This document shows, piece by piece, positions 1 to 64,000 of a stretch of DNA of 64,000 nt; the first letter of the stretch is position 1, and every line of letters begins with the position of its first letter. The position numbers and the translations under genes are program-made. The stretch comes from Mobula hypostoma (lineage: Eukaryota). The notes beneath the pieces are model-generated. The model did not search any database, was not told the DNA's origin, and was given only the letters and a program-made list of their open reading frames with translations. The DNA is taken from the NCBI RefSeq assembly GCF_963921235.1, contig NC_086097.1, positions 61,754,001 through 61,818,000 of the forward strand. The letters are read 5' to 3'.

Positions 1-199
1 ATCCAGATGTACACTATAAACTAGATAAGTTGTACAAGGTATTTAGTTATGTGCATGATTGTTAGCTACTTCCGATTTTAGATGAATATTATTTAAATGC
101 AAAGAAGTCTAGTAATTGTTTCAAGAGCATTGACTGAGCTTGATGGTTCAAATCAAAGAATCAGGCTGGACTTTCAAGAAGACTTATTAGCCTATTCTT

Positions 200-213
200 G
201 TTGCTATGGCAAC
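200..213. promoter_or_regulatory. Candidate RFX X-box (GTTGCTATGGCAAC)
   Basis: 14-bp near-perfect palindrome, one base off the consensus GTTGCCATGGCAAC, in non-repetitive sequence; motif match only. Confidence 0.35.
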
Positions 214-1299
214 TGAGATTGTGACTGAAGAACAACTGTCTTTCATTAAAAGTTAATCATGAAATGCCTCGTTCAGTATTTCTATGCATAGTTAGTTTAG
301 GGAAAAAAAAGAGGTGGAGAAGATAATTCCAATTGACAGTTCTGCAAGATGCTCTGAGTGAAGAGAACATTCTTAAAAGTACAAACCAGCATAAAGATAG
401 CTTAAAAAGAAAAATGACTTTGCTCCAGATAGTTGATTTCTATAGGAATATTATTATAACTGATGGGCATTGCTATGTTACATCATGTCTAAATAATTTC
501 CATTGTAATAAAATTAACGTTGCTAAAAGAACCATTTGTGGGATGAAAGGCCCCACATTGGTAATAATCACTACTGGTTATTAACAACGATTTGATCTTT
601 CTCCAACCTCACAAGAATATGGAGATCCTACACCACCACAACAGAGGTCAAACTTTTTAAATTTTATGTTTGTTTATGCAGAATAAAGCAGCAGAAAAGC
701 CAAACCTCTCAACTTCTCAGCAGCAATCATTCAACTGGAATAACAATTGTGTCCTTCATGTGCATCAATTTGCTAAAAGGAAAAAAAGATCTCAAATTAC
801 ACTCTAAATTGCAGCATCTATGCATCTTAATTCAATACATTAACGAATGAATAGACAGTGAACAGAAATTAATTCTTTGTCCAAAAAAGGATATTATATA
901 GTCAAATAGATAAATAAATGGAGAAAGCTTTCTCTCTAATTGACAATTTAACATGTATACTACCGACATGTGAATTGATTGTTCACATTTACTAAGAAGA
1001 ACTCACCAAGCATATATTTTTAGATGGTAAAGCAAGTTGTTTGAAAAGCCAGAATAGTGATTTGCTTCGAAGCATTTGCAGTCTTTTGGATTCATGCACC
1101 ACTGAGCAGGAGCATCTGGATGAAGTTTAATCACCTCACAAGATTAACCAAGGATAAATGAAGGTGTTGTTCTCCATGCTTATCCTCCAAGCATGACAGT
1201 GACTTGTCTCTTTAGTGCTTTCTATAATAGCTAGTTCTTCAATGATCCATGGGACAAAAGTCATCCAAGTTTCCAATGTCAATGTATCGAAGAAGTAGC

Positions 1300-1470
1300 A
1301 AGTCATAAAGTCAGACTGCATGGAAAAAGACCCTTCAGCCCAACTTGTTCATGCTGACTGTGTCACCCAGTGAGCAAGTCCCATCAATTTGCCAAAAGTC
1401 CTCTAAACCTCTCCAATCCATATATTTACCTAGTTGGCTTTTAAATGTTGCTGATGTGCCTGCCTTAAAC
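1300..1470 (-). mobile_element. Old CR1-type LINE 3' end fragment
   Basis: gcatggaaaaagacccttcagcccaac...ttttaaatgttgc resembles reverse-complemented CR1 3' UTR sequence; heavily diverged. Confidence 0.4.
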
Positions 1471-1844
1471 ATTATCTCTGTCTGGCGGCCTGATATTATA
1501 AATGAATCTACTATCCTAGTGAGAGTAGAATGTTTGCACAAAACCCGTTGCCCTTGGAGGAAACAGCCTTTGCTGGATTGGCATGGCCACCACCATCAAT
1601 TCCATGAAATGGGGCAGACCCTTTTGTGCATGATTAACAATTCTGTTGGTCAAAAGAAAATTACAGATTTGCTACTCTGTATCATTTTCTATTACAACAA
1701 AGCAAACTGTTCAAAAGTTAGTGGTTTTAGATAAGAAAAACAAGATTAAAGAATGATCAGGCTATGTGGTGTTTGTTTCTTCAAACTTGGAATACGTTAA
1801 GAAAAATTACAGTCTAGATTCAGATACACAATAGGAGATCAGAA

Positions 1845-4800
1845 GTTTGGAAAGGAGGGGACTTCAGTCAGGTCCACACCCCAAGGATAAAAGGCAGCAG
1901 TGGGTTGCAGCAGTGAAAAAGAGCTTTGACCAGACACCATTCGGCATCTGGGGCTGATTAGTAAGAGCAAATTAAAGGAAGGCAGGGACAAGCGCAGCAG
2001 CTGTCATCTGAGCGGCCAGGGTGATCTTGAGGCTCTAGCTCTTCGAGGCTTCCAGGAAGAGAGACATCAGTCAGAGAAAGCAAAGGAAAGAAAAGCTCAA
2101 GATTCTTTTTTTCCTTCTCTTCTCTATATCTGCTCAGCTAGGACAGTGGAGATTCCAGGCAGGATAGTGAAATGCACCACTTGCAGGATGTGGGAAGGCA
2201 AGAAGACTACGAGAAGTGCATCCAGTGCAGTTCCTAATAAACCTTGTTAAGGAGTTGGAGCTGGGATTGGATGAACTACAGATCATTCCGAAGGCTGTAG
2301 GCGTGATAGATGGGACAAAAAGAGAGGCAATTACACCAAAGGGACAGGACACAGGAAACTGGGTGACAGTCAAGAAGGGGAAAGGGGTTAAGGAACCAGT
2401 GCAAAGAATCGTTGTGACCATACCCCTCAACAACACGTATCATTTTGGATACTGTCAGAGGGATGACCTAACAGAGGAAAGTCACAGTGGTCAAATCTCT
2501 GGCAGAGTTTGCCTCTGTGACTCAGAAACAAAAGATGGAGAAGAGGTGAGCTGTAGTGATAGGGGATTCATTAGCTAGGAGAATGAACAGGATGAATTGT
2601 GGGTGAGAACGAGATTCCCGGATGGTATGTTGCCTCCTGGGTGCCAGGGTTTGGAATATCTCGGATTGAGTCCTCAGCATTCTTAAGTGGGGGAGTGAAT
2701 ATCCAGAAGTCATGGTCCATGTAGGTCCCAATGACATGGGTAGGATGAGTGACGAGACTCTGCATAGGGAGATCTGGGAGTTTGGTGCTAAGTTAAAGGA
2801 CAGGACCTCCAGGGTTGCAGTCTTAGGACTGCTACCCCTGCCAGGTGCTTGTGAGGCCAGAACTCAGATTACGCAGTTTAATATGTGGCTAAGGAGTTTG
2901 TGTAGGAGGGAGGGCATAAGATTTGTGGACCATTCCAGGGAACGTGGGACCTGTACAGAAGGGATGCTTTGCACCCGAACTGGACAGGGACAAATATCCT
3001 AGTGGGAAGGTTGTTAAAGCTGTATTGTGGAGTATAAACTAAAGTTATAGGGGGATGGGAACCAGAGTGCCAGAACAATTAATGGAGAGGTTGTGGTGGC
3101 AGATGTTGGTAAGATCTCAGACCATGTTAGGAGTCAAATGGTTGAGCAATGTGTGACTAGCGCCCTGAGCTGCCAGTATTTCAATGCAAGAAGTATCGAG
3201 GGAAAAGCGGATAATAGTGCTGAAGATAAGGTAGTTGATTTACAAATAGAGGCAATGTGTAATGAGGGGAGGCTGTTGATAGGGCAAAATTGCAGTCAAT
3301 AGCATGAGTTGCAACATAAAAAGGCGGACAAAATCAAAGAGGGTGAATACAGGACTGAAGGTGATGTATTTGCACGCAATAAGTAGATGAATTTGCAGCA
3401 CAGTTGCAGATTGGCAGGTATGATGTTGTAGGCATCACTGAATTGATTGGAAAAGGACACTGTCAGGGATGAAGGCAGAGCAGCAATAGCTGGAATTTCT
3501 GGAAGCAATTCAGAACGCAGAAGATTGTTACATCCCAAAGAGGAAGAAGTATTCTAAAGGAAAGATGGCACAACTGTGGTTAACAAGAGAAGTCAAAGCC
3601 AACATTAAAGCCAAAGAGGGGGCATAAAATAGAGCAAAAAATAGTAGGACATTAAAGGATTAGGAGCTTTTAAAAAACAACAGAAAGCAATTAAAAGGCT
3701 AATTAAAAAGGAAAAAATAGAACACGAAAGTAAGCTAGCCAATAAAAAAGAGGATAACAAATGTCTCTTCAGATACAGAAAATGTAAAAGGGAGATGAGA
3801 GTGAATACCAGACCACTGGAACATGATGCTGGAGAGGTAGAAATGTGTGGCAACAAAATTGCAGATGAACTGAATAAGAATTTTGCAACAGTCTTCACTG
3901 TGGAATACACTAGCAGTATGGTAAAAGTTCCAGGTGTCAGGTGTAATGAAGTGTGTGAAGTTACCACAACTAGAGAGAATGTTCTTGGAAAACTGAAAAG
4001 TCTGAAGTTAGATAAGTCGCCTGGACCAGATGGTGTACACCCCAGAGATCTGAAAGTGGTGGCTGAAGAGGTCGTGGAGGCATTAGTAATGATCTTTCAA
4101 GAATCATTAGTTTCTGTAATGGTTCCAGGAGACTGGAGCATTGCAAAAGTCACTTCACTCATTAACAAGGGAGAGAGACATAAGAAAGGAAAATATAGAC
4201 CAGATAGTCTGACCTCAGTGGTTGGAAAGATGTTGGAGTTAATAATTAAGGATGAGGTCTCAGGGTACTTGGAGGCGTATGAAAAAATAGTCCATTGTCA
4301 GCATGGTTTCTTCCAGGTAAAATATTACCTGACAAATCTGTTGGAATTCTTTGAAGAAATAACAAATAGGAGAGACAAAAGAGAATTGGTTAATGTTGTG
4401 CACTTGGATTTTCAGACAAGGTGCCACACATGAGGCTGCTTAACAAGTTACGAGTCCATGGTATTACAGGAAATATTCTAACATGGATAAAGCAGTGATT
4501 GATTGGTGGGAAGCAAAGAGTGGGAAAAAAAGGAGCCTTTTCTGACTGGCCACCGGTGACTGTGTTGGGACCAATTCATTTTATCTTTCATGTCAATGAT
4601 TTGGATGATGGATTTAATGGCTTCATTACAAAGTTTACAGGTGATAAGACAGATGGAGGAGCAGGTAGTTTTGAAGAAGTAGAGAGACTACAGAAGGACT
4701 TAGACAGATTAGGAGAATGGGCAAAGAAATGTCAGATGGAATAAAGTGTCGGAAATTGTATAGTAGAAGAAATGAAAGTGTTGACGGTTTTCTAAGTGGA

Positions 4801-6085
4801 CAAAATACAAAAAAACTGAGGTGCATACAGACTTAGGAGTCCTTGTGCAGGATTTCCTAAAGGTTAATTTGCAGGTTGAGTCTATGGTGAGAAAGGCAAA
4901 TGCAATATTCGCATTCATTTGAAGAGGACTAGAATATAAAAGCAAGGATGTAATGCTGAGGCTTTATAAAGCACCGGTGAGGCCTTGCTTGGAGTATTGT
5001 GAGCACATTTAAGCCCCTTATCTTAGAAATGATGTGCTGAAACTGGAGGTGGTTCAATGGAAGTTCACAAAAATGATTCCAGGATTAAATGGCTTGTCAT
5101 ATGAAGAGTATTTGTTGGCTCTGGACCTGTATTCACTAGAATTGAGAAGAATGAGGGGTGACCTCATTGAAACCTATCGAATGGTGAAAGACCTTGATAG
5201 AGTGGATGTGGAGAGGATGCTTCCTATGGTGAGAGAATCTAAGGCTAGTGGACACTGTCTCAGAATAAAGAAATGTCCTTTTAGAATGGAGTTGAGGAGG
5301 AATTTCTTTTGCCAGAGAGTGGTGAATCTGTGGAATTTTTTTTACCACAGATAGCTGTGGAGGCCAAGTATTTAGATTAGATTATGAAGACACGTAGTCC
5401 TCTTTTATTGTCATTTAGTAATGCATGCATTAAGAAAGGATACAATATTTCCTCCGGTGTGATATCACAAAACACAGGACAAACCAAGACTGAAAAAAAC
5501 TGACAAAACCATATAATTATAACATATAGTTACAACAGTGCAACAATACCATAACTTGCTGAAGAAGTCCATGAGCACAGTAAAAGTTCAAAGTCTCTCA
5601 AATGTCCCACATCTCACGCAAACGGAGAGAAGGAAGAAAAACTCTCCCTGCCATACCCGACCACGGTCCGACTCTGAGTCATCCGAAAACTTCGAGCTCT
5701 GATCAGCTCTCCGACACCGAGTACTGAGCGCCATCTCTGACTGAACGATTCAACCTCCTTCTCGGTCACCAAAAGCAGGCAAAGCTGGGGATTTCGAGGC
5801 CTTCCCTCCGAAAGATTCCTGACTGCGCAGTAACGACAGCAGCGAACGAGCGTTTCAGAAATTTTTCCAGATGTTCCTCTGTACTTTCATGTCCGTCTCC
5901 ATCAAATCAGAATTGTATATTTAAGGCAGCTGTTTATAGATTCTTAATTCCTCAGGGCATGAAGTGGCTCAGGTAGAAGGTAGGAGATTAGGACTGAGAG
6001 GAAAATTGGATCAACCATGATGAAATAGCACAGCAGACTCGTTTGGTCAAATGGTGTAATTCTGCTCCTATATCTCATGGTTTTT
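1845..6085 (+). mobile_element. Degenerate near-full-length CR1 LINE (ORF1 SGNH esterase, partly deleted APE, RT)
   Basis: ORF1 motifs CTTCRMW, VVIGDS, VHVGPND; RT motifs KSPGPDG, YRPDSLTSVVGK, LDFQ, QRVVNLWN; 3' tail tatctcatggt; many stops and frameshifts. Confidence 0.9.
5372..5916 (-). mobile_element. 5'-truncated non-autonomous retroposon inserted in the CR1 3' region
   Basis: Interrupts CR1 between ggccaagt and gtatatttaaggcag; (AATCT)n tail on the minus strand; homologous to 58642-59300. Confidence 0.75.
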
Positions 6086-7314
6086 ATGATATTATGTCCA
6101 ACCAACAAGTTTGAATGAAGATCAGTATATTTCCAAGTGTTTCCTTGAATGTTCTTGGAGTAATCCAGATTTTTTTCTTTTTGTGGTTTCATGAATAGTC
6201 TATAATTTTGATGAGGGTTTAATGGAAAATATATGTTCCCGGAAATATTACAGCACTAGTTAGATGGCAAGCTATGTGTTGGAGGATAAAAAGGTTTTTG
6301 TATATTAAGAATAAAATGGAAATTGCTTTACAGAGAAGATTTTCTGTCCCCTTGAATTATTAATGAAAGCAAGCATTTTGAAGCAAGTTAACTAGAAGGA
6401 GCATTAACTTTTGTGATTACACGTAGCTGTATAAAAGGCTATTACATGTACCATTGAATGAGGGACTTGAATATTCTGGTATCTCAAAAGTAGGTTGCTG
6501 TTAACCTTTATACATGCAAGCATGGCTGATGTGTTGCCTAGTAATAGGATAAAGAAATTATTTTTTGATGAAAAAATAAATTATGCAAATCCTCAACACA
6601 TTGGAGTGAACACTTCCTAATGTACAGTGATACTAATAAGCCACAAGAATGGTTCTCCATACATTGATTGAAACCTGAAGAGTTATGATTTCCAAAACTA
6701 ACCATTTTGCAATTATTTTTTTTAAATCAAGATGCTAAGTGCTAGAACTTGTCAAACAAGTTGTTTTCACGGAGAGAGAAACATAGTTAACTTCTGCGGG
6801 TTGATGCTCTTTGACTGAAGCTCAGAATGATTAGAGATTCACCGGGTTATATGGAACCACAGAGACAGGGAAGGAAAGGGGAATAGCAATGAAAGGGGAA
6901 AAGGAAAGATTAAATGACAAAGGGGATACCAAGCAAAGGAAGAAGGAAATATAAAATGGCTCTAGAAGAGTAAGAAGTGTCAATAACAGAATAATTTCTA
7001 ACAACTGTGGTCTTAAAAACACAACAAAATGAGCTTTGGAATTATTATTTCTGATTGTTAAGCTCTGAGTTGTGGTTTGTAGGATGAACAGTATTCAATT
7101 TTGGATTGGTTTGCTATTCCTAATATACAACACAAGTATACTTCTGGTTAATTCAGTATATTTTCTATGATAACCATCATAAGTATGTCTGAAACCAAAA
7201 AAAAAGTCAGGTCTCCTTCAAATCTATTCACAAATCTATTAACCCATGATGCAAAACATTTTTCCATTAGTGCTCTGTTTTACCTTTGTAAATTACAGAA
7301 GTATTTCAAAGATC

Positions 7315-8145
7315 ATTAGACCATAAAACTTAGGAGAAATATTAGGCCATTTGGCCCATTGAGTCTGCTCCATCATTTGATCTTGATTAATTTATTGTCC
7401 CTCTCAACCTGACTCTCCTGCCTTCTTTCCTTTGACAGCCTTAGTAACTAAGAAACTATCTACCCTGGCTTTAAGTATACCCAAACATTAGGCATCCACT
7501 GCCATGTGTGGTAATGAATTAGACAGATTTACCAAATTCCACTTTTTTGCTGTTCTAAAGCGCATTTTTCGACTCACTGCCTTTGGTCCTAAATTCCCCC
7601 ACTAATACAAAAACTCTCTACACGTCCACTTGATCTCAGCCTTTCAATATTTAGTATGTTTCAATGAGATGTCCCCTCATTCTTTTAAACTGTAGTGAGT
7701 ACAGGCCGAAATCTATCTAATGCTCATTATTTGTTAACCATTTCATTCCTGGAATCAATCCCATATACTTTTCTCAATCCCATCCAAAGCCAAAACATCC
7801 TTTCTTCATTATGGAGCCTAAAACTGCTTATAATACTCCAAAAGTGGTCAGACCAATGTCCTATGAAGCCTCAACATTACATTGTTGCTTTTATATTCTA
7901 GTCATCTTGACATTATTGCTACCATCGAACTTGCCTTATTTAGTAACAACTCAATCTGCAAGCTAATCTTTAGTGAATCCTGCATTAGGACTCCTAAGTC
8001 CCCTTGCAGCTCCAATTTCTTAATTCACTCCCATTTAGAAAATTGTTTATGCCTTTATTCCTTCAACCAAAGTGCAATGCCATACACTTCCCAACACTAT
8101 ATTCAATCTGCCAATTCTTTGCCCATATTACTAATCTGTCCAAAC
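7315..8145 (-). mobile_element. CR1 LINE 3' fragment
   Basis: Starts with the reversed tail (ttagaccataaaacttaggag...ggccatttggcccattgagtctgctcc); continues into decayed RT C-terminus similar to 56069-56794. Confidence 0.8.
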
Positions 8146-8261
8146 AGTGAAATTAATTTAGCTCATGATTATCGGGTCTCAGTGAGATACAGCAAAAAAA
8201 AACAAACAATTAAAGCCAATGAGTGCACAGACACAGATGATCAGATACCCACATACACTTA

Positions 8262-8672
8262 TACTACTACTACATCGACTCAGGCCTAGGGGGCCGGCGT
8301 TGGGCACGATGACGGATTCTCCACTTCTCCCTCTCCCTCATCAGTGCGTTCAGTTCATCTACATTAGCCGCGCCGCTGTCTTCTAGGAGGGTGTTGACTA
8401 TAGTCTTGGAAGGGTGCCCAGGGTTCATCCTCCCGTGCTTGGGCTCCCATATGATGACTAGGCTGGCAGGTAGCTCAGGATGGCGTAGACAGTGCCCCGC
8501 TAGTTGCAGTCTTCTCACCTCGATTTTAATGGAGAGCATCGGTAGGTTCTTATAGAGCTCAACGTTCATCATGTGCTGTTGCCAACTCACATCAAGAGCC
8601 ATCCGGAGCATTCGTGTATAGCAACCATCTAGAGACTTTCGTATCATCTTGGTGAGTGTCCATGTCTCGCGT
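8262..8672 (-). mobile_element. RTE-group LINE 3' fragment with (TAG)n tail
   Basis: ORF 8270-8647 (-): LDGCYTRMLRMALDVSWQQH...RRLQLAGHCLRH, typical post-RT region of RTE-group ORFs; ends in a microsatellite tail. Confidence 0.75.
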
Positions 8673-8776
8673 ATGTAATTATGATGACATACACTAATCT
8701 AATCCCATAACTAATATATTACTGAAATCATTTCATCAGCATGAGTCAGTAACCAATGGAATTATTATTAACAATC

Positions 8777-9522
8777 AGTGTTATGTTTGTTCTGGATAAA
8801 AGACAAACTTTGCATGGGTTTTCAAATGCTAGCAGATTTATTAACAATCATTATTTCTATTTTAACACTTTAGCACATGCTCCCAGTTCACCAATGTCCT
8901 TCCATTTCCAGCAGAATCGCCTGCATTGCACACTGGGAACTAAAGTTCTTTGTTGTGTACACATATAAAAACAGATCTTCCCCCTTTAAAGCAAAAAAAA
9001 ACACACCTTGTTTCTGTTCACAGGAAAATCTTTTTTTATATATATTATATTATATGTGTATGTGTGTATATATATAAAAAAAATGTGTATGTATAATCAC
9101 TGATTGAAGCATTTCCATGTATCAGTTAGGTTGCCAGTAAACAGCATAGCTGTGGGAGGACTTATTTTATCCATTGAGCTGATCTTTTAGGCTTTCACCT
9201 CAATTTCTTCCAAACAGTGTGCTGGCAACCTTTTTACGTCGGAACTTAGCGCCTCTTTCTTAGCCACTCACAGTATTCAGTTATACTTCATATTTAGACC
9301 TTGTGCTGACTTCTGACACCATGTTATGTTTTTTCTTGATAAAAACACAAATTTTACATGGGCTTTCAGATGCCAGCACATGTATTAACAATTACGGCTT
9401 CTAGCTCTGCACTTAAGCGCGCTCTCCTAGTTCACCAACGCCCTTCTGGTTTCCTGCTGAACTGCCCTGCATTGCATACTGCGAACTGAAGTTCTTTATT
9501 ATGTACACATATAATTACAGAG
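8777..9522 (+). repeat. Diverged ~200-bp direct repeat, copies ~8777-8975 and ~9321-9522
   Basis: Collinear blocks tgttatgttt..gataaaa..catggg.tttca.atgc.agca..tattaacaat..agttcaccaa..ctgcattgca..gaact.aagttcttt.tt.tgtacacatataa..acaga in both copies. Confidence 0.75.
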
Positions 9523-10309
9523 TCAGGACCAGTAAGTTATGGGTCTGCAGCAATGACAGAAATTCACACTAACATTGTTAAATTGGACAGCAAGACTGCA
9601 CAAAGACACATGCTGAACTGATTATCCTACATAACATATTTCTAGATATGTCACATAATTCAAAATATCTCTCCACAGCACCTCTAGAAATCTGAGGCTG
9701 CAGCTGGTGACATATGAAAAATTATTATGAAATTATGAATTGACAAGTCCCGTCAGTACTGATGGCTACTTTGTGAAGGATAGTAGATCTGTTGCTATTG
9801 CGTTAGATATTCACTTTTTGATTTTTTTTGCTAACATTGCTTCCTAAACACAGCATCTTGTAAAATGAAACAGTTGTAAGTAAACTTTCAACAGATTGCT
9901 TAACTTCTGATCATAAATGGAAGTAAGTCTTCAGTTCCTAGAAATATGAATGAAAAGCATTCTTTATAGAACAGCTTTGCAAATAAGCTTTGTATTTTGA
10001 AGATGATCTGTCTGTAAAGAGTCACTGCACCTGCTTTATTATTGCTCAAGGGTAGAGCATAAGACAATGGGCTGTTTAATTTGGGTCGGTTCAAACAGAC
10101 AAGCTGTCTCTTAAGTTGATTAGTTCAAGGAAGCTCATAGAAAGATGGATAATATCATTTAGCATATTAATAACTGATATGTTTATAGTTTGAAATGCTT
10201 ATGTACTCAAAGAAGCTAGCTATACAGCATTAATGGTAGATAGCTAAGATCAATGTCTCCAAAAGATGTTTTTAAACCATTTGTGTTAAAAAGATAACTG
10301 AAGAAATAT

Positions 10310-10502
10310 CGCAAACAAGAGAAAATGTGCAGATGTTGAAAATGGAACCAGCACATAAAATTTTCTGGAGGAACTCGGCAGGCCAAGTAGGATCTATGGA
10401 AAAGAGTCCGGATGAAGGGTCTCGAACTGAAATATCGATAGTTTACTTTTTTCCATGGACGCTACCTGGCTTGTTGAGTTCCTCCAGCATTTTGTGTGTG
10501 TT
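10310..10502. mobile_element. Penelope-like terminal repeat present as an inverted pair
   Basis: ctggaggaactcggcaggcca...ctatggaaaa versus ttttccatgga...tggcttgttgagttcctccag; central gatgaagggtctcg..tgaaa matches the other Penelope ends in the window. Confidence 0.7.
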
Positions 10503-12259
10503 CTGAGGAAACATCACATGCTTGTGAAGTCACTCAAGTGGCTGAAAAGGTATGAGAACAGTTCAGGCTTATTAGGAATGAGTAAAGCAGCATTAAGGAA
10601 CATGGAAGAACTCTAAGCCATTCCTCCAGCTTCAGTCTCTCTGCCTCTTTGGTATGTCTTTTAAGTTTATAGGAATTATACCTGATTCTTGGAAATTGAT
10701 TGCTCTTTTTGATTTATGCTTTATCCTTTGTGTTTAAGAAATGGTTAAATCTTTTGGTTTTGGAAATGATTTGTGTTATAGAAATTGTCTGTAATTTGGA
10801 AATGTTTGGTAATGTTTCAGGATTGAAGATAATGATTTAATGATTCAAGATAAGCTAGAAATCCTCTGTAAGAATTGGGAAGTGTTTAAAATAGAAATCC
10901 TCTGTGAGTTTTAAATGTGTTTTAAGAGACTTGTGTGAATGCAAACGTCTATCATCATCAGGTGCCATGCCCAGTTTGAGCTTTGACTGCCATGGCCCAC
11001 ACACTCCTGTTTCCAATCAAGTGGATCAATTCATTGGTATTCATTTCCAGTTCTCCAGCTGTTGTTTCCATCATCATTTGTCTTTGTCTTCCTCTTGCTT
11101 TCTTCCCTTCAAACTTTCCCATAATTACCGTGCATTCCAACTCCTCTGTCCTAATCACGTCTAATGAAGTTACGTTGCCTTTTCATGATCTCATACATTA
11201 TTTCTCTTTTTGTGCTTGCTCTGTTCATGACATCCTCATTCGATATTCGTTTCGTCCATGATATTCTTTGCATCCTCCTCAAAATCCACATCGCTGCTGC
11301 TTCAATTTGTTTCCTCATGTTACTAGATGTTGTCCAACATTCTGAGCCATATAACATAAATGGATAAACATAACATTTCAGTACTCTGAGTGGGGTTGTC
11401 ATACCTAGTTTAGTGTTGGTCAGTATATTCTTCATTCTCATGAAGGCGTCTTTTGCCATCCCTATTCTTCTTTTGATATCCGTGTCACACCTGCCAACTG
11501 ATGTCACACAGCTTCCTAAGTAGCAAAAGTTCTGTACTTGTTTTATGTCTTCCCCATTTATTTTCAGCCTGCAGATAGGATTCTCCTTTTTTTTGGATAT
11601 TACCATACATTCTGTCTTTTTGTAATTGATAGATAGAACCAATTAAGTTTTGTAGTTCTTCCTCCGTACTTGCAATCAGCACAGTGTCATCCGCAGATCT
11701 AAAATTATTGATGTTTTCACTGCCAGCTTTGATTCCCAAGCTGTCTCTTATTTTTTGTAATATTGTTTCATTGTATACATGAAACAAAGCAGGGGAAAAA
11801 ACATACCCTTGTCTAAGCAGAACAAGTGCTACACATGCCCTTACACTTCCTCTCTCACCACCATTCAGGGCCCCAGACAGTCCTTCCAGATGAGGTGACT
11901 CTTCACCTGTGAGTCAGCTGGGGTGATATACTGCATCCAGTGCTCCCGGTGCGGCCTTCTATATATTGGCGAGACCTGACGTAGGCTGGGAGACCGTTTT
12001 GCTGAACACCTACGCTCTGTCCACCAGAGAAAGCAGGATCTCCCAGTGGCCACACATTTTAATTCCAAGTCCCATTCCCATTCTGATATGTCTATCGACG
12101 GCCTCCTCTACCGTCAAGGTGAAGCCACACTCAGGTTGGAGGAACAACACCTTCTATTCCGTCTGGGTAGCCTCCAACCTGATGGCATGAACACTGACTT
12201 CTCTAACTTCCGTTAATGCCCCACCTCCCCTTCGTACCCCATCCCTTATTTATTTATTA

Positions 12260-12935
12260 TGTAAAGGGGTTTCGACTTTTAAGTTACTGCGGAGGCTAAT
12301 TAAAATGACGTCTTTGTTATGTTAACCTGGGGAATGCGGCTTTATTGTGTTAAACGCTGAGAAAGTTTGCACTAGCACCTTATTTTGGTTTAGAGGATGA
12401 TAAGAAATACGTTATTAACCAATTGGGATAGTTGTTATGGTTTTGGTGTATTTGAAGATACTGTATGCGTGGGGTTTAGGGGCAGAAGGCGGGAGAGCGA
12501 GACAGAGGATGGACGAGGTGCTGTGAGTCCGCTAACGGGGTCGGACCCCGGCGGGACATTCGGCGAGGAAACGGAGACGGACTCGTGTGGAGCGTATGGT
12601 CCCAGGCGGCTGGTCGAGGTGGTCCGAGGGGGTCGCAGGGTGAAGAAGAAGGTCCTTGAGCTCCAACGGTTTTGTGCACGAAGAGATTGAACTTTGATAA
12701 ATGTGGCGCCTTTTATTTTCCTTTTATATTTTATTCTCTTTTAAATATATAGTTCCAGTAATATCTATAAACTGTATATCATTTAATTGCATCTGGTGTC
12801 TTGTCTGTTATTTGGGCGGGGTGGGGTACCTCACACAGCATCCACACAAACGAATTACCCAGTTTGGCGGGGCTGAGGCTGTTTCCCTAGATGACAGCGA
12901 GCCGAGCGACCCTGAGGGTGGCCAGGGGGGCTACA
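12260..12935 (+). repeat. 5' LTR
   Basis: TGTAAAGGGG...GGGGGGCTACA; by eye a few percent diverged from the 3' LTR, plus two reciprocal indels. Confidence 0.95.
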
Positions 12936-12938
12936 TTG

Positions 12939-12957
12939 TGGGGGCTTTGTCCGGGAT
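12939..12957 (+). promoter_or_regulatory. tRNA-Pro-type primer binding site
   Basis: TGGGGGCTTTGTCCGGGAT versus canonical tRNA-Pro PBS TGGGGGCTCGTCCGGGAT, 3 nt after the 5' LTR. Confidence 0.8.
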
Positions 12958-13179
12958 GCTTGAGTCTGCTGGTATGCTGTGTGGGTGCCCTGTTTAAATC
13001 TGTAATGTGTGTCTCTGTGGGTTATTTGCTGTTGATTGCTGTATGCGTTGTGGGTGCAGTCTTTGTTCGAGTTCAGGCTGGCATTGACGAGTTGGAGGTG
13101 GCACTCGGGGCTGTCCATGCAGTTGGGAGACAGAGGAAAGAATGGTCTGATTTGGAGGTAGAGTCTGCGAATAAATGTT

Positions 13180-14290
13180 CTAGCTCTGGCAGGCTCCGCC
13201 TGGCACTTGGGATATGTCCACCCCAAGAGGGGCGGAGACTAGCGAGACGTGGGCGGAGCGGATTCTCAGTTGTTAGATGAGTGGCAGTGCTCGGTTGAGG
13301 GAGAGCGACAGGGATTGGTTGAAAGTTTGAGTAGGCGGGCCCGTGACGGTGTTAGAGCTGTCAGGTTCACTTACACCGTAGTGACAGCTGTCAGTTATTT
13401 GAAAGAGGGGGGGAAGTTTTCAGTGTGTCTTCTCTGGCGAGGAGGGCGGCTAAATTGCTTGCAGTGCCAGGGGTATTATTTCAGGGGATCAGTTGTTCAG
13501 CTGATCAGAGAGGTGTCGGGAAACTTAGTGGAGGCCCAGTGGGGGAACGGCTTGAGGTCTCTGGGGAAGCACGTTCCCAGCAATGTACCAATGAACTTCC
13601 GAAAGGAAAAGACCCTATTCCTGAAGGCTTAGAGGGGCCACGCCCTAGGGTGTCGCTATGGATAGAGGGAAGCGATGCTAAAGCTATTCTCGGCCCCGGG
13701 GCACAGATCAAGTTGTTGTACAGTTCGTTTTACAACCGGTGTCTGAAGCATTTATCCTTGACAACCGCAAGGGCACCGGAGACTTTGGGTACCAGTGGCA
13801 GTAGTTATCCAGAAGACGATGATTGGTTAATGACCCTGGAGTTCATGAAGGCATTTTCTGGGCACCCAGCGTGTCGAGTTGCTTCTGAGGACGTGTGTAG
13901 CAGCCTTGAGCCGGTACCGAATTTAAACGAGACCCAGCGGTGGTACGGCCTGGGGAAAGTAGCTGAGGGTGAGACCCTCTTAGTAGATGCTCCGAACTAC
14001 CACGAGGGAGGGGAGTTGACCGCTGAAGACACTTCAGTGAGAGAGAGGTCGCGGCAACTGGACCCTAGCGGCGTGGAAGATGAAGGCAGCGTGTGTGTGG
14101 ATTCTGAGGAGGGCGGCTGTTGAACTGAAGATGGCCTTTACTAGTTCCCTAGGATTCTTCCGATCCGAAAAGATGCCCAAGGGCATATCCGGAGCCCCTG
14201 CATCCTTCCCGCGGGGCATGAGGAAGACCATGGGGGAAATGAAGGTGTGTGGAGTTTTGACGTATGTGGGTGACTGCCTAGAGCTTGGAT
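13180..14290 (+). pseudogene. Decayed Gypsy gag (PNMA-like capsid), aspartic protease and RT fragment
   Basis: [22 protein letters not shown] (PNMA/Ma-like gag); [24 protein letters not shown] (protease, catalytic DTG lost); AFTSSLGFFRSEKMPKGISGAPASF...VLTYVGD (RT, YxDD lost). Confidence 0.8.
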
Positions 14291-14450
14291 TCGCCTGGGG
14301 GAGGCGAGGTGAGTGGCTGAGCCCGGGCGACCGAAGCGAAGTGTCAAATGTGGAGGAGTTTTTGGCCGGTGGAGTTTGGTGCAATGTGAGGAAAATGACC
14401 CGACATACCAGTTGAACTTCCTGGTGTTGGGACAGACGGTGGTGGACCGG

Positions 14451-15080
14451 GGGATGGAAACTCAGGTCGTCAATTTGAATGAGACACAGAGAAGAGAGGG
14501 AATTTGCACCGCACTGCGGTCATATACTGATGAATTAATCCAGCGAGAAGAAACAATGACCCGCCTTCGAAGGGATCAGCAGAAACTCAAGACGTCGATT
14601 CAGGACAGATTGGAAGACTTGCAAGTTGGGGAAGATCAAGGAAGTGTTCTGACTAAGGTCAACAGAAAACCGAGAGCCCAGGGAGGGGAGTTTGACTACA
14701 CTCCCGAGGAGGTAAAGAAATGGAGGACAGATCTCGGGAAAGGGAGGCGGACGCTTGAAAGGAACCTGAAGATGCCCTATCGCAAGTTTAAATGAAGTGG
14801 AAAAACTGAAAGTTGACCTGGAAGACGTCATGAGGAAGAAACAACCGGAGGCTGAACATTCTTTAACTGCTGCTTTTCAGGTCAGGGTGGAAGAAGCTGG
14901 TGGGGTAACTGCATCCCAGGTTGAGATGGCCAGGAACCCTGAGTCAGAACTGCGGAGGCTGTGGCGAGAGTTGAAGGAGTCCCCGAAGAAGCTGACGTCT
15001 CGACTGCAGGAGGCTGAAGGGGTAGCCCCGGCTAAATGTTTCAGTTTGGAGAAACGTAAACAGCAGCTACCGATCGAGGG
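14451..15080 (+). pseudogene. Captured intronless sarcomeric myosin II heavy-chain rod fragments (MYH16-like)
   Basis: About 88 aa align without gaps to the recalled myosin S2 rod (LEDLQVGEDQGSVLTK vs [36 protein letters not shown] vs [20 protein letters not shown]). Further blocks: [14 protein letters not shown] vs LEEAGGATSVQIEM, and [24 protein letters not shown] vs KKLAQRLQEAE..AKCSSLEKTKHRL. One frameshift at ~14775. Confidence 0.85.
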
Positions 15081-15563
15081 AATGAGGAAGGATACGGATT
15101 CGAAGGATGATGTGCTGCACATGTGGAACATGCAGCCTTTCGCTAACTTCCCCTTGATTGAGGAAGAGACTTTTGGCTCTTCTCCCACTGAGTCAGGTGT
15201 AGTGGGGAGGGCTAGCTGTGGGCAGTCTGAGTTACGGCAGGATCAGAAAGGAGGAGGGGAGGGGCCCCGGACACGGGACAGGGGGCTCCGAGCTGTAGTG
15301 GCCTGAGTGAGAGAGGAGTTGGCAAGCAGGCTCGAGGTATCCCTGGTAGTGTCTGAGCCTTTTGGGTTTAGGTGAGGGGGTACGGAGGTCTCGGAGGGTT
15401 AAGAAGCTCCCAGATAGGTTGGCCTATGTAGCGCCCGTGGGACGGGAGTAAAGTCCACTGTTTGGGGAGCACTCTCACTGTGTGTATCTGTGTATGTGTG
15501 TGTTGTGTGTCTGCAGGACTGGTTGGCGAGTTATTTAGAAGACATGAGGACATGACTTTATTT

Positions 15564-15576
15564 GGTGGGGGGAGAG
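15564..15576 (+). promoter_or_regulatory. Polypurine tract
   Basis: GGTGGGGGGAGAG immediately upstream of the 3' LTR TG. Confidence 0.8.
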
Positions 15577-16233
15577 TGTAAAGGGGTTTCGACTTTTAAG
15601 TTCCTGCGGAGGCTAATTAAAATGGCGTCTTTGTTATGTTAATCTGGGGAATGCGGCTTTGTTGTGTTAAACGCTGGGAGAGTTTGCACTGGCAGCTTAT
15701 TTTGGTTTAGAGGGTGATAAGAAATACGTTATTAACGAATTGGGATAGTTGTTATGGTTTTGATGTATTTGAAGATACTGTATGCGCGGGGTTTTGGGGC
15801 AGAAGGCGGGAGAGCGAGACAGAGGATGGACGAGGGACATTCGGCGAGGAAACGGAGACGGACTCGTGTGGAGCGTATGGTCGACCACCGTTGTTGGTCC
15901 CAGGCGGCCGGTCGAGGTGGTCCGAGGGGGTCGCAGGGTGAAGAAGAAGGTCCTTGAGCTCCAATGGTTTTGTGCACGAAGAGATTGAACTTTGATAAGT
16001 GTGGCGCCTTTTATTTTCCTTTTATATCTTATTCTCTTTTAAATATATAGTTCCAGTAATATCTATAAACTGTATATCATTTAATTGCATCTGGTGTATT
16101 GTCTGTTATTTGGGCGGGGTGGGGTACCTCACAGAGCATTCACACAAAGGAATTACCCAGTCTGGCGGGGCCGAGGCTGTTTCCCTAGACGACAGCGAGC
16201 CGAGCGACCCTGAGGGTGGCCAGGGGGGCTACA
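15577..16233 (+). repeat. 3' LTR
   Basis: Direct repeat of 12260-12935, followed by TSD ATTA. Confidence 0.95.
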
Positions 16234-18991
16234 ATTATTATTTCTTTTTTTTCCCCCTTTTTTTCTCTCTTTTTTCTCCCTCTGTCCCTCTCACTATAAC
16301 TCCTTGCCCATCCTCTGGGCTTGCCCCCCCCCACCTTTCTTTCTCCCCTGGCCTCCCGTCCCATGATCCTCTCCCTTCTCCAGCCTGGTTTCCCTTTTGC
16401 CAATCAACTTTCCACCCCTCCCCTCCTGTCTTCTCCTATCATTTTGGATCTCCCCCTTCCCCTTCCACTTTCAAATCTCTTACTATCTCTTCTTTCAGTT
16501 AGTCTTGACTAAGGGTCCTGGCCCAAAACGTCGATTGTACCTTTTCCTATAGATGCTGCCAGGCCTACTGTGTTCCACCAGCATTCTCTTGATTTTCGTA
16601 AACTGACTCAATTCTCCATCTATTCTTACAGTGGCAGTTTGTTCCCAGTACAGATTTCTGATTAGGTGGAGGTCTTTCGAATCTAGATCTAGAGCTTCCT
16701 GTAATATTTCAAATAAATTATTGTGCCTCACTTTATCAAATGCTTTTGTGTAGTCAATAAAACAAACAAACAAATCTCTTTGCACTTGAATATCTCATTC
16801 TGATAGTATCCTTAACATCAATATCGCACTTATTGTACCTTTGTCTTTCACAAAACCACGTTGTTCTTTACCTATTTCAGCTTGTAGTTTACTTTTAGCT
16901 CTTGTCATCAAAATTCTTAGAGTATCTAGTGATATGACTCATTATTAGGAATAATAATCCAAGTTTATTAGAAAGAGTGATAAATACTGATTTTTTCATA
17001 TCTTCTGGTACTATTCCAGTCTCATAAATGTCATTGATTAAATCAGTAAGTTTTTCAATTCCATAATCTTCAAGGGCAATAATTTGTTCTATTACTAATT
17101 CATCAGGACCTGTTGCCTTTCCTTTTTTCATCTTATTTATAGCATTACGAACTTCAGATTTTAAAATACTTGGACCTTCAATGTTCTTCTTAATTTCTGG
17201 CTTTTCGCCTCAATCATATTCTAACAATTCCTGAATATACTCAGTCCATCTGTTCATAATCTCATCTTTTTCCATGGTAATGGTACCGTCCTTTGCTTTC
17301 AAACATCCACCTGAAGAACAGAGGAGTTTTTTACTAGTGATATTCTTGATTTGTAGATTTACCCTTTTTGGATCAGTAATAGGGATTCTTTCTAGTTGCT
17401 CACATTCCTGATTTAACCAGTCTTCTTTGGTTTTTTGACACAGGCTTTTAACTTTTTTATCTAAGGATGTATATTCTATAGGATTTGCTTTCTTCAGTCT
17501 CCTTTCTTCCAGTAGATTTCTGACTTAATTTGTCATCCATTTATCCTTTGTGCTTTTTTTCTTTTTTAGGAATCACTGACTTTGCTGATTCTACCAAGGC
17601 ATCTTTCAGAGAGTTAAACTTCATTCTACATGATTGCTATCATTTTCAACAGATTCTATTTCTAGACTTGGAAATCTGTTCCTTACTTCAATTGTAAATT
17701 TTTGACTTAAGTTTCCATCTTTAATTAATTGCGAGTAGTCAAGGGATTGTTCAGGTTTTTGCTTATTTAGTTTTTTAAGTTTTACTTTGACATGACATAT
17801 TACTGGTTTATGGTCACTATTATAATCTGTACCTGGATATGTTTCACATTGAGTCACTGAGTTTCTAAATCTTTGGATTATAGTTATCAAGTCAATTTGA
17901 TTTTGGGTGTTATTACCTGGACTCTTCCAGGTCCACAGGTGTCTTGGATGGTTTTTAAAATAGGTATTCAATATGACCTGATTATTCATCTTGCATCATT
18001 CTACCCATTTCTCACCTCTTTCATTTCTTTCCCCTAGTCCAAATTTTCCTATGGTATTTCCATTAGCACCTTGTCCTACTTTAGCATTTATATCTCCCAT
18101 GACAATAACCATATCTTGAGATTTGCATCCAAGATTTGCTTGTTCAAGCTGTTCATCGACTTTATATCCTCATTTGTTCCATCTACTGTTGGTGCATATA
18201 CCTGTATAATTGCTAAATCAAATGGTTGTCCTGTGAATCTAACAAGAAGCACTCTTTCTGATATTGCCCAATGTCCTAAAACACTTTTTGCCATGTTTTC
18301 ATCCTTAAGAATTCCTACTCCATTAGCATGGGATGTTCCACAAGAATAAATTAGTGTTTTAATAGTATTCTAACATGTTCCAGCACCTATCCAACGAACT
18401 TCACTAATTGCCATGATGCTAATTTTTAGTCTTTCCATTTCATTTATCACACTGTCCAATTTTCTTGCTTGATATAGGGTTCTTACATTCCAATTCCAAT
18501 TCCAATTCATAATTTTCTTTTGTGTTACAGGTTTCCCCCATTATCTGAAGGTACAGCGTTCCTATGAAATGATTCGTAAGTCGGAATGTTGTAAAGTGAA
18601 TAAGCAATTACCATTTATTAATATGGGAAAAATTTTTGAGCGGTCCCAGACCCAAAAAATAACCTACAAAATCATGCCAAATAACACATAAAACCTAAAA
18701 TAACAGTAACATTTAGTAAAAGCAGGAATGATACGATAAATACACAGCCCATATAAAGTAGAAATACTTTTCTGCAGCACTGTCTAGCGCAGCAAAAATC
18801 TCGCAGAAGCGCTCACGGCAGAAACACGGCGCAAGCACTCTCAATAGAAACAGTCTGTCTGGTAACCTTTAAGCTATGAAGCTGCCAAATCATACCAAAT
18901 AACACATAAAAATACACAGCCTATATAAAATGGAAATAATGTACGTACAGTGTAGTTTCACTTACTGGAATCGGGAAGATTCCAATAAACT

Positions 18992-19231
18992 TCAAAGTTG
19001 CTGGTGAACCTAGCAGGTCAGGCAGCATCTCTAGGAAGAGGTGCAGTCAACGTTTCAGTCCGAGACCCTTCGTCAGTACTAGGCGTTAGACCCTTCATTA
19101 GTCCTGACGAAGGGTCTCGGCCTGAAACGTCAACTGCACCTCTTCCTAGAGATGCTGCCTGGCCTGCTGCGTTCATCAGCAACTTTGATGTGTGTTGCTT
19201 GAATTTCCAGCATCTACAGAATTCCTGTTGT
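18992..19231. mobile_element. Palindromic Penelope terminal-repeat insertion with 12-bp TSD
   Basis: 90-bp inverted arms 18992-19081 and 19099-19188; TSD TTCCAATAAACT at 18980-18991 and 19232-19243. Confidence 0.85.
19100..19135 (+). ncRNA. Minimal type I hammerhead ribozyme-like motif of the Penelope terminus
   Basis: AGTC-CTGACGA-AGGGTCTCGGCCT-GAAA-CG-TC-AACT: conserved CUGAnGA and GAAA cores, short helix II, palindromic ACGU helix III; antisense copy at ~19045-19081. Confidence 0.55.
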
Positions 19232-19299
19232 TTCCAATAAACTGCTGTTTTGTCACAGTTAAACATTTGCTTATACAAATAACCACCTGACACAATCGG

Positions 19300-19472
19300 C
19301 AATCATTCCTGATCCGGGCCAACATTTATGTACCGGGTGGCACCTAATTAATTATCTTGTTTATTTCGGCTTTTTTTCTTAAAGATGTGCTGGGTGCGTT
19401 CCGACTACCGCTGCACAGCAGCATTCTTTGCGGCAATGTGTCGGTCCACGGCCCGGAGGTTGGGGACCACTG
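19300..19472 (-). mobile_element. Partial hAT-type MITE inside the Tigger transposase
   Basis: One hAT-like TIR CAGTGGTCCCCAACC on the minus strand at the point where transposase homology breaks; second TIR not found. Confidence 0.55.
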
Positions 19473-22400
19473 CTTAAACTATGAAGCTGCCCTCGCCTCA
19501 GAAACTGATCAAACCACCCATGACTACCTTTAAATTTCACATTCGCAACACTTTCATCACTATCATCCAGTGCTTTCTGTTTCAGCTTATTAAAAAGACT
19601 GACTGGTTTCTCCTTAAGTATAAGAATACTTAATGGAACACCACACTTTGTACACCCATCAATGCACTCAAGCAATAGACTTTCCATTTTATCCATTATT
19701 GGATGCCGACTAAGAGAGACCACTTTGCTATGAGCAGAACCAACAGTAACATCGGCAGCTTTCAGGGTTCTCTCTCTCTCTGTATAAATAGTGGGAATGG
19801 TGGACGCAGGCAAGTTCAACGCGCAGACACTGTCCTTACTTCAATCACCACGATCGAAACGCTTAATTAAGTCTAGCTTTACGCTAAGTGTAACACCCTT
19901 ACGAGCTCTTTTAGGCTTTTCCGATACCTTAGAACTCATCTTGCGGAATATAAATGCACAAAATAAATCGAGATAAAGTACGTGTTTAAACAATGCCGGC
20001 TAGAATGCAGTTCCAGGGGAAGAGCTTGGCTGTTCGTGCGCATGCTGCCTTTTTTCGTAACAGTGAAAACATCTTCTGTCAGCAAAAACAGGTAACTAAT
20101 GTAGGTCTTTCGTAACAGTGAGGTGTCGTAAAGCAAATGTTTGGAAAACGGGGGCCACCTGTACTTGAATTTTATGAGAAGTAGCTTGACGACGGTCGGG
20201 AATCCCCTGCTGCCCTGAATCAACCCTACCGAGCGAAGCATCTTCAGAATTGCCTTGAAGGTCCTCTTGACGCTGTTGCTGTGTGATATATATTGTGATT
20301 TTGACCATGGTTTTCTTAGCAAATAGATTCTAGGAAACCTAGTATCTAGCAACGATGGTTTGCTATTGCCTTCGGTTGGGCGAACTGAAAAAAATCGCCA
20401 TTTCTCTTCCCAAATGTTCATCCGCCTGTACTATAGCCGTTGTTATCTGGGGTCGTAGCTCATCCCCCTTCTCCATCATAAGTTCAGTTACTGAACCTGC
20501 CAGATCTGCTGTTGGCCTTCACTCATATGCTGAGCAGGATCCCCTGCAGGTGCTACTGTTCCAGGTCAGAGCGGCCCTGGGATTAATGAATGACTAAGGG
20601 GTAGCTCCACTTTTCCCAAAGCTCTGAAAGTCCCCAATCAGAGCCTCATCACTGGTTGCAGTTTAGAGCCATACCCAGAACAAAATGTCTATCACTGTGA
20701 ATAAATAAATTGTGTTTTAAGCTACTTTGTTAGCTGTAAGTATCCTCTCCTTGGTAGGGAGAGGGGACCCACTGCTTGAATAGTGGGTTTTGACAGCTAA
20801 GCTCACCATGGAGATTAAACAGGGAAGTAAACTAATCTTTGATGATTGGTTAGTTACAGTTTAATCTCCCTTTAGTGAGAGTACTCGTGACTATATCCAA
20901 TAGGGTTTAAGGTCTTCATTTGCGTTTAGAACTTTGTGGTCAGCAAACACAATACCATCTCAATGTGTATCATTAAACTCTTTGAAATGAGACTGAAGCC
21001 TAGAAGGTTGCAACCAATGGATCTTTTTATGATGTATTTGAAGTGAATTTGATGTAAAGATTTATAATTATTTTCTCAAGTAGTATGCCCTAAGAGAAGA
21101 GAACTTGTTTTTTTCTCAGTTTCATATGTGGTGTTCCTGTGCTGTTTTGTCAGTGCAAAGTTTTACGAGATTTCTACTGAAGATACAAACCTCTTCTACT
21201 TATTGGATGAGGTAGACAGACCAAAACCAAGGGAATTACATGAAGTATACAAAACCGTGCACCAGAACATCGAGCCCATGTTAATGTTTAGGCTTCACTC
21301 AAACTCCTCTTATTCTTTCTCATCAAACCCTACTAGAAATACTCTCCCTATGTTTATCCATTCAGACTCCTTGATTGTTTAGTTGATGGCATCAGATTAT
21401 CACTCAAGATTATAATTTCAAAAGCCTTCTCAACTCATCTGGGTAGTTATAACCAGGCATCTTGGGTACTCTTGAAGATTATTTAACTCCATATGCCTCA
21501 AAAGTGAATTCTCTCTTCTGGGCATAGTCCATAGATTCCTTGTGTATTATAGTGACCCCAGAATAAAGTCAATGTTGGAAAAAAGCCTGATTAAACAATT
21601 ATCATTATAGTTTTGACCCTGAACCATGTAGGAAAATATTATCCCAAGATCTCCTGCCAGGTGCTGTCTTCAGAGGCACTGGCACTGTATAGTACAATCT
21701 GTGGTACACCCTTCAGCAAGGGTGTACTGCAAGATGACAGCTTAATGTGATTTTACAGCTGTCAACCACTTACTAGGCTATTATACTTAATGCTATTTGA
21801 AAAATATGTGCCAAGAGAACTAAATCGATATTCAGATGCCTTCTACTTTAACCATACCAATATTTGCACACTAAACAGAGATGTGTATGAATTTGAAGAC
21901 AGATTAATTAAAGGTTTCAAAACTTCAATAGAAGTGTTGCTTTCTGCACTGGAACTACAGACTTCACTTCTGATGAACAGAACAGATATACTAACATTTT
22001 CTCCGTATAGATGTCACCTGCTCTGCTGAGATTTTCCAGCAAGTTCTTTTTTTAAAAATTTCACTTCCACAGTCTTTATTCTCAAGGAACATATACAATA
22101 TTAAAAAGTTGGCAAAGAGAATGTAATGGAATTCAAATAAGATAATCAACCAGCCAGTCATTTTGATGTTGCTGTTCAGAGAGAAGATGTTGTCCAACAC
22201 AATGAAGAAGTGCTCTGCTTTTTTAAAAGTATCTTATACATTCAGTTGAATGAATTGGAAAGTGCTTTAATTTACCTTCTCATCTAAAGCAACAGTAATT
22301 CCTGCTTGGATCTGGATCTTGCAGTTTGCTAATGCAAAGATGAGAGCTCTTTCAGCAGAGTAAAGCTAATGGTGCATCAGGCATTAGCCACAAGCCAAAA

Positions 22401-23089
22401 TAGAATGTGCCTGGCAGGAAGTCAAAGAACCATCTCCAATTATGATTGTCAGTCTTCCTAAGCAAGGTATGGTACTTTCAACTAGGTCTGCTTTCCTTGG
22501 CAAGAAAGTCATATATCTGAAAAGCTCAAAGATATTATATATATATATTCAACTCATGTTTTCCTTTATTGCTTGTGATTTTAGTTTGACTTGTGGTAGA
22601 ACTGTTTCAAAAAAATATAGTAAGAATCCATGCTGGCAAAATGAGTACTTCCAGTTTTGTTGTTGAGTGACTACTTCCATTGTAATTCCTATTTTTCCTG
22701 CCTGCGTTCCGTCTGTGAAAGGAGTAAATATTTTTAAGTATTAAAACATGGGCATATTTCCAGCACAACAAGATTTAGCTTTGCTCAATCAGAGTATGTA
22801 AATTAAACTTTCTGTTCAAATTTGGCAAATATAATCTGAATTCTAAGCTCAACTGAATACTGTCTTGCTTAAAAGAATAAATGCTTCTGAACCATCCATA
22901 AGTGGTTTTCTAATTGTCATGAACTATCGGATTGGCACTCCAAGGAGCTACAGCTCATTCTATATCTCTTTTCATCCATCTACAGTATATAATGCTGTAA
23001 ATGTAAAATGCTAAGAAAAATGTTTAGTCTCTTCCATAAACACACATGCATGCACACACACAGACACACACCATTTCAGCTCTCCACCA

Positions 23090-23702
23090 TGTTCGTAATA
23101 CCTAGCTATCTCAGAGCCACTGACCCGAACAGGTCCAAGTGTGAGTATTAATATTAAACGTACTCACCCACTTAGACAGCTGAGATCACTGACCACACAA
23201 TGGGTCACAAAAGCATCCTGGATGAGATCATAAATGTTATCACATGAACGAAGCCACCAGACAGTACTAGTAGGTATGAAGCAGTCTCTTTATTCAACAA
23301 AATGAGACACAGCCAGCATCATATGAAGACCCTTTCACAGGAAGTAAGTCTGCTTGACCCAACACTACTTGAAATTTTATATGCTTAAGATCAAAGGTCA
23401 TTTTAGGACACTTCCATATTTACAATGTGTCCACAATGCTTCCTTTGAACTACATGCAACCTTTACACCTCCCTCTTCACACTCACACTACAGACACTCA
23501 AATAATAAATTTAAATCACCATTGTCTGGTCTTTCAGACTGAACTGTAACTGTGGTTTACAGTTCTTAGGAACACAAGGTTTAGAGCTACATGTTAGGTT
23601 TAACCTACTGCTCATATTCAGATCTGAAGATTGATAGCCGAAGTTATTTGCTATATGTGCTAACCCCAAAAACAATTACATTTATATTCAAAGAAAATTA
23701 CA
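23090..23702 (-). mobile_element. Possible solo LTR
   Basis: TG...CA ends; minus-strand TATAAAA (~23380) followed by AATAAA (~23290); no TSD found. Confidence 0.3.
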
Positions 23703-23756
23703 TAACTTCTCATGATGACATGTACCTATATTCTCACGATTTTGAGCAATTGTAAG

Positions 23757-24344
23757 TGTAATGGTGTCTTAGTAATGTTTCACTGCTAAGGCTAATGTAA
23801 TGGCTTATCTGTAATGTTCACTGCTGAGATAACGGTTTCTTTGTAGCAGCAATGTTTGGGTTATGGTTGGAGATAACAGGACCTGTAGTATGCATGTTGG
23901 CCAATTGGAGATTGTTGTTTTGTCTTGTGTATCTGGAAAGGATGTTGTTTTCACGGTCTCTTGTCGAGGAGAGAGGAAGAGGGGGGACGCGTGTGGTGAG
24001 AGCTGGTAGACCACCAGACGGATTGGACTGGGATCTGAGGATCCAAAGATCAGCGACGCTTGGAGTAGACTGATGGTTGAAGAATGACTACTGAGTGAGC
24101 TCCAACGTGACTTTGACTTGACTTGGGCCCTTTTTATTATTTTCAGTACTAACCCTATACTCAGATTAAGATTCATAAACTTCAGTCATTTAATTGCGTA
24201 TGGTGTACTGTCTGATATTTTGTGTTGTGGGTTTGTAACTGGGGGTACATTACACAGTATCCACACAGACGCGATTACCCAGTTTGGAGGGGCCAAAGGC
24301 TGTTTCCCTCAATGAACAAGAGCTGGGCGAGCCTGAGGGTTACA
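23757..24344 (+). mobile_element. Solo LTR related to the 12260-16233 family
   Basis: TGTAA...TTACA ends; imperfect TSD TAAG/CAAG; U5 ccacaca..gattacccagtttgg.gggg...ggctgtttccct...cctgagggt shared with the 12260 LTR. Confidence 0.75.
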
Positions 24345-24574
24345 CAAGTAAGATTGATTCAAGAATAATTCAATACAAAATTGGGGTTTGAATTATTTCA
24401 AATAGATTCACACATTTGTTGTTCTCTTTTTAAATAGACTGCCTTTTCCTGGTTATTTAAAATGTTTTCCAAACTGATATTGACCAAGTTACCTAAAACT
24501 TAATATCTGAACAATTGATTCAAATATAATTTGTTTGGACAAATACTTGTGCTTAGAATTTGTTTTTCAAATTT

Positions 24575-25255
24575 CAAAGTTCAAAGTAATTCAATTATCA
24601 AAGCATGTATATTCCACCACATCCTACCCTGAGATTCATATTTTTGTGGCCTATCACAGTAAAACAACGAAATACAATAGAATTAATGAAAAATTACACA
24701 CAGAAACTTTCACACAACCGATGTACAGAAGATAACTGCAAAAATATAAAAAATAAATAAATAATGCTGAGAACATGAGTTGTAGAGTCCTTGAACATGA
24801 GTCCATAGATTTGGAATCAGTTCAGTGTTGAGGTGAATGAAATTATCCATGCAGGTTCAGAGCACTGACGGTTGAGAAGGTTGAGGAAAATAACTGTTTC
24901 TCAACCTACTGCTGTGGGACCTAAGGCTCCTGTACCTTCTTGCTGGGCAGCAGCAAGAAGAAAGCTTAATCTGGATAGTTGAGGTCCTTGATGATGGATG
25001 CTGCTTTCTTGTGGAAGTTCTCCTTCTAGATGTGCTCAATGGTAGGTGAGCTTTTCCCGTGATATACTGGGCTGTATCCACTACTTCTTGTGGGCTTTTT
25101 CATTCTTGGGCTTTGGTATTTCCATACCAGGCTGTGATGCAACCAGTCAGTATACTCTCCACTGCACAAATATAGAAGCAGGTTACAGTTTTAATGACAT
25201 GGTGAATCTGCGGAAACTTCTGAGTAAGTGGAGATGTTGCACTGTGTTTTGTGTA
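24575..25255 (-). mobile_element. Rex1/Babar-type LINE 3' fragment
   Basis: DTAQYITGK...RRYRSLRSHSSRLRNSYFP; reversed tail ttcaaagttcaaagt. Confidence 0.7.
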
Positions 25256-26539
25256 CTGTAACAGATATCCTAGAATGTTATGGTAGTGCGAGAGTAATGA
25301 CCATTTTGGTCATTCTCCCATCACATCCAATTCTGTTTTCAGATGGATACTCACTGTGGACCACAGAGGACCACAGAGAAATGTTGATGACAACAGTGAG
25401 GTTGGAAAAAGATGATTGATTGTTGGCTTTCCACCTTCAGGGTGCTATCATGTTTCCATGATACTAAATCTGCCTGATTTTTGCACAAAACTAAAAAAAA
25501 ATTCTAATATGTTTATTCCATGAACACAGAAGTCTGCATAACATTAGCTGAAATTAAAATGAACAATTACTGATTGCTTTGATGGCTGCATAAATATAAG
25601 CAAATAGAAATAAGATTATGGGAATCAGGATTAAACTAAAATATGACATATGTAACTCATCCTTTCATTAATAATGCTTATTTACTTCCTGATGTTCATT
25701 ATGATCTTGGCTGAGAAAGCACATTCAATCAAATAATTGGCAACCTAAGATTATTATGGATATGCAGGCAACATGTAGTTAAAATGTTATTAATGTTGTA
25801 ATATTTTTTGTGTTAATCATTAATATGAAATATTACTCTAAACACATGGCATATACTATACACAAAATGCAATGTGCAACTGTCTTCAGTCTAGAGGATT
25901 CTTGTTTTAGCGAATGAGAAATGTAAAATGGTAATGGAATTTTGGCAAGTAACACAATGCCAATTTTGACAGCATTTATTATTTTGCATTTCTTCAGTTA
26001 TTATTTTGAATTTTATAGTGGAATGGGTGACCCTAAAGTGACGCATGCATTTCACACCAATAGGATTCTGTTTTCTGGAAAATATAATCCCTAGTGAGAA
26101 CTCATCATCAAATCCAGAAGGGAAAAGCTTTGTAGATTGATTGAGTTAGACAAAATTAAACAATACTCAGTGCTTACTGAAAGGCTGCTGTAAATATTTG
26201 CTATTGATCATGTACAAAATAGCAGATCCAAATCATTTAGGAAAGAACAGATGCGTGCTTGGAAACAGTTTTGTAGTTGAGAATATTCTCAATTTTCATT
26301 CAGTTCTTTACTGTAAAAAATGAAAATTCTGGAATGGAATTAATTTTAGAGAATTGAGATCAGATAATCTACCAGCTGCGTGAGAATCATGGAAACTTCT
26401 CATTACACGTCTGTAATATTTGACTTTTTCTTTGTCTATCAAACAAAATTGTCTCGTAACAAGCAATAGGTTAAGAATAAATATCAGATTCCCCATAACA
26501 TAAGATCAATGACTTAAGTGACCAAAGGAATGACACAAG

Positions 26540-27100
26540 TCTAGAAATTGCATTCCGTGGAGCCTACGTTTTGGGTGCATTGTGAACAGCCAAGGCCCCA
26601 GACTGTTTCACAGGAAGCATGGTCACAGTATATTCTTGAGGTTGAATATCTTGTTTTTAATGCCTCAACACAGCATTTGGCCTACTGAAGGGATGGTATT
26701 TAAAGACGAAAATCTCAAACCTGAAACAACATGTTTTACAAGGGTCTGTGGCCTATAAACACTTCTGCGACTTGGAATACCTGAGAGTATTTGAAAGATA
26801 TCACCGAAGTTGTTTCCACAAAATGCTCCAAATCCAGTGGGAGGGTAAACAATCTTATGTCAGCATTCTTTCCCAGGACATCAGACTAGCAATAACACAT
26901 AACTCAAGCTAGTTACCGCCCAGAAAGGAAAAAATTCAAAGATATTCTTAAAGCTTCCTTGAGAAATGTCAAACATCTTATGACCCCTCGGAATCCTTGG
27001 TTCATGGTCTATGATTGCTCGAAGTGAGGACTACTGAGGATGGCACTGAGAACTTGCATCCAAGTTTGGGAGTGTACATCAAAGAATACAGCAGAAAGAA
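26540..27100 (+). mobile_element. Highly decayed RTE-like LINE 3' fragment
   Basis: Residual ...RKKFKDILKASL... and ...KMLQIQWE... motifs. Confidence 0.35.
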
Positions 27101-27719
27101 CTCACAATCTTGTAGACCATCCACGCCATGTTGGCTTTCTCAGTCAGTTCTGAGCCAAAAACACTTGTGCATAAGTAATTCAACCTTAATACTGAGGGAA
27201 TAAGTAGGACGTCAAAGGCCAAGATTAATAGAATAAACACACATAAGGACTTAGTAGAAAAATACAGTCAGCCATTTGGACCATCAAGTCAACGCCAGCT
27301 AAGTGCAAATAAGATCCAGTTAGAACTATCCTACTGCACTCATCTCCGTATCCCTGAAAATTGTTCCTTTCCATTTTTTATGCAGCTCTCTTTGGAATAT
27401 CATGAATTAATCTATCTCTATCCCTAACCCTAGTAGTCAACTAACCACTTTCTATGTAAAACGTGTTTTGCTCATTTAATTTCAGGATTTTTTTTTCCCA
27501 TCCTGTTACTTTCTATAACCCCTGGTTCTTGAACCTACCACTAATGACAAAATCTTCTATCTACTTCGACTATATCATTCATACTTTTATCTTACCCTTT
27601 TCAGTTGCAGTCTATACACAGAATCAAATATTCCTAATCATTTTTATCACTGTTTAAATCTATTACATTTTTTCTAAAATATTGCATTCATCATTGGATC
27701 AGTGTGTTAATCAAGTACT

Positions 27720-28175
27720 GTATTTTAGGAGGCAAAGTGCTAGCAGGACATACACAGTAAGTGGCAGGGAACTTTGAAGTATTTTTGTACAAATAGAGAT
27801 CTTAAGGTGCAAGTTAGGAGTAGGAGTATTGTGAACCAGAACTGTACACAATTCTCCCAAGTGTAACTTAACATTGAAAGAGTGACATTAAACAGGATTA
27901 TGATGGTATGAGGGTCTTAGATAGGGTCAATATTCAGGGTCTTTTCCCAAGGGTTATGGAGTCTAAAATTGGACAGCATAGTTTTATAGTGAGAAGGGAG
28001 AAATTTAAAGAGATTTGAGGGGTACTTTTTCACACAAAAGGTGGTGGTTAGATGGAATGTGCTGCTTGAGGAGGTACTAGAGGCAGATAGAATAACAATG
28101 CCTAAGTAGAATTTGAAATGGTAACTTAGATAGGAAAAGCATAGAGAGATATATGTAGGTTTAGATAGAGATAGA
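27720..28175 (+). mobile_element. Decayed CR1 3' fragment
   Basis: ...ttttcacacaaaaggtggtggttagatggaatgtgctg...gaggcag matches the CR1 FFTQRVV..WN region. Confidence 0.6.
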
Positions 28176-28747
28176 GAGTGGCACACACCTCCGCTGCCTC
28201 CTGCCCTTCCAGATAGACGCCCACTTGTGCTTATACTCCCTTGCTGGAAAATTTCACCCAGGAAGCTTTCTATCTCCTTAGTGTCTCACAGTAACTACAA
28301 CCTCTGTTCTGAATTCCTACAATTGGGCAAAGTCTGTTGGAGACAATGAAGCCAAAAGAGGAAAATGTAGGATAAAAGGTCCAAATGGTTTTGTAGGTTG
28401 AATCCTGAATTGGTAAAGGAGATAGTGAATGTGATCAGGACAATAGTGGGGAGAGAAAACCCACGAGTTAATAACATAAGCTTATAATTCTCCTTGGCAA
28501 AGGAGGATGGTAGTGGTGAAGTTTGTTTAAAATATGAAGGTGAATCTATTTGCAAGAAACTGTGGCAATAAAACAGCTTCCAATGAAATCAGACCCAACA
28601 AAGCTTTCTGAAAGTCTTCTTCTGTGCAAGTCAGAAGTGCACAAGTGAAATTTGTTGATGTGTTATTACTTTACTCAGAAGAAACAGAATTAATTTGGTA
28701 ATCTACTCCACCTGCACTGTAGTTAAGTGAGATTGTGTTCTATAGGC

Positions 28748-29357
28748 TCACAAACACAAGAAAATCTGTGGATGCTGGAAATCCAAATCAACATATACAA
28801 ACGCTAAAGCACTCAGCAGGCCAGGTAGCATCTATGGACAAGAGTAACCAGTCAATGTTTCGGGCCAAGACTCTTCATCAGGATTGGAAAGGATAAGGAG
28901 AACTCAGAGTAAGAAGTTGGGGAAGGGGAGGAAGAAGTAGAAGGCGGTAGGTCATAGGTGAAACTGGGAGAATGGTGAAGTAAAGAGCTGGGAAGGGTTG
29001 GAGAAGGAGGAATCTGATAGGAGAGGATAAAAGACCATGGAAGAAAGGGAAGGAGGAGGGGCAGCTAAGGGAGGTAATGAGTAGGTTAGGAGATAAGTTG
29101 AGAGAGGGAAACAGGAATGGGGAATTGCACCAATCAACTTTCCATTTCTTTACTTCATCTCCTCCCCCACTCCGGGTTTCACCTATCACCTACCACCTTG
29201 TACTTCTTCCTCCTCTTCCCCCAACTTCTTATTCTGACTTTTCCTCTTTCTTTCCAGTCCTGATGAAAGATCTCAGGCCAAACCGTTGACTGTTTACTCT
29301 TTTCCATAGACACTGCCTGTCCTGCTGAATTCCTCAGGCATTGTGTGTGTGTTGCCT
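28748..29357. mobile_element. Penelope 3' regions as an inverted pair
   Basis: Minus-strand terminus with purine-rich arm (28748-~29125) and plus-strand pyrimidine-rich arm ending in ctgatgaaagatctcaggccaaaccgttgactg...cattgtgtgtgtgttgc. Confidence 0.75.
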
Positions 29358-31205
29358 TGTGTTGTAGGTTTACTGTGACAAGATGTAAAACATAGTAGGT
29401 TGTCCATACTGTATATTTGTCTTCCATACCTCATTACCTCTGAATACCAAACACAGTTAATTATCACAATGTAAAAATCATAGGTAGCTACTTACAATAA
29501 AAACAAGTAGATATCATGCACCTAGATTTTGTTTTTTTAAGGTCAAATAAAGGATATTGTTAATGGTTACTTGTGCAGATCAGTTAGATACCATCCCCCG
29601 TCGATAAAAAGGATATAGTTTCAAGATCCTCTCCAGAGACCTGAACACAGATCTAACCTGACTTTTTCGACCCAAATCTGACCACCTCTCAAGTATTCAT
29701 AAACAATCCCAAGTGATTAATTTAGAAAAGAGGAAAAGAACTCTTTCAGATGACTTAGCCTGTATTTATCCCTTATCAAATTTAATAATAAAACAATATG
29801 GTTTGTCAATTTCATATTTCATAAGATCTTCTTGTATATCCTAAATTACAACAGTTGATAGTTTAGTAATACTTATGGAGATATCCTGAGGTTACAAAGA
29901 ACATCACATAAGTACAAACTCTGTTTTTCTGTCTTTCAAAGAATCGATTAAAATCATGGTGGCTTTCATGACACTTTTCATAAAAAATATGAATTGAAAA
30001 GTATTTACAACTGCATTTTTAGGGGAAAAAACTTCAATTATATTCACAATCTTTTGAAACAATGAAATATTTTAATCTTTATTGCAATCATGGCATGACT
30101 AGCAGCCAAATACTTCACTTTCTAGATTTTATTTGACTTTAAGTGTTATTGCACATTTATTTACATCTGTTAGCAAAATCCATCTCCAAGCAAAGTCATA
30201 TTTTATTAATGTTACCTATCAAGTCAAGTGTCATTTTAACATGTTCCCTTATCTCAAACATTTTCAAATGTTTAAACAAATTTAATTATTAGAATTGCAT
30301 AGTTTTGTGAACAATGCTCATCATTTCACCTCAAATTTCTGTTTAGAAATATATAAATGAGAGATCCCTGTACACTATTGCTGTTTCTAACAATGATATC
30401 AATCTTTATGAATGTATATTGCACAATGGTATGGAATACTCTGCCCCATGCACCTCCACTACTTTCTAATATTTTTATGTCATAACTTTAACTGTAAATA
30501 CTAAACGGGAAAAAAGAAATGAGAACGAATGTAGTCAGTCAAATGGCAGGCTTTGTTGTTTTCTGTACGCAAAGTGTGAAGGACATCTAAAGTGTAGGTT
30601 CCGCTCTTCATTCGAAGACCAGTGGCATGGACGACTGGCGAAGGACATCCATGGATGTTGGGCTGTCCAAGCTTCGTAGGTTCCGTGTTTGGATGTTCAT
30701 GCAAGCAGGAGACATGAGGCCACTGAGTCGACAAAGCCAGAGGTTGAACCTTGAATTCCGGGACCCATTAGTGGTTAGTTTGGGAATTGATACTGAAGAC
30801 CAAAGACAGAAGGTCAATCAGAAGTCTGGAAGCTAAAACCAGATGGCGTACGCTGGAGGCTGGAGGCCTGCCCTGAAGTTGGATGACTTCTCGTGTGTGT
30901 GGGTGCAGGGGAGGAAGCAATAGGGCTTGTTTTGCTCTTGTCATTTTTTTTCCTGTTGTGTTCTGTGTTATTCCGCTGAGAATTGTGGACACGCTTTGTT
31001 GGTGTCAGTCTATGTGGTGACACTTGCAAAAAGATGTGTTTCTCGTTAACACAAATGACACATTTCACTATATTTGTCTCTATATGTTTGATAAATATGA
31101 CTCTGCATCTGAAGGTTCTGATAAATGTAAATTCAGTGAATAATAATGGGCAATTATTTTAAGGGAGAAAAGAAAAACAATGAAATTGTGCTTAAAATTG
31201 AGATT

Positions 31206-32040
31206 ACCAAAAGACCACAATTGGTTTACAGCAGATGCAATCTCACTGGCTCTCCACTCGGTCATAGATCACCTTAACAATAGTAGTACCTACATCGGGC
31301 TACTGTTTATTGACTACAGCTCAGCATTAAACACAATCATATCCTCAGTTCTAATCAAGAAACTCCAAAACCTGGGCGACTGTAACTGGATCCTTGACTT
31401 CCTCACCAGGAGACCACAATTTGTGCAGATTGGAAATAAGATCACCTCCTCACTGACAAACAACATTGGCGCACCTTAAGATGTGTGCTTAGCCCATTGC
31501 TCTACTCTCTCTTGACCATAATTGTGTAGCTAGGCACAGCTCAAACATCACCTATAAATTTGTTGATGACGGAACTATTTTGGCAGAATTTCGGATGAGG
31601 CACACAGAAGTGAGATAGATCAGCTGGTTGAATGGTGTCACAGCAACGACTTGAAATAAAAGCCTCCATAAACCTACCAGCCTAAACAAGTCCCCACCCT
31701 CCCCAAACATTCTCTCTTCTCCCCTCTCCAATAGTAAAGCCCTGAAAGCTCATATCACCATGCTCAAGACAGCTTCTATCCCACTGTTGTCAGACTCTCA
31801 AATGAACCTCTTGTAGACTAAGATGGACTCTTGGCCTCACAATCCAATCCACCCAATTAATGTTTTGGACTTTATCATTTGCTTGCACTTTTTCAGTAGC
31901 TTGTACACTTTATTCTGTATTAATATCGTTTTACCTTACTCTAGTTCAATGATTTTAATCGTATGAACTGTATGCAGGACAATTATTTACTGTAACCTGG
32001 TATGTATATATGACAATAATAAACTAATAGTAATACCAAG
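31206..32040 (+). mobile_element. Rex1/Babar-type LINE RT and 3' fragment, internally deleted
   Basis: TADAISLALHSVIDHL...LLFIDYSSALNTI...CNWILDFLTRRPQ; KFVDD; 3' end caataataaac. Confidence 0.8.
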
Positions 32041-32319
32041 ATGACAGCTTCACTTATCCATTTAGTAATCAACAACCTCTTTCAATATTTTTGATTCCAG
32101 TCTAAAGTATAACAAAACAATATGCTGGAACTGAATTCAAAGTCCATATACTTCATCACTGTAAAAAACATAGCTGAAGAACCTTTTTCTGCTGTTTTAT
32201 TTACTTGCAATTATTATTCTATTTTCCAAATTTCTCTGCCTTTTTTGTTAGCAGATATTCAGAGACTGAAAAAAACAAAAAGATTCAAATAGAAGATATG
32301 TAGCACATTCAATCATTTT

Positions 32320-32620
32320 AGACTATAAAGCCATAAGACATAAGAACAAAATTAGGCCATTCGGTACATTGAGTCTCTCTGCCATCTGATCATGGGTGAT
32401 TTGTTTTCTCTCTCAACCCCATTCTCTTGCCTTCTCCCCAAAACCTTTGATTTCCTGACTAATTAAGCACCTAACAGCCTCTGCTTTAAATATGGCTTGG
32501 CCTCCGCAACTATCTATGACAATGATTTCCACAGATTCACTTCTCTCCAGCTCAAGAAATGCCTCCTCATCTCTGTTCCAAAGGAATATCTCTCTGTTCT
32601 GAGACTGTGCCCTCTGGGTT
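32320..32620 (-). mobile_element. CR1 3' end fragment
   Basis: Reversed tail ccataagacataagaac...ggccattcgg; ORF 32413-32781 (-) ends ...FKAEAVRCLISQEIKGFGEKAREWG. Confidence 0.75.
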
Positions 32621-32779
32621 AAATCAGGGATTGCCACGGTGGTGTGGTTCGAAGGGCTGGAAGGGCCTTCTCCATGATGTGTCTCTAAGTAGTTAGAATT
32701 CTTTCTGTCATGAACTCTTTGGACCAGCACAGAGCACCAGAGAGCGTCAAGCCTTGGCACGCTGACACACCTAAACATC

Positions 32780-33062
32780 ATTTATTTATTTATTGAAACA
32801 CAACATGGAGTAGATCCTTCTGGTCCCCTGAGCCGTGCCGCCCAGCAACAATCAATTTAACCCTAGCTTAATCATGGGACGATTTACAATGACCAATTAA
32901 CCTACCAACTGTTGTGTCTTTGAATTGGGGGAGGAAACCGGAGCACCTGGAGGAAACCCATGTTGTCACAGGGAGAACATACAAACTCCTTACAGGCAAT
33001 GGCAGGAATTGAACTGGGGTCACTGGTGCTGCAAAGTGTTGTGCTAGCCACTATGCTACCAT
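32780..33062 (-). mobile_element. tRNA-derived V-SINE (HE1-like)
   Basis: Minus-strand head with A box TAGCATAGTGG and B box GTTCAATTCC; V-domain-like ggaggaaaccggagcacctggaggaaaccca; CR1-like 3' tail and (TAAA)n end. Confidence 0.75.
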
Positions 33063-33087
33063 ACATTGATTTGTTTTAACTAGAACT

Positions 33088-35233
33088 TGTTAAGGGACTG
33101 GTTTAGTCATTAAGTTTTCCTTGTGTTTTTAGTGCCGCTTGTGTTTTGAAGGCAGGTTCCTTGTGCATCCTTTTGAAATTTGATTTTGATATGCATGGGG
33201 TTCCTGCGCTATATGCACTATTCAAAATTCATCATGACTAGCATTTATTGCTGAGTCCTGAATTTGGGTTCTGAGTGAACTAACATTCTGTGTTCTCTAG
33301 CCTTCTTGAGTAAGTACGCTCCCAGTCATTTGTTATTCCTCTGCTATGTTCTTCAAATAAATTCTCATCATTACTCTCTACCTTCGAGTGTTGAGTTTAC
33401 TCCGTGCCTGGGTTTGTTTGCCTAGGATCTCCTTTCAGTGGAACTCAGCCATCATGGATCCAGTAGGGTTTGATCAATTATGTACAGCATTGACCTGCCA
33501 AGAAGAGACAGTTGGATGGCGTAAAGAATTGTCTTTTTAGTAAACTTGAGAGGTGTGAATTCCATATCCCCAAAGTATTTTTCCTTGGATTTGTCACTTC
33601 CAATGGGGATTTACAGATGGACCCTGAGAAGACCTAAGTGGCACAGAATTGGCCACAACCTACATTGGTTAAACAGCTACAAAGTTTTTTAGGGTTTGCC
33701 AATTTCTATCGTCACTTCATTTGCAACTTCAGTTCTATCACAGGTCCACTCACCACCTCACTAAAAGGTCTGAAGGGCCTATCCACTGGACTCCAGAGGC
33801 AGAAACCACTTTCTGCCAACATTAAAAACAGATTTACCACAACGCCTGTACGTGATCCCCCAATCCAGATCTACCTTTTGTAGTGAAGTCTATGCCTCAG
33901 ACATTGGGCACCTGAGAATTATGCAACATTAAATGTCATTAAGAGGTGATTCTGGTGGTCAGGCATAACCAAAAACATCAAGGACTATTCTTCGGCGGGT
34001 GAAATGTTTGTCGAAAATAAGGAATCTAAATCACTAACCCAAGGTCTCTTACAAACTTTACCTATTTCTACTCGTCCCCGATCTCATATTTCAATGGACC
34101 TTATCACTGGCCTTCCTTCATTCCAGGGGAATATTGTTATTATGGTTGTGGTGGAATGATTCTCAAAGGCATGCCACTTTGACCCTCTTCCCAAATTTTC
34201 CACAGCTTCAGAGACAGTTGATCTTATGTTATGAAATATCTTCTGGATACATGGCTTTCCCTGGGTTATCATCTCAGACCATGGTCCACAATTCACGTCT
34301 AAATTGTGGAAGGTTTTTTATCAACTCATTGGGGTAATGGTTAGCCTAACCCCTGGGTTCCATCTGCAAACCAATGGACAGACAGAATCAGAATTTGGAA
34401 AGATCCTTATGAAATTTGTTTTCAGGATACCCAACTAAATGGAGTGACCATCTTATTTGGGCAGAGTTTGCACATAATAATTTCTTACACTCCTCCATTG
34501 GGATGCCACACATTGAATATATCAGCTACAGCCTTCCTCTAATCCTGGAGCAAGAGTCCGAGGTGGGTATCCCTGCAGCCAATAGAATGGTTAAAAGATG
34601 CAGACAGACATGGTCAAAGGTGAGATCAATTAATAGCCAACTCCCAATAGCAGCAGCAGACTAATTGTCGAAGGTAACCAAGTCTTTTGTTCTGTCTGAT
34701 CCAGTGAGTTTCGTTTTCCACTCAAGATCCTCCTATGCAGGTGGAGTCTCCAAAACTGGCTCCTAAGTACATCGATCATTTAGAAGTTCTATGGCGAATC
34801 AATCAGATATCATACCACCTACAATTATCATGGACTTTGTGTATCCATTCTGCCTTTCGTGTTTCCTCCCTTAAATCTGTATTTTAAAGTCCTTTGGCTC
34901 TTGATTCCAAGTCTCCTCCACCTCCTCATTTTGTTGATGGTCAAGAAGTATACACAGTTCATTGACCGCTGGTTTGTTTAGTTTTGATTTTAATACACAC
35001 GTGATTCCTGTGCTGTATTTAAGTTTGTCATGACTAGCATTCATTGCTGAATCCTGAATTCGGACTCCGAGTGAACTAACATTGTGTGTACTCCAGTCCT
35101 CTCGAGTAAGTACACTCCAAGTCATTTGTTATTCCTCTGTTATGTACTTCAAATAAATACTTGTTGTTACTTTATATTTTGAGTGTCAAGTTTACTTCAA
35201 GCCTGGGTTTGTTTGCTTGAAGATCTCATTACA
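33088..35233 (+). mobile_element. Degenerate Tf1/sushi-group Gypsy LTR element
   Basis: Diverged LTRs 33088-33437 and ~34960-35233; gag start [19 protein letters not shown]; integrase HISMDLITGLP, ISDHGPQF, QTNGQTE; chromodomain start VDGQEVYTV. Confidence 0.85.
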
Positions 35234-35619
35234 GTGTTTTTGATAAAGCTTTCTATGACGAATTGATAAAGATTGCTAAGGGGCGACAGGTACATGCTAA
35301 ACCTCTTCAACTTCCAGCACTAATCAATTGGTGAGCTTTCTTGGCTGTGAAATCAATGTGTTTGGGCCAAGGCAGGCTATTGGTGATGTTCACACCTAAA
35401 AAACTTGAAGATCTCAACCCTCCCAATGTCAACACCTTGATGTAGATAGAGTTCCCCTTTCTGAAGTCAATGACTAGCTCTTTTGTTTACTGAAAAAAAG
35501 GTTGTTATTATGATATCATGTCCAAACCTCTCTATCTCCCCAAACTCCTCCCCATCCTTCTGCTTTCCATTGGAATCATTTCTGCTTTGTCCACTTGTCC
35601 CTCGCTACTGATCTCCCTC

Positions 35620-37057
35620 CTGACACTTATCATTGAGAAGTTACAGAACTTGGGCCTCTGTACTTCCCTCTTCAATTGGATCCTCAACTTCCTAACCAGG
35701 AGACCAGAATATGTGCAGATTGATGATAACATCTCCTCCTCACTGATAATCAACACTGGTGCACCTCAGTTGTGTGTGCTTAGCCTACTGCTCTACTCTG
35801 TCTATACCCCTGACTGTATGTCTAGGCATAGCTCAAATACCATCTATAAATTTGCTGATGATACAACCATTGTTGATAGAAACTCAGATTGAGACGAGAG
35901 GGTGTACAGGAGCGAGATATGCCAACTAGTGGAGTGGTGTTGTAGCAACAACCTTGCTCTCAACATCATTAAGACGAATGAGCTGATTGTGGACTTCAGG
36001 AAGGACAAAACGAAGGAACGCATACCAATCCGCATGTAGGGATCAGAAGTGGAGAAATTGAGCAGCTTCAAGTTCCTGGGTGTCAAGATCTCTGAGAATC
36101 TAACCTGGTCCCAACATATCAATGCAGTTATAAAAAGGCAAGACAGTGGCTATACCTTATTAGGAGTTTGAAGAGATTTGGTATGTCAACAAAAACACTC
36201 AAAGACTTCTACAGATGTACCGTGGAGAGCATTCTGACAGGTTTCATCACTGTTTGGTGTGGAGGGTGGGGATGTGGGGGGCTATTGCATAGGGCTGAAA
36301 CCGCTGCAGAAGGTTGTAAATTTCAGATCCATCTTGGGTACGAGCCTACAAAGTACCCAGGACATCTTCAAGGAGCAGTGTCTCAGAAAGGCAGCAACAA
36401 TTATTAAGTACCCCCAGCACCCAGGGCATGCCCTTTTCTCAATGTTACCATCAGGTAGAAGGCGCAGAAGCCTGGAGGCACAGACTCAATAATTCAGAAA
36501 CAGGTTCTGCCCCTCTGCCATCCGATTCCTAAATGGACGTTGAACCTGTGAACACTACCTCACTCTTTTAATATATATTATTTCTGTTTTCGCAAAATGT
36601 TTAGAATCTATTTAATATATGTATACCGTAATTATATACTGTACGAGGATGTCATGAACAGAGCAAACACAAAAAGAGAAATAATGTATGAGATCATGAA
36701 AAGGCAACATAACTTCATTGGACATGTGATTAGGAAAGAGGAGTTAGAATGCATGGTAATTATGGGAAAGATCGAAGGGAAGAAAACAAGAGGAAGACAA
36801 AGACAAATGACGATGGAGACAGCAGCCAGAGAACTGGGAAATGAATATCAATGAATTGATCCACTTGACCCGGAACAGGAGTGTGTGGGCCATGGCAATC
36901 AAAGCTCAAACTGGGCACGGTACCTGATGATGATGATGATGATGCTGTAATTAAATTACTTATTACTTACTTCAAAATTATGTATTGCATTGAACTGTTA
37001 CTGCTAAATTAATAAATTTCACGACACATGCCGGTGATAATAAACCTGATTCTGATT
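35620..37057 (+). mobile_element. Rex1/Babar-type LINE 3' half, interrupted by an RTE fragment
   Basis: NWILNFLTRRP, TGAPQ..VLS, KFADDTT, FYRCTVESILT, HPGHALFSMLPSGRR; tail aataaacctgattctgatt. Confidence 0.85.
36644..36944 (+). mobile_element. RTE 3' fragment (same family as 10931-11816) with 5-bp TSD
   Basis: EDVMNRANTKREIMYEIMKRQ; (TGA)n tail; CTGTA at 36639-36643 and 36945-36949. Confidence 0.85.
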
Positions 37058-37099
37058 ATCTCGGCAAGCATGCCCAGTGCTATGTTTCCCCTGCATCAC

Positions 37100-37817
37100 C
37101 TTCCTCACCACGGTTCAGGGTCCCAAACAGTCCTAGCAGCTGAGACTACACTTTGCCTGCAAGTCTGTCAGGGCCACCTATTGTATCTGATTCTCTAACT
37201 GTAGTCTTCTCCACATCAGTTAGACCCAACAGAGACTGGGTGACTATCCTGTTGAGCAACTTGCCGCAGTCTGCCAGAAAAGCAGGATCTTGTGATGGCC
37301 ATTCATTTCAACTTCTCTTTCAATTCCAATTGTGACTTGTCTCTCCATGGGCTCATTTACTGCGATTTAGGTCAAATGCAGGTTGGAGGAGCAACATCTC
37401 ATAGTCCATCTGGGTAGCCTCCAACCTGATGCTAGAAACAATGTTTTTTCTAACTTCTGCTAATTACTCCCCTTCCCCCTTCTCTCTTTTCTCCATTCTC
37501 CTTTCTGTTTACCCTCTCACTTGCCCATCACCTCCCTCTGGTCCACTGTCATCTCCTATTGGATTCCTTCTTCCTCATTATTTTACCTCTTCCACCTATC
37601 AACTCCCAGCTTGTCATTTCACTTTTTCTCTCACCTGGTTTCACTTATCACCTGCTAACTTGTACTCCTTCTCCTTCCCCCAGCATCTTATTCTGGCCTC
37701 TGACCCTTTTCCCTTCCAGTACCAATGAAGGGTCTCAGCTTGAAGCATTGATTGTTCATTCCCTTCCATAGATGCCGCCTGATTGCTGAGTTTCTTCAGC
37801 ATTTTCTGTGTGTTGCT
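37100..37817 (+). mobile_element. Decayed Penelope GIY-YIG and 3' fragment
   Basis: cagggtcccaaacagtcc...ggttggaggagcaacatctc...ctgggtagcctccaacctgatg homologous to 11866-12190; terminal aatgaagggtctcagcttgaag. Confidence 0.8.
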
Positions 37818-38200
37818 GACTATCTCCTTCCTGTACTCTGACCAATTTTTATTTGAGAAGTGGACCACTACGGTGGTATCATCCACAAACCTGTAATAGG
37901 AGTAAGAGCAGAATCTGGCCACCCAGTCCTGAGTGTAGAGGCAGTAGAGTAAGGGGTGAAGACTCAACATTGTGGAGCATCAGTTCTTAGAATGATCATA
38001 GTCCAGGTGTCTCTGCCTGTGCATACTGTTGGTCAGGAAGTCAATGCTCCAGTTGCATAGTGAGTCATTGACTCCCAGGGCCTGGAGTTTGGTGATAAGT
38101 TAGCTTGGAATAATTGCATTGAAGTCATAACTGCAGCAATAATCGTTAGTCATATATATGTTTCTTTATTGTCCAGATGCTCCAGGGATGAGCAAAGGCC
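37818..38200 (-). mobile_element. Rex1/Babar-type RT fragment
   Basis: PLLYCLYTQDWVARF...RFVDDTTVV...EYRKEI in ORF 37641-37970 (-). Confidence 0.65.
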
Positions 38201-40763
38201 AGGGATCGACATCCGTAAAAGGGTCAGAGATTTCAGCTGTAAAGGCTGCTTTATTTACTAGTTAACAAAAAATAAACAGTGGAAGAGCAGATTAACAGGT
38301 TTAAGGATAGAAACTCTTTAACAACATTGTGCAGGACTTTGCTTTCAGAATCTGTAATGTATGGATGTATTTCTTTTAGAGCAATGACCCCCCACCTTAG
38401 TACTTTGTATTGATCTGTTGTCTGCGCATGTACATTGTTCTCTCTCTCTTGCTGCAATGTGAATACACCAGTTAAAGCCACTTCCTGTGAGCCATGCTTT
38501 TATTTAGTGATACGTAGTTGTGCACAGACACAACAAATTGGCGACAAGTACGGACTCGAATGTCAGGAAATAATATGAACTGCACCGATAGTTACAGGAT
38601 GAAACAGCTCAGTAACAGAGAAAGGCACACTGAATTTAAAGTGAAAATAACGTGGCAATGGCTTCAGTCGGGAAAGTTGACAAATTTGATAGCACTAATG
38701 AAGGCTGAGAGTCGTATATCGAGAGGGTTGAACTGTACTGTAACATGAACAATGTGGAGGAGCAAAAGGAAACTCCTATGCTTCTTTGCTTAATGGTGCA
38801 AAGATGTAAAGTCTCTCACACAACTTAGTGACCCCTGAAAAGCCAGCAAGCAAGATGTTCAATGAAATTTTCACCTAAATCCTAAATCCCTAGCAATAGT
38901 TGAGAGACCTAGATTTTATAAAAGGAACCAGTCAAAAGATGAAAGCATTTCTGAACACATTGCAGAATTGTGCAAACTTTCCCAGTACTGTGACTTTAGA
39001 GATAGACTTTTCGATGCATTAAGGGACAGGCTTGTATGTGACATGAACAGTCAAAGCACTCAAAAGATGCTAATATCTGAAAGAAACCTAATCATAGAAC
39101 AAGAATTGACTAATACAGTTAGAGACTGCAGCAAAGGATGCAACAGAACTACAGAAATGGAGGCTAGAATGCGAAATGCACAAAATGACCCTGAAAAGTG
39201 CAAAAAAGCCAAAGGTGTTAAAAATGAGGCAAGAGGCAAATCCTCCCATGATGCAAATGACTTGGTTCAAAGAAAAAGTCACAGACAATGTAACATAGAG
39301 CGACAAAGAGCACAGCTGAATGAAAAGTCTCAAACACAAAACTAAGCAAATGCATGAAGTTACTGAATGTAGAACAGAATCAGACAACATAGAGATGGGA
39401 AAGGTAAATTGACATCCCTAGGACTGTAGAGTATTACTGAAGTAGATCACAAAATCATCTGGCTCACAATAGACATGTCTGGTGTAAAACTGAGCATAGC
39501 ACTGGATACAGGGTCAGCTTTGTCCACGATTCTAGAGTCTGACAACAGAATGTTTCCTAAGATACCATTAGAGAAGACCTCTGTGATGCTAAGGACTTAA
39601 ATGTAAACTGAAAATAAATGTGACTATGGAGGCCGAACACTGAAGTTAGAGATTTATGTACTGAAAAGTGGAGGGTCAGCACTTTTCGGACATGAATGGT
39701 AGAGAAAATTCCAACTAGACTGCCACTAAATCAGCAGGCAACGCCAGTCCAAATGGTAGCACTAACCAGAGACTGGTGCAGCTGCTTAATGCTAATGAGA
39801 AAGTGTTTGAGAAGGGAAATGATAAACTCAAAGACATGAAGGCCAGAATTGAACAGGATGAAACCGCAACACCAAGATTCCACAAAACACATCTAGTGCC
39901 TTATGCATTATGTACTAAAGTGGACGCTGAACTACAGAGCTTGGAGGCATCTGGAATTCTCTCTAAGGTTGAGTGGAAGGATTGGGCCATGCCTGTTATC
40001 CAGGTGATCAATGGCTGGAGCCACTGGCAAATATGGAAATTCCAAGTTGAGCATCAACCTTGTGCTGCGTACTGTGCCGTATCCCCTGTCAAAAAAAGAA
40101 GACAATTTTGCATCTTTGGAAGAGGGTTTCAAAGGAGTCAAGCAAGGAGTTCCTCACAAACAACACATGCAAAGGGCTGTTCCGGTACAATCATCTCATC
40201 TTTGGCATCACATCAGCTTCAGCAATTTGGCAAACAGCAATAGACCAAGGGCTTTAAGATCTCCCAAGAACACAATATTACCTTGATGACAAAAAAAAGG
40301 ACAGAAATCCTGCTTCGGGTTTAATTCGGAGAAGGAAGTCTGAGAATCGGAGCAGGAGTGCGAATGAAGCCATTTTTGAATTTTTCGGGTTTTTTTTCCA
40401 TCGGCGTTCAGAGAGGCGGGACTGCGAAGATGTGTGACATCGGGCAGTGAAGCGCAGAAGATTTAAAAGGAAGAGAGTCTTATACAGCGGGCTGTAGAGT
40501 GAGCCGGGAGCAGAGTGAAGGCTTAAGGGCTTCGGCTCAACGGGCTTAGGCGGAAACGGGCGAGGCGAGGAAGGTTTGGTATTCATTTTTTGTTGTTATT
40601 GGAGGAGAGGGGAAGTATGAGTGTGAAGGCAGTTTGTTGTTCTCGATGCCTCCCGAACATCCACAGCTGCGCCAAGTGCACCGAGATGCAGCTCCTAAGG
40701 GACCGCGTTAGGGAACTGGAGCTGTAGCTCGATGACCTTCGTCTGGTCAGGGAGAGTGAGGAG

Positions 40764-41501
40764 GTGATAGAGAGGAGTTACAGGCAGGTGGTCACACCGG
40801 GGCCATGGGAGGCAGACCAGTGGGTCACGGTTAGGAGGGGGAAGAGGAAGAGTCAGGTAATAGAGAGTACCCCGGTGGCTGTGCCCCTTGACAATAGGTA
40901 CTCCTGTTTGAGTACTGTTGGGGGGAACAGCTTACCTGGGGTAAACGACAGTAGCCGTGCGTCTGGCATGGAGTCCGGCCCTGTAGCTCAGAAGGGTAGG
41001 GAAAGGAAGAGGAGGGCAGTTGTAATAGTGGACTCGATAGTAAGGGTCTCAGATAGGCGATTCTGTGGACGCAGTCCAGAGACTCGGATGGTAGTTTGCC
41101 TCCCTGGTGCCAGGGTCTGGGATATTTCTGATCGCGTCCAAGATATCCTGAAGTGGGAGGGTGAGGAGACAGAGGTCGTGGTACATATAGGTACCAATGA
41201 CATAGGTAGGAAAAGGGAAGAGGTCCTGAAAGGAGAATATAGGAAGTTAGGAAAGGAGTTGAGAAAAAGGACCGCAAAGGTAGTAATCTCGGGATTACTG
41301 CCTGTGCCACGCGACAGTGAGAGTAGGAATGCGTGGCTGAGGGATTGGAGCAGGGGGCAGGGATTCAAGTTTTTGGATCATTGGGACCCCTTTTGGCACA
41401 GGCGTGACCTGTACAAAAAGGACAGGTTACACTTGAATCCTAGGAGGACCAATATCCTGGCAGGGAGATTTGCGAGGGCTACTGAGGTGACTTTACACTA
41501 G
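40764..41501 (+). CDS. CR1 ORF1 C-terminal part, SGNH/GDSL esterase domain
   Basis: VVIVDSIVR, CLPGA, VVHIGTND and DRLHLN blocks; the N-terminal zinc-finger part upstream is disrupted by a stop. Confidence 0.7.
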   Translation: MIERSYRQVVTPGPWEADQWVTVRRGKRKSQVIESTPVAVPLDNRYSCLSTVGGNSLPGVNDSSRASGMESGPVAQKGRERKRRAVVIVDSIVRVSDRRFCGRSPETRMVVCLPGARVWDISDRVQDILKWEGEETEVVVHIGTNDIGRKREEVLKGEYRKLGKELRKRTAKVVISGLLPVPRDSESRNAWLRDWSRGQGFKFLDHWDPFWHRRDLYKKDRLHLNPRRTNILAGRFARATEVTLH

Positions 41502-43815
41502 AATGGTTGGGGGGTGGGAATCAAATTAAAGAGACTAGGAGAGAGGAGGTTATTTCACAACAGGGGGATGGGAACAAGTGCAGAGAGACAGAGGGGTGTA
41601 AAATGAGGATAGAAGCAAAAAGTAGTAAGGTGAAAAGTAAAAGTGGCAGGCCAGCAAATCCAGGGCAAAAATCAAAAAGGGGCACTTTTCAACATAATTG
41701 TATAAGGGCTAAGAGTGTTGCAAAAGCGAGCCTGAAGGCTTTGTGTGACAATGCAAGGAGCATTCGTAACAAGGTGGATGAATTAAAAGTGCAGATTGTT
41801 ATTAATGAATATGAAATAGTTGGGATCACAGAGACATGGTTCCAGGGTGACCAAGGATGGGAGCTCAACATTCAGGGATATTCAAGATTCAGGAGGGATA
41901 GACATGAAAGAAAAGGAGATGGGGTAGCATTGCTGGTTAGAGAGGAGATTAGCACAATAGAAAGGAAGGACATTAGCCAGGAGGATGTGGAGTCGATATG
42001 GGTAGAGCTGCATAACACTAAGGGGCAGAAAACGCTGGTGGGAGTTGTGTACAGGCCACCGAACAGTAGTAGTGAGGTTGGGGGTGGTATTAAACAGGAA
42101 ATTGGAAATGCGTGCAATAAAGGAACAGCAGTTATAATGGGTGACTTCAATCTACATATAGATTGGGTGAAACAAATTGATAAGTGTGCTGAGGAAGAGG
42201 ATTTCTTGGAATGTATGCGGGATGGTTTTTTTGAACCAACATGTTGAAGAACCAACTGGAGAGCAGGCTATTCTAGACTGGGTATTGAGCAATGAGGAAG
42301 GGTTAATTAGCAATCTTGTCGTGAGAGGCCCTTTGGGTAAGAGTGACCATAATATGGTGGAATTCTTCATTAAGGCGGAAAGTGACATAGTTAATTCAGA
42401 AACAACGGTTCTGAACCTAAAGAAGGGTAACTTTGAAGGTATGAGACGTGAATTAGCTAAGATAGACTGGCAAATGACACTTAAAGGGTTGATGGTGGAT
42501 ATGCAATGGCAAGCATTTAAAGATCGCATGGATGAAATACAACAATTGTTTATCCCAGTTTGGCAAACTAGAATAAATCAGGGAAGGTAGTGCACCCGTG
42601 GATGACAAAGGAAATTAGGGATAATATCAATTCCAAAGAAGAAGCATACAAATTAGCCAGAAAAAGTGGCTCACCTGAGGACTGGGAGAAATTCAGAGTC
42701 CAGCAGAGGAGGACAAAGGGCTTAATTAGGAAGGGGAGAAAAGGTTATGAGAGAAAACTGGCAGGGAACATAAAAACTGACTGTAAAAGCTTTTATAGAT
42801 ATGTAAAAAGGAAAAGACTGGTAAAGACAAATGTAGGTCCCCTGCAGACAGAAACAGGTGAATTGATTATGGGGAGCAAGGACATGGCAGACCAATTGAA
42901 TAATTACTTTGGTTCTGTCTTCACTAAGGAGGACATAAATAATCTTCTGGAAATAGTAGGGGACAGAGGGTCCAGTGACATGGAGGAACTGAGTGAAATA
43001 CATGTTAGTAGGGAAGTGGTGTTAGGTAAATTGAAGGGATTAAAGGCAGATAAATCCCCAGGGCCAGATGGTCTGCATCCCAGAGTGCTTAAGGAAGTAG
43101 CCCAAGAAATAGTGGATGCATTAGTGATAATTTTTCAAAACTCTTTAGATTCTGGACTAGTTCCTGAGGATTGGAGGGTGGCTAATGTAACCCCACTTTT
43201 TAAAAAAGGAGGGAGAGAGAAACCGGGGGATGATAGACTGGTTAGCCTAACTTCAGTGGTGGGGAAAATGCTAGAGTCAGTTATCAAAGATGTGATAACA
43301 GCACATTGGAAAGCGGTGAAATCATTCGACAAAGTCAGCATGGATTTGTGAAAGGAAAATCATGTCTGACGAATTTTATGAGGATGTAACTAGTAGAGTG
43401 GATGAGGGAGAACCAGTGGATGTGGTATATTTGGATTTTCAAAAGGCTTTTGACAAGGTCCCACACAGGAGATGAGTGTGCAAACTTAAAGCACATGTTA
43501 TTTGGGGTAAGGTATTGATATGGATAGAGAATTGGTTGGCAGACAGGAAGCAAAGTGTGGGAATAAATGGGACCTTTTCAGAATGGCAGGCAGTGACTAG
43601 TGGGGTACCGCAAGGCTCAGTGCTGGGACCCCAGTTGTTTACAATATATACTTATGACTTAGACGAGGGAATTAAATGCAGCATCTCCAAGTTTGCGGAT
43701 GACATGAAGCTGGGCGGCAGTGTTAGCTGTGAGGAGGATGCTAAGAGGATGCAGGCTGACTTGGATAAGTTAGGTGAGTGGGCAAATGCATGGCAGATGC
43801 AATTTAATGTGGATA

Positions 43816-45312
43816 ACATAGAAACATAGAAACATAGAAAATAGGTGCAGGAGTAGGCCATTCGGCCCTTCGAGCCTGCACCGCCATTTATTATGATCAT
43901 GGCTGATCATCCAACTCAGAACCCAGCCTTCCCTCCATACCCCCTGACCCCTGTAGCCACAAGGGCCATATCTAACTTCCTTTTAAACATAGCTAATGAA
44001 CTGGCCTCAACAGTTTGCTGTGGCAGAGAATTCCACAGATTCACCACTCTCTGTGTGAAGAAGTTTTTCCTAACCTCGGTCCTAAAAGGCTTCCCCTCTA
44101 TCCTCAAACTGTGACCCCTCGTTCTAGACCTCCCCAACATCGGGAACAATCTTCCTGCATCTAGCCTGTCCAATCCCTTTAGGATCTTATACGTTTCAAT
44201 CAGATCCCCCCTCAATCTTCTAAATTCCAACGAGTACAAGCCCAGTTCATCCAGTCTTTCTTCATATGAAAGACCTGCCATCCCAGGAATCAATCTGGTG
44301 AACCTTCTTTGTACTCCCTCTATGGCAAAGATGTCTTTCCTCAGATTAGGGGACCAAAACTGCACACAATACTCCAGGTGTGGTCTCACCAAGGCCTTGT
44401 ACAACTGCAGTAGTACCTCCCTGCTCCTGTACTCGAATCCTCTCGCTATAAATGCCAGCATACCGTTCGCCTTTTTCACCGCCTGCTGTACCTGCATGCC
44501 CACTTTCAATGACTGGTGTATAATGACACCCAGGTCTCGTTGCACCTCCCCTTTTCCTAATCGGCCACCATTCAGATAATAATCTGTTTTCCTATTTTTG
44601 CCACCAAAGTGGATAACTTCACATTTATCCACATTAAATTGCATCTGCCATGAGTTTGCCCACTCACCCAACCTATCCAAGTCACCCTGCATCCTCTTAG
44701 CATCCTCCTCACTGCTAACACTGCCACCCAGCTTCGTGTCATCCGCAAACTTGGAGATGCTGCATTTAATTCCCTCATCCAAGTCATTAATATATATTGT
44801 AAACAACTGGGGTCCCAGCACTGAGCCTTGCGGTACCCCACTAGTCACCGCCTGCCATTCTGAAAAGGTCCCGTTTATTCCCACTCTTTGCTTCCTGTCT
44901 GCTAACCAATTCTCCACCCACACCAATACCTTACCCCCAATACCGTGTGCTTTAAGTTTGCACACTAATCTCCTATGTGGGACCTTGTCAAAAGCCTTTT
45001 GAAAATCCAAATATACCACATCCACTGGTTCTCCCCTATCCACTCTACTAGTTACATCCTCAAAAAATTCTATGAGATTCGTCAGACATGATTTTCCTTT
45101 CACAAATCCATGCTGACTTTGTCCGATCATTTCACCGCTTTCCAAATGTGCTGTTATCACATCCTTGATAACTGACTCCAGCAGTTTCCCCACCACCGAC
45201 GTTAGGCTAACCGGCCTATAATTCCCCGGTTTCTCTCTCCCTCCTTTTTTAAAAAGTGGGGTTACATTAGCCACCCTCCAATCCTCAGGAACTAGTCCAG
45301 AATCTAACGAGT
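43816..45312 (-). mobile_element. Young 5'-truncated CR1 inserted antisense into copy A of the same family
   Basis: Reversed (TTTCTATG)n tail at 43816; host sequence ...gtggataa | gtgaggttatccac... rejoins across it. Confidence 0.93.
43916..45274 (-). CDS. Open CR1 ORF2 fragment: reverse transcriptase domain and C-terminus (452 aa, no APE)
   Basis: [38 protein letters not shown]; no stops. Confidence 0.8.
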   Translation of the reverse strand: MANVTPLFKKGGREKPGNYRPVSLTSVVGKLLESVIKDVITAHLESGEMIGQSQHGFVKGKSCLTNLIEFFEDVTSRVDRGEPVDVVYLDFQKAFDKVPHRRLVCKLKAHGIGGKVLVWVENWLADRKQRVGINGTFSEWQAVTSGVPQGSVLGPQLFTIYINDLDEGIKCSISKFADDTKLGGSVSSEEDAKRMQGDLDRLGEWANSWQMQFNVDKCEVIHFGGKNRKTDYYLNGGRLGKGEVQRDLGVIIHQSLKVGMQVQQAVKKANGMLAFIARGFEYRSREVLLQLYKALVRPHLEYCVQFWSPNLRKDIFAIEGVQRRFTRLIPGMAGLSYEERLDELGLYSLEFRRLRGDLIETYKILKGLDRLDAGRLFPMLGRSRTRGHSLRIEGKPFRTEVRKNFFTQRVVNLWNSLPQQTVEASSLAMFKRKLDMALVATGVRGYGGKAGF

Positions 45313-46860
45313 GAGGTTATCCACTTTGGTGGCAAAAACAGGAAAACAGATTATTATCTGAATGGTGGCCGATTAGGAAAAGGGGAGGTGCAACGAGACC
45401 TGGGTGTCATTATACACCAGTCATTGAAAGTGGGCATGCAGGTACAGCAGGTGGTAAAAAAGGCGAATGATATGCTGGCATTCATAGCAAGAGGATTCGA
45501 GTACAGGAGCAGGGAGGTACTACTGCAGTTGTACAAGGCCTTGGTGAGACCACACCTGGAGTTTTGTTAGCAGTTTTGGTCCCCTAATCTGAGGAAAGAC
45601 ATCCTTGCCATAGATGGAGTACAAAGAAGGTTCACCAGATTGATTCCTGGGATGGCAGGACTTCAAATGATGAAAGACTGGATCGACTAGGCTTATACTC
45701 GTTGGAATTTAGAAGATTGAGGGGCGATCTTATTGAAACGTATAAAATCCTAAAGGGATTGGACAGGCTAGATGCAGGAAGATTGTTCCTGATGTTGGGG
45801 AAGTCCAGAACGAGGGGACACAGTTGGAGGATAAAGGGGAAGCTTTTTAGGACCGAGATCAGGAAAAACTTCTTCACACAGAGAGTGGTGAATCTGTTGA
45901 ATTCTCTGCCACAGGAAACAGTTGAGGCCAGTTCATTGGCTATATTTAAGAGGGAGTTAGATATGGCCCTTGTGGCTAAAGGGATCAAGGGGTATGGAGG
46001 GAAGGCAGGTACGGGGTTCTGAGTTGGATGATCAGCCATGATCGTACTGAATGGCGGTGCAGGCTCGAAGGGCCGAATGGCCTACTCCTACACCTATTTT
46101 CTATGTTTCTATGTTTCTATCATGACTGACAAGAATGATGAAGAGGATCTCCAGTACCTTGCTAAAGTGCTTACCAGACTGAGTGAGTATGGTCTGCGTG
46201 CAACGAGAGAGAAATGTGAGTTTTTCTAGAACAAAATTTCATATCATGGTCATGCCATTGACAAGCATGGCTTACGTAAGACACAAGAATACTGAAGCAG
46301 TGCTACAGGCAACCAAACTGGAAAATGTGTCACAACTCAGGACACACTTGGGCTTGTAAACTACTACCACAGGTTTCTCCCAAACTTTTCTACACTGTCG
46401 CATCCATTGAATGCACTGTTACAGACAGGAGCAAAGTGTCAAAGGTCAGAAAGATGTGAAAGAGCATTCAAGGAAACAAAGAGACTAAAAACATCTGATG
46501 AACGGCTCACCCATTATGACCCATCCATGCCCATCAGACTGCCGTGCGATACGTCCCCTTACGGCTTTGGAGCTATTTGTCACACATTGCGAAAGATGGA
46601 TCTGAATGCCCTATTGCGTTTTCTTCAAGATCACTGGTAATAAAGATGTTCCACCACCTCCTCTAGGGGCAAAAGTTTACACTTGTAACAGGTCAACAAC
46701 CCCTTGTGTCCATCTTCAATCTTAAGGGATTTCCAGTGATGCCTGCTACCTGGTTACAAGGTTGGGAACTGTTCCTAGGAGCCCACTCTTATGACTTAGA
46801 GTTCAAGGGTACCAAACCACACAGCAATGCTGATAGCTTGTCTCGTATTGCACTATTGGC

Positions 46861-49800
46861 ATCGAGGAACGACTGTGCAGGCGCGTGGACATCAGTGAGT
46901 TAGACCGACGGGAGGAGTATAAAAACAGATCATTTTTCCTCTGGCGGTTTGATCGAGGAACGACTGTGCAGGTGTGTGGACATCAGTGAGTTAGACCGCG
47001 GGAAGAGTTTAAAGTGAAGACAGCTTTATAGAGTGGGAGTCAGAGGAACAAGCAATGGAGTAGAGGTAGACAGAGTAGGAGGGCTTTGGCTCAACGAGGC
47101 TTCGGCAATAACAGGTCAAGGCGAAGTACGTTACTTGTGTAGAATAGAAACTGGAAGTATGTCTGTGAGGCCGGTGTTCTGTACTGGGTGTCAGATGTGG
47201 GAAGTCCGGGAGACTCCCAGGAGGCCACATCTGCACCAGGTGCATCGAGCTGTAGCTCCTTAGGGACCGTGTTAGGGAACTGGAGTTGCAGCTCGATGAC
47301 CTTCGTCTGGTCAGGGAAAGTGAGGAGTTGATAAAGAGGAACTATAGGCAAGTAGTCACACCATGGCCTCGGGAGACAGATCAGTGGGTACCAGTGAGGA
47401 GAGGGAAGGGCAAGGGTCAGGTACTAGAGAGTACCCCTGTGGCTGACCCCTTAACAATAAGTACTCCTGTCTGAATACTGTTGGGGGGGGTGGATGGCCT
47501 ACCTGGAGGAAGCAACAGTGGCCATGCCTCTGGCACAAAGTCTAGCTCTGTGGCTCAAAAGGGTAGGGAAAGGAAGAAGGCAGCAGTAATAGGGGACTCT
47601 ATAGTTAGGGGGTCAGACAGGCGATTCTGTGGACGCAGGAAAGAAATACCGATGTTGTTTGCTTCCCAGGTGCCAGGGTCTGGGATATTTCTGATCGTGT
47701 CCTCAATATCCTGAAGTGGGAAAGTGAACAGCCAGGGCTCGTGGTCCATATTGGTACCAATGACATAGGTAGGAAAAAGGAGGAGGTCTTGAAAACAAAC
47801 TACAAGGAGTTAGGAAGGAAGTTGAGAATCAGGACCTCAAAGGTAGTAATCTCGGGATTACTGCCTGTGCCACGTGATAGTGAGTATAGGAATAGAGTGA
47901 GGTGGAGGAGAAATGCATGGCTGAGGGATTGGAGCAGGGGACAGGGTTTCAGATTTCTGGATCATTGGGACCTCTTTTGGTGCAGGTGTGACCTGTGCTA
48001 AAAGGACAGGTTGCACTTGAATCCAAGGGGGACCAATATCCTGGCTGGGAGGTTCGCTAATGCTTTTGGGGAGAGTTTAAACTAGAATTGCTGGGAGGTG
48101 GGAACTGAACTGAAGAGATGGAGGAAAGTGCTGTTGGCTCACAAATAGAGAAAGCTTGGAGACAGTGCAAGATAGAGGATAGGCAGGTGATACAGAAGGG
48201 ATGTGCTCAGACCGATGGTTTGAGATGTGTCTATTTTAATGCAAGAGGCATCATGAACAAAGCAGATGAGCTTAGAGTGTGGATCAGTACTTGGAGCTAT
48301 GATGTTGTGGCCATTAGAGAGACTTGGATGGCTCAGGTACAAGAATGGTTACTTAGAGTGCCAGGCTTTAGATGTTTCAGAAAGGATAGGGAGGAAGGCA
48401 AACCACTGCTGATCAGATATAGTGTCACGGCTGCAGAAAAGGAGGAAGTCATGGAGGAATGTTCTGCTGAGTCTCTGTGGGTGGAAGTTAGAAACAGAAA
48501 GGAGTCAATAACTCTACTGTTTTTTTTTATATAGACCACCAAATAGTGACAGGGAAAATGACGAGCAGATAGGGAGACAGATTCTGGAAAGGTATAATAA
48601 TAACAGGGTTGTCATGGTGGGGGATTTTAATTTCCCAAATATTGATTGGCATCTCCCTAGAGTAAGGGGTTTAGATGGGGTGGAGTTTTAGGTGTGTTCA
48701 GGAAGGTTTCCTGATACAATACGTAGATAAGCCTACAAGAGGAGAGGCTGTACTTGATCTGGTATTGGGAAATAAACTTGGTCAGCTGTCAGGTCTCTCA
48801 GTGGGAGGGGATTTTGGAGATAGCGATTACAATTCTATATCCATTACCATAGCATTAGAGAGGGATAAGAACTGACAAGTCAGGAAAGTGTTTAATTGGA
48901 GTAAGGGGAAATATGAAGTTATCAGCAGGAACTTGGAAGCATAAATTGGAAACAGATGTTCTCAGGGAAATGTACAGCAGGAATGTGGCAAATGTTCTGG
49001 TGATATTTGCGTGGCATTCTGCATAGGTACGTTCCAATGAGACGGAAAGGACGGTAGGGTACAGGAAACAGGGTGTACAAAGACTGTTGAACATTTAGTC
49101 TAGTCAAGAAAAAAAGAAACGCATATGAAAGGTTGAAAAAACTAGGTAATGATATGAATCTAGAAGATTATAAAGCTAGCAGGAAGGAGCTTAAGAATGA
49201 AATTAGGAGAGCCAGAAGTGGCCATGAGAAAGCCTTGGTGAGCAGGAGTAAGGAAAACCCTAAGGCATTTTACAAGTATGTGAAGAGCAAGAGGATAAGA
49301 CATGAGAGAACAGGACCAATCAAGTGTGACAGTGGAAAAGTGTGTATGGAACTGGAGGAGATAGCAGAGATATTTAATGAATACTTTGCTTCAGTATTCA
49401 CTACATAAAACGATGTTGGCGATTGTAAGGATGACTTGCAGTGGACTGAAAAGCTTGAGCATATAAACATTAAGAAAGAGGATTTGCCGGAGCTTTTGGA
49501 AAGCATCAATTTGGATAAGTCTCCGGACTGGATGAGATGTACCCCAGGCTACTGTGGGAGGCGAGGGAGGAGATTGCTGAGACCTCTGGCAATGATCATC
49601 AATGGGGATGGGAGAGGTTTCAGAGGACCGAAAGGTGGTAGCTGTTGTTCCCTTATTCAAGAAAGTGAGTAGAGATAGCCCAGGAAATTATAGGCCAGTG
49701 AGTCTTACTTCGGTTGGTAAGTTGATAGAAAAGTTCCTGAGAGGCAGGATTTATGAACATTTGGAGAGGCATAATATGCTTAGAAATAGTCTGTATGGCT

Positions 49801-51069
49801 TTGTCAAAGGCAGGTCATACATTGCAAGCTTATTTGAATTTTTTGAGGATGTGGCTAAACACATTGATGAAGGTAGAGCAATAGATGTAGTGTATATGGA
49901 TTTTGGCAAGGCATTTGATAAGGTACCCCATGCAAAGCTTATTGAGAAAGTAAGGAGGCATGAGAGCCAAGGAGACCTTGCTTTATGGATCCAGAATTGG
50001 CTTGCTTACAGAAGACAAAGAGCATTTGTAGACGGATCATATTCTGCATGGAGGTCGGTGACCGGTGGTGTGTCTCAGGGATCTTTTTCTGGGACTCCTT
50101 CTTTTTGTAACTTTTATAAATGACCTGAATGAGGAAGTAGAGGGATGAGTTAGTAAATCTGCTGATGACACAAAGGTTAGGGCTGTTGTGGATAGTGTAG
50201 AGGGCTGTCAGATATTACAATGGGACATTGATAGGATGCAAAACTCGGCTGAGAATTAGCAGATTGAGTTCAACGGAGATAAGTGTGAGTGGTTTATTTT
50301 GGTAGGTCAAATATGATGGCAGAATATAGCGTTAATGGTAAGACTCCTGGCAGTGTGGAAGATCAGAGGGATCTTGGGGTCCAAGTCCATAGAATACTCA
50401 AAGCTGCTGCACAGGTTGACTGTGTGGTTAAGAAGGCATACGGTTCATTAGCCTTTATCAACCATGGGACTGAGTTTAAGAGCCGGGAGGTAATGTTACA
50501 GGTATACAGGACCCTGGTCAGACCCCGCTTGGAGTACCTTGCTCGGTTCTGGTCACCTCACTACAGGAAGGATGTGCAAACTACAGAAAGGGTGCAGAGG
50601 AGATTTACAAGGATGTTGCCTGGATTGGAGAGCATGTCTTATGAGAACAAGTTGAGTGAACTTGGCTTTTTCTCCTTGCAGCGGCAAAGAATAAGCAGAG
50701 ACCTGATAGTGGTGTACAAGATGATGAGAGGCATTGATGGCATGTATAGCCAGAGGCTTTTCCCAGGGCTGAAATGGCTAACACGAGAGGGCACAGTTTT
50801 AAGGTGCTTGGAAGTAGGTACAAAAGAAATGTCAGGGGTAAATTTTTTATGCAGAGTGCTGAGTGTGTGCAATGGGCTGCCGGCAATGGTGGTGGAGGCG
50901 GATATGATAGTGTCTTTTAAGAGACACCTGGATAGGTACATGGAGCTTAGAAAAATGGAGTGTTATGGGTAACCCTAGGTAATTTCTGATGTAAGTACAT
51001 GTTCAGCACAGCATTGTGGACCAAAGGGTCTGTATTGTGATGTAGGTTTTCTATGTTTCTATGTTTCTA
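46861..51069 (+). mobile_element. Full-length decayed CR1 LINE (copy B)
   Basis: Tandem 5' UTR monomers; ORF1 CTGCQMW, VIGDSIVR, HIGTND; APE YFNARGIMNK; RT YMDFGKAFDKV; (TTTCTATG)n tail. Confidence 0.93.
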
Positions 51070-52342
51070 AAGAAGAAAAGTCTTCTTACTGTGACCCAGC
51101 AGAAGAGTTCCAAACCCCATCATTGGTGAACCAGTTGCTACTAACAAATTCTAAAATACAAAGGGAAACAGGGAATGACCCGGCATTATCAAAGTCTATG
51201 GAATCACCATGCAAGGATGGCCAAATGACCAGTTCATTTTAACCCTGCATTTCCAGAGTTCTCAACGAGATGAGACCAACTGTCGGTATGTCAAAGGACG
51301 CTGGTGTTTGGATCTCATGTTGTAGTTCCCTTTAAACTGCACACCAGAGTGTTAAAGAATCTGCATGAAAAACACCTGGTTCGAGGGAAGAGTTAAGTTT
51401 GGTGGCCGGGAATAGATAAACAGATTGAAGATTTGGCCAAAGCTCTTTGGGATGCTAAAAAGTTCAAAATGCACCACCACAGGCACTGTTACATGTATGG
51501 TTGTGGCCGCCTTCACCATGGAAAAGAGTTCACCTGGCCATTCATGGACTCCATGTTTCTGATTGTGGTGGATGCTCATTCAAAGTGGCTGGAGGTTATA
51601 CTAATGAAGTCATTCACCTCAGCAAAGACTGTCTCTGAAGGGCTATCATCAAAAACAGCTTACCAGAACAAATTGTGAGTGACAATGCACCACAATACAC
51701 AACAGAAGAACTCTGACTGTTCATGAAGAAAAATAGCATCAGACATTTCAAGTCAGTTTCACACCTCCCAGCAATGAATAGGTTAACTGAAAGGTTTATC
51801 CAAACCTTCAAGAAATCCATTAAAGCGATGGACAAGGAAGACATTCCTCTGCAACACAAGGTGGGCAAATTCCTTTTTGTGTATCAGAACTCTGCTCATG
51901 TGATGATGTCAAGCACCTGCAATGCTGTTCATAAACAAGAATCTGCAATTTCGCATCGACCTCCTGAAACCAGATCTACGGAGGGAAGTACAGAATAAAC
52001 AGTTCAACCAGTTGCCAAGTGAAGGAGCAAGGAGTTTCAAGATTGCACAGGAAATCCTAGTGCGTGATTACTGAGAAGACAAGTGGATAACCAGTTGGAT
52101 AGCTACAAGATTTGGTCTACTGATGTACACAGTGGATGTTGTATATCACACATGAGACATCATGTGGACCAGACACTGATGCTCAACTGTAGAACACACC
52201 TAAGTCGACTGCATCCAACAAGACAGACATATTACGGTCACCAGGCCTTTCTCTCAGTGATGATGTCAATGTCAGCAATGTGACAGCGGAAACCTGGACC
52301 ATTTTCTTAGACAAGACACCTACCGAATCTGATGCTACCCCA

Positions 52343-55090
52343 CTGGTCCACAGAGATAATTTAAGGTAATACCTTCTCTAACCTAGTTGCTAACATTTTA
52401 AAAAAAAATTTGGATCTACGTTCAAAAGAGGTATCGGTCTATATGATGCACAATCAGTAGGATCTTTATTCTTCTTAAGAATTAAAGCAATAGAAGCTCC
52501 ATAAAATGATTGTGGTAATTTACCTGAATATTCTAGACAACCAAGGAGAGAGAATAGAGGAAAGAGACTTAAAAAATTCCACTGTAAAACCATCAGGACC
52601 AGGTGCTTTGCCAGAATTCATTGAGGAGATTACAGCCATTATTCATCTTTTAGTATCAGGAGGTTAAAGAATATTGTTTATACTCCTTCACTTAATACTC
52701 CAGAATGTATTATTTCACTAGATGCTGAGAAAGCTTTAGATAGAGTTGAATGACCATATTTATTTAGCGTGTTCGAGAAATTTAATTGTAGTCCAATACT
52801 TATATCTTGGATTAAATTGATATATCATACCCCTGTAGCTTTGGTTTGTACTAATAATCAAAGATCCCCCTTTTATCGTCTATCTTGGAGGTACTAGGCA
52901 AGAATGCCCTCTTAGTCCATTATTATTTGATATTTCCCTTGAACCTTTAGCAATTGCCATCCAAGACTCGCCTAACATTTTTGGTATTACCCGTGGAAAC
53001 GAAATACATAAATTATCATTATATGCAGATGATTTGTTATTATATATCTCTAATCCAGGGAAATCAATTCCCATTGATCTTTGTTGGATCAATTTAGTAA
53101 CTTTTTCTGGTTATAAATTGAACCTTAATAAGAGTGAACTATTTCCCCTAAATAAGCAGGTTCCTGGTTATGGATGTTTACCATTTAAATTGGTTACTGA
53201 CTCTTTTACATATTTAGGGGTTAAAATCACGAAAAAGCATAAAAACTTATTTAAAGCTATTTTTTTTTACCTTTAATTGATCAGATCAAACTTTTGTTTA
53301 CTAAATGGTCACCAATGTCTCTGTCACTGATCGGTCGGATCAATGCTATCAAGATGATTATTTTGCCTACATTTTTATATGTATTTCAAACGGTACCAAT
53401 TTTTATTCAAAAATCCTTTTTTGATAATGTTGATTCAAAAATGTCCTCATATATATGGCAGAACAAAAACCCTAGGTTAGGTAAAAGACATTTACAGAAA
53501 TCTAAAAAGGGGAGGGGGGAGGGTTAGCGCTCCTGAATCTTAGATTTTACTATTGGGCAATTAGCGTTCGATATTTAAAATTTTGCTTGTGGGACGGACG
53601 TAATTTCAAGTCCACATTGGGTAAATTTTGAATGTAATTCTTTACAAGGGTTTTCACTGGGTTCTATTTTAGGGACTTCGCCTCCTTTTACTCTTTCTAA
53701 ATTGTATAAATAAATGGATAATCCAATTGTTAAACATACTTTATGTATATGGTTTCAATTTTGAAAATTTTTTGGGTTGAATCAATTTATTTCAGCAAGT
53801 CCTATTATATCTAATTTCTTTTTTCAATCCTCCACTATGGATCAATCATATTTAGATTGGAAAATCGAAGGTATAGTACGATTTCATGATTTATTTTCGG
53901 ATAATTGTTTTATGTCCTTTAAACAACTATCTAATAAATATAATCTGTCTTGATCTCACTTTTTTAGATATTTACAGGTTAGAAATTTTTAAAATACTGT
54001 TTCTCCTAACTTTCCAGATTTATATTCAATAGATATTTTGGAAAAAATTCTAGATTTAAATACTTTTCAGAAAGGTGTTATAGCAATTATTTATAATACA
54101 ATTATGAATGTATGTACTAATGTATGTAATAAAATTAAGACTGATTGGGAAGGAGAACTTAAGATCATTGTACCGATTGAAAAATGAGAAAAAATTCTTC
54201 AATTAGTTAATTCATCCTCTATATGTGCTAAACATACGTTGACACAGTTTAAAGTAGTGCACAGGGCTCATATGTCTAAAGATAAATTACCTCGTTATTA
54301 CTCTTATATAAATCCTATATGTGATAGATATCACTCTGAGATAGCTTCTTTAACTCATATGTTTTGGTCATGTCCTTCGTTGAAAAAATATTGGAAAGAT
54401 ATTTTTGATATTATCTCAACTGTTTTGAGTATTGACTTACAACCTCACCCACTTACTGCTATTTTTGGGTTACCAATGATAGAATCAAGTCACTTAACCT
54501 CTTCAGCTCGTCGGATGATTGCATTTCTTACATTAATGGCTAGAAGATCCATTTTGCTGAATTGGAAAGAGATTAATCCTCCTATCACATTTCATTGGTT
54601 CTCTTAAACCATGCTGTGTTTAAATTTGGAAAAAAATTAGAAGTGTTGTTTATGATCCCTCTATTAAATTTGAAAAGACTTGGAGGCCATTTATTCAACA
54701 TTTTCATATGACGTTATTTGACCTTTTCCAAACTTATTTTATTTCTTTGTAATATTGGTTGAGAGGAAGGGAGTCGTCAACACTAAGGTTTCCTTTTTTT
54801 TAATGATGTTACATAACAGCCCATGTCTGTTTTTCAGTTTAGTTGATTAATACTGTTTTGATTAGTTTTTTTGGGGGGGGGGGTTACAGTTTTTTTTCCT
54901 TTTTCATGATTTTTCTTAGATATTTTTCTTTGTTTTATATTGTTCATCTATATCCTATATGATTGGGAGTTTTATCATTTAATTGCTAACTGGCTTTATA
55001 CTTAACTATAACAATGTATTCCCAATAACTTTGTACCATTACTATGCTACGTGTATTATTATGAAATTAATAAAAAGTTTGAAAAAGAAA
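52343..55090 (+). mobile_element. L1-clade LINE 3' half with an inverted 5' segment (52343-~52636 on the minus strand)
   Basis: Minus strand: GKAPGPDGF...YRPIPLLNVD...IISVDQ. Plus strand: SLDAEKA, RQECPLSP, LYADD, C-terminal Cys-rich motif ICDR..HMFWSC, ending TAATAAAAAGTTTGAAAAAGAAA. Confidence 0.9.
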
Positions 55091-55975
55091 TAATAGTAAA
55101 ATAAAACTCATGATATAATTCTGTAATAATGTGGGTTGAAATACTATCCTTTCACTTGTGTCACCTCCGTGACAATGGAGTAAGTTGTTGAGATAGAATC
55201 TTTATTTACTTTTAAGAAAATCTGTAAATAAGGCCGCTGAAACCATTAGTAGTCTCCTCGGGGAAATCCAATAATTCTTTTTTTTTGCCCAGGGATTAAG
55301 ATAAAAAATTTTTGCATCATTTTAACAATTCTTTCATTACATAAGCTGAGAGTGAATATACCTGATTTTTTAGCCTTTCCACTACAATGATAAAGTGTCA
55401 CAAATATCAAAGCAGTAATAACCAGAGTTTGTGATGGTAAACTTGTGGGTCAAGATACTGTGTGGGACTTTCTTACTGTTCTATGACTTGTAATAAAAAT
55501 AAATCACACCAGGTATGTGTAGACATGTGGATAAAGGCTGTTAGGTCCCTTGGGAGATAGCAGATATGGCAGAAACATAACAAAGTGCATTTGGGTGGTA
55601 ATATCATCTGTGAGCCAAAGGTTGTTGCTTTGCACACGAGGCTAAGGACACAGAAATCTCAGCTGATTCTCCAGCATTATTGAGGGAAGGCTACATTGTT
55701 GGATGTGCCATTTGCCAGATGCTGAAAAACCATGGCTACAAGGACTTGCTTACCGGGCAGACAAGAACTCATAGGGTTACTTTGAAGAGGAAGGGTTTAT
55801 CTTTAGTGTCTTGTTCTATAATTATCCGTCTATAGATATCACACATGTAGAATATCTTGTCACTATCATGTTACTGATTTGGTGTTATTGTTGAAGATAA
55901 TTTGATTGCTATGTCTCCTGCATTACAACAAAAACACTTTCTAGGCTTTAAAGCAATTCGGACACCTTTTAAAAA

Positions 55976-57190
55976 ACCATAAGACCATAAGACAAAGGAG
56001 CAGAAGTAGGCCATTCGGCCCATCAAGTCTGCTCCGCCATTTTATCATGAGCTGATCCATTCTCCCATTTAGTCCCACTCCCCCGCCTTCTCACCATAAC
56101 CTTTGATGCCCTGGCTACTCAGATACCTATCAATCTCTGCCTTAAATACATACAATGACTTGGCCTCCACTGCTGCCCGTGGCAACAAATTCCATAGATT
56201 CACCACCCTCTGACTAAAAAAATTTCTTTGCATTTCTGTTCTGAATGGGCGCCCTTCAATCCTTAAGTCATGCCCTCTCGTACTAGACTCCCCCATCATG
56301 GGAAACAACTTTGCCACATCCACTCTGTCCATGCCTTTCAACATTCGAAATATTTCTATGAGGTCTCCCCTCATTCTTCTAAACTCCAAGGAATACAGTC
56401 CAAGAGCGGACAAACGTTCCTCATATGTTAACCCTCTCATACCCAGAATCATTCTAGTGAATCTTCTCTGTACCCTCTCCAACATCAGCACATCCTTTCT
56501 TAAATAAGGAGACCAAAACTGCCCACAGTACTCCAAGTGAGGTCTCCCCAGCGCCTTATAGAGCCTCAACATCACATCCCTGCTCCTATACTCTATTCCT
56601 CTAGAAATGAATGCCAACATTGCATTCACCTTCTTCACTACTGACGCAACCTGGAGGTTAACTTTAAGGGTATCCTGTACGAGGACTCCCAAGTCCCGTT
56701 GCATCTCCGAACTTTGAATTCTTTCCCCATTTAAATAATAGTCTGCCCGTTTATTTTTTTCTGCCAAAGTGCATAACCATACACTTTCCAACATTGTACT
56801 TCATTTGTCACTTCTCTGCCCATTCTTCCAATCTATCCAAGTCTCTCTGCAAACTCTCCGTTTCCTCAGCACTACTGGCCCCTCCACCTATCTTCGTATC
56901 GTCAGCAAACTTATCCACAAAGCCATCTATTCCATAATCCAAATTGTTGATGTACAATGTAAAAAGAAGCGGCCGGAACACCACTGGTAACCGGCAGCCA
57001 ACCAGAATAGGATCCCTTTATTCCCACTCTCTGTTTCCTGCCAATCAGCCAACGCTCTATCCACGTATGTAACTTTCCCGTAATTCCATGGGCTCTTATC
57101 TTGTTTAGCCTCATGTGTGGCACTTTGTCAAAGGCCTTTTGAAAATCCAAATATACAACATCCACTGCATCTCCCTTGTCTAGCCTACTG
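55976..57190 (-). mobile_element. CR1 3' fragment (same subfamily as 59781-62280)
   Basis: ORFs 56911-57165 and 56069-56794 (-) cover RT and C-terminus; reversed (TCTTATGG)n tail. Confidence 0.9.
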
Positions 57191-58641
57191 TGAAAGACAC
57201 ACCATAACTGATAATCATTTTTTATTTCGAAGTCTCACACTCGGTATTGTGAGATTGATTCACTAAATGTCTATTGCTTAGTCACCACGCTTACTAATCA
57301 ACTTATAACACAGACAATTTGATCAACTTCATCCAGGACATGTTTTTTCCAGAGCTTCATTTGTTTATATTTAGGGTTGTTTTTGGTTCACTCTCGTTAA
57401 TTGCATAGTGAAAACTCAGCTTAATGAATCAAATTTGATTTTACTCTTTGTGAGCTGTGTGTCATCAGGCCAGTAAGTAGTACAATCAATTATTATTTGA
57501 GCATCTTTAGAGAAATTTTAATTTCATTGACAAAAACAGTTCATTGCTTTCCACTCCAGCTTTTAATCAGAACTAACTCAGGAAATGGAGCCTAAAGTGC
57601 AGATTGAACAGAAAGTCTAACAGAAACTGCATCAATATATTCCAAATAAAGCAAGCTGATTTGCCAGAAATAAAACACATGCCAATTATATGTATAACAT
57701 CAGTCTCAAATATTTACAAATATTAGGTCACCAGGCTTCATTGACATGAATATTATCCAGTCAGATGGCTCTGGTTGGAGAGAGTATCATCAATGGAGAT
57801 AATTTCTCGATTGTTAAATGATTGGAGAATAAAATGAGACCTAATCTATTGCTCTAGGGCAAGGTTTCTCAACCAGGGTACCTTGGAAACCATGGGTTCA
57901 ATGGAGGTCACTAGGGGTTCCAGAAGAAATCGTGATTAAGACAAACCATAGTTTTTTGAACTTTTCACAATGCATGATGCTAGCACTTGCAGTTGTGGGC
58001 AGTGACCGAGCAACTCCGAAGCAATCTCCTTAGAAGTCTCCCAGCCCAGTATGGCGGTGCATATTAGGACTGTGTTTATTTGGTTGAGTCCTTTCTCAGT
58101 TTTTGAAACCAGTTAGGAGAGACTGTTGAGAATTAGTGAGCGCTGTATTGCACAGAGGGGAGAACGGTAGGCTGATGAGGAGCATGGTGTGAATAGACTC
58201 ACCCAACTTGGACTGTGACGTCAGCCTCTCCCTCCCGAATTACCTCCCGCAATTTCCCCTTACACACTGCTGACTAACTTGTGGGAGTGAACAATTGTAG
58301 TAGACAATTGAAGAGGAAATTTTCATTCTAAAGAAGGGCTTTTTATGCACTGTAACTTAGAAGAACCTATTACCCAGGAAAGGAAAAGTCACTCAGTTGA
58401 TGACAACCTAATAAAGCTAGCACATAACATTTTAGTGGGCAAAATGGTAGGACAAGATGCAGTATGAGAAATTGAAAAGGTTTCACTCTCTAAAAGCTCG
58501 ATAAGTCGATGTATTGATGACATAGCACATGATGCTGAAGAGCGATAAACTGAAAAACAACAGCTTCTCTATCCAAGTTGATGAGTCAACAGATTTCACC
58601 AGTAAATGTCATGTTGTAGCACTTGTAAGATTTATAAATGA

Positions 58642-59300
58642 GAACACTCAGTCCTCTTTTATTGTCGTTTAGAAATGCATACATGCATTAAGAAATGATA
58701 CAATGTTTCTCCGGAGTGATATCACAGAAACCAGGACAAACCAAAGACTAACACTGACAGAACCACATAATTATAACATATAGTTACAGCAGTGCAAAGC
58801 AATACCATAATTTGATGAAGAATAAACCATGGGCACGGTAAAATAAATCTCAAAGTCCCCGAGTCGATCAACTCCCAAGACCCCGATAGCAGGCGGCAAA
58901 AGGGAGAAACTCCCTGCCATAAACCTCCAGGCCCCATCAACTTGCCGATGCCTTGAAAGCAGCCGACCACAGCCGACACTGAGTCTGTCTGTCCGAAAAC
59001 TTCGAGCCTCCAACCAGCCCCTCCGATACAGCCTCCCAAGCGCCTTCGACCTTGCCCCGGCCACTGAAACAAGCAAAGCCGAGGATTCGGGGCCTTCTGC
59101 TCCGGAGATCCCGGTTACCACACAGTAGCAGCGGAGGCGAAGTGGGCATTTCAGAAGTTTTCCAGATGTTCCTCCATACTCTTACGTCCGTCTCCATCAA
59201 ATCAGAATTGTGCACAGTCCCTACTTGACAGATTACAGATATCATTCACCGGAGAGGCTGCACTGCTGCCGTCGCGCCGCCATCTTCTCCTCCTCCCAAC
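58642..59300 (-). mobile_element. Non-autonomous retroposon, apparently complete, inside the hAT transposase
   Basis: Splits VRFIN|DGEIQEN; ATGA at both junctions; homologous to 5372-5916; 5' end GGAGGAGGAGAAGATGGCGGCG. Confidence 0.8.
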
Positions 59301-59780
59301 ATGATGGTGAAATTCAGGAAAACATTTTTTCTGATGCAAAAAGTTGCCCGAATCAAGCAAAAGCCATGATATATTTAATGCTTTGTTTTCATATCAGGAA
59401 ACAGATGGTCTGTCTTGGAGGAAACTTGCTGACATTTGTACTGATGGTGTCCCACCAATGGTTAGCTTCATGAGAGGTTTTGGCTCTCTTGTAGAAAAAG
59501 AAAATCCTGATGTTGCTTTCTTCACAGAGAGGTGCTGATATCAAAACCTCTTGGAGCTGAAATAAAAAGGGTTCTGGATGATATTGCAAAATGGTTAACC
59601 CTATTAAACAAAGACCAGATCACTCAGGAATGTTAAAAAAAAGTGTGAAAATCTGGACAAATGACATGCCGATCTCCTGCTACAAGGTGTTTGAGCTGAA
59701 AGGTGAATCGAAAGGATACTTTCAAGAAAATAATAGGCCAGATCTTGCAGAGTGCTTTGAAGATGATGAATGGCTGCAGA

Positions 59781-62280
59781 AACTACAGCAGGAGAAAGAA
59801 AAGGTGTGTCATAAAGACAACGTTATGATAATCGTTGGGGATTTTAACATGAAAGTGGATTGGGAAAACCAGGTCAGTACTGGACCTCCAGAGGGAAAAA
59901 TTTATAGAATGTCTAAGGGATAGCTTTTCAAAAAAGCTTGTTATTGAGCCCACTAGGATATCAGCTGTGCTGGATTGGTTGTGTAATGATCCAGAGGTGA
60001 TCAGAGAGCTTAAGGTTAAGAAACCCTTAGGGAACAGTGATAACAACATGATTGAATTCACATTGCAATTTGAGAGGGAAAAAATAAAATCCCATGTGTT
60101 GGTATTTCAGTGGAATAAAGGAAATTACAATAGCATTAGAGGGGAACTGGCTAAAGTTGACTGGAAGGGGACATTTGCAGGAAAGACAACAGATGGCTGT
60201 TTTTTCTGTGAAAAATGAGGGAAGTGCAAGACAGATATATTCCAAATAAGAAAAAATTTGCAAAGGGAAGAAGGACACTACTCTGGAAGTAAAGTGAAAG
60301 AAAGGGCATACAAGGGACCAGAGCTAGTGGGAAGATAGAGGATCAGGGAGCTTCTAAAAACTTGCAGAAGGAAACTAAGAAGGTCATTCGGAAGGACACG
60401 ATGAATTATAAGAGGAAGCTGGTGACTAATATCAAAGAAGATACTAAAAGCTTTTTAAGTATATAAAGGGTAAAGAGAGTCGATGGTGGATATAGGACCA
60501 ATAGAAAATGATGCTGAAGATATTGTAATGAGAGATGCAGAGATGGCAGAGGAACTGAATGTATATTCTGCATCAGTCTTCACATTGGAAGACATCTGCA
60601 GTATACCGGACATTCAAGAGTGTCAGAGAAGTGAAGTATGTGCAGTGAAAATTATGACTGAGAAGGTGCTTAGAAAGCTTGATGGTCTGAGGGTGGATAA
60701 ATCTCCTGGACCTGATGGAATGCACCCTTGGGTTCTAAAGGAAGTAGCTGGAGAGATCGCGGAGGCATTGATGATGATCTTGCAAGAATCGATAAATTCT
60801 GGCATTGTATTGGGTCACTGAAAAATTGTAAGTGTTACTCCGCTATTTAAGAAGGGTGGGAGGCAGCAGAAAGGAAACTATAGACCTGTTAGCCTGACAT
60901 CAGTGGTTGGGAAGTTGTTGGAATCGGTTGTTAGAAATGAAATGACAGAGTACCTGGAGGCACACGACAAGATAGGCCAAAGCCACCATGGTTTCCTGAA
61001 AGGAAAATCCTGCCTGACAAACCTACTACAATTCTTTGAGGAAATTACAAGCAGGGTAGACAAAGGAGATGCAGTAGACATGGTGTACTTGTATTTTCAG
61101 AAGACCTTTGACAAGCTGCTGCAAATGAGCCTGCTTAGCATGATAAGGGTCCATGGAATTACGGGGAAGTTGCTAGTGTGGGTGGAGCATTGGCTGGTTG
61201 GCATAAAACAGAGAGTGGGAATAAAGGGATCCTATTCTGGGTGGCTGCACATTATCAATGGAGTTCCAAAGGGGTCTGTATCGGGATCACTGCTTTTTAC
61301 AATGTATGTCAATAATTTGGTCTATGGTATAAATAGATTTCTTGCTCAAATTGCCGATGATACAAAGATAGGTGGAGCAGTGGATAGTGTTGAGGAAACA
61401 GAGAGCCTGCAGAGAGACTTAGATAGTTTAGGAGAATGGGCAAAGAAGTGGCAAATGAAATACAATGTTGGTAAGTGTACGTTCATGCACTTTGGTGGAG
61501 GAAATAAATGGGCAGATTATTATTTTGATGGGGAGATACTTCAAAATAAAAGATGCAAAATGACTTAGGAGTCCTTGTACAAGATACCCTAAAGGTTAGC
61601 CTCCAGGCTGAGTGTGTTGTGAAGAAGGTGAATGCAACGTTGGCATTCATTTCTAGAGGTATAGAATATAAGAGCAGGGATGTGATGTTGAGGCTCTGTA
61701 AGGCACTCGTTAGACCACACTTGGAGTATTGTGTGCAGTCTTGGGCTCCTTATTTCCAGAAAGGATATACTGACATTGGAAAGAGCTCAGAGAAGATTCA
61801 CGAGAATGTTTCCAGGAATGAAAGGGTTACCGTATGAGGAACATCTGGCAGCTCTTGGACTATATTCCCTGGAGTTCAGAAGAATGAGGGGGATCTCATA
61901 GAAGCATTCCTAATGTTAAAAGGCTGAACAGATTAGGTATGGCAAAGTTATTTCCCATGGTAGGGGATTCTAGGACAAAAGGGCATGATTTCAGGATTAA
62001 AGGACGTCCTTTTAGAATTGAAATGTGAAGAAATTACTTTAGTCAGAGAGTAGTAAATCTGTGGAATTTGTTGCATGACCGGCTGTGGAGGCCAAGTCAT
62101 TGGGTGTATTTAAGGCAGAGATAGACAGGTTCTTAATTAGCTAAGGCATCAAAGGTATGGGGTGAAAGCAGGGGAGTGGGGATTACTGGAAGAACTGGAT
62201 CAGACCATGATTGAATGGCAGAGCAGACTCAATGAGCCGAATGGCCTAATCTGCTCCTATATCTTATGGTCTTATGGTCT
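59781..62280 (+). mobile_element. 5'-truncated CR1 LINE inside the hAT element
   Basis: IVGDFN, KSPGPDG, IADDTK, RPHLEYC; (TCTTATGG)n tail. Confidence 0.92.
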
Positions 62281-63584
62281 GATAGAACACAATTGAATAG
62301 TATTTTTCCTCCCTATCCACACAAGTTTATGACTGGGTGAGAGACCGTTCCTCTGAATCTTCTTCTGAGCGTAAGAACCTGACTTCAAGAGAAGAGGAAG
62401 AACTTTGTGAGCTACAGTCTGATTGCCAGATAAGATTTATTGACGTATCCTGGACAAGTTCTGGATTTTTGTGGGAGAAGGGTATGCTGCCATTCATAGG
62501 AAAACAATGAACATTTTGCTGCAGTTTTCTACTTCTTATATGTGTGAGCAAGCTTTTTCTTGGTTACCAAGCATCAAGAGCAAGGACAGAAATTGACTAA
62601 TTTCAGATGAAGGTGAAATCCGTGTGTGTTTGTTATGTTTGCCTTTTGAGTTTTTAAAATTTATGTAAGGGAAAGAAAGATTAATTTCATGAAAAGTAAG
62701 CTAAGCTTAACTACCTGTTTCTTTTCAAGAAAGGTTGGCTAAAAAATTCATTCTTTACTTAAAAAAGCACTGACAATTATTTTTGGATTAATATATCTAC
62801 AACTTACTGATCACACTGATGTACTGTGAACTGTAGGCAAAATTAATTGTTACGCAGGGGTTCCCTGAAACCTAGATATTACTTCAGGAGTTACTCCAGG
62901 GCAAAAAGGTTGAGAAAGGCTGCTCTAGGGTACAAGTATATAGTATGAGTGTAAAATTATAAAAAGTTGACTTCAGCTGTGGTGATCATGAACTGAACAG
63001 ACTACTTAAAAACCCTTTCCAAGATTATCCTCCGAGGAATGAAATCTGTCATCCATATTTTACAATACCAGCCCCACCAGTGTAGTCAATTTTCAATTGT
63101 TCTTTTAAATGGTCCAACAAGCCACACTGTTTAGGGACAATTAGGGGCATAGCAACATTTTTATTCTTTTACTTACATGAGCCCATCACCTCCACTGGAG
63201 AAAAGGCCATCAAAATCAGCTCACCAATGTCCTCTCTTCTGGATCAGTATTTCACTTCTCTCTCAGGGATGAAGTCTTCGGAGTCCCTGTTGGTGTTTCT
63301 GTAGCCTGGGTTCTTACAGGATGGGGTTGCTAGCCCATGCCAAACCCTCCTGCTTTTGCATCTAGGCTGGGACCATTCATGGTGGAGTTCAACATCTTTA
63401 TCCTATTAACAAATGAAAGAAATAAACAAACTTATAAGGTCTAAAGTCATCCTTTACCTGTGTAGGATTAACTTAATCTCTTGTTAAGTTTAGTTTTGCT
63501 ATAATTAATGTGATAAATGGTGAAGTGTCAACATTTATCTATTTATCACATTAATTATATTATACCATTTTATACCATTTATCA

Positions 63585-64000
63585 GACAAGTGGGTAACAG
63601 TCAGGAGAGGGAAGGGGAAGAGTCAGGTACTAGAGAGTACCCGACTTGTTTGAGTACTGCTTGGGAGGACAGCCTACCTGGGGGAAGCAACAGTGGCCGT
63701 GCCTCTGGCACAGAGTCTGGCCCTGTGGCTCAGAAGGGTAAGGAAAGGAAGAGAAAGGCAGTAGTGATAGGGGACTCTTTAGTTAGGAGGTGATTCTGTG
63801 GACACAGGAAGGAAACTCGGATGGTAGTTTGCCTCCCATTTGCCAGGGTCCGGGATGTTTCAGATCATGTCCACGATATCCTGCTGTGAGAGGGAGAACA
63901 GCCAGAGGTTGGGGTACATGTTGGTACCAATAACATAGGTAGGAAAAAGGAAGAGGTCCTGAAAACAGACTACAGGGTGTTAGGAAGGAAGTTGAGAAGC
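63585..64000 (+). mobile_element. CR1 ORF1 region (same ORF1 type as copies A and B), running off the window end
   Basis: LPGGSNSGRASGTESGPVAQKG...VVIGDSLVR; VHVGTN. Confidence 0.85.

Follow-up and report, generated by a model that had tools for sequence, protein, structure and literature searches.

Introduction

The closest described counterparts of the element analysed here are the LTR-mediated retrocopies. In the account of Tan et al. (2016, PMC5131818), they form by an established route, in which the template is switched to an mRNA packaged alongside, and the resulting chimeras can be recopied as non-autonomous elements. The maize element Bs1, covered in the same account, carries pieces of host genes and has a known helper (PMC5131818). 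The mouse IAP 1-delta-1 element is described as having a gag-pol fusion which acts in cis and still needs Gag and Pol in trans, and as outnumbering its helper in activity (PMC6466679, PMC7411935).

We analysed a 64,000-nt stretch of the Mobula hypostoma genome (the window) that holds an LTR element with a piece of myosin in its interior. As in the retrocopies of Tan et al. (2016, PMC5131818), a piece of host mRNA replaces a part of the internal ORFs while both LTRs are kept, and the chimera is copied onward as a non-autonomous element. The retrocopies in that account are young and present in few copies, whereas the ray chimera is old, forms nested subfamilies and reaches the order of 10^3 copies. 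With IAP 1-delta-1 (PMC6466679, PMC7411935) it shares non-autonomy, internal deletion and, in five models from Hypanus, a fused gag-pol ORF. Unlike the ray chimera, IAP 1-delta-1 is a class II ERV without host cargo and its cis effect has been demonstrated in the work cited; the ray chimera is of the Gypsy type, its fusion ends in myosin, its residues drift neutrally and any cis effect of it is putative. High copy number combined with borrowed enzymes is also reported for ETn/MusD, MaLR/MERV-L and VL30/MLV (PMC6466679), and the carriage of host gene pieces for Bs1, but the helpers are known only in those systems.

Our literature search found no paper on a ray myosin chimera family. The main text of a mobulid genome preprint mentions no myosin, and its supplements might list the repeat. 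A preprint on vertebrate retrocopies ties these to non-LTR elements and names SUDS3, not myosin, for cartilaginous fishes. The ray family is a real, large and old example of a known capture mechanism, with the retention of an open frame as a testable twist. Among vertebrates it is a large instance of an LTR element that captured a gene and was massively amplified afterwards. Taken as a whole, we hold it to be very likely that a non-autonomous Ty3/Gypsy family of myliobatiform rays captured myosin and was mobilised in trans.

Structure of the element and its insertion site

The element at 12260-16233 is a Ty3/Gypsy LTR retrotransposon in which the 3' half of pol has been replaced by a fragment of the sarcomeric myosin rod that has itself suffered several deletions (Table 1). 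It interrupts a Penelope-like GIY-YIG repeat which is itself nested in a LINE on the minus strand, with LINE ORFs on both sides. A second copy of the GIY-YIG repeat lies at 37104-37482 of the window. An Rfam scan of 11000-18000 returned nothing. The earlier note had called the TSD, PBS and PPT recognisable. This holds for the PPT and for the PBS-like tract, which we take to resemble a tRNA-Pro site, but the TSD is weak evidence because the ATTA on both sides lies inside an AT microsatellite.

Table 1. Features of the chimeric element and its surroundings (positions in the window).
Feature	Position	Strand	Basis or remark
Left TSD copy, ATTA	12256..12259	+	Weak basis, sits in AT microsatellite
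5' LTR, 676 nt, TGT..ACA	12260..12935	+	LTR comparison
PBS-like tract	12939..12957	+	Sequence
PNMA-like gag remnant with deletions	13176..13632	+	Pfam PNMA E 0.053; aligns to the gag part of P0017
Frame breaks of the gag remnant	near 13214 and 13263	+	Copy in the window
Protease remnant, site 13683-13700	13401..13853	+	60% identity to P0017 119-269
PR-RT linker up to the start of the RT remnant	13845..14102	+	Private deletion and frame break ~14102
RT core remnant, YVGD at 14263	14104..14453	+	Relatives match Ty3 RT, RVT_1
Myosin rod piece 1, residues ~913-932 joined to ~976-1100	14454..14880	+	Frame break 14776
Myosin rod piece 2, residues ~1150-1185	14881..14976	+	Myosin alignment
Myosin rod piece 3, residues ~1380-1415	14977..15078	+	Myosin alignment
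Element-derived C-terminal tail, in frame with myosin	15079..15306	+	In 13/23 chimera models
PPT	15564..15576	+	Sequence
3' LTR, 657 nt, TGT..ACA	15577..16233	+	LTR comparison
Right TSD copy, ATTA	16234..16237	+	4-mer equal to the left side
Insertion host, Penelope-like GIY-YIG repeat fragment	11854..12233, resumes ~16238-16590	+	GIY-YIG E 1.8e-4

The gag remnant is PNMA-like, weakly so in the window copy and more clearly in its relatives (E 2e-4). The PNMA and RVT_1 matches of the chimera models fall below the curated Pfam cut-offs. The Hypanus model P0017 matches the Ty3 RT over RT residues 114-243 only (E 6e-11). Compared with this model the protease remnant of the window copy is partly deleted. 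Its RT remnant has a frame break and a stop at ~14296-14310. For RNase H and integrase we obtained no Pfam match in the window ORFs or in any chimera model scanned. The last 70 nt of the RT remnant may be a scrap of RNase H, and the C-terminal tail is probably the end of pol; neither short stretch had a Pfam or library match. The predicted coding content lacks the complete PR-RT-RH-IN order of an autonomous Ty3/Gypsy element.

Copy number and relatives in other rays

The earlier note had predicted a multi-copy family, and such a family was found. Of the 26 proteins collected, 23 are RefSeq chimera models and two are true myosins; P0003, a peptide of 54 aa that has no match to the window, was excluded from the family as unrelated. 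The chimera models lie on many scaffolds of M. birostris (5), M. hypostoma (5), H. sabinus (12, two of them isoforms of one locus) and Hemitrygon (H.) akajei (1). The closest ones are 92-97% identical to the window copy. The RT-to-myosin junction of that copy is present in four M. birostris models and the myosin-to-tail junction recurs as listed in Table 1, so that the junctions are not single-copy. Judged by its presence in four ray species of three genera, the chimera is old.

Copy abundance was estimated with run X1, which is from the window's own species: its contigs in the flank, at a depth of ~15, had 0 differences from the window across 334 and 309 nt. In each of the 13 interior bins its contigs add up to a depth of 20,000-44,000, with a median of 28,051; this is 1,424 to 1,870 times the flank depth. 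It was flat across gag, protease, RT, myosin and tail, therefore close relatives of the retrotransposon parts are no commoner than the myosin part, and the refuting condition set by the earlier note does not hold. The window subfamily would thus have roughly the order of 10^3 copies, contig depth not being a true copy count. The LTR bins were 4.8-13.5 times as deep as the interior, compared with the 2 expected. This indicates solo LTRs or other interiors sharing the LTR, two cases which depth does not separate.

The RT-core tree (17 rows) has a stem of 0.43 beneath four tips of 0.03-0.04, and the subfamilies differ at ~45% of residues. No relative was found in the metagenome and viral contigs scanned. 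Since the window copy is the only full-length copy with its own TSD read, one could suppose that a single old chimera was multiplied through duplication at the DNA level. However, LTRs that are 96% identical enclose an interior diverged to the above extent from other subfamilies, and the insertion is nested in another repeat with matching 4-mers. Moreover, outside the host repeats the depth of the flank is 19.7, close to single-copy, against ~28,000 for the interior. We consider duplication very improbable, and amplification as a retrotransposon remains our reading of the family.

The myosin cargo and its parent gene

The myosin piece of the window matches MYH4 residues 976-1065 (E 2e-6) and MYH7 residues ~1380-1410 (E 0.003), and a sister chimera model matches MYH7 residues 913-1070 (E 5e-9). 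In the window 90 residues align ungapped with MYH4, and ~155 residues of a gene model are colinear with MYH7; both stretches bear on whether the cargo is intron-free relative to a multi-exon parent. The window piece contains 7 helix-breaking prolines in 207 residues and all five sisters contain 6-8, whereas two true myosin rods have 0. The cargo reads as three joined rod pieces with prolines, and not as a functional continuous sarcomeric coiled coil. In the ESM Atlas only generic coiled-coil matches were found, all under 0.9. In sequence terms, the myosin piece is a passenger.

Three chimera models are labelled myosin-16-like in RefSeq. The unnamed myosin P0009, which we take to be MYH16-like, outscores MYH7 in nine of the ten chimera models with matches, by a modest edge; for P0010 and P0013 the two tie or reverse, within 3 bits. 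The parent of the cargo is probably MYH16, as suggested by the RefSeq labels and this modest edge over MYH7. MYH16 has 42 predicted exons and is expressed in shark jaw muscle, according to the description in PMC6402096.

The earlier note had suggested that the element could supply myosin-homologous transcripts or small RNAs, and the cargo could then act as RNA that regulates the host myosin gene. In favour of this are the order of 10^3 copies and several Hypanus loci with multiple RefSeq isoform accessions, the latter a possible hint at transcript support. Silencing RNAs derived from retrocopies reportedly exist in moths. On the other hand, the cargo is 29-38% identical in protein to the compared myosins and has drifted by ~40% between subfamilies. 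With this divergence from the compared myosins, long near-perfect complementarity to host mRNA would be unlikely. A regulatory role is therefore improbable in our estimate, and we treat the cargo as a passenger.

Decay before and after insertion

Over 639 aligned bases the two LTRs show 24 substitutions, of which 17 are transitions (K2P 3.9%), and they also differ by indels of 36 and 17 nt. Five of the 24 substitutions are in CpG context. The few percent of divergence and the retained CpGs reported in the earlier note agree with these counts: the observed/expected CpG ratio is 0.96 and 0.99 in the LTRs, compared with 0.35 in the whole window, 0.40-0.75 in the element interior and 0.39 and 0.48 in the flanks. 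Of 424 residues, 12 set the window copy apart from every sister that covers them, or ~1.4% per base. This is close to half of the LTR distance (1.9%) and therefore fits the LTR age.

Other lesions are shared. They comprise the replacement by myosin and, in comparison with other subfamilies, the deletions in gag, protease, RT and myosin. All three Mobula sisters have lost the first catalytic aspartate of RT. The protease aspartate is absent in all eight Hypanus models covering the site and is thus a lesion common to that subfamily.

The two motif changes on which the earlier note had leaned are correctly read, since the protease site of the window copy is GPG (at ~13692) and the RT site is YVGD. 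As proof of decay before insertion they do not serve. Of the X1 depth, 100% (41 contigs) disagrees with the window at the YVGD site and 99.4% at the first position of the protease change, and both YxDD aspartates are kept in two of three Mobula models. Because the DTG to GPG and YxDD to YVGD changes are largely private, they are no evidence for decay that preceded insertion. Among the indels listed, the share of the depth that disagrees with the window is 67%, 72% and 84% at three frame breaks and 39% at a fourth; in the gag region, two indels occur in just 39% and 67% of the depth. Most frame breaks of the window copy look private.

If the element had still been autonomous when it inserted and had degenerated on site, through local hypermutation for example, this would explain why the GPG and YVGD changes are private. 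Nevertheless, the private change is confined to the few residues given above, and the deletions and the myosin cargo are common to copies and species. These shared lesions refute decay in place, to which we assign a negligible probability. That capture and most of the decay predate the insertion is borne out, because the big deletions, the loss of RNase H and integrase and the 7 prolines are shared.

A hand-read synonymous excess (9 of 17 in-frame differences, p ~0.03, from 40 listed of 303 differences) was set aside. We do not rely on it because the listed differences miss missense changes seen in the protein comparison.

An open reading frame under neutral-like drift

Five Hypanus models of 647-729 aa, three of them of 729 aa, run from gag through protease and RT to myosin in one frame. 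This single gag-pol fusion frame was observed in the Hypanus models; the Mobula models are open over 430-450 aa. Between P0005 and P0017, 146 of 322 residues differ with a mean BLOSUM score of -0.51, compared with a neutral expectation of -0.39 to -0.46 and with +0.27 for two real myosins. The same pair has 0 stops where 8.8 are expected (Poisson 2e-4). In the stretch 13401-14102 of the window, which was not selected for an ORF, 90 of 234 residues differ from P0017 and 0 stops are found where 5.4 are expected (0.005). This test draws on RefSeq models, which are picked with a preference for long ORFs; its pairs depend on one another and its underlying model is a crude one.

Residues that drift while stops are avoided could mean that selection on master lineages maintains an uninterrupted fused frame. 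Because of the ORF ascertainment, the dependent pairs and the crude model, we place this selection somewhat short of an even chance. In the fuller form, a Gypsy lineage would have parasitised its helper across the stingray and devil-ray radiation under selection for translatability itself, with myosin as an in-frame stuffer; we hold this slightly less probable still.

The open frames may equally reflect chance and ascertainment, which would leave the family and its mobilisation in trans unchanged and only make translation unselected; of many subfamilies, gene models would then exist just for those whose ORFs happened to be long. Every sister protein comes from a RefSeq gene model, the substitution spectrum is neutral-like and the window copy has about five frame breaks, as this explanation would have it. 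It accounts less well for the unselected window stretch, where no stop occurs over the 90 differences, and for the sister depth, which for the most part disagrees with the window at three of the four listed frame breaks. Furthermore, the Mobula and Hypanus subfamilies were amplified separately and both have long open frames. Chance is in our view a serious possibility at slightly under even odds.

Alternatively, a domesticated gag-myosin fusion could serve the host. The 729-aa ORFs in three Hypanus models and the filing of some models as isoforms of host genes would suit such a role. In contrast, the replacements are neutral-like, the rod contains prolines, and the predicted structure of P0002 is of low confidence (pTM 0.21). 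The copies are also numerous and dispersed, and do not form a single conserved locus. Domestication thus appears very unlikely, and selection for the open frame itself is the idea we carry further. Should the frame be under selection, the family would illustrate a way in which non-autonomous LTR elements retain their access to helper particles. With thousands of dated copies, selection for translatability could be measured directly.

Proposed mobilisation and history of the family

As the family has no RNase H or integrase, we infer that it must borrow enzymes and that it was mobilised in trans, as the earlier note had proposed. In the history we propose, the reverse transcription of an ancestral element would have switched to a co-packaged MYH16-like mRNA and back, so that a rod fragment displaced the bulk of RNase H and integrase. 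The chimera then split into subfamilies, which we observe to carry different nested deletions in gag, protease, RT and myosin. A degenerate master of the window subfamily would next have given rise to the many copies seen, with its LTR, PBS and PPT acting in cis and a related element providing RT, RNase H and integrase in trans. The window copy afterwards gained ~1.4-2% of private changes, among them frame breaks and the GPG and YVGD changes. Finally, and with the same reserve as above, master lineages may have been selected for the open fused frame and not for its residues. In this last step the translated Gag-led fusion would help its own RNA by cis packaging or by escape from nonsense-mediated decay, the latter being an alternative driver for an open frame.

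Two weak searches for an autonomous partner, with the tail (51 candidates) and with the RT (576 candidates), returned none and only the chimera, respectively. In run X12, which is RNA only by guess, the interior had ~1/135 of its X1 depth. The neighbouring LINE bins dropped alike, to 1/99 to 1/118, therefore this run says nothing either way on transcription.

The element has also corrupted annotation. RefSeq labels element-encoded models as myosin-16-like, as a GSTT2 isoform and as a TMEM192 isoform, and such mislabelled models can inflate the myosin family counts in rays.

Protein models and repeats around the Gypsy-myosin element

Two of the RefSeq protein models built on the Gypsy-myosin chimera, P0005 and P0017 (the latter from Hypanus), align to the element over almost their full length. 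Their RefSeq names are those of host genes: glutathione S-transferase theta-2 (isoform X1) and transmembrane protein 192 (isoform X1). This naming would reflect either mis-annotation or isoforms of the host loci driven by the element.

The element lies in a nest three levels deep, where it interrupts a Penelope-like fragment which itself interrupts a minus-strand LINE. The end of this LINE recurs elsewhere in the window. We also observed an older solo-LTR-like sequence with near-matching 4-mers on its flanks. Its identity to the 3' part of the Gypsy-myosin LTR is 72-74%, and it represents a related Gypsy family.

Another LTR element is present in pieces interrupted by CR1 copies, and one of these pieces gives an RNase H-like match. 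The CR1-like LINE carries a reverse transcriptase (RT) frame of 466 codons on the minus strand. The 99-nt inverted repeat is built from a common short repeat that occurs twice, in opposing orientations, within a Tc5/Tigger-like remnant.

Repeat features and their positions in the window
Position	Feature	Detail
8779-8975, 9322-9521	Local duplication	200 nt, 78% identity
10950-18500	Three-level nest
18983-19197	Inverted repeat	99 nt, 89% complementary
23751-24344	Solo-LTR-like sequence
36645-36934	Copy of LINE end	91%
38866-40243, 46296-46640	Other LTR element
43140-46120	CR1-like LINE	large inverted duplication, arm complementarity 92-96%
46296-46637	RNase H-like match	E 7e-8

Follow-up and report, generated by a model that had tools for sequence, protein, structure and literature searches.

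The locus and the element

The window analysed here, a stretch of 64,000 nucleotides from Mobula hypostoma (contig NC_086097.1, positions 61,754,001 to 61,818,000 of the forward strand), contains at 12260-16233 a dead copy of a non-autonomous Ty3/Gypsy LTR retrotransposon, within which bases 14454-15078 derive from a sarcomeric myosin rod. The element is bounded by direct repeats, one of 676 bp and one of 657 bp, that start with TGTA and end with TACA. The initial annotation had described two LTRs with a target-site duplication, a primer binding site (PBS) and a polypurine tract; it is borne out by an ATTA on both sides and by the tract GGTGGGGGGAGAG adjoining the 3' LTR, and the PBS-like site TGGGGGCTTTGTCCGGGA is a candidate PBS. 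The features are listed below; myosin residues are numbered on P0159, the MYH16-like protein of the chimaera Callorhinchus, which serves as reference for the cargo, and pol residues on an autonomous relative.

12256-12259, plus strand: target-site duplication ATTA, 5' copy, identical to 16234-16237
12260-12935, plus strand: 5' LTR, 676 bp, TGTA...TACA, K2P distance 0.042 from the 3' LTR
12938-12955, plus strand: PBS-like site TGGGGGCTTTGTCCGGGA, just 3' of the 5' LTR
12956-14127, plus strand: degenerate gag/protease region, 71-73% DNA identity to autonomous relatives over 13508-13753, no Pfam match
14128-14289, plus strand: what is left of reverse transcriptase, corresponding to residues 238-291 of the relative's pol (50% identity at E 3e-11 in tblastn)
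14290-14453, plus strand: putative residual reverse transcriptase motif D/E and RNase H scraps (ENDPTYQLNFLVLGQTVV, corresponding to pol ERNYPTHKLEFLALKWAVV), from comparison by eye with old copies and autonomous pol
14454-14513, plus strand: MYH16-derived block, ~907-928, followed by a 120-base subfamily-specific deletion (kept in the 'long' subfamily)
14514-14774, plus strand: MYH16-derived block, 969-1055, gapless, 36% identity, E 2e-11
14775-14781, plus strand: frameshift private to this copy, one extra base (at 14775-14778 the contigs of three sequencing runs are one base shorter)
14782-14883, plus strand: MYH16-derived block, ~1057-1100, with a 9-residue deletion (alignment)
14884-14967, plus strand: MYH16-derived block RVEEAGG...LWR, ~1143-1170 (alignment)
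14968-15078, plus strand: MYH16-derived block ELKESPKKL...KQQLPIE, 1379-1418, 55% identity over 40 residues
15079-15306, plus strand: remnant of the C-terminal pol tail (..DSDVWYLLPF..); pol 1090-1136 matches 15058-15198 and lies behind integrase in the autonomous relative
15563-15576, plus strand: polypurine tract GGTGGGGGGAGAG, the same tract as in the autonomous relative
15577-16233, plus strand: 3' LTR, 657 bp, from the direct-repeat comparison
16234-16237, plus strand: target-site duplication ATTA, 3' copy, identical to 12256-12259

The LTR pair is 90% identical with one indel block included, and its K2P distance of 0.042 (596 sites outside this block) corresponds to ~10-42 million years at assumed substitution rates of 0.5-2e-9 per site per year; the insertion would date back roughly 10-40 million years. 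The PBS-like site is common to this element and the autonomous relative and is a putative PBS by its position; no tRNA gene lies within the 64-kb window. Of pol, only residues 238-291 and 1090-1136 are left, the former ending at 14289, in agreement with the earlier placing of the end of the reverse transcriptase remnant at ~14290. No Pfam family, including RVT_1 and other pol domains, was found for the frames 13356-14123 or 14041-14415, and one protein of the family described below (P0130) matches RVT_1 at E 0.012, under the Pfam cut-off. Frames for LINE-type reverse transcriptase and endonuclease lie on both sides of the element, at 11151-11913 and 16495-18540 of the window, both on the minus strand, so that the element sits in a repeat-rich stretch.

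The myosin-derived stretch

Translated, bases 14451-14795 align without gaps over 90 residues to the Myosin-4 entry of the PDB (residues 976-1065, E 1e-6), and the same frame matches Myosin-7 at the same register. This register is unique, scoring 32 bits compared with at most 7 bits for every other along a 1000-residue rod, which goes beyond the generic similarity of coiled coils. Against P0159, window residues 22-108 correspond to 969-1055, that is 87 residues without a gap at 36% identity (E 2e-11), in line with the gapless alignment of ~88 amino acids reported initially. The second frame matches MYH7 over 1361-1425 (E 0.003) and P0159 from 1059 onward as well as over 1379-1418 at 55% across 40 residues. 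The motifs behind the frameshift had been described as lying in rod order, and the myosin blocks of this copy are indeed collinear. The frameshift itself, at ~14775-14778, is private to the window copy, since the contigs of three sequencing runs lack one base there; parts of the stretch are carried by 12 runs, none of them recorded as RNA, and the contigs indicate presence only.

The identity of the window copy to any myosin is just ~30-36%, and there is no motor domain, neck or full rod, only rod residues ~888-1418 with gaps amid pol remnants. The profile check that had been proposed for the window frames gave no support, as Pfam Myosin_tail_1 stayed below every threshold both on these frames and on the proteins P0001-P0004, which likewise gave no reverse transcriptase family; only P0137, a fragment of a true myosin, passes the gathering score (60 bits). 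A further short match, NDPTYQL, was rejected as myosin and equals the RNase H motif ERNYPT.KLEFLAL.

A high-copy family in rays

The capture is more than a single local event, as the copy number shows: the window holds one dead copy out of many. A query of 701 bases around the cargo gave 863 first-look candidates in the Mobula hypostoma genome (3.48 Gb), and each of the 40 that were scored matches along its entire length at 95-100% identity. With protein queries taken from three subfamilies there were 1325, 1313 and 1586 first-look candidates, and every scored one matched (141 of 141, 150 of 150 and 143 of 143, respectively). The resulting family size of at least 863-1586 candidate loci, only part of them scored, is a lower bound. 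A 2.6-kb interior aligned whole at 92-94% in all nine loci compared from the 'short' subfamily, to which the window copy belongs. Among four copies whose ends were read, three have their own 4-bp target-site duplication (ATTA, CTGG and CATA) and the fourth adjoins another copy; the copies thus appear to be independent insertions. At one locus (L069 with L003, C50:41743808-41748407) the 5' LTR follows immediately on another copy's polypurine tract, and therefore two elements share an LTR in tandem.

The 'long' subfamily retains 120 bases (~40 rod residues) that are absent from the 'short' subfamily at window position 14513, and in general the subfamilies delete differing parts of the cargo. Annotated family proteins come from Mobula birostris, M. 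hypostoma, Hemitrygon akajei and Hypanus sabinus, with Narcine bancroftii added by the tree described below, so that the distribution among annotated proteins takes in two stingrays and an electric ray besides the Mobula rays. Automatic NCBI names of such copies include 'myosin heavy chain, skeletal muscle-like' and 'putative uncharacterized protein MYH16'. Gene models named 'myosin heavy chain ...-like' or 'putative uncharacterized protein MYH16' in at least five ray species are copies of the element, and counts of myosin genes are inflated by them. One model, P0126 ('myosin heavy chain, striated muscle-like'), combines an element frame at C55:80570951-80571403 with an exon 37 kb downstream (C55:80607732-80608088) and represents an exonised copy or else an artefact of the annotation.

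The cargo is of MYH16 type

The preference for MYH16 over MYH7, which had been based on a few residues, is supported by the comparisons made here. A MYH16-type myosin is the best match for 8 of 11 family proteins (the exceptions are P0004, P0128 and P0129), and for the family member P0139 33 of 42 best matches are named myosin-16 or myosin-16-like. P0003, the protein of a less deleted copy, reaches E 1.5e-10 in a search against 1.84 billion representatives and 4e-23 in a pairwise comparison. The motifs LKMT, SLNEME, K(V/I)DLEEV, KKKELEI and RKIKE(Y/H)QA are common to the family and MYH16 and absent in MYH7.

The phylogeny of the fragment that had been called for was computed as a maximum-likelihood tree of 32 rows, with three very short family rows left out and the host's own MYH16 rod not among the rows. 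The family forms one clade (support 100/98), which groups with MYH16 of lamprey and gnathostomes (99/97) to the exclusion of eight other sarcomeric myosins. The branching order inside that group is without resolution, and the family rows are odd in composition and fill less than half of the columns. As judged from these alignments, the cargo is of the MYH16 type rather than MYH7, MYH7B or a fast myosin.

Old copies, an autonomous relative and the original structure

In copies that have decayed less, 200-250 residues can be aligned to MYH16 at 42-64% identity. In the old copies L041, L042 and L043 the cargo matches P0159 contiguously, at 42-48% over 883-1133 and at 64% over 67 more residues, and upstream of it these copies have a fuller reverse transcriptase and a complete RNase H ending in ...YEFSLKYRPGSRNIDVDVLSRQVPEG. 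Their order is pol 121-572, MYH16 883-1133/1175, then pol 1090/1100-1143 and 1374-1452. With the RNase H piece as query ~2000 candidates were obtained, some of them inside open frames of 1000-1450 amino acids; the relatives found are just ~70% identical to the family in RNase H. One such autonomous relative, L065 (C40:64394001-64404000), encodes a gag of 370 and a pol of 1453 amino acids, the latter in the order protease, reverse transcriptase, RNase H and integrase, with YLDD at 283, DASH at 456, ADALSR at 565, the integrase zinc finger (HHCC) at ~719-757 and the tail ..DSDVWYLLPF.. at 1108. It is flanked by a 4-bp target-site duplication and has its PBS-like site, TGGGGGCTACCGTCCTGGA, in the same place as TGGGGGCTTTGTCCGGGA of the window element; in common with the family it has this site, the TGTA..TACA ends and a polypurine tract with the upstream CATGAGG.CATGACTTT. 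The last part of the L065 pol, at ~8990-9640, is made up of tandem repeats with an 84-bp unit (GEGVAEPPVLQPGL...), and this array has two open frames and is also open on the opposite strand.

Since RNase H, cargo and pol tail follow each other in the old copies, the cargo replaced integrase. The original structure was gag-protease-reverse transcriptase-RNase H, then MYH16 ~888-1180 and ~1385-1418, then the C-terminal tail of pol. The earlier proposal that the capture had replaced RNase H and integrase is upheld for integrase and fails for RNase H, which the old copies keep up to ADALSR; in the subfamily of the window copy RNase H and most of the reverse transcriptase were lost by later deletion.

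A spliced origin and the joins of the cargo

According to a review (PMC6402096), the human MYH16 gene extends over 68 kb with 42 predicted exons, and MYH16 occurs in the jaw muscle of sharks. A host without MYH16 was considered and rejected, as the orthologue was found on C36 (112719797-112766769, minus strand). Its exons are 61-90% identical to P0159 apart from one exon at 52%; for the N-terminal exons the values are 71-86% (again one at 52%) versus 41-72% for paralogues. The exon for residues 826-887 lies at 112733199-112733375 and that for 1181-1244 at 112722913-112723104. In this gene, the 879 coding bases of the captured interval are spread over 10.1 kb, whereas the interval is contiguous in the old copies, and therefore the cargo came from spliced RNA, as the initial annotation had suggested in proposing capture at the mRNA level. 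No intron sequence was found in the cargo of the copies compared.

A fast-type paralogue, a host myosin gene on C68, served to map the exon junctions of the captured interval, which lie at 903/904, 984/985, 1043/1044, 1092/1093 and 1123/1124 and further at 1252/1253, 1294/1295, 1334/1335 and 1400/1401 (all in P0138 numbering). The long and old copies cross the first five without interruption. The expectation that the cargo crosses exon junctions is thus confirmed on the paralogue map, while in MYH16 itself only the junction 887|888 was read. On the same contig, at least eight genes for sarcomeric myosin heavy chains form a tandem cluster with ~75 kb spacing on both strands (C68:15300000-15910000).

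At the 5' end, the host MYH16 exon ends in ...LLLQVQA (SQEKNDLLLQVQA) followed by gtaagt, and the cargo of the old copies starts with E-Q-E-S-R-A-D, which corresponds to E-Q-D-N-L-S-D of MYH16, the first residues of the next exon. The sequence 5' of this point is still alignable to autonomous pol, so that the 5' end of the cargo falls within about one codon of the 887|888 junction. The join reads GAC GAG GAG CAG GAG in the chimera compared with GCC GAG GAG TGG in the relative, and there is no GT donor at this place in the autonomous relative, which is ~65-70% identical there by eye. The 3' join, at ~1418 of P0159 (~1434-1436 of P0138), lies inside the paralogue exon 1400-1466. Within the cargo, the join RRELEES|KKKL, which removes residues ~1181-1384, is present in all subfamilies. 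Its edges lie in two similar (D/E)LEE(A/T) motifs and only the 3' edge is near a junction on the paralogue map, and for these reasons it is taken to be a jump between short repeats. The remaining deletions of the cargo vary among the subfamilies and likewise have their edges at repeated LEE-type motifs inside exons, which speaks against attributing all gaps in the rod to exon skipping.

Is the cargo used?

Between subfamilies, NG86 dN/dS is 0.4-0.55 for the cargo and ~1.2-1.5 for the tail, and the values for the cargo are equally low within subfamilies. Constraint on the cargo as read from these ratios was rejected after a permutation that preserves the mutation spectrum, in which the same base changes were moved to random like sites. 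Fixed differences were taken between seven P0126-type copies and 22 long and short copies, at a frequency of at least 80% in each group. There are 42 such differences, 13 synonymous and 29 not, distributed 15:15:12 over the codon positions, and the null expectation for the synonymous count is 13.9 +/- 2.9 (P = 0.67). Depending on the reference copy, 40-45 differences are obtained, 13-15 of them synonymous and 26-30 not, with a null of 13.5-14.8 (P = 0.49-0.67), and the pol tail gives the same outcome as the cargo. An MK-type test between the short and long subfamilies showed nothing and has little power, with 17 + 4 fixed differences, 4 of them in the cargo. A core of 262 codons is open in 13 of 29 copies, and most of the others have one stop. 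As synonymous sites are not enriched and many frames are broken, the cargo decays as a passenger; it is, on these comparisons of copies, without detectable function and appears to drift.

Proposed history and alternative explanations

Very probably, a Gypsy chimera that lacked integrase and carried MYH16 cargo founded a high-copy family in rays, in which the cargo is a passenger. In the founder, the integrase part of pol (~573-1097 of the autonomous relative) would have been exchanged for ~330 codons of MYH16 rod from a spliced mRNA, with ~888-1180 joined to ~1385-1418. The chimera would have kept its LTR ends, PBS, polypurine tract and 5' region, and therefore the proteins of related autonomous elements could have copied it in trans; such mobilisation by autonomous relatives would be the plain reading of the shared sequences. 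It would then have multiplied to more than 1000 copies and split into subfamilies, which would have lost more of the reverse transcriptase, RNase H and cargo by internal deletions.

This account leaves little room for three other explanations of the cargo. That the coiled coil resembles myosin by chance, without myosin ancestry, would fit the lack of a Pfam Myosin_tail_1 match and the low-complexity heptad composition, yet a single rod register scores, the blocks are collinear, the less decayed copies extend the match to MYH16 over 200-250 residues and the tree places them with MYH16 at 99/97, so that this reading has practically no chance of being correct. Capture at the DNA level, with a myosin segment of the genome or a processed pseudogene already present as the source instead of mRNA taken up by the element, is extremely unlikely. 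It could appeal to other intron-free rod pieces in the genome, but those cover 514-992 of the Pfam profile as opposed to ~40-580 for the cargo, and the cargo lies in frame between pol pieces within one LTR pair and a 4-bp target-site duplication, is without intron sequence and has its 5' edge at an exon edge. The pieces in question are intron-free rod stretches with internal stops, which match Myosin_tail_1 514-992 at C18:48745523-48746731, C50:30689110-30689772, C184:304888-305403, C157:172388-172903 and C21:138691427-138692201; they may be processed pseudogenes or other captures. Very unlikely, too, is a myosin coiled coil in use, kept by selection either to multimerise the protein of the element or in the role of a host gene. 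In favour of use, the open frames of many copies are long (up to 824-836 amino acids), the dN/dS of the cargo is low, the cargo is 55-59% identical in amino acids between old and young subfamilies where the reverse transcriptase part is 30-46% identical, and NCBI gene models are built on copies; against this, fixed differences show no enrichment at third positions or synonymous sites when the spectrum of mutations is preserved, the 16 broken copies among 29 are about as many as neutral decay gives, the subfamilies delete differing parts of the cargo and the MK-type test gave no signal, albeit with little power.

How the joins were made is a more balanced question. The initial annotation invoked template switching by reverse transcriptase, which suits the 3' join: lying inside an exon, it would be a non-homologous switch of this kind. 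For the 5' join, which falls exactly at an exon start, splicing fits better, and it probably arose in this way, as in retroviral oncogene capture, from a spliced read-through transcript of an element that would have resided in the preceding MYH16 intron. The alternative for this end is a second template switch at the short GAGGAG/GAGCAG similarity. Both joins would then be microsimilarity-dependent switches between co-packaged MYH16 mRNA and element RNA, and the coincidence with the exon edge would be due to chance, a reading that is doubtful but has a real claim. In its favour are the short GAG-rich stretch common to the chimera and the relative, the lack of a GT donor in the latter, the internal deletions of the cargo at repeated LEE motifs and the microsimilarity at fusion points in all animal cases covered by the part of Tan et al. 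(2016; PMC5131818) considered here. It has to contend with a cargo start within about one codon of a junction that was read in host MYH16 itself, given that exons are ~30-130 codons long and a random break would fall there about once in 20 by our estimate. A fuller version of the splicing account can be offered tentatively and is quite possible: a Gypsy element in an intron of a ray MYH16 gene gave rise to a read-through transcript that was spliced from the end of RNase H to the next exon, RNA recombination supplied the 3' end and the chimera became a batoid repeat family. On this oncogene-type account, activity of the family would have begun before electric rays and stingrays separated and would have lasted until some tens of millions of years ago.

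Comparison with known systems

Capture of host mRNA by a vertebrate LTR retrotransposon can found a long-lived family of more than 1000 copies. Such a capture can lead to more than one dead retrocopy, even when the cargo is of no use, and the exon-edge 5' join is a testable trace of how captures begin. The statement that no myosin-carrying LTR family had been described stands as far as the literature search made here extends, which found no paper on a myosin-carrying retrotransposon; it does not stand for the databases, where NCBI names already read myosin-like or MYH16.

In acute transforming retroviruses, an exon boundary marks the 5' join and the 3' join falls inside an exon; one of the replication genes has been replaced, so that a helper is needed. 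The model of Swain and Coffin reportedly explains such oncogene transduction by read-through, splicing and RNA recombination. The ray family resembles these viruses in its 5' join at an exon start, its 3' join in an exon (the latter from the paralogue map) and its need of a helper. In contrast to them, the carrier is of Gypsy type without env, the cargo is a structural coiled coil without sign of function and the outcome was germ-line spread, not tumours.

A further comparison is with the LTR-mediated retrocopies of flies, mosquito, zebrafish, chicken and mammals, whose fusion points show microsimilarity and which are now and then retroposed a second time (Tan et al., 2016, Genome Res 26:1663, PMC5131818). 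As in the ray family, two LTRs enclose an intron-free piece of host mRNA that lies within a discontinuous LTR retrotransposon; template switching by reverse transcriptase was proposed for them, and the chimera can be transcribed and retroposed again (PMC5131818). However, the retrocopies described there are young and occupy one or two insertion sites, while the ray family has more than 1000 copies, is divided into subfamilies and extends over several ray families, and its 5' join lies at an exon edge and not just at a microsimilarity. The maize element Bs1, as treated in the same part of that study, is likewise a non-autonomous LTR element with host gene fragments and switch points common to all copies, but is present in 1-5 copies per Zea species (Tan et al., 2016, PMC5131818) as against at least 863-1586 candidate loci of the ray family. 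Taken together, the family belongs to a known kind, that of LTR-mediated retrocopies and Bs1, and is unusual in copy number and age: the event was of an ordinary sort, its outcome was unusually successful and its 5' join is informative about the mechanism.
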